Shown: positions 1 through 20,371 of the stretch, in pieces
Layout of the letters: each line of letters begins with the position of its first letter
Numbering within the stretch: position 1 is the stretch's first letter
Assembly (NCBI GenBank): GCA_048884785.1
Contig: JBHLQM010000014.1
Coordinates: forward strand, 35,736-56,106
DNA: 20,371 nt
Reading direction: 5' to 3'
From: Candidatus Thorarchaeota archaeon
GTDB lineage: Archaea; Asgardarchaeota; Thorarchaeia; Thorarchaeales; Thorarchaeaceae
Made by a program: the position numbers and the translations under genes
Notes under the pieces: model-generated
Database searches by the model: none
Told to the model about the DNA's origin: nothing
The model's input: the letters and a program-made list of their open reading frames with translations, nothing else

Positions 1-110
1 CTCTCTCTTAGAGCTGGAAATACTATTGACATGACTGTACTTCGAAATCATGCCACACGATGTCCGAAAAAAAGAGAAGTTGGAAGACCAAGGGAATAAC
101 AAGAAAAAGA

Positions 111-133
111 GAGGAGGGCGGAATGCCCTCTTC
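111..133 (-). terminator. GC-rich hairpin just after the 136..627 stop codon, followed by a T-rich tract on the minus strand
   Basis: Plus strand GAGGAGGGCG-GAA-TGCCCTCTTC; the minus strand continues TCTTTTTCTT. Confidence 0.45.
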
Positions 134-135
134 GA

Positions 136-627
136 TTACATTGAAATTATTCTGTTTCGAGTTATAATCAGAATAATTAGTCCGATAATTTGGGGAATTG
201 GCAGAGGTTTTCTTTGATAGGTGTAGAATATCTCCTGTCTATAGATACATACACCCGGTACAATGAAAGGAAGCAGCATAATAACAACAAGGATTAGAAT
301 ACCTTTCCAACGATTCGATTTTCCATTTAACACCAGAAAAACCACTGCAGTGGCTAGCAGACCAATTAACCATAATCCATTCGTCATTAACGATGACACG
401 TAGGGGAAGTAAAGCTCTAAAGAATCAGGAGCTCCACCAAGTGTCAGATTGCGGCACCAAACGAAAGCCCAATACCTGCTTGCGATGGTTGCATGATATG
501 ATACTGCGTCGAGAACTACAAGCTCTCCTGCACCAAAAGCCTCAGTTTCAACTATACTTGGCATCAGAGCTGAACAAATGAATAGAAGTACATCAAACCT
601 GATTTTAGACTTGAGAACTCCCTTCAT
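136..627 (-). CDS. Hypothetical integral membrane protein
   Basis: 163-aa ORF with about 4 hydrophobic segments and a basic C-terminus; no recognised motif. Confidence 0.7.
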   Translation of the reverse strand: MKGVLKSKIRFDVLLFICSALMPSIVETEAFGAGELVVLDAVSYHATIASRYWAFVWCRNLTLGGAPDSLELYFPYVSSLMTNGLWLIGLLATAVVFLVLNGKSNRWKGILILVVIMLLPFIVPGVCIYRQEIFYTYQRKPLPIPQIIGLIILIITRNRIISM

Positions 628-697
628 GTCAGAAACATTCTCTAACTTAGAATTAGAACTTTCTCATCAACAAGTATTGTACTAATCCAAAAAGAAG

Positions 698-834
698 TGG
701 TGCGTCTGCCGGGACTCGAATTCCCGACCACGTTCGAGAATTGAACGCAGTTCCCGGTTCCCGACCATGACCGTGTTGGTCATGGTTGCCGGATCCGTGG
801 CAGGGATCCATCATAGCCCCTAGACAACAGACGC
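698..834 (-). tRNA. tRNA-Gly(GCC) with two non-canonical introns (48/49 at 758-787; 53/54 at 721-752) and encoded CCA
   Basis: Minus strand: acceptor GCGTCTG/CAGACGC-A-CCA and anticodon arm GATCC-CTGCCAC-GGATC. Removing the 30-nt and 32-nt hairpin inserts restores variable loop CGGC and T-arm CCGGG-TTCGAGT-CCCGG. Both inserts have BHB-type junctions. Confidence 0.93.
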
Positions 835-859
835 TTAGTTCATCTCCGTTCAGCTGTCT

Positions 860-868
860 GTTTTAAAG
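860..868 (-). promoter_or_regulatory. TATA box of tRNA-Gly
   Basis: TTTAAAA on the minus strand; first T is 33 nt upstream of the tRNA 5' end, the same spacing as for tRNA-Val and tRNA-Phe. Confidence 0.6.
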
Positions 869-983
869 CTTACCAAAGTGGATAGTCCAAAGTCACAAGA
901 ATTCATTAATGCGTAGTATGAATCTCATAATTTACTTGCTAAGAAAAGGTGTCTTATAAGAAAGGTAATCGGCTCCTTGACCT

Positions 984-1493
984 ATGAATATTCTAGATGC
1001 GTTGTATACCAGACGAAGTATACGAAAATACCGAATGGGCGATGTGCCTGATGAAATTGTGGAGCAGGTTCTGAGAGCAGGCATGAGCGCTCCGACCTCG
1101 GGAAATCAAAGACCATGGCAATTTGTTGTTGTACGAAATCGAGAGAAAATGGAAAATCTCATCGAAGCCTATCCATACGCAAAGATGCTTCGTGACGTTC
1201 CTGTTGCTGTAATGGTCTGTTTTGATAAAGACCGTGAAAAATGGGCTGAAAGGTGGCAGATGGACTGCGCAAATGCAACTCTCAATATGTTGCTTTCAAT
1301 CCACGGTCTTGGCTATGGAGGTCTCTGGCTCGAAGTCTATCCTATTCAAGAGAGGGTCAAGATGATACAGGACTTCTTTGACATGCCTGAAACTGTCATT
1401 CCTTTAGCAATAGTTCCGATAGGTCATCCTGATGAGGAGAAGTCATCTGAAGACCGCTACGAAGAGTCCTTAGTCCATTATGACACTTGGTAG
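984..1493 (+). CDS. Nitroreductase family (FMN-dependent) protein
   Basis: Motifs RRSIRKY, APTSGNQRPWQFVVV, NMLLSIHGLGYGGLW and IGHP. Confidence 0.93.
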   Translation: MNILDALYTRRSIRKYRMGDVPDEIVEQVLRAGMSAPTSGNQRPWQFVVVRNREKMENLIEAYPYAKMLRDVPVAVMVCFDKDREKWAERWQMDCANATLNMLLSIHGLGYGGLWLEVYPIQERVKMIQDFFDMPETVIPLAIVPIGHPDEEKSSEDRYEESLVHYDTW

Positions 1494-1571
1494 ACAGTAC
1501 AGAAACACATCTCAAGGATTCTTCTATCGCATAGGCGAAGGTCTCAAGTACTGAAGAGAGCAAACAACATC

Positions 1572-2648
1572 ATGCAAGAGTCTTTGGAATCATCAAACCG
1601 TATAGAGTGGATTGATGTGTCCAAAGGTATTGCCATTATACTGGTAGTTCTTGTTCATTCCATTATTCCACAGATTAACCCAGTAACAACTCACCTTAGC
1701 AGTTTTGCAATTCCGCTATTCTTTGTACTTGCAGGATTGACATACAATCCTGAAAAGCATCGGCAAAATCTTAGGCGTCTTGCTAAGATCAGAGGACAGC
1801 AGTATATGTTACCATACTTCTGTCTGTACACTATCATTATGGTCCTCTTCTATCTCGTACCAAATGCAGTAGAAACCTATCTGACTCCCGATCAACTAGT
1901 CTTCTGGTTTCTCTACGGTAGTGGGCCGCCAGACCAATCAACGCACCTCTGGTTCTTGCCCGTCCTCTACTTTGGTTTTGCTCTATTCATACTTCTCGAA
2001 CGCGTGTTACATCCTCTATCAAGATGGACTCGAATTATCGTTGTTCCTTCTCTTGCAGTCATTGGATTCGGAATCAATTCATTGTTCTCACCAATGCTAG
2101 TACCTTGGCATCTAGGTTCTATCCTAATCGCTACCAACTTCATGCTGATTGGAGCTGAAGTTCGGAATCATTATGGAATGACCTCTTGGTCAACCAAATC
2201 AAGAATTCTTGATGTTGCTCTCATTCTTGCTTTGTCATATCTTCTTATTTTCCTCTCAGAGTTGAATGGCTTCACTGATATTGCAGTTGACAATCTCGGA
2301 AATAGTGTCTGGCTTTACCTCATTAATGGCACAATTGGTACTTCAGCTACATTCTTGCTGTCAAGTCTGATTGCAAAGCAGTCTGTATTGATGCAAACGA
2401 AACTCTCAGAACTTGGGAATATGTCCCAGGAAGTTTACGAATTCCATCCCCTCACATTTCTTTTAGTAACTCCTATCATGCTACTTGCTGGATGGACTTC
2501 AGGGGATATTCTTGGGAATTTTGACAATCTTTGGTTCTTGAGATTCTTCTTTGGAATGAGTATTTCAATAGCTGCTGTCGTCTTTGTAATCCGAAAGAAC
2601 AGTATCTTGTCGATTATTTTCACAGGATTCAAACAGAGAAGACGTTAG
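1572..2648 (+). CDS. Acyltransferase-3 family (OafA/YrhL-like) membrane O-acyltransferase
   Basis: RIEWIDVSKGIAIILVVLVH, IPLFFVLAG and HLWFLPVLY motifs; about 10 TM segments. Confidence 0.9.
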   Translation: MQESLESSNRIEWIDVSKGIAIILVVLVHSIIPQINPVTTHLSSFAIPLFFVLAGLTYNPEKHRQNLRRLAKIRGQQYMLPYFCLYTIIMVLFYLVPNAVETYLTPDQLVFWFLYGSGPPDQSTHLWFLPVLYFGFALFILLERVLHPLSRWTRIIVVPSLAVIGFGINSLFSPMLVPWHLGSILIATNFMLIGAEVRNHYGMTSWSTKSRILDVALILALSYLLIFLSELNGFTDIAVDNLGNSVWLYLINGTIGTSATFLLSSLIAKQSVLMQTKLSELGNMSQEVYEFHPLTFLLVTPIMLLAGWTSGDILGNFDNLWFLRFFFGMSISIAAVVFVIRKNSILSIIFTGFKQRRR

Positions 2649-2710
2649 TCAAGACTTCTTTCCAGATTGCGCCATAGCAGGTCTTTATAGCATATTTTGC
2701 TGACTGAAAA

Positions 2711-4018
2711 ATGAGTAAAGAAGGTGCTGGTTCTATGAAGGAGAGGCTCCTCAGGCTCTGTAGTTTTAGTCTGATAGTTATTCTTTCAGTTTCTTCTATG
2801 ATTATGCTGACAAATCAGACAGCTTCAGAGCAGAACGCTGTAAGTAAGATACAATTCACAGAGTCTAACACACAAACCTCCACGCGTGACTATTGGCCTA
2901 CCGATGGTTGGAGAAATAAGACTCTAGCAGAAATGAACATGAGTGCAAGCATCCTTAATGACATGTTAGTTCTAATAGAGGAACAAGACTATCCCATTGA
3001 CTCTATCTTCATTGTTAAGAATGGATACGCAGTCTTTGAAGAATATCCTTCTGGAATCTACAGGCCTCCACAAAGACATGACATGCACTCTGTAACGAAG
3101 AGCTTTACGTCAACGCTCATTGGTATTGCACTACAGCAAGGGTTTATCGGGAGTGTTAAAGAATACCTTCTTGATCTCTTCCCTGAATATACACCTGCAA
3201 ATCCTGATCCAAGAAAGAGTGATATTACCATAGAACATCTCCTAACAATGAGTGCAGGATTTGAGTGGGATGAGTCTTCTCTTCCCTATACAGATCCTAA
3301 CGTCAATGATATTGGTGGAATGATGGTCAGTTCTGATGTTGTGCAGTACGTTCTTGACAAGCCTCTATTATATGACCCCGGTGAACATTGGCAATACAGC
3401 GGTGGTGTTGCAACACTTCTTGGGGCAATAATCCAACAAATCCCTGGATATACAACCAATAGCTTTGCAGAAGAATTCTTATTCGACCCCCTTGGATTTG
3501 GCCCAACAACATGGTACAGTTATCCTGGTGGTTGGTATAACACACAAGGCGGTCTAAGAGTCAATACGCATGATATGGCCAAGCTTGGGTTTTTGTATCT
3601 AAACAATGGGAGCTGGAACGGGACACAGATTCTCTCAGCGGATTATGTCACAAACGCAACCACGCCTCAGTTTACTGATCTTTACTTCCCCCCGGAATAT
3701 GCAGGCTATGGTTGGCAATGGTGGCTAGCACCTGATATGGTAACTTTCATGGCTCTTGGTCGAATGGGGCAAAAAATCATTATATCTCGTGATTTAGATC
3801 TTGTAGTAGTCTTCACGGCGCATGTAGGCGACACTGAATATGATCCCGAGTTCGACCTGTATAATGACTATATTCTCCCATCGGTTTTCGCTGGATCTGA
3901 TATGAATCAACCAAACATCCCAACAGAACTCGTGGCAGCTGGGGTCATTCTATCAGGACTGGTTATTATAGGAATACTAGTGGTGTATTTCAGAACGTTC
4001 TACCGCCCCAAGAACTGA
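2711..4018 (+). CDS. Membrane-anchored serine hydrolase, beta-lactamase class C/NylB-like
   Basis: SxxK (SVTK), ITIEHLLTMSAG, PGEHWQYSG, DMAKLGFLYL, YGWQWW and ALGRMGQ motifs; N-terminal signal and C-terminal TM. True start may be the ATG at 2735. Confidence 0.9.
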   Translation: MSKEGAGSMKERLLRLCSFSLIVILSVSSMIMLTNQTASEQNAVSKIQFTESNTQTSTRDYWPTDGWRNKTLAEMNMSASILNDMLVLIEEQDYPIDSIFIVKNGYAVFEEYPSGIYRPPQRHDMHSVTKSFTSTLIGIALQQGFIGSVKEYLLDLFPEYTPANPDPRKSDITIEHLLTMSAGFEWDESSLPYTDPNVNDIGGMMVSSDVVQYVLDKPLLYDPGEHWQYSGGVATLLGAIIQQIPGYTTNSFAEEFLFDPLGFGPTTWYSYPGGWYNTQGGLRVNTHDMAKLGFLYLNNGSWNGTQILSADYVTNATTPQFTDLYFPPEYAGYGWQWWLAPDMVTFMALGRMGQKIIISRDLDLVVVFTAHVGDTEYDPEFDLYNDYILPSVFAGSDMNQPNIPTELVAAGVILSGLVIIGILVVYFRTFYRPKN

Positions 4019-4093
4019 GCTAGAGTGTTTTTGTGGAGCTTAAATCCTCTGAACAGAAAAAGTGTATAGAACAATATACAGAGGTAGAGATAC

Positions 4094-4780
4094 TTGCAGA
4101 TATCTAGTGACATCACCCTAATGGTAAGCCTTGCTGCCATCTCAGCATCCATCATGATTTCAGTCTATCTTCTAGCTATCTGGAAAAGGCAAAGCACTCG
4201 ATTGTACACAGATCTTCCACTTATGTTTGGCATCGTCTTTCTTGCATATTCAGTCAACATGTTCATACAGATTCTCCCCCAAACCGGGATAATTGAGGCT
4301 TCTATTGAATTATTTAAGGTGCGAACGGTTACCATAGGAGCCACAGTCCTCCCAATGCTTTCTATGCTCATGCATATTCTGTTACCAAAATACAGTCAGC
4401 ATCATAAGAAAGTCATGGCCGCTGTTGTAATCTATTGGTTCGCAGTAACCCTCTTTGGTCCAACTGAACAGCTCATAATGAGTATGCTCATTCCAGTTGT
4501 CGTTGTCGTCATAATTGGCCTGACAATAACGTTTACAATTACTTGGAGAACTGGGAGGCTGAAAGAAGTCAGGAGTGACCTTGTGGTTGCTTCGCTGGTT
4601 CTTCTATTCATAAGCCAAACCAGTAAGGTGCCCCTTGTTGGCCTAGGACTAGGATTTATTGCAGATATCCTCACAGCTACGGGAACCATTATCGTGACCT
4701 TAGCCATGGCAAATCCATGGTACAAGAGAAAATCCAAACCGATCTCTCAAGCGGAAGAAATACACTCGGTTGCTGCATAA
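4094..4780 (+). CDS. Hypothetical polytopic membrane protein (~7 TM)
   Basis: About 7 hydrophobic helices; TTG start preceded by GAGGT. Confidence 0.75.
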   Translation: MQISSDITLMVSLAAISASIMISVYLLAIWKRQSTRLYTDLPLMFGIVFLAYSVNMFIQILPQTGIIEASIELFKVRTVTIGATVLPMLSMLMHILLPKYSQHHKKVMAAVVIYWFAVTLFGPTEQLIMSMLIPVVVVVIIGLTITFTITWRTGRLKEVRSDLVVASLVLLFISQTSKVPLVGLGLGFIADILTATGTIIVTLAMANPWYKRKSKPISQAEEIHSVAA

Positions 4781-5860
4781 TCACAAGAGACCTGCGAGGT
4801 GCTTAATCCAGAGGACCCAGAAGGTGGATTCCAGTTCAATGGATTGCGCCTCCCGTCTGTTTTTTTCCAGACCCATATACAATCCACCAACCCAGTATCC
4901 CACTTTCTTCTCAGGTAGCCAAGCTCGTGGGAAAAGATAGGTTCCCTTCTGCGTTCTGAAATGCTCAAGATAATCAAGCGCATCAAGAAACCATCTGCTC
5001 TTGCGTGCTCTCTTGAATCTAGCCACCATCTCCAAGGTGAGAAGCATCTCGGCGAACTCTCGTTTCTCAGGCATTGACCTATATCCGGGAAGATGCACTG
5101 CCCATCCAATGACATAGTACCTACCGGCGTATTGTGCTATACCATAGCTCCAAGGGAGACTTTGATATTCATCCTTGAGGATGAACTCAATTACAGATTC
5201 AGCCTTCTCTCTCAAGTGTGGTGTCTTCATGATATCATCGCAACAACTTATGCCTCGAATATCATGAATCCATGGCAAGACAAATTTCTGCTCCTGGTAG
5301 AGCACTGGATTCACGAGTCTGTGTTTGTCATATGACTTTGGAATGCCCCTGAACTCGGATTTGCCGACATATATTGACTCAAAGTCCGGTTTGCAGGCAA
5401 ATGAATAGAGTGACTCGAGTCTTGATTTCAGGAACTCGGCTACGGGACGTGTCGTTCCATATCCTGCATAGGAGAGGAATGAGGCTACAATACTCTGACG
5501 AAAGACTGTAAATGGAAATTCTGAAGAGTCTTCATCGAAATCTGCCAGCCAGACCCGGAACGGAAGCGTCTTGTTATCAAATGGTTGAAGTCCCGCACGT
5601 AGACCAAGAAGAACCAGCTTTCCCATAACATTCTCAAATGAATTGGGATTTCCAGAGTGAAGCGAATTTAACTCAAAGCCTGGTCGAAGTTTCTCCAACC
5701 AATCGACTACCTGCGGGGTTTCCAGCATATCTCTCAATGCTTGGCCCACCAGTCCCACATCTTGCTCGTTTACAATACCCACCAATGTTCTGTACCTAAT
5801 AACGGGTCCTGCATTCCTCAGTAGCCACTGTATGAGATCACTACTCTTCAACGTAACCAA
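4781..5860 (-). CDS. Hypothetical protein, possibly alpha/alpha-barrel (prenyltransferase/cyclase-like repeat)
   Basis: 359-aa ORF; N-terminal WLL...P.IRYRTL pattern and a LEHFRTQKGTY repeat-like segment. The fold is inferred. Confidence 0.7.
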   Translation of the reverse strand: MVTLKSSDLIQWLLRNAGPVIRYRTLVGIVNEQDVGLVGQALRDMLETPQVVDWLEKLRPGFELNSLHSGNPNSFENVMGKLVLLGLRAGLQPFDNKTLPFRVWLADFDEDSSEFPFTVFRQSIVASFLSYAGYGTTRPVAEFLKSRLESLYSFACKPDFESIYVGKSEFRGIPKSYDKHRLVNPVLYQEQKFVLPWIHDIRGISCCDDIMKTPHLREKAESVIEFILKDEYQSLPWSYGIAQYAGRYYVIGWAVHLPGYRSMPEKREFAEMLLTLEMVARFKRARKSRWFLDALDYLEHFRTQKGTYLFPRAWLPEKKVGYWVGGLYMGLEKNRREAQSIELESTFWVLWIKHLAGLL

Positions 5861-5911
5861 TCATCATATGAAAGGTCAGAGTTAAGAGGATTTCAGTCAT
5901 TTCTCTAGTGG

Positions 5912-6634
5912 GTGTACTGGATGGGCAAACACTCAGAATTTGACGAGTTGAAACGGGAGATTATGATTGGTATCTATCGAAATCGGATGCTACTGACTGC
6001 CGAACGTGATCGACCAGAGGGCTGGAAGCTCGTATCTGGGAAATGGAGTCCCTTTTACATTCAGCTTCGCGTGATTAGTTCCTTTCCTCAAATCCTTGCC
6101 AAAGTTGGCCGGGTAATGGCTGAGATGATCAAAGAGGAAGCCCCCCATATCAATAAGCTAGTAGGCATTGCATTTGCAGGCATACCTATTGCCACAGCTG
6201 TTTCGCTGGAATCTGGTCTTCCTTCAGTACACACACGCAAGATTACTGGCGTTAAATCAGATGAGGATTTTCAGAAGTATTTGATTGAGTACGGCCAGCA
6301 CTCACTTGTAGAAGGAATTTTGGAGGACGGAGATGCGCTTTGTCTAGTGGATGATCTTGTTACAGGTCTTACCAGCAAGATGACTGCGAAGGCCCAGGTA
6401 ATTGCCGAACTAACCAGTCGTGATGTTCATGACGTTACCTGTGATGATATTGCAGTTTTAGTTGATAGGCAACAGGGTGCTGAAGAAGCCGCGCGTAAGG
6501 CAAACATGCACCTTCATTCAGTGATCAAGTTTGTTGATGAAGGTCTTCCTCTCCTGAAAGATATCATGTCAGAGAAAGAGCACAAGATAGTATCTGAATA
6601 CCTGGCGAATCCAGAGTCATACCAGAAAGAATAG
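5912..6634 (+). CDS. pyrE: Orotate phosphoribosyltransferase
   Basis: LVSGKWSPFYIQLR, GIAFAGIPIA, PRPP-binding LVDDLVTG and VLVDRQQGA motifs. Confidence 0.82.
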   Translation: MYWMGKHSEFDELKREIMIGIYRNRMLLTAERDRPEGWKLVSGKWSPFYIQLRVISSFPQILAKVGRVMAEMIKEEAPHINKLVGIAFAGIPIATAVSLESGLPSVHTRKITGVKSDEDFQKYLIEYGQHSLVEGILEDGDALCLVDDLVTGLTSKMTAKAQVIAELTSRDVHDVTCDDIAVLVDRQQGAEEAARKANMHLHSVIKFVDEGLPLLKDIMSEKEHKIVSEYLANPESYQKE

Positions 6635-6701
6635 ACACACTCCGGTGTATATGTAACAGAAACTGCTATCTTTAGTTCTGCAAAGCCAAAGAAGGTTTGC
6701 C

Positions 6702-7154
6702 TTGACTACAAAAGACCCACTCACTCCAATGCTCAAGTTGGCCCTCTCGGCAGCAAAAGGGCAACATGATTTCTTCCTGCGCACAGCTGATAATGTCGCT
6801 ATGCCAGAAGTAAAAGCACTCCTTATGGTTCTTGCAGAATCCGAAGAAAAAATGATGGGGCGCATTCAGCATATGCTACTCACAGGCATTGTAGACGAAC
6901 TAACCGAATTGAACAGTGCTCCTGATAGGAATATCATGCCAGATGAGACCCCCTTCGACCCATCTCGTGCGGAAACCGACCCCCGAATCTATGTCTGCAA
7001 TATGTCCTTGGAAAAAAGCATCAAGACTTACGCCTTTTACCTAGCTATGGCCGCAAAATCACAGAGTGAGCTCATAAGCACTCTCTTTGAATACCTTGCA
7101 CTATTGAAAATGCGTCAGATTGCGCAACTGCGGCGAGTCTGCTCCACCTTTTGA
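6702..7154 (+). CDS. Ferritin/rubrerythrin-like four-helix protein, copy 1 (di-iron ligands degenerate)
   Basis: Internal two-fold pattern (F/Y..A....PEVKALL..LAE, then FY...A....S..I..LFEYLA); 75/150 identical to the next ORF with no gaps. Confidence 0.75.
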   Translation: MTTKDPLTPMLKLALSAAKGQHDFFLRTADNVAMPEVKALLMVLAESEEKMMGRIQHMLLTGIVDELTELNSAPDRNIMPDETPFDPSRAETDPRIYVCNMSLEKSIKTYAFYLAMAAKSQSELISTLFEYLALLKMRQIAQLRRVCSTF

Positions 7155-7224
7155 ATCTTGGGCCAAACTTGGTAGTAAGAGAAATCCATTTTTGCAGATT
7201 TGTGTACATGGTGGATGACTTCTC

Positions 7225-7677
7225 ATGAGTCTCAAGAACCCCGTCGAACCTATGCTCAGAATAGCACTTACTACAGTTGCCAATCACTTTCAGTATTACC
7301 ACAATGCAGCACTGAATGTTGCAACACCTGAAGTGAAAGCTCTACTTATGGTGCTCGCAGAAACCGAGTCTGAATTGATGGATCAAATTAGGTCCATGAT
7401 GGCTCGAGGGATTGTGGCTGAGTTAGTGCAGATGTCAGAAGAGCCGCATCTCGAAGAATATCCAGACGAAACCCCTTTTGATCTGACTCGTGAGGACACT
7501 GACCCCCGCATCTTTGTGTGTAACAAGGCATTACAGCATGAAGTGAAGGGCTATACCTTTTTCCTCTCCATTGCGGCTAGAGCTCAATCTAGGGTGATTG
7601 GCCGTCTCTTTGAATACCTAGCCTATGTGAAACTCAAGCAGATCAGGAATATTCGACGTGTCTGCGAAACTTTCTGA
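7225..7677 (+). CDS. Ferritin/rubrerythrin-like four-helix protein, copy 2
   Basis: Tandem paralogue of 6702..7154, same length (150 aa). Confidence 0.78.
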   Translation: MSLKNPVEPMLRIALTTVANHFQYYHNAALNVATPEVKALLMVLAETESELMDQIRSMMARGIVAELVQMSEEPHLEEYPDETPFDLTREDTDPRIFVCNKALQHEVKGYTFFLSIAARAQSRVIGRLFEYLAYVKLKQIRNIRRVCETF

Positions 7678-7771
7678 ATCACTTTTGGTCTTTTCTGTCC
7701 GAATTATCCGATATATAGTTGGAACACGTGTTCTAAATGTTAAATTAGATTATCGTTTATAAGAATAGAAA

Positions 7772-7789
7772 AATAGAAATATTTATATA
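7772..7789 (+). promoter_or_regulatory. BRE/TATA promoter candidate within an AT-rich tract
   Basis: Purine-rich AATAGAAATA followed by TTTATATA (7782-7789). Confidence 0.5.
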
Positions 7790-7842
7790 TAATTAAGTAT
7801 ATATGAAACATGTACTGGCCGGGAAGCCTAAACAGGCCAAAG

Positions 7843-7886
7843 CCCATACCCCGCCCATCTCCAATGGAAATTAAGGGGTAGGGGGG
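7843..7886. promoter_or_regulatory. ORB-like (Orc1/Cdc6-binding) element readable on both strands, or a structured RNA leader
   Basis: Plus CTCCAATGGAAATTAAGGGGTAGGGGGG; minus TTCCATTGGAGATGGGCGGGGT. Both resemble the archaeal ORB pattern TCCA-n-TGGAAA...GGGG. Confidence 0.4.
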
Positions 7887-7905
7887 TTGGTGCAGAACGA
7901 CGTCG

Positions 7906-8295
7906 GTGAAAAGATTGAAAGAAGTACGGAGCTATCAAACTCCCTCAGTGATTCTTGATAGGTATGAGGATTTTGAGGAGTATGCGAAACAGGCGGCTCT
8001 TGTGATCTATAGACCAGATATCTATAGAGGTCCCTTTCTGGATGACCCTGGTAGAGTAAGGCGTGTGACATTCACAGCAGTTGGGGTCAGGGTAAATGAT
8101 ATCGTGATGAACTTCACTTTTGCGCTCAGCTATGAGGACATATCTGATTCTGCCCAGACTTGGGAGGAGCAGAGCAAGGTTCTCGAACAGAGGGTCGCTG
8201 ATATGGTGGCCACTCTCAGTGAAGATTGCGATATCGTGCAAGGTAGCCTTTCTACTAAGTCATCCTTGGGTGAGGCCCTTTCAGCAAGACTTTGA
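7906..8295 (+). CDS. Hypothetical protein
   Basis: 129-aa ORF with protein-like composition, a promoter upstream and a hairpin downstream. Confidence 0.7.
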   Translation: MKRLKEVRSYQTPSVILDRYEDFEEYAKQAALVIYRPDIYRGPFLDDPGRVRRVTFTAVGVRVNDIVMNFTFALSYEDISDSAQTWEEQSKVLEQRVADMVATLSEDCDIVQGSLSTKSSLGEALSARL

Positions 8296-8320
8296 TATCT
8301 AAGAGGCTTTCGTTTCAAAG

Positions 8321-8348
8321 AGGGCAAAAACTCAGGGTGATTTGCCCT
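8321..8348 (+). terminator. Intergenic hairpin, possible terminator
   Basis: AGGGCAAA...TTTGCCCT 8-bp inverted repeat; T-rich CTTTATTTT shortly after. Confidence 0.4.
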
Positions 8349-8415
8349 TCGAACAGCTTTATTTTGATTCTTCCAATAGAGAGTATAGGATTGTTAAACA
8401 AGGTCGAGTGAACCC

Positions 8416-8937
8416 GTGCCAGAGATAGAACCCGCTGACAAGATAGTCCCTAGAATACTGGAGCAGTATTCCGAGTCACCTCGAGGTTGGAGAATAATGA
8501 GTACCCCTCTAGGTGAGATGCTCGTTGTGGGACCTAGCTCTGCATTTCAACTGAAACTCATTCCTCTGAATCCACGTGAGTATACTGGTGCCGGTGCCGA
8601 ACTCTCTGATTCAAATACAACAATCGAATCACTACGTTCTTCCCCGGAGTTTGGTCTGCGCCCTCTTCATCTGACTGATATTGAGAACCTTGTAGAGGCA
8701 ATGTCAGATCCTGTTCTATCACAAAAACATCTTGCGTCAATTATACGCCGGGATCCGATTTTACCTGCTGATATTCAGAAACAGAAGGTTGATCATCTAC
8801 TTACTGGACCTGTTCTCACTAGACCCAACCTAAGTAGTCTAAGTCCTGATATTATGAGCCTACAACGTTCACTTGAGAAGTCTGCACATCGTGTGTTCAG
8901 AGATCGATATCCAATGCGAGCTGGAATGTATTTCTGA
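8416..8937 (+). CDS. Hypothetical protein, likely a conserved archaeal uncharacterised family
   Basis: 173-aa soluble ORF, GTG start; no function recognised. Confidence 0.75.
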   Translation: MPEIEPADKIVPRILEQYSESPRGWRIMSTPLGEMLVVGPSSAFQLKLIPLNPREYTGAGAELSDSNTTIESLRSSPEFGLRPLHLTDIENLVEAMSDPVLSQKHLASIIRRDPILPADIQKQKVDHLLTGPVLTRPNLSSLSPDIMSLQRSLEKSAHRVFRDRYPMRAGMYF

Positions 8938-9060
8938 GATCTGATTGTTGTTCTGTGGATCTAACAACTGGCATCAGACTCCTACTTATGGTTCAGTTTG
9001 CTACGATTCAAAGATTTAATTGCTCATCCCAGTAGCCACTCTTTAGCAACTCTAATGTAG

Positions 9061-9528
9061 GTGGACACGATTTCGCCCATTCAAGGTAACACACTCAAGA
9101 TAACGCTCCTAATGCTAATCGGGATGTTTTTTCTTCCCTTTGGGTTTGTGATATCAAATGGTCTTGGTGCTAGCTATTTGTTTATCAGATGGATTGCATG
9201 GACTTATCAGCAATCGTTCTCCTATGCAGGCTTTCAATTGGTGCCGCTTGATGAAATCCTTTCTCTCTCACCTTACTGGGTTCTTAGATTCCTGTTTGTT
9301 TACTGGACAATGAGATTCTATCAGTCAAAGAGCACAATCAAACAAAGTGCCATCGTGGGTGTAATTAGTGAATTGCCAGCACTAGTTCTATCATTACCAT
9401 CCCTTCGATACTTAGGTTCGCCAGTTGAAATTCTCTACACAATGATACTCCCCTTTCCAGCGTTCTTAATGTATGGTATTCTGATCATGATTCTTATTCC
9501 GCGGGCAATCCCCAGTAAACCGTGGTAA
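9061..9528 (+). CDS. Hypothetical membrane protein
   Basis: 155 aa with about 4 hydrophobic segments. Confidence 0.7.
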   Translation: MDTISPIQGNTLKITLLMLIGMFFLPFGFVISNGLGASYLFIRWIAWTYQQSFSYAGFQLVPLDEILSLSPYWVLRFLFVYWTMRFYQSKSTIKQSAIVGVISELPALVLSLPSLRYLGSPVEILYTMILPFPAFLMYGILIMILIPRAIPSKPW

Positions 9529-9541
9529 ACTCGGAGTCCTT

Positions 9542-9573
9542 TTTGGAAGTTGCTGGATTCAGTGGTTTCCAAA
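9542..9573 (+). terminator. Long G-U-rich hairpin between convergent genes
   Basis: TTTGGAAGTTGCTG-GATT-CAGTGGTTTCCAAA: 14 pairs, 4 of them G-U on the plus strand. Confidence 0.4.
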
Positions 9574-9658
9574 CTGAAAAATGAAGTGAACTTTCCCCCT
9601 CTTCAGTATCAATCAAAACTGAGTGTCGCTGATGATTCTTTCAGTAAGAATAGAAGCA

Positions 9659-10534
9659 TCAAGAGGTGCGATCTACAGATTGTAAACCACGTTCTTTCCT
9701 GTGTAATAATAGAACGAGCAGGAGAAGTGCAATACCGTAAATCGTTGCAGCTTCAAATCCCTGCCAAGATATATCAAACAGTCCTGGCAAGAAATTCAGA
9801 ACTGCATGAAACGCACCTACTAGGTAGAGGGACCTGGTCTTGTCATACAGCAAACCTATGAATACGAACAGCAACATTCCGGTCAGAATGCTGATTGGAG
9901 TCAGGGTTTGTACCAATCCATGGAACAGTACAAAGACCAGTGCGACCCCTGTAACTCCAATAGCACGACCGTATTCATTGACAGCTCTCGTTTGTAGATA
10001 GCCACGAAAGAGTATCTCTTGCCAAAAGCTATTGGCAGTAAAAAATAGTATTGCAGCGGCGAAGGAGCTCGCAAGAGGCCATTGGTCAAAACTAGGTAGA
10101 AGGGGGAAGACAACTGTGCCAAGAAGTATTCCTATCGCAATGGCTCCGAGAAAGAATAAGCTTGCAAGAAGGACCCCTAATACCACAAAAGGAATTGTAT
10201 TGCGCTGGAGATTCAGACCGAGTTCCTCTAGATGAAAGTCCCTCTTCTCGATACGATTGACCAAGAAGAAAACGAGTAGGAATATCAGGAGCAAATCGAG
10301 TGAACCTGCTATAGCCTGACCTTCGGATGATTCAGACACGAAGAATTGCGCATCCTCAAATGCAAAATCAGGATTTGCGCCTTGGAGAATGAAAACTTGC
10401 TCGACAATAAATATTAGCAAGAGCCTACTGATGACGATTAGTAAGAGATTCAAGATAAGAGCCAAGATGATTTTCCAGATGAAACGGATATCCCCATTAT
10501 CTGTTATTAGCGTCATTTCAATACTAATAGACAC
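9659..10534 (-). CDS. CPBP (CAAX/Abi) family intramembrane protease
   Basis: WQEILFRGY (motif 1, normally EExxxR), FVLFH (FxxxH) and HAVLN (HxxxN); multiple TMs. Confidence 0.88.
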   Translation of the reverse strand: MSISIEMTLITDNGDIRFIWKIILALILNLLLIVISRLLLIFIVEQVFILQGANPDFAFEDAQFFVSESSEGQAIAGSLDLLLIFLLVFFLVNRIEKRDFHLEELGLNLQRNTIPFVVLGVLLASLFFLGAIAIGILLGTVVFPLLPSFDQWPLASSFAAAILFFTANSFWQEILFRGYLQTRAVNEYGRAIGVTGVALVFVLFHGLVQTLTPISILTGMLLFVFIGLLYDKTRSLYLVGAFHAVLNFLPGLFDISWQGFEAATIYGIALLLLVLLLHRKERGLQSVDRTS

Positions 10535-10618
10535 AAATCAAATAAAATAGCAAATCCCATTGGCGCAATTAGATTGTGGCACAGATTTAGAAATGGTGGC
10601 TAAATGAATACTGGATAG

Positions 10619-10696
10619 TGGTGGGCCGAGCCGGATTTGAACCAGCGACCACCGCACTGTCAATGCGGTATCATAGCCGGGCTAGACCATCGGCCC
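10619..10696 (-). tRNA. tRNA-Val(GAC), intronless, encoded CCA
   Basis: Minus: GGGCCGA...CCGCA-TTGACAG-TGCGG...GCTGG-TTCAAAT-CCGGC-TCGGCCC-A-CCA; TATA-like TTTTTAAT at 10724-10731. Confidence 0.96.
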
Positions 10697-10789
10697 TAGG
10701 TGAAGTGCTTCCCCCTCAATCCGATTAAAAACATTCCGACATTGCAAAGATGCAGAGGTGATTATTAGGTAGACTCAGTACGAAAAAGT

Positions 10790-11002
10790 ATGACGGCAGA
10801 CAAATGGCGATTCCTCGGAGGGAAAGTGTACAGACTACATGGAGAGTATCAACAAAGCATCGATGCAATACGACAGGCAAAGAAGCTCAGTATTGACAAT
10901 CATGTGCACATATCACGTACGAACGAAGGCTATTGGGTCGTATACTGGCGACCACGAGACGAACCTGTCAAGTGTTCCGCCTCTCATTATAGAGTTGCCT
11001 AG
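10790..11002 (+). CDS. Small hypothetical protein
   Basis: 70-aa ATG ORF divergent from tRNA-Val; beta-rich pattern (VYRL, YWVVYWR). Confidence 0.6.
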   Translation: MTADKWRFLGGKVYRLHGEYQQSIDAIRQAKKLSIDNHVHISRTNEGYWVVYWRPRDEPVKCSASHYRVA

Positions 11003-11041
11003 TTTTGTGGACCTTAATAGTATCCATATTCACTTCATTAT

Positions 11042-11347
11042 ATGGTGCTTGATTCAGCATCTATAGACTCACTTGAATTAAGAAGTCGAATAGAGCAAAT
11101 GGGACAATTCGTAACGGAAGATAACAGGCAGGTGTTTGAGTGGTTCTTGAGAATTATGCGCATCTCAGGGATTGTCAATGTCACCGGCTGGACTGAGGAG
11201 GCAGTGCGTATTCTGCTATCAGTATGTAGGGACCGCAAGTTTCTCCTTGGCTTGCGTGTCGGTAGTAAGTGTTTCACGCCAATACTATATCCAAATGGAC
11301 CTATGTTTAATGCTCTCGTTCATGCAATAGTGACAGGAACTATTTAG
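11042..11347 (+). CDS. Hypothetical protein
   Basis: 101-aa ORF filling the gap up to the convergent dut stop. Confidence 0.6.
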   Translation: MVLDSASIDSLELRSRIEQMGQFVTEDNRQVFEWFLRIMRISGIVNVTGWTEEAVRILLSVCRDRKFLLGLRVGSKCFTPILYPNGPMFNALVHAIVTGTI

Positions 11348-11352
11348 CAGGC

Positions 11353-11796
11353 TTACACTCCGGTACTACCGAATCCGCCTTCTCCACGATCCGAATCAAC
11401 TAGCTCGTCTACTTCTACGAAACTAACATCTGGTACAGGCCTAATCGCCAGCTGCGCGATTCTCATTCCTCGTTTGATATAGAAGCCATCTTGTCCCAGA
11501 TTTTGAAGGATGACCTTCACTTCCCCTCTGTATCCACTATCAATTGTGCCCGGTGCGTTCACAAGTGTTATTCCATGGCTGAGAGATAAACCACTTCGTG
11601 GACGCACTTGTCCTTCAAAGCCTCTCGGAATCTCCAACGCGATACCCGTTGAAACTGCATATCGAGCCTGGGACATTAGCAGATAGTCTTCTGCTGCAAA
11701 TAGGTCAAATGCAGCATCATCCTCCTTTGCCTTCTTTGGAAGGAATGCATCCCCTGAAATGCGCTTGACCTTAACAACTACCTTGTCGTCCGTCAT
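11353..11796 (-). CDS. dut: Trimeric dUTP diphosphatase
   Basis: All five motifs present: AFDL, RSGL, GTIDSGYRGE, RIAQL, RGEGGFGSTG. ATG at 11796 chosen; the ORF is open to 11817. Confidence 0.96.
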   Translation of the reverse strand: MTDDKVVVKVKRISGDAFLPKKAKEDDAAFDLFAAEDYLLMSQARYAVSTGIALEIPRGFEGQVRPRSGLSLSHGITLVNAPGTIDSGYRGEVKVILQNLGQDGFYIKRGMRIAQLAIRPVPDVSFVEVDELVDSDRGEGGFGSTGV

Positions 11797-11898
11797 TTGA
11801 CGTGGAATCCTCCTCACCCCATGATTTCATTTCCTTCAGATATAGAAGTTGTTCTAATAAATGTGAGAAAACCAATCATAGAGTTTCTAGTAGGAAAG

Positions 11899-11926
11899 TG
11901 GTGCCGCGGGTGTGATTTGAACACAC
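11899..11926 (-). repeat. tRNA 3'-end mimic, copy 1 (distal att-like site)
   Basis: Minus GTGTG-TTCAAAT-CACAC-CCGCGGC-A-CCA; trailer CTTTCCTACT differs from the other copies. Confidence 0.9.
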
Positions 11927-11957
11927 AGGGTCGTCTAGCATCAACTCACCGGTTTTC

Positions 11958-11982
11958 TGATATAGTCACTTTTACTATATCA
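11958..11982. repeat. Perfect 9-7-9 inverted repeat
   Basis: TGATATAGT-CACTTTT-ACTATATCA, between the 11991 stop codon and mimic copy 1. Confidence 0.75.
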
Positions 11983-11990
11983 AAGATAGT

Positions 11991-12695
11991 CTATTTTCTT
12001 CTAATCCATGTGACTAGTACGATTACCACGATAACTATTCCTAATGCTAAGCCAGTAGTTAAGATGGCCTGTAGACGGGGATTCATTGGCAACCTTGATA
12101 GCGTGGATCTGATGGTGCTATTGCTCCAGGACCATGAATAATCCACTAACTCAAGTAACACCCCATCAAGTTTGGAATATGTGAAGCGGGTACTTGATCC
12201 ATCGGATGTAGAGCGCGTACTAGTTGTATTGTATCCCCACTCATTAATGGTGTCAATGATTTGAAATGAATATGTATCATACTCAGAAACATTTCGTCTA
12301 TTGAAACTGGCCTCCAGTACCTTTGATAGTAAACTCCAGTTTCCAATCGGAACTGCGAGATGCAATCCGACCTGCCAATTTTCTTCATCCAGAGAACTAT
12401 CATTTGCCCAGTACACATCGAAACGTGAAAATGGAGTATAGCTGTCGTTCGTAAGTGGGTCCTCAATTGAAGGATGTTCAGGTCCAACAAGCAAGAAGTA
12501 GTTCTCGTTCTCTATTATCACCTCATCATTCTCAAAGTGCCGTCTATAGATGAAAGTGAACCCCTGCCCCTCTTCATATCCCCAATGAAGATTCTGACTA
12601 TGAGTGGCAGAAACTTCAGATGCAGATGATATTACGAAGAGGAATCCAATTACTGCAGCCCAATAGTATTTCCTAACCATCTGAAATGCCCACAC
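11991..12695 (-). CDS. Exported/surface protein with signal peptide and C-terminal membrane anchor
   Basis: Signal peptide ending VSA, many N-x-S/T sequons, C-terminal TM plus RRK. Start is GTG 12695 or ATG 12680; TATATA at 12721-12726. Confidence 0.85.
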   Translation of the reverse strand: MWAFQMVRKYYWAAVIGFLFVISSASEVSATHSQNLHWGYEEGQGFTFIYRRHFENDEVIIENENYFLLVGPEHPSIEDPLTNDSYTPFSRFDVYWANDSSLDEENWQVGLHLAVPIGNWSLLSKVLEASFNRRNVSEYDTYSFQIIDTINEWGYNTTSTRSTSDGSSTRFTYSKLDGVLLELVDYSWSWSNSTIRSTLSRLPMNPRLQAILTTGLALGIVIVVIVLVTWIRRK

Positions 12696-12885
12696 AACCA
12701 GAATTGCCTTTTCTTCTGGCTATATACCCTTCTGCTTTGCAGAATGAGAAAAGTGGTGCCGCGGGTGTGATTTGAACACACGATAACCAGTTCATCACGC
12801 GTCCATAGCCTCTGGCTCCGCAAGCAGTTTTGGCAAATACTGTTTTTGATAAATCAACTCCGTTTTTGTTCAATATGAGATTGAA
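12585..12885. repeat. ~300-bp direct repeat, copy A
   Basis: Manual alignment to 13909-14208 gives about 14 substitutions and 1 indel (~95%). Confidence 0.95.
12754..12825 (-). ncRNA. tRNA 3'-end mimic copy 2 (12754-12781), possibly within a 72-nt degenerate tRNA-like RNA
   Basis: Same 28-nt core. Upstream GCTTGCGG can pair with CCGCGGC (one bulge); no proper anticodon stem. The repeat is certain, RNA status is inferred. Confidence 0.5.
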
Positions 12886-12905
12886 TAGTACTTTGCGATG
12901 TTGCT

Positions 12906-13757
12906 TTAGCATCTACAAAATGTGTTGAGGATTCTCTTACCCTTAGGTGTCAAGACGATGCGAGCCCCCTCCAAGGCTTCTTGTTGCTCAATGACCCCTC
13001 TATCACACAACATGGTCACCATGATATTTCCAAAATCGTTTGGGAAGAGCGAGCTAAGCAGGTTGAATCGTGGACTTTCAGAGTACAACTTGGTGAGTTC
13101 ATCTACTGCAAGTGATTCAGAGTTGTATAGACGAACTAATGGAAGAAGCCTTGATCTAAACTTCCTTCTCATATTGGACCGTCCAAAGAAAGTCACTCCA
13201 TATTTCATGGCATCTCCAAATGATACTGCTCCTTCAGGAATGTCCTCACTTCCCTTTAAACTTAGAAATCTCACATGCGGGCAGCAGAAGGCTGATTCTT
13301 CTACGGTCTTAGGCATTGTTACTATAACATTTGGCACACTCTCGGATTGGAATTGATTGGGGTCAATCATGATTTGTATCGGAATACCAGTTGTCGAATC
13401 AACTGAATAGATTTCGACCTTAGCACCAAAGAGGTATGCTGCTCCCAATGAATCGATGGCGCACATAGCATATCCTCTTCCAAGACCTTCAACTGTTATT
13501 TCGATGTCTGTGGGAATCGGAGAGATTGGGTATGCTCGGACTACTTCACCTCGTTCATTGAAATGGAGTAGAGAGAAGAAAGATGAGATGATGTCGTAGT
13601 TGAATTCTTGAAACTTTTCGTTTAAAGAGTACTTAATCTCCTCAAAGGATAAGCCTAATAGAATCATCTTGAGAACTTCTATGTGCAGATCGATGAACTC
13701 TTCTATGATTCCATCTTTTAGCTTGATAGTATCCTTCATCTTGGTCAAACTCCACAT
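12906..13757 (-). CDS. MerB-like (alkylmercury lyase family) protein with C-terminal winged-helix-like extension
   Basis: AYPISPIPT, YAMCAIDSLG (compare MerB YAWCALDTL), TTGIPIQI and FCCPHVRF motifs; C-terminal LCDRGVIE...IVLTPKG. Confidence 0.78.
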   Translation of the reverse strand: MWSLTKMKDTIKLKDGIIEEFIDLHIEVLKMILLGLSFEEIKYSLNEKFQEFNYDIISSFFSLLHFNERGEVVRAYPISPIPTDIEITVEGLGRGYAMCAIDSLGAAYLFGAKVEIYSVDSTTGIPIQIMIDPNQFQSESVPNVIVTMPKTVEESAFCCPHVRFLSLKGSEDIPEGAVSFGDAMKYGVTFFGRSNMRRKFRSRLLPLVRLYNSESLAVDELTKLYSESPRFNLLSSLFPNDFGNIMVTMLCDRGVIEQQEALEGARIVLTPKGKRILNTFCRC

Positions 13758-13893
13758 ATCAGTAGCAAATTTTATGACTTTGATGAACTTATACTTTCAA
13801 CCGCCATATGTCGGGTCTATTCCCTAAGAAACTATTCTCTGAAGAATGGATAATTCTTCCCTCTTCTCAAGGGGCATCAAATGGGGTTTGAAT

Positions 13894-14019
13894 CTAGAAT
13901 ATCTCTAGATGAAGATTCTGGCTAAGAGCGGCAGAAACTTCAGATGCAGATGCTATTACGAAGAGGAGTCCAATTACTGCAGCCCAATAGTATTTCCTAA
14001 CCATCTGAAATGCCCACAC
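13894..14019 (-). pseudogene. Truncated duplicate of the 11991..12695 gene (signal peptide only)
   Basis: Encodes MVRKYYWAAVIGLLFVIASASEVSAALSQNLH-LEIF*; homology stops at 13909. Confidence 0.8.
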
Positions 14020-14208
14020 AACTAGAATTGCTTTTCTTCTGGCCATATATCCTTCTGCTTTGCAGAATGAGAAAAGTGGTGCCGCGGGTGTGATTTGAAC
14101 ACACGATAATCAGTTCATCACGGGTCCATGGCCCCTGGCTCCGCAAGCAGTTTTGGCAAATACAGTTTTTGATAAATCAACTCTGTTTTTGTTCAATATG
14201 AGATTGAA
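13909..14208. repeat. ~300-bp direct repeat, copy B
   Basis: About 95% identical to 12585-12885. Confidence 0.95.
14077..14148 (-). ncRNA. tRNA 3'-end mimic copy 3 (14077-14104), possibly within a 72-nt degenerate tRNA-like RNA
   Basis: Identical 28-nt core; 4 differences from copy 2 in the upstream 44 nt. Confidence 0.5.
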
Positions 14209-14617
14209 CAAAGATTCTTATTCAAGTTCCTGTGTTGCAATTAGCTCGAGGTAATTTCTCCTTCATCTTCATGCAGGTTGGATCAGGACAAGTTATTCTA
14301 AGTTTTACAGTGCTTGCATCAGTTTCCATTTTGGATTACTTCCTCAGAGCTAATTGAAAGACAATTGCATAATCACAATATTCGAGCAATATTAATTGAT
14401 TGTGATTGAGTAGGGGTTTCAGGATTGAAATAGAGAGCACGATTGGCAGTTTTTGCTACTTCGATGAAGATGCATTGGGAGTAAGAGAGAAAGAGAGAAT
14501 CAAGGAGATTTCAGGTGGTATCATATCGTTCAAAGTACATGAAATGAATATTCCAAGATATTACGAGATTTTGACTTCAGATAGAAGAAAAGAAATGATG
14601 TAGAGTCTGGGCGGGCT

Positions 14618-16441
14618 TTATTCAATCCATTCACTCTTCTTTCTAATTGTATAGCCTCCAATAGCAACTGTGACAGCTGCACTAATAGTGCCCACTATTA
14701 AAGCTGGAATGAGGTCTGGAGGACTAGTTGTTTCTGTTTCTTCACCTATGTTATCATAGTCGAAACCACGAAAATACGCATCATTTCTGGTTAACTCTGT
14801 AAATTCACCTTCGATATATTCTGATACATTGAATGGACCTGATGTAACCATTTCATCTTCTGGAGGATGCGGGTTCCATGTGTTCCAGCCATCAAGACCT
14901 ATTTCTTTAAACTCATGCTTAGGGATAATTGGTATGTTTGCAACAGAACTTAGATGCCAATATGATTCCGAATTAAATTCAATTATCACTTGGTAAGGTG
15001 TGAGTGCATACGCCGCAGTCATATCTACTAAAGCAAGTCCAAGAGGATTGCCTAATGTATCTCTATAATAATTCAAGCTGAAAGCTACATCTTCACCAGT
15101 AAGAGGAGTGCCATCAGTCCACGATGCATTCTGAACTATATCGAATACGATTCTTGTATAACCTGCAGGAACGTGTGGATAATCATCATGAGTCAACATT
15201 GTATAACTTTCACATAGCCAATTCATGTTATTGCCATATGGATCTACAATGATAAGCGAGTCATAGAGTTCACTTAGTATACCACCTACATAAGTGGTCA
15301 TAAAGTTAAAAGTTGATTGTGTGCTCTGGGTGCCACATCGAATAGTACCACCAAACGGTCCACCAAGCTCTTCCTTCAGTTTTACCTGATAGCAGGTCCA
15401 CCAGTACTCACCCTGCAAGTCAATAAAATTCTCAAACCGGTCTGTTCGATATGCATTAATAAAGATGTTCTCATAGCACACTATCCATGGGCATTCATAG
15501 ACTATGATCTTCTGCAATTCCATTGCAGCTTCATAGACGTCGTCGTAAGTTATGGAATTGATTAATCTGTCAGCCCAATAATCAGCGGATTCGTTCCGGA
15601 AATTTGATGGATTTAGGAGTGGAGTATCGGCGTATTTTGAGTGAAAGTCAGAGGACAACCAATCACAGTCATAATATCTACCAAAATCAATGCCACAGAA
15701 TACAATATCGAAATCACCATGATAATGAAGTCTATTCAAGAACTCGTAGAAATCAGTAATCTTAGAAACTGCATCAATCGCCATCGCAAGCAGCGCATCT
15801 CTTGTTCGGTCGCCAACCTGAGTAGCAACTTCGGATGAATGAGCACACTCAATGGTCACCTGAAAATCTGAGCCATCGGGAGCCTCTCGGAATTCATCAT
15901 AATCAACATCTAGGAAACCCGATTCATCAAGCAGTTTCTTTCCTAACTCCAAGTTAGATTCATAATACGTGTAAGGGAGCATACCTTCAATTGACCATGG
16001 GCTGACACAAGGAACGACTGAGTCCTGAGCCTGTGAAAGTCCATTGAATAAGTCATCAGAGATTGCCTCTTTGTCTATGGCAAATGCAAGTGCTCTTCGA
16101 AAGGCAGTAATGTTGTATGGATATTTATCACAATTTATCGTAAGAACTCCATATCCATTCCTTAGGGATGTAGATGTAGCGATGTCCTCAGCTTCGGATA
16201 GGGTTTCAAATTCATTTACGTCAAGCTTCCCATATGACATGTCGATTTCATTGTCAAGCAAAGCGAGAACATGGTCACTCATTACATGAAAGGCAATTTT
16301 CTCTATGTAAGGTCCTTTTGTTGAAAACGACAATTCTGTTTGAGATTGGACAAATAAAGGAGAAACATACATCAAGAATAAAAATAGAATTAGCGCAAAA
16401 CGTTCTCCGGAAAGTGGATCGATTTTACTCATGGTCAGCAT
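14618..16441 (-). CDS. Family-5 (OppA/DppA-like) ABC substrate-binding protein, circularly permuted, C-terminally anchored
   Basis: FRRALAFAIDK, KKLLDESGF, GGTIRCG, LYDSL, WTDGTPLTGEDVAFS and SGPF motifs; N-terminal hydrophobic signal and C-terminal TM plus RKK. Confidence 0.9.
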   Translation of the reverse strand: MLTMSKIDPLSGERFALILFLFLMYVSPLFVQSQTELSFSTKGPYIEKIAFHVMSDHVLALLDNEIDMSYGKLDVNEFETLSEAEDIATSTSLRNGYGVLTINCDKYPYNITAFRRALAFAIDKEAISDDLFNGLSQAQDSVVPCVSPWSIEGMLPYTYYESNLELGKKLLDESGFLDVDYDEFREAPDGSDFQVTIECAHSSEVATQVGDRTRDALLAMAIDAVSKITDFYEFLNRLHYHGDFDIVFCGIDFGRYYDCDWLSSDFHSKYADTPLLNPSNFRNESADYWADRLINSITYDDVYEAAMELQKIIVYECPWIVCYENIFINAYRTDRFENFIDLQGEYWWTCYQVKLKEELGGPFGGTIRCGTQSTQSTFNFMTTYVGGILSELYDSLIIVDPYGNNMNWLCESYTMLTHDDYPHVPAGYTRIVFDIVQNASWTDGTPLTGEDVAFSLNYYRDTLGNPLGLALVDMTAAYALTPYQVIIEFNSESYWHLSSVANIPIIPKHEFKEIGLDGWNTWNPHPPEDEMVTSGPFNVSEYIEGEFTELTRNDAYFRGFDYDNIGEETETTSPPDLIPALIVGTISAAVTVAIGGYTIRKKSEWIE

Positions 16442-16565
16442 CCTCTAATCTCAATTCATCCCGCGACTCTTGTGTTCTAGAAGCAATGTTCTTCTGGAAT
16501 ATTAAATGATATGAAGATTGAATGAATTGCTAATTATTTGAGTAAATTGGAGAAATCAACAGTGG

Positions 16566-18047
16566 CTAAATCAATAGTTCTGGAAGCATCAATTTAACCA
16601 TATTTTCGAGATACTGAAGGCCTGGAAACTTCGAAGTCTTTAGAACTTCTTTGATAAGCTTCTTTGATTGGGTAAATTGTGCCTGTTTGAAAAGAAACTT
16701 TGCTCTAAGCAGCTTGGATTGGGCATCTATACCAGGGAGGTCTTTCTTTGCAACAAGGTCCAGCAACTTCTTCATCCAAGGACCAGATGATTCTAGTTTT
16801 TCATTCGTTGTTTTATATGAGAAGGATTCAATCTCAATATCCGTAAGATGTATTAGTGTAATGTTAACAAACGCTTGAGAATAATATCTCTCAAAAATAT
16901 CAAGAGCGTTCTCAAGAGTGTAGGATGCAGAAGCAAACTCATGCCGAGATTTTTCAATCAACCCTTCAACAAAGTAAGTCAGACCTAGTCGTACTTCATC
17001 ATCACTTTTTAGCACAAGTTCCTTGGCTTTTGTGATACTTTTTTCTGCTTCATCAATTCTATCAAGATTTACCAGTGCCCATGCTTCGTGGATGAGGGTG
17101 AAAAGGATATTACCTCTATCTATTTCCTGTCGAGTACCAGTAATCAGTTCTAGAGCTTTGGCTCCATCCCCCATCATATTATACAGCTGGGCAATAAGAG
17201 TTGAGGGATACCCACTGGGGAATCGCAAACTTGAGTGTACCTGAAGGTATCTATCTTGGTAATGAACACCAAGATTAAACTCCCCTTTTGCCATTGCGAT
17301 ATGTCCCAAGTTAAGATCATTGTCTGCGACCCCCGCAATAAAACCAAATCTTTCACAGACCTCTCGGTGCACTTCGAGGATACTCAGAGCCTCGTCAATA
17401 TTTATTCTTTTCACTAGATTTGCTTTCTGAGCCAGAAGACTCGTATAATCCAATATATTGTCATGCTCTTTTGCTTGTATTATTGCTTGGTTGAACATTT
17501 TTATTGCTTCATTAACACTACGCTCTCCGCTTAGTCTATTTGCCCTGATACTATATAGATATGATAGAAAGAAGCTCAAGTCATGGTCAATCTCAATCTT
17601 CGATTCTAGAATGCCAAGCGCTCTAGAATCAGTAGAACTTTCAGGATATAGGCCTTCTACAAATCGTTTCCAACCCATATAGATATGACATGTAATCCAG
17701 TCTCCTTGAGAAGCTTCAATAGCTTCAGCAATGGCTTTCCGAAACTCTCTCCATTCAACATGTAAACCACGAATTGTTTGAACTGAAAGAAGAAGTGGTT
17801 TAGCTAGGACCGAATACTTTCTTGCTTCCTGTAATTTATCGATGAGGTTGAATTTGCTTTGATTGAATGAAAAGAAATATGCAAAATATATGGCGAGTGG
17901 AGTAAATGATTCAACGCAAGCCCTATTGCACAGAATCTCAGCAAAGTCATCCAAGTCTTTTGCCTCATCCATGATAGATTGTAGTATATTCCGTGTTTCC
18001 TCATCGACATGCGGGAAGCAAGCTGTTATCGTGCCAAGTGGCTTCAC
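16566..18047 (-). CDS. TPR-like alpha-helical repeat protein
   Basis: Repeated TPR-type helices (NLGHIAMAKGEF, IAQLYNMMGDGAKAL, LGLTYFVEG). GTG at 18047 preferred because GAGG lies upstream; the ORF is open to 18122. Confidence 0.8.
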   Translation of the reverse strand: MKPLGTITACFPHVDEETRNILQSIMDEAKDLDDFAEILCNRACVESFTPLAIYFAYFFSFNQSKFNLIDKLQEARKYSVLAKPLLLSVQTIRGLHVEWREFRKAIAEAIEASQGDWITCHIYMGWKRFVEGLYPESSTDSRALGILESKIEIDHDLSFFLSYLYSIRANRLSGERSVNEAIKMFNQAIIQAKEHDNILDYTSLLAQKANLVKRINIDEALSILEVHREVCERFGFIAGVADNDLNLGHIAMAKGEFNLGVHYQDRYLQVHSSLRFPSGYPSTLIAQLYNMMGDGAKALELITGTRQEIDRGNILFTLIHEAWALVNLDRIDEAEKSITKAKELVLKSDDEVRLGLTYFVEGLIEKSRHEFASASYTLENALDIFERYYSQAFVNITLIHLTDIEIESFSYKTTNEKLESSGPWMKKLLDLVAKKDLPGIDAQSKLLRAKFLFKQAQFTQSKKLIKEVLKTSKFPGLQYLENMVKLMLPELLI

Positions 18048-18260
18048 TCCGTCAGACCTCAAAGTAACGAGATTGATATAATACAGCTGGCCATCCACAT
18101 CAATCTTTTGGGAACAGCACACCTCTCAACAAGAAAGCACATCCAGTCAGACATGAAGGGAGAGAATCCCACAGCCTTATACAGTTCGGGTCTGTGCTCT
18201 CGGTCATATACTAACCTGTAACTTGAATCTGAGGGATATACCCTGGAAAAATGAGAAAAG

Positions 18261-18367
18261 TGGTGCCGCGGGCCGGATGTTCACCGATTCTGGAAATCAA
18301 AATCGGATTTGAACCGGCGACGACACGGTCTTCAGCCGTGCGATCTCCCTGGCTAATCTACCGCGGC
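18261..18367 (-). tRNA. tRNA-Phe(GAA) with a 30-nt intron at 59/60 (18278-18307), encoded CCA
   Basis: GCCGCGG/CCGCGGC-A-CCA acceptor and CACGG-CTGAAGA-CCGTG anticodon arm. Strict BHB: central helix TTCA/TGAA, bulges AAT and CAT. Confidence 0.95.
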
Positions 18368-18392
18368 TCAATTTTAGTACCGTTTTCTACGC

Positions 18393-18401
18393 GATATAAA
18401 G
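18393..18401 (-). promoter_or_regulatory. TATA box of tRNA-Phe
   Basis: TTTATAT on the minus strand; first T is 33 nt upstream of the tRNA. Confidence 0.65.
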
Positions 18402-18414
18402 CTAACTCCGAGTT

Positions 18415-18933
18415 CTAGCGTATCTTGTAGTTCATGTAGGATGCAACAAGAGCAGTTAGAATTGCTGCGATGTTGACTCCTAGAGGATAAACCAGAAGTG
18501 AATCAAGGAACGAGATTGTTGCAAGCCATTGGGGCAAATTCGTCGATTCTGAAATACCAAATGGTACAAAGTACAACATTAGAAAGATACAGGTTGTTAG
18601 AGCCACACCTGCGAATGCTGGCATGTCTGTAGTAAATCGAGCAAACTCAGAGATTCGAGTGATCCAGTTCGATTGAGCCCTCTGTCTCTTCCTTACTTTC
18701 CTCTTGGACATAATGTGAGCCCATCGGTACATAGCCTCAGCCATGATAACATAGGCTCCACCAAGCACTGCCATCGCTCCAAGTGCTACAATAAGCTGCA
18801 GTTCTGCACTTAGAACCTGAACATACCTTGCTGCATGCCACATCAAAGGAATCTGAACAAATCCCGCAATTCCAAGGAATATGAGGATTAGTCCTGGCTT
18901 GCTGCCGCGTTTCCACCATACTGCGAGGCTCAT
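18415..18933 (-). CDS. Hypothetical membrane protein
   Basis: 4 TM segments with a highly basic loop (KRKVRKRQR). Confidence 0.75.
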   Translation of the reverse strand: MSLAVWWKRGSKPGLILIFLGIAGFVQIPLMWHAARYVQVLSAELQLIVALGAMAVLGGAYVIMAEAMYRWAHIMSKRKVRKRQRAQSNWITRISEFARFTTDMPAFAGVALTTCIFLMLYFVPFGISESTNLPQWLATISFLDSLLVYPLGVNIAAILTALVASYMNYKIR

Positions 18934-18963
18934 GATTATCTACCTGGTTCCTGAGGTGTCCGC

Positions 18964-19554
18964 TCAGACATTTGGTCTGCTCTTTAAGCTTTTGGAACCT
19001 GTTATTTCAAACCAATATCCATTGTCCTTTCTTTCAATTATCTCGAACCCGGTTTTTAGAAGTATGGATGCAATGCTCTCAATGGACTGATTTTGACGCC
19101 CTCGAACACTATATCCAATTCTCGAGACAGTTCCATCTGGTAAAATGAAGTCAGCTAAGAAAACGAGTTTATCATAGTCATCGTCTATTCGACTTGCCTT
19201 GATATAGACCAGACCATCTGGCTTGAGAACACGATAAACCTCTTCTAAGACCCTAACCTTTGTTTCATGGTCCCTCATATATCCGAGCGAGAAAAACAAG
19301 GTGGCAATATCAAAAGAATGGCTAGCAAAGCAGAGTGTTTGCCCATCGCATGTGAACCAATTTGATAAAGAGCCGTGAATCATTGCCTCCCGAATTTTTG
19401 CAAAATTGATGTCTACCGCACAGACTCTTGATCCCTCCATTCTCGATACTAACCCTTCACTACCACCTCCAACATCAATTACAAGACCCCTCAACGGTAG
19501 TAATGGGAGATGGATTTCTTGAATCGGGGTTTCAAATACTGAATACTTGCTCAT
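18964..19554 (-). CDS. Class I SAM-dependent methyltransferase
   Basis: VIDVGGGSEG, AVDIN, SFDI and EVYRVLKPDG motifs. ATG at 19554 avoids overlap with the upstream gene. Confidence 0.9.
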   Translation of the reverse strand: MSKYSVFETPIQEIHLPLLPLRGLVIDVGGGSEGLVSRMEGSRVCAVDINFAKIREAMIHGSLSNWFTCDGQTLCFASHSFDIATLFFSLGYMRDHETKVRVLEEVYRVLKPDGLVYIKASRIDDDYDKLVFLADFILPDGTVSRIGYSVRGRQNQSIESIASILLKTGFEIIERKDNGYWFEITGSKSLKSRPNV

Positions 19555-19570
19555 CGGAAGAATCTCCGAG

Positions 19571-20200
19571 CTATTCCTCTTCTTCATTCTCAAGGAATTC
19601 CTCAAGCTCACCCATCAGCCTAACAATCTCTGGAACAACTTCTAGAGCTTTGTCATACGCTTCCTCGGCTTGCCTCTCTCGACCTGTTCTGTAATAGAGT
19701 TGTATGAGATTAATCCATGCTACCATATGATTCGCACCAATCTCAATTGCACGCTTCAAGGATTCTTCCGCTTCTTCTAAATTTCCTTCTGTTGATAGAG
19801 CAATTCCCAAATTACACCATGCATCTGCTTCCTCAGGGTTGTTTTCCAAGGCTTTTCTGAACGCATTAATTGCATCTTCATTTCTATCAAGCAGATTCAG
19901 AAGGCAACCCAAATTGTACCACAGATCTGCATGTGTAGCATCTTGCTCGAGGCCAGCTCTAAATGCTTCCTCCGCCTCCTCATTCCTATTCATATAGAGA
20001 AGACTAGCTCCAAGTTCTTGCCAATAATCAGGATTTGTATTGTCTATTTCAATAGCTGCTCGATAGGCAATCTCAGCATGAGTGAGTTGATTCTCACGAA
20101 ATAGTTTCAAACCAAGATTATACCACCCCTCTGCACTGTCTGGTTCGTATCCTAACTCCTCCAGTGCCGGTAGCAGGTCTTCTTTGTTTGATGCGTCCAA
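19571..20200 (-). CDS. Tetratricopeptide repeat protein
   Basis: About five canonical TPRs (WYNLG, WQELG, WYNLG, WCNLG, WINL); TTG start after GGTGA. Confidence 0.92.
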   Translation of the reverse strand: MDASNKEDLLPALEELGYEPDSAEGWYNLGLKLFRENQLTHAEIAYRAAIEIDNTNPDYWQELGASLLYMNRNEEAEEAFRAGLEQDATHADLWYNLGCLLNLLDRNEDAINAFRKALENNPEEADAWCNLGIALSTEGNLEEAEESLKRAIEIGANHMVAWINLIQLYYRTGRERQAEEAYDKALEVVPEIVRLMGELEEFLENEEEE

Positions 20201-20371
20201 TCACCAACCTCCATGTGGATGTGCACATGTTTTTCATTAATTACTTTCAAATCGATGGATACAAGGTTTCAAAAAAACTAGCTGATACGTTTCAGATACA
20301 CCTAGAATCTTCAATATACCAAACTGATGCGCTCAGTTAGTTCAATTCTTCTCTTGTCAGAGAGTTGATAT

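Follow-up and report, generated by a model that had tools for sequence, protein, structure and literature searches.

In a Thorarchaeota genome, three displaced tRNA-Phe 3′ ends lie between a single tRNA-Phe gene and dut, separating small blocks of ordinary genes. We read this array as the scars of serial insertions of non-autonomous gene blocks, produced either by endonuclease-triggered recombination or by classical integrase-driven accretion. Scarring in the T-arm/3′ end of tRNA-Phe with repair triggered by an endonuclease is the mechanism that we prefer, at roughly even chances of being right. The window, by which we mean the whole stretch of 20,371 nt analysed here, keeps a before-and-after record of the locus, with intron-less relics beside a working tRNA-Phe that carries a T-loop intron (Table 1). 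The units themselves are non-autonomous, and the enzyme responsible is encoded neither in the array nor in the assembly.

Table 1. Features of the tRNA-Phe to dut interval and its flanks, in the order in which the minus strand is read
Feature	Position	Strand	Basis or remark
Conserved 172-aa gene, left-hand flank	18415..18933	-	64-87% identical in relatives
tRNA-Phe(GAA), 107 nt, encoded CCA	18261..18367	-	sequence; Rfam partial match; cloverleaf fold
30-nt bulge-helix-bulge intron, tRNA position 59/60 (T-loop)	18278..18307	-	centroid fold
Proximal unit, 4.2 kb: TPR + SBP_bac_5 genes	14618..18122	-	Pfam, NCBIfam
TPR solenoid protein, 518 aa	16566-18122	-	Pfam, NCBIfam; ESM Atlas structure matches
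SBP_bac_5 solute-binding protein	14618-16441	-	Pfam, NCBIfam
Copy B of 300-bp duplicated junction	13909..14208	-	pseudo-tRNA, relic, trailer, promoter-like region, stub
Decayed tRNA-Phe 5′-like part, in register with relic 3	14105..14153	-	alignment, 20/36 matches
Relic 3	14077-14104	-	exact 28-nt intron-less tRNA-Phe 3′ end
41-codon signal-peptide stub	~13894-14019	-	part of duplicated junction copy B
MerB-like organometal lyase homologue, middle unit's cargo	12906..13757	-	Pfam PF03243 1.7e-12
Copy A of 300-bp duplicated junction	12585..12885	-	runs into start of 234-aa secreted protein gene
Relic 2	12754-12781	-	exact 28-mer; decayed pseudo-tRNA 5′ part upstream at 12782-12830
234-aa signal-peptide protein, no family assignment, distal unit's cargo	11991..12695	-
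Relic 1	11899-11926	-	exact 28-mer; distinct trailer after; 81 nt before dut
dut (dUTPase), conserved right-hand flank	11353..11817	-	Pfam; synteny in >=15 relatives

The tRNA-Phe(GAA) gene at the head of the array is, judging by its sequence, the functional copy, with a 5′ part that is the same as in the tRNA-Phe genes of relatives and that occurs once in the window genome. Rfam recovered it only as a partial match of 27 bits. ARAGORN did not call it because of the 30-nt bulge-helix-bulge intron in its T-loop. Its predicted fold is a cloverleaf whose T arm holds a canonical bulge-helix-bulge (z = -4.0). A close-up view of the centroid fold shows the T stem, then a 4-bp helix (TTCA/TGAA) between 3-nt bulges and then an inner helix, and thus a predicted fold that has the two 3-nt bulges on opposite strands and the intervening 4-bp helix characteristic of archaeal introns of this kind. 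Splicing is predicted after the second bulge nucleotide, which would restore a canonical T arm, GCCGG-TTCAAAT-CCGGC. The same intron geometry, with a covarying inner helix, was observed in G009, G004, G005, G012, E44_bin77 and G077.

Downstream of this gene, the 28-mer occurs in three exact minus-strand copies, with none expected by chance, and spacings of 855, 1323 and 4184 nt between successive copies and tRNA-Phe. A preliminary description had reported the three identical copies and units of about 0.85, 1.3 and 4.2 kb, as well as a common trailer for the real tRNA and relics 2 and 3 and a different one for relic 1; on all of these points it was accurate, the trailers reading directly as CTTTTCTCATT and CTTTCCTACT, respectively. 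Identity at the three unit borders covers 28-32 nt, with 23 nt common to tRNA-Phe, and between tRNA-Phe and relics 2 and 3 it reaches 11 nt beyond the CCA. The same description had regarded the 28-mers as mimics of the tRNA 3′ end and as a tRNA-shaped site used for insertion, a reading that has to be revised. They do not mimic the resident T arm (GCCGG/CCGGC plus intron), nor are they a site devised by an element; they correspond to the ordinary 3′ end, comprising T arm, acceptor strand and CCA, of an intron-less tRNA-Phe allele of related Thorarchaeota, exactly so in G010, G011, G023 and G030 and with compensatory T-stem variants in other genomes. G067 offers the reverse of the window, a GTGTG-type tRNA-Phe with a CCGGC-type relic. 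On the upstream side, relics 2 and 3 continue as decayed whole pseudo-tRNAs, with 21 and 20 matches, respectively, to 36 positions of the tRNA-Phe 5′ part, a level reached by only 2-4 of the 40,670 36-mers of the window; relic 1 has no tRNA-like 5′ extension (8/36 matches). By analogy with the relics that abut FTR1 in genus g6, relic 1 is probably the original tRNA end of the locus. Further mimics, for which a genome search had been suggested, were sought in the 3.6-Mb assembly with up to 3 mismatches, where the 28-mer has no copy beyond the three in the window. Orphan tRNA-Ala 3′ ends do occur in this genome, on contigs C9 and C99.

The perfect conservation of the three copies between differing flanks, the pyrimidine-rich, terminator-like trailer after each of them and the common orientation of tRNA-Phe and all array genes would suit 28-mers that function as RNA, either as 3′ halves of split tRNAs or as tRNA-like processing or termination signals in a long transcript. 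However, the genome holds no orphan 5′ half with a matching acceptor strand, and no 5′ acceptor strand lies beside the T hairpin of the 28-mers, so that no minihelix is formed. Moreover, the Rfam tRNA model is blind to the 28-mers even at an E value of 1, the relics of relatives are cut off at variable points of the T arm and cargo is not co-oriented in other arrays, all of which leaves this explanation with hardly any credit.

The preliminary caveat that relics 2 and 3 lie within one 300-bp duplication, and may thus not record independent events, stands. Both copies of this junction are 94-96% identical and represent a single junction type, made up of pseudo-tRNA, 28-mer, trailer and the start of the secreted-protein gene, which would have been duplicated when a circle or fragment of about 1.3 kb with the MerB-like gene recombined into it. 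The duplication shows that homologous or unequal exchange has taken place at the locus, which is also what a purely local origin would entail, that is, in-place duplication by unequal crossing-over or slippage, with genes shuffled in and no mobile system at all. The paralogy of the cargo genes with expanded host families and the tandem partial tRNA-Phe copies of G012, G036, G078 and G090 point in the same direction. We nevertheless regard a purely local origin as improbable, given that the architecture recurs independently at this tRNA in at least 10 genomes, around cargo that is unrelated, and also at other tRNAs, that precise insertions face empty alleles in relatives, and that a mini-element of genus g6 (see below) is more alike between genomes than the flanking core genes.

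A faulty assembly, in which a short tRNA end common to strain variants or unrelated contigs caused them to be fused, also had to be considered, since the window belongs to a metagenome-assembled genome with 5.4% contamination and the contigs of many relatives break right at tRNA-Phe. Against it, a repeat of 28-39 nt is below the final k-mers of common assemblers, and in two runs independent Logan unitigs connect stub, MerB gene and following repeat copy in the same way as the window. Equivalent arrays lie within long contigs and in one 612-kb scaffold, and we hold an artefact to be very unlikely.

Comparison across the family revealed a shared gene order, methyltransferase, 172-aa gene, tRNA-Phe, variable gap and dut, in which the tRNA-Phe-dut interval is a hypervariable insertion hot spot. 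The interval is empty in three genera, with a gap of 0.1-0.2 kb in G010, G016 and G021, reaches up to 6.4 kb in the window genome and holds other genes in further relatives, in whose gaps none of the window's cargo genes was found. Relic 1 adjoins dut as the tRNA end itself does in the three empty-site genomes. Relic-bounded units with different cargo occupy the same site in at least 10 other genomes (among them G011, E44_bin77, G077 twice, G067, G074, G089, G087 and two metagenome scaffolds), including a G011 unit with a 720-aa ORF followed by genes for an MFS transporter, URO-D and a corrinoid protein, and two units in G077, one of which carries an ABC transporter; cargo orientation is mixed in both the G011 and the G077 arrays. 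Sizeable metabolic and transport gene blocks thus enter Asgard chromosomes at tRNA genes without a recognisable integrase, which bears on how gene flow is detected and counted in Asgard genomes. In genus g6, where the empty state is known, the distal relic sits at the tRNA end's own place, about 20-35 nt from FTR1, and a one-gene element of 0.55-0.7 kb, free of any recombinase, shows presence/absence polymorphism at the site. This element is 83-94% identical among four g6 genomes, in comparison with only ~74% for the FTR1 flank between two other g6 genomes (G069 and G011), and its repeat extends about 10 nt beyond the CCA. The 5′ boundaries of the relics vary in relatives from tRNA position 49 to 54, within the T arm. 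Scans of public metagenome contigs gave 0 matches both for relics flanked on the left by sequence other than tRNA and for the 23-mer plus trailer. The contigs of many relatives end exactly at tRNA-Phe.

These empty sites and alternative cargoes uphold one half of the serial insertion originally proposed for the window, namely insertion scars in the tRNA-Phe 3′ region, and the other half, a trans-acting integrase, was not supported. Six-frame searches with PF00589 and PF16795 gave no match in the window or in the whole 91%-complete assembly, which leaves such an enzyme without a candidate in the window genome, and no integrase or integrase fragment was found in the at least 10 relic-bounded units of relatives. 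Classical site-specific accretion would nonetheless account for many features of the locus. It supposes tandem tyrosine-integrase elements with an attP made of the tRNA-Phe 3′ end plus about 10 nt, whose integrase genes were later deleted, or else CIME-like units mobilised by an integrase from another locus. Its textbook signature is a tRNA 3′ end directly repeated to beyond the CCA, with identity starting in or near the T arm (PMC8371274, PMC3293823), and att-core-like direct repeats of this kind stand at every unit border, as in accretions of tandem elements and CIMEs. The 300-bp duplicated junction resembles an attP-type junction of two related elements, the pseudo-tRNA 5′ parts above relics 2 and 3 suit a tRNA-like attP arm borne by an element, and tyrosine integrases of 330-430 aa occur in 4 of the 6 same-genus genomes, one in G010 being next to tRNA-Ser. 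Other data are harder to reconcile with it, beginning with the integrase-free array, assembly and units of relatives. Only 11 of 22 family genomes have a PF00589 match, only one of 16 fetched integrase loci of relatives has a tRNA nearby, and the gap between tRNA and relic in E44_bin77 holds a LAGLIDADG gene alone. Furthermore, the spread of the relic 5′ boundaries fits poorly, and the 24-mer was found in none of the viral contigs searched. Altogether, classical accretion is a possible, if somewhat doubtful, origin of the array.

The same evidence places the window relative to known integrase-dependent systems. Bacterial tandem integrative elements and CIMEs likewise line up units at a tRNA 3′ end with direct att repeats between them, and some units of CIME arrays lack an integrase and depend on that of a neighbour (PMC5704250; PMC7563491). 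CIMEs, however, have a recognisable element with an integrase as neighbour or ancestor, and neither the array nor the 91%-complete assembly yielded a cognate element of this sort; here, in addition, the host is archaeal, the smallest units hold a single gene, and an intron sets the working tRNA end apart from the relics. Gene capture of the SSV (suicidal) and pNOB8 types shares tRNA 3′ integration, direct repeats and trapped elements (PMC7253208, PMC8371274). The former splits the integrase gene into Int(N) and Int(C) halves that mark the borders. The array has no such halves, and a split integrase was rejected, as PF16795 gave no match and the sense and antisense ORFs that cross the relics have only the translated 28-mer in common. 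The latter leaves an intact integrase beside the tRNA, a position occupied in the window by the TPR solenoid protein. Small and mostly single-gene units, serial accumulation, a repeated recombination site and one anchor are also reminiscent of integrons, but the integron-like character claimed for the array is only partly supported: no IntI-type integrase accompanies the anchor (window and assembly being free of PF00589 and PF16795 matches), the repeat is a tRNA end and not a family of attC hairpins, and cargo in other arrays is not consistently promoterless or co-oriented.

The preference for endonuclease-triggered repair rests on a protein family found next to tRNA genes in relatives. A 646-aa neighbour of tRNA-Phe in E44_bin77 gave a structure model (pLDDT 79) whose top PDB matches are all LAGLIDADG homing endonucleases (PI-PfuI, I-Tsp061I, I-DmoI and PI-SceI), and both acidic residues of the motif are conserved in its family, which on this modelling appears to be a new, unannotated family of LAGLIDADG-fold endonucleases. 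Of the 86 family genomes, 52 have at least one member, and the copy number reaches 9. At the tRNA-Phe locus, the gene was found in at least 8 relatives, often with a relic beyond it and with its stop codon 4-11 nt from the CCA of tRNA-Phe; in E44_bin77 it is the only gene between tRNA-Phe and relic. All 7 tRNA-Phe genes abutted by an endonuclease gene carry the T-arm intron, versus 8 of 28 without it (Fisher p = 0.002 on 6 independent loci, uncorrected for phylogeny), and the window's tRNA-Phe allele and the endonuclease-linked one of G077:C303 belong to one class. Moreover, at 17 of 40 loci a paralogue has a tRNA gene other than tRNA-Phe no more than about 1 kb away, versus ~3% expected, and the order tRNA, endonuclease gene, relic is repeated at tRNA-Thr and one other tRNA. 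The family is present in all 6 other genomes of the window genome's genus; in the window and the window genome it gave no match (hmmsearch --max, best E 0.63, positive control worked), nor was it found in the viral contigs searched. The 720-aa ORF adjoining tRNA-Phe in G011 was rejected as a distant member (hhalign probability 0.4%). A 65-codon antisense ORF of the window (14406-14603, + strand), whose IPRYYEI motif recalls residues 45-81 of the subfamily linked to tRNA-Phe, was likewise rejected as a remnant of the endonuclease, having no profile or DNA-level support; its match, with an E value no better than 0.014, came from some 45 queries against a database of 40 sequences and is a hint, not evidence.

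In the mechanism that we prefer, ordinary Thorarchaeota gene blocks would have entered the T-arm/3′ end of the single tRNA-Phe gene one after another. Each insertion would have supplied or regenerated a working tRNA 3′ part and pushed an intron-less end, running from the T arm through the acceptor strand to the CCA, downstream, where it would persist as a 28-nt relic, the one by dut being the original end. The endonuclease may cut the T arm of intron-less tRNA genes, and a donor locus would then repair the break, with the tRNA 5′ part as its left homology arm and the relic and downstream flank as its right arm. Copied between both arms would be a replacement 3′ half with a protective intron, the endonuclease gene if present, and the cargo. 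The endonuclease gene could have been lost later in the window genome, or could have acted from the donor. Several points count against this mechanism. Classical homing replaces sequence and leaves no direct repeats, and the family is absent from the window genome, in comparison with its six congeners. In addition, a repeat that extends beyond the CCA, by 11 nt in the window and by about 10 nt in the g6 mini-element, looks more like the core site of an integrase than a break-repair junction, and the three identical intron-less relics imply that the tRNA end restored by earlier insertions again lacked an intron and could presumably be cut. The reverse arrangement of G067 also counts against it. 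More tentatively, we propose that this would be a general, integrase-free form of gene capture in Thorarchaeota, itself rather unlikely to hold. A LAGLIDADG family with one paralogue lineage per tRNA species would cut intron-less tRNA genes. Repair, using the displaced tRNA end as right-hand homology arm, would then bring in the endonuclease gene, any hitch-hiking cargo and a 3′ half whose bulge-helix-bulge intron abolishes the target sequence.

Two known systems come closest to endonuclease-triggered repair. In Caldiarchaeum subterraneum, disruption of a tRNA gene by a mobile element was accompanied by intron gain, through a single 1.8-kb insert with a putative recombinase and a 5′ fragment (Sugahara et al. 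2012, PMC3293823). There as here, insertion at a tRNA gene leaves an old tRNA fragment as a direct repeat and a reconstituted tRNA with an additional intron that arrived in the insert; the window differs by its three 3′ relics, its gene cargo and its lack of a recombinase, and by the LAGLIDADG gene found at the equivalent place in relatives. On the other hand, the free-standing homing endonucleases of T4-like phages, in trans or collaborative homing, are also encoded beside, and not inside, an intron-interrupted target, and in these phages an allele can be shielded by the intron that it carries, with co-conversion of neighbouring DNA (PMC2790892, PMC3984707). Their introns are group I introns in protein genes, unlike the bulge-helix-bulge introns in cellular tRNA genes of Thorarchaeota, where the displaced tRNA end remains, cargo rides along, the enzyme is absent from the window genome and the endonuclease is known from sequence and a model. 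A homing-endonuclease homologue has also been described between the 16S rRNA and tRNA-Arg genes of HeimM2 of Heimdallarchaeum (PMC8813620).

A 2026 preprint reported that tRNA introns were gained repeatedly in Asgard archaea, leaving their route of arrival open and finding no link with mobile elements in its tests (10.64898/2026.10.13.758758). In this regard, the allele class of the window's tRNA-Phe is tied in relatives to an endonuclease gene that mobile-element screens based on hallmark genes would miss. The authors of the Caldiarchaeum work proposed that the intron blocks further invasion (PMC3293823), and their idea of introns that travel into tRNA genes on mobile DNA and then shield these genes from it becomes testable here, with a named enzyme, target and alleles. 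If true, integrase-free capture would offer the non-canonical tRNA introns of Asgard archaea a route to arrive and, through immunity, to persist, and would build integron-like arrays of ordinary genes at tRNA loci.

As for the genes carried, the cargo agrees with what had been described for the window, with TPR, SBP_bac_5, MerB-like and secreted-protein genes followed by dut, and with no recombinase domain by Pfam, PHROGs or NCBIfam. All array genes are co-oriented with tRNA-Phe, in units of 1-2 genes with their own upstream regions. The MerB-like protein has a SaoL-like NCBIfam match below cut-off and a patchy distribution (6 of 86 family genomes), and its homologues at other sites were rejected as cassettes, no tRNA ends lying close to them. 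The 234-aa secreted protein has one paralogue, 52% identical, on contig C48, and exact-protein look-ups for this protein, SBP and dut returned no record. The proximal unit has a GC content of 0.36-0.42, versus ~0.44 in the flanks, and its TPR and SBP_bac_5 genes belong to expanded host families with 12 and 13 paralogues in the genome. A hidden recombinase in the 518-aa TPR gene was considered and discarded, with Atlas structure matches that are all TPR solenoids and 10 of the 12 paralogues remote from tRNA ends. One TPR paralogue lies inside the tRNA-Ala array on C9.

The three 28-mers of the preliminary description were borne out as exact copies on the minus strand, where none would be expected by chance, and its trailers, spacings (855, 1323 and 4184 nt) and 300-bp duplication also agree with the sequence. 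The observation is real and lies beyond chance. A fourth copy was not found in the 3.6-Mb, 158-contig assembly with up to three mismatches allowed. The 28-mer corresponds to the T arm, acceptor strand, discriminator and CCA of the intron-less tRNA-Phe of related Thorarchaeota, being the exact 3′ end of that gene in the genomes G010, G011, G023 and G030 and appearing with compensatory T-stem variants in others, and it is this identity that marks the copies, judging from sequence, as relics of a tRNA-Phe end (relic 1 being the nearest to dut and relic 3 the nearest to tRNA-Phe). Upstream of relics 2 and 3, and in register with them, a decayed tRNA-Phe 5′ part can be recognised, with 21/36 and 20/36 matches, a level attained by just 2-4 of the 40,670 36-mers of the window; the same comparison found none upstream of relic 1.

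Two other origins of the 28-mers were considered and ruled out: the end of another tRNA, the sequence being the intron-less tRNA-Phe 3′ end, and a copy of the resident T arm, which reads GCCGG/CCGGC plus an intron.

Coordinates of the array features and of related loci (window positions unless a contig, C, or a fetched locus, L, is named)
Feature	Position	Strand	Remarks
Relic 1 (28-mer)	11899-11926	minus	exact
Relic 2 (28-mer)	12754-12781	minus	exact
Relic 3 (28-mer)	14077-14104	minus	exact
300-bp duplication	12585-12885 vs 13909-14208		94-96% identity
ORF with IPRYYEI motif	14406-14603	plus	65 codons, antisense to the array
SBP_bac_5 protein	14618-16441	minus	
sR30 C/D-box sRNA match	16977-17007	minus	19 bits, E 0.59
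tRNA-Phe(GAA)	18367..18261	minus	107 nt, read directly from the sequence
tRNA-Phe intron	18278-18307	minus	30 nt, interrupts the T-loop
Rfam partial tRNA match	18302-18360		27 bits, window search
Orphan tRNA-Ala(GGC) 3′ ends, window's genome	C9:54-7270; C99:50-873		at least six direct copies; one copy
Mini-element, genus g6	L147:1441-2143; L142, L157, L165		gene for a small predicted membrane protein
Endonuclease family	L057:1602-3542 (E44_bin77); L048, L094, L097/L098, L101, L149, L150		without Pfam match
Tandem partial tRNA-Phe 5′ copies	L053:9822-10110		also in G036, G078, G090, G031

The resident tRNA-Phe is not among the ARAGORN calls, the sole one in the window being a tRNA-Val. In a centroid fold (z = −4.0) it forms the T stem, a 4-bp TTCA/TGAA helix with a 3-nt bulge at either end, one on each strand, and an inner helix, a predicted arrangement in which the T-loop insert is a canonical bulge-helix-bulge motif. 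Predicted cuts after nucleotide 2 of each bulge give back a normal T arm, for which reason the gene is very probably functional, and a genome search found no other tRNA-Phe 5′ part in the assembly.

Family-wide, the gene order is TPR protein, methyltransferase, 172-aa protein, tRNA-Phe, a variable gap and dut. The interval between tRNA-Phe and dut, whose comparison across MAGs the preliminary description had proposed, varies: near empty in G010, G016 and G021, it reaches 6.4 kb in the window, and most genomes, even within the genus of the window, have different genes in it, the four cargo genes of the window being absent from the gaps of the relatives. Many of the relatives' MAG contigs stop within about 100 nt past tRNA-Phe, a pattern that heterogeneity of the populations beyond this gene would produce. 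The window cargo itself consists of ordinary genes. The proximal unit, slightly low in GC, encodes a TPR solenoid and an SBP_bac_5 protein, of expanded host families with 12 and 13 paralogues in the same genome; the MerB-like gene has homologues in only 6 of the 86 family genomes, and the distal cargo is a secreted protein without family assignment. The out-of-order SBP match already remarked on holds against the family profile, whose C-terminal half comes first and an N-terminal piece later, and it looks like a family trait because the 13 paralogues are of similar length. The sR30 match inside the TPR gene is weak and probably due to chance. Logan unitigs from two runs (SRR30758812 and SRR30758816) join the MerB gene to the stub and to the next repeat copy as the window does, with 99.9-100% identity; this agreement, together with the shortness of the repeat, argues against a misassembly of the array.

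Relic-bounded units at the tRNA-Phe site were found in at least ten other Thorarchaeota. Examples are E44_bin77, G067, G074, G087, G089 and two metagenome scaffolds, as well as G077, with two such loci, one of them holding an ABC transporter operon, and G011, where a 720-aa ORF followed by MFS, URO-D and corrinoid-protein genes is accompanied by three relics. In the genus g6, the ancestral neighbour of tRNA-Phe is FTR1, which lies ~20-35 nt from the tRNA end in empty genomes; in occupied ones it is the distal relic that takes this place at the same distance, and therefore the distal relic and its trailer mark the original tRNA end. Moreover, four g6 genomes carry an element of 0.55-0.7 kb that holds a single small gene, lacks a recombinase and is bordered by tRNA-Phe and a relic; the repeat spans from the T-loop to ~10 nt past CCA. 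Its copies share 83-94% identity (FTR1 is only ~74% identical between two other g6 genomes, G069 and G011), and in another genus the same gene occurs at a non-tRNA locus with 80-86% DNA identity. Small non-autonomous units thus do enter the tRNA-Phe site, which upholds that element of the preliminary description. Orphan tRNA-Ala(GGC) ends are also found in the window's genome, and the 518-aa TPR gene of the window has a paralogue inside one of the C9 units.

Altogether, the array very likely arose by serial insertion at a hot spot and preserves the scars. The trans-acting integrase previously invoked to explain it found no match in the whole assembly: a tyrosine recombinase domain was detected neither in the array nor in the six-frame translation of the genome, and no split-integrase remnants were found across the relics. 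The integron-like reading stands in so far as small non-autonomous units entered one after another at a single tRNA, but not as to the integrase. Among relatives, Phage_integrase-domain matches are limited to 11 of 22 family genomes, and just 1 of 16 integrase loci lies near a tRNA. Not even Xer-type proteins with this domain are detectable in the window's genome or in half of those of its family; elsewhere in the phylum, most of the sampled families have genomes with matches, several of them reaching E values near 1e-40.

A different candidate came from E44_bin77, where the sole gene between an intron-bearing tRNA-Phe and the relic is a 646-aa ORF without family assignment. The top PDB matches of its AlphaFold model (pLDDT 79, 25 homologues in the alignment) are LAGLIDADG homing endonucleases throughout, and an acidic residue is conserved in both LAGLIDADG motifs, so that the protein family matches a predicted fold of this class. 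A protein search recovered it from Thorarchaeota only; it occurs in 52 of the 86 family genomes, with up to nine copies per genome, mostly adjoining a tRNA gene at its 3′ end. Members of the subfamily nearest to the E44 protein always run antisense to tRNA-Phe, and 4-11 nt separate their stop codon from its CCA. A T-arm intron occurs in all 7 of the tRNA-Phe genes abutted by the endonuclease, versus 8 of 28 without it (Fisher p = 0.002, for six independent loci and uncorrected for phylogeny), and some of the abutted genes have a second intron in the variable region. Paralogues lie within ~1 kb of other tRNA genes at 17 of 40 loci (~3% expected), and a tRNA followed by the endonuclease gene and then a relic is also the arrangement at tRNA-Thr and one other tRNA. 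The window tRNA-Phe allele is of the class adjoining the endonuclease in contig C303 of G077. A genome search with a working positive control found no member in the window's own genome; its genus has six other genomes, each with a member. The short ORF antisense to the array lies ~450 nt from the relic, a distance like that of the tRNA-Phe-linked endonucleases, and its IPRYYEI motif resembles their N-terminal region, a statistically weak match.

As the insertion mechanism we favour endonuclease-triggered recombination: no other candidate gene was found within relic-bounded units, the endonuclease is linked tightly and specifically to tRNA ends, it co-occurs with introns placed at tRNA positions 49-54, from which the relics start, cargo can separate it from the relic (G077, C303), and integrases are scarce. 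The relic would then serve as the cassette's right-hand homology arm, and the carrier tRNA allele would be shielded by its intron. Ordinary homing leaves no repeats behind, yet repeats are present here; this, the lack of the endonuclease family in the window's genome, the ~10 nt by which the repeats run past CCA and the attP-like pseudo-tRNA arms of relics 2 and 3 all count against this model and would fit a tyrosine integrase, unsampled or lost, as the builder of the array, a rival that we consider a serious but minority possibility. For the 300-bp duplication, the best account is one crossover, either homologous or site-specific, between a ~1.3-kb MerB-bearing molecule and an existing junction, and therefore the window records two or three independent events, not necessarily three. 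Either the GTGTG-type or the intron-bearing T arm may have been resident first; G067 shows the reverse of the window combination.

The closest published case is the tRNA-Thr of Caldiarchaeum, in which an insert encoding a putative recombinase delivered an extra intron and left a tRNA fragment behind (PMC3293823), whereas the window array is without any recombinase. Tandem accretion at bacterial tRNAs and integrase-less CIMEs (PMC5704250) work similarly, but with an identifiable helper element that the window lacks, and the defining features of SSV-type and pNOB8-type archaeal integration are absent from it. Free-standing endonucleases of T4-like phages home in trans or jointly with an intron (PMC2790892, PMC3984707), and the Heimdallarchaeum element HeimM2 has a homing-endonuclease homologue beside a tRNA gene (PMC8813620). 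According to a 2026 preprint (10.64898/2026.10.13.758758), how introns come to enter Asgard tRNA genes is an open question, and its authors saw no link with mobile elements. Our literature search turned up no description of cellular tRNA genes abutted by an endonuclease family, or of Asgard gene arrays punctuated by relics. With the relatives, a candidate enzyme other than an integrase is now known.

Finally, tandem partial tRNA-Phe 5′ copies directly precede the working gene in the cases listed in the table, and the tRNA-Phe locus thus has 5′ relics besides the 3′ ones.
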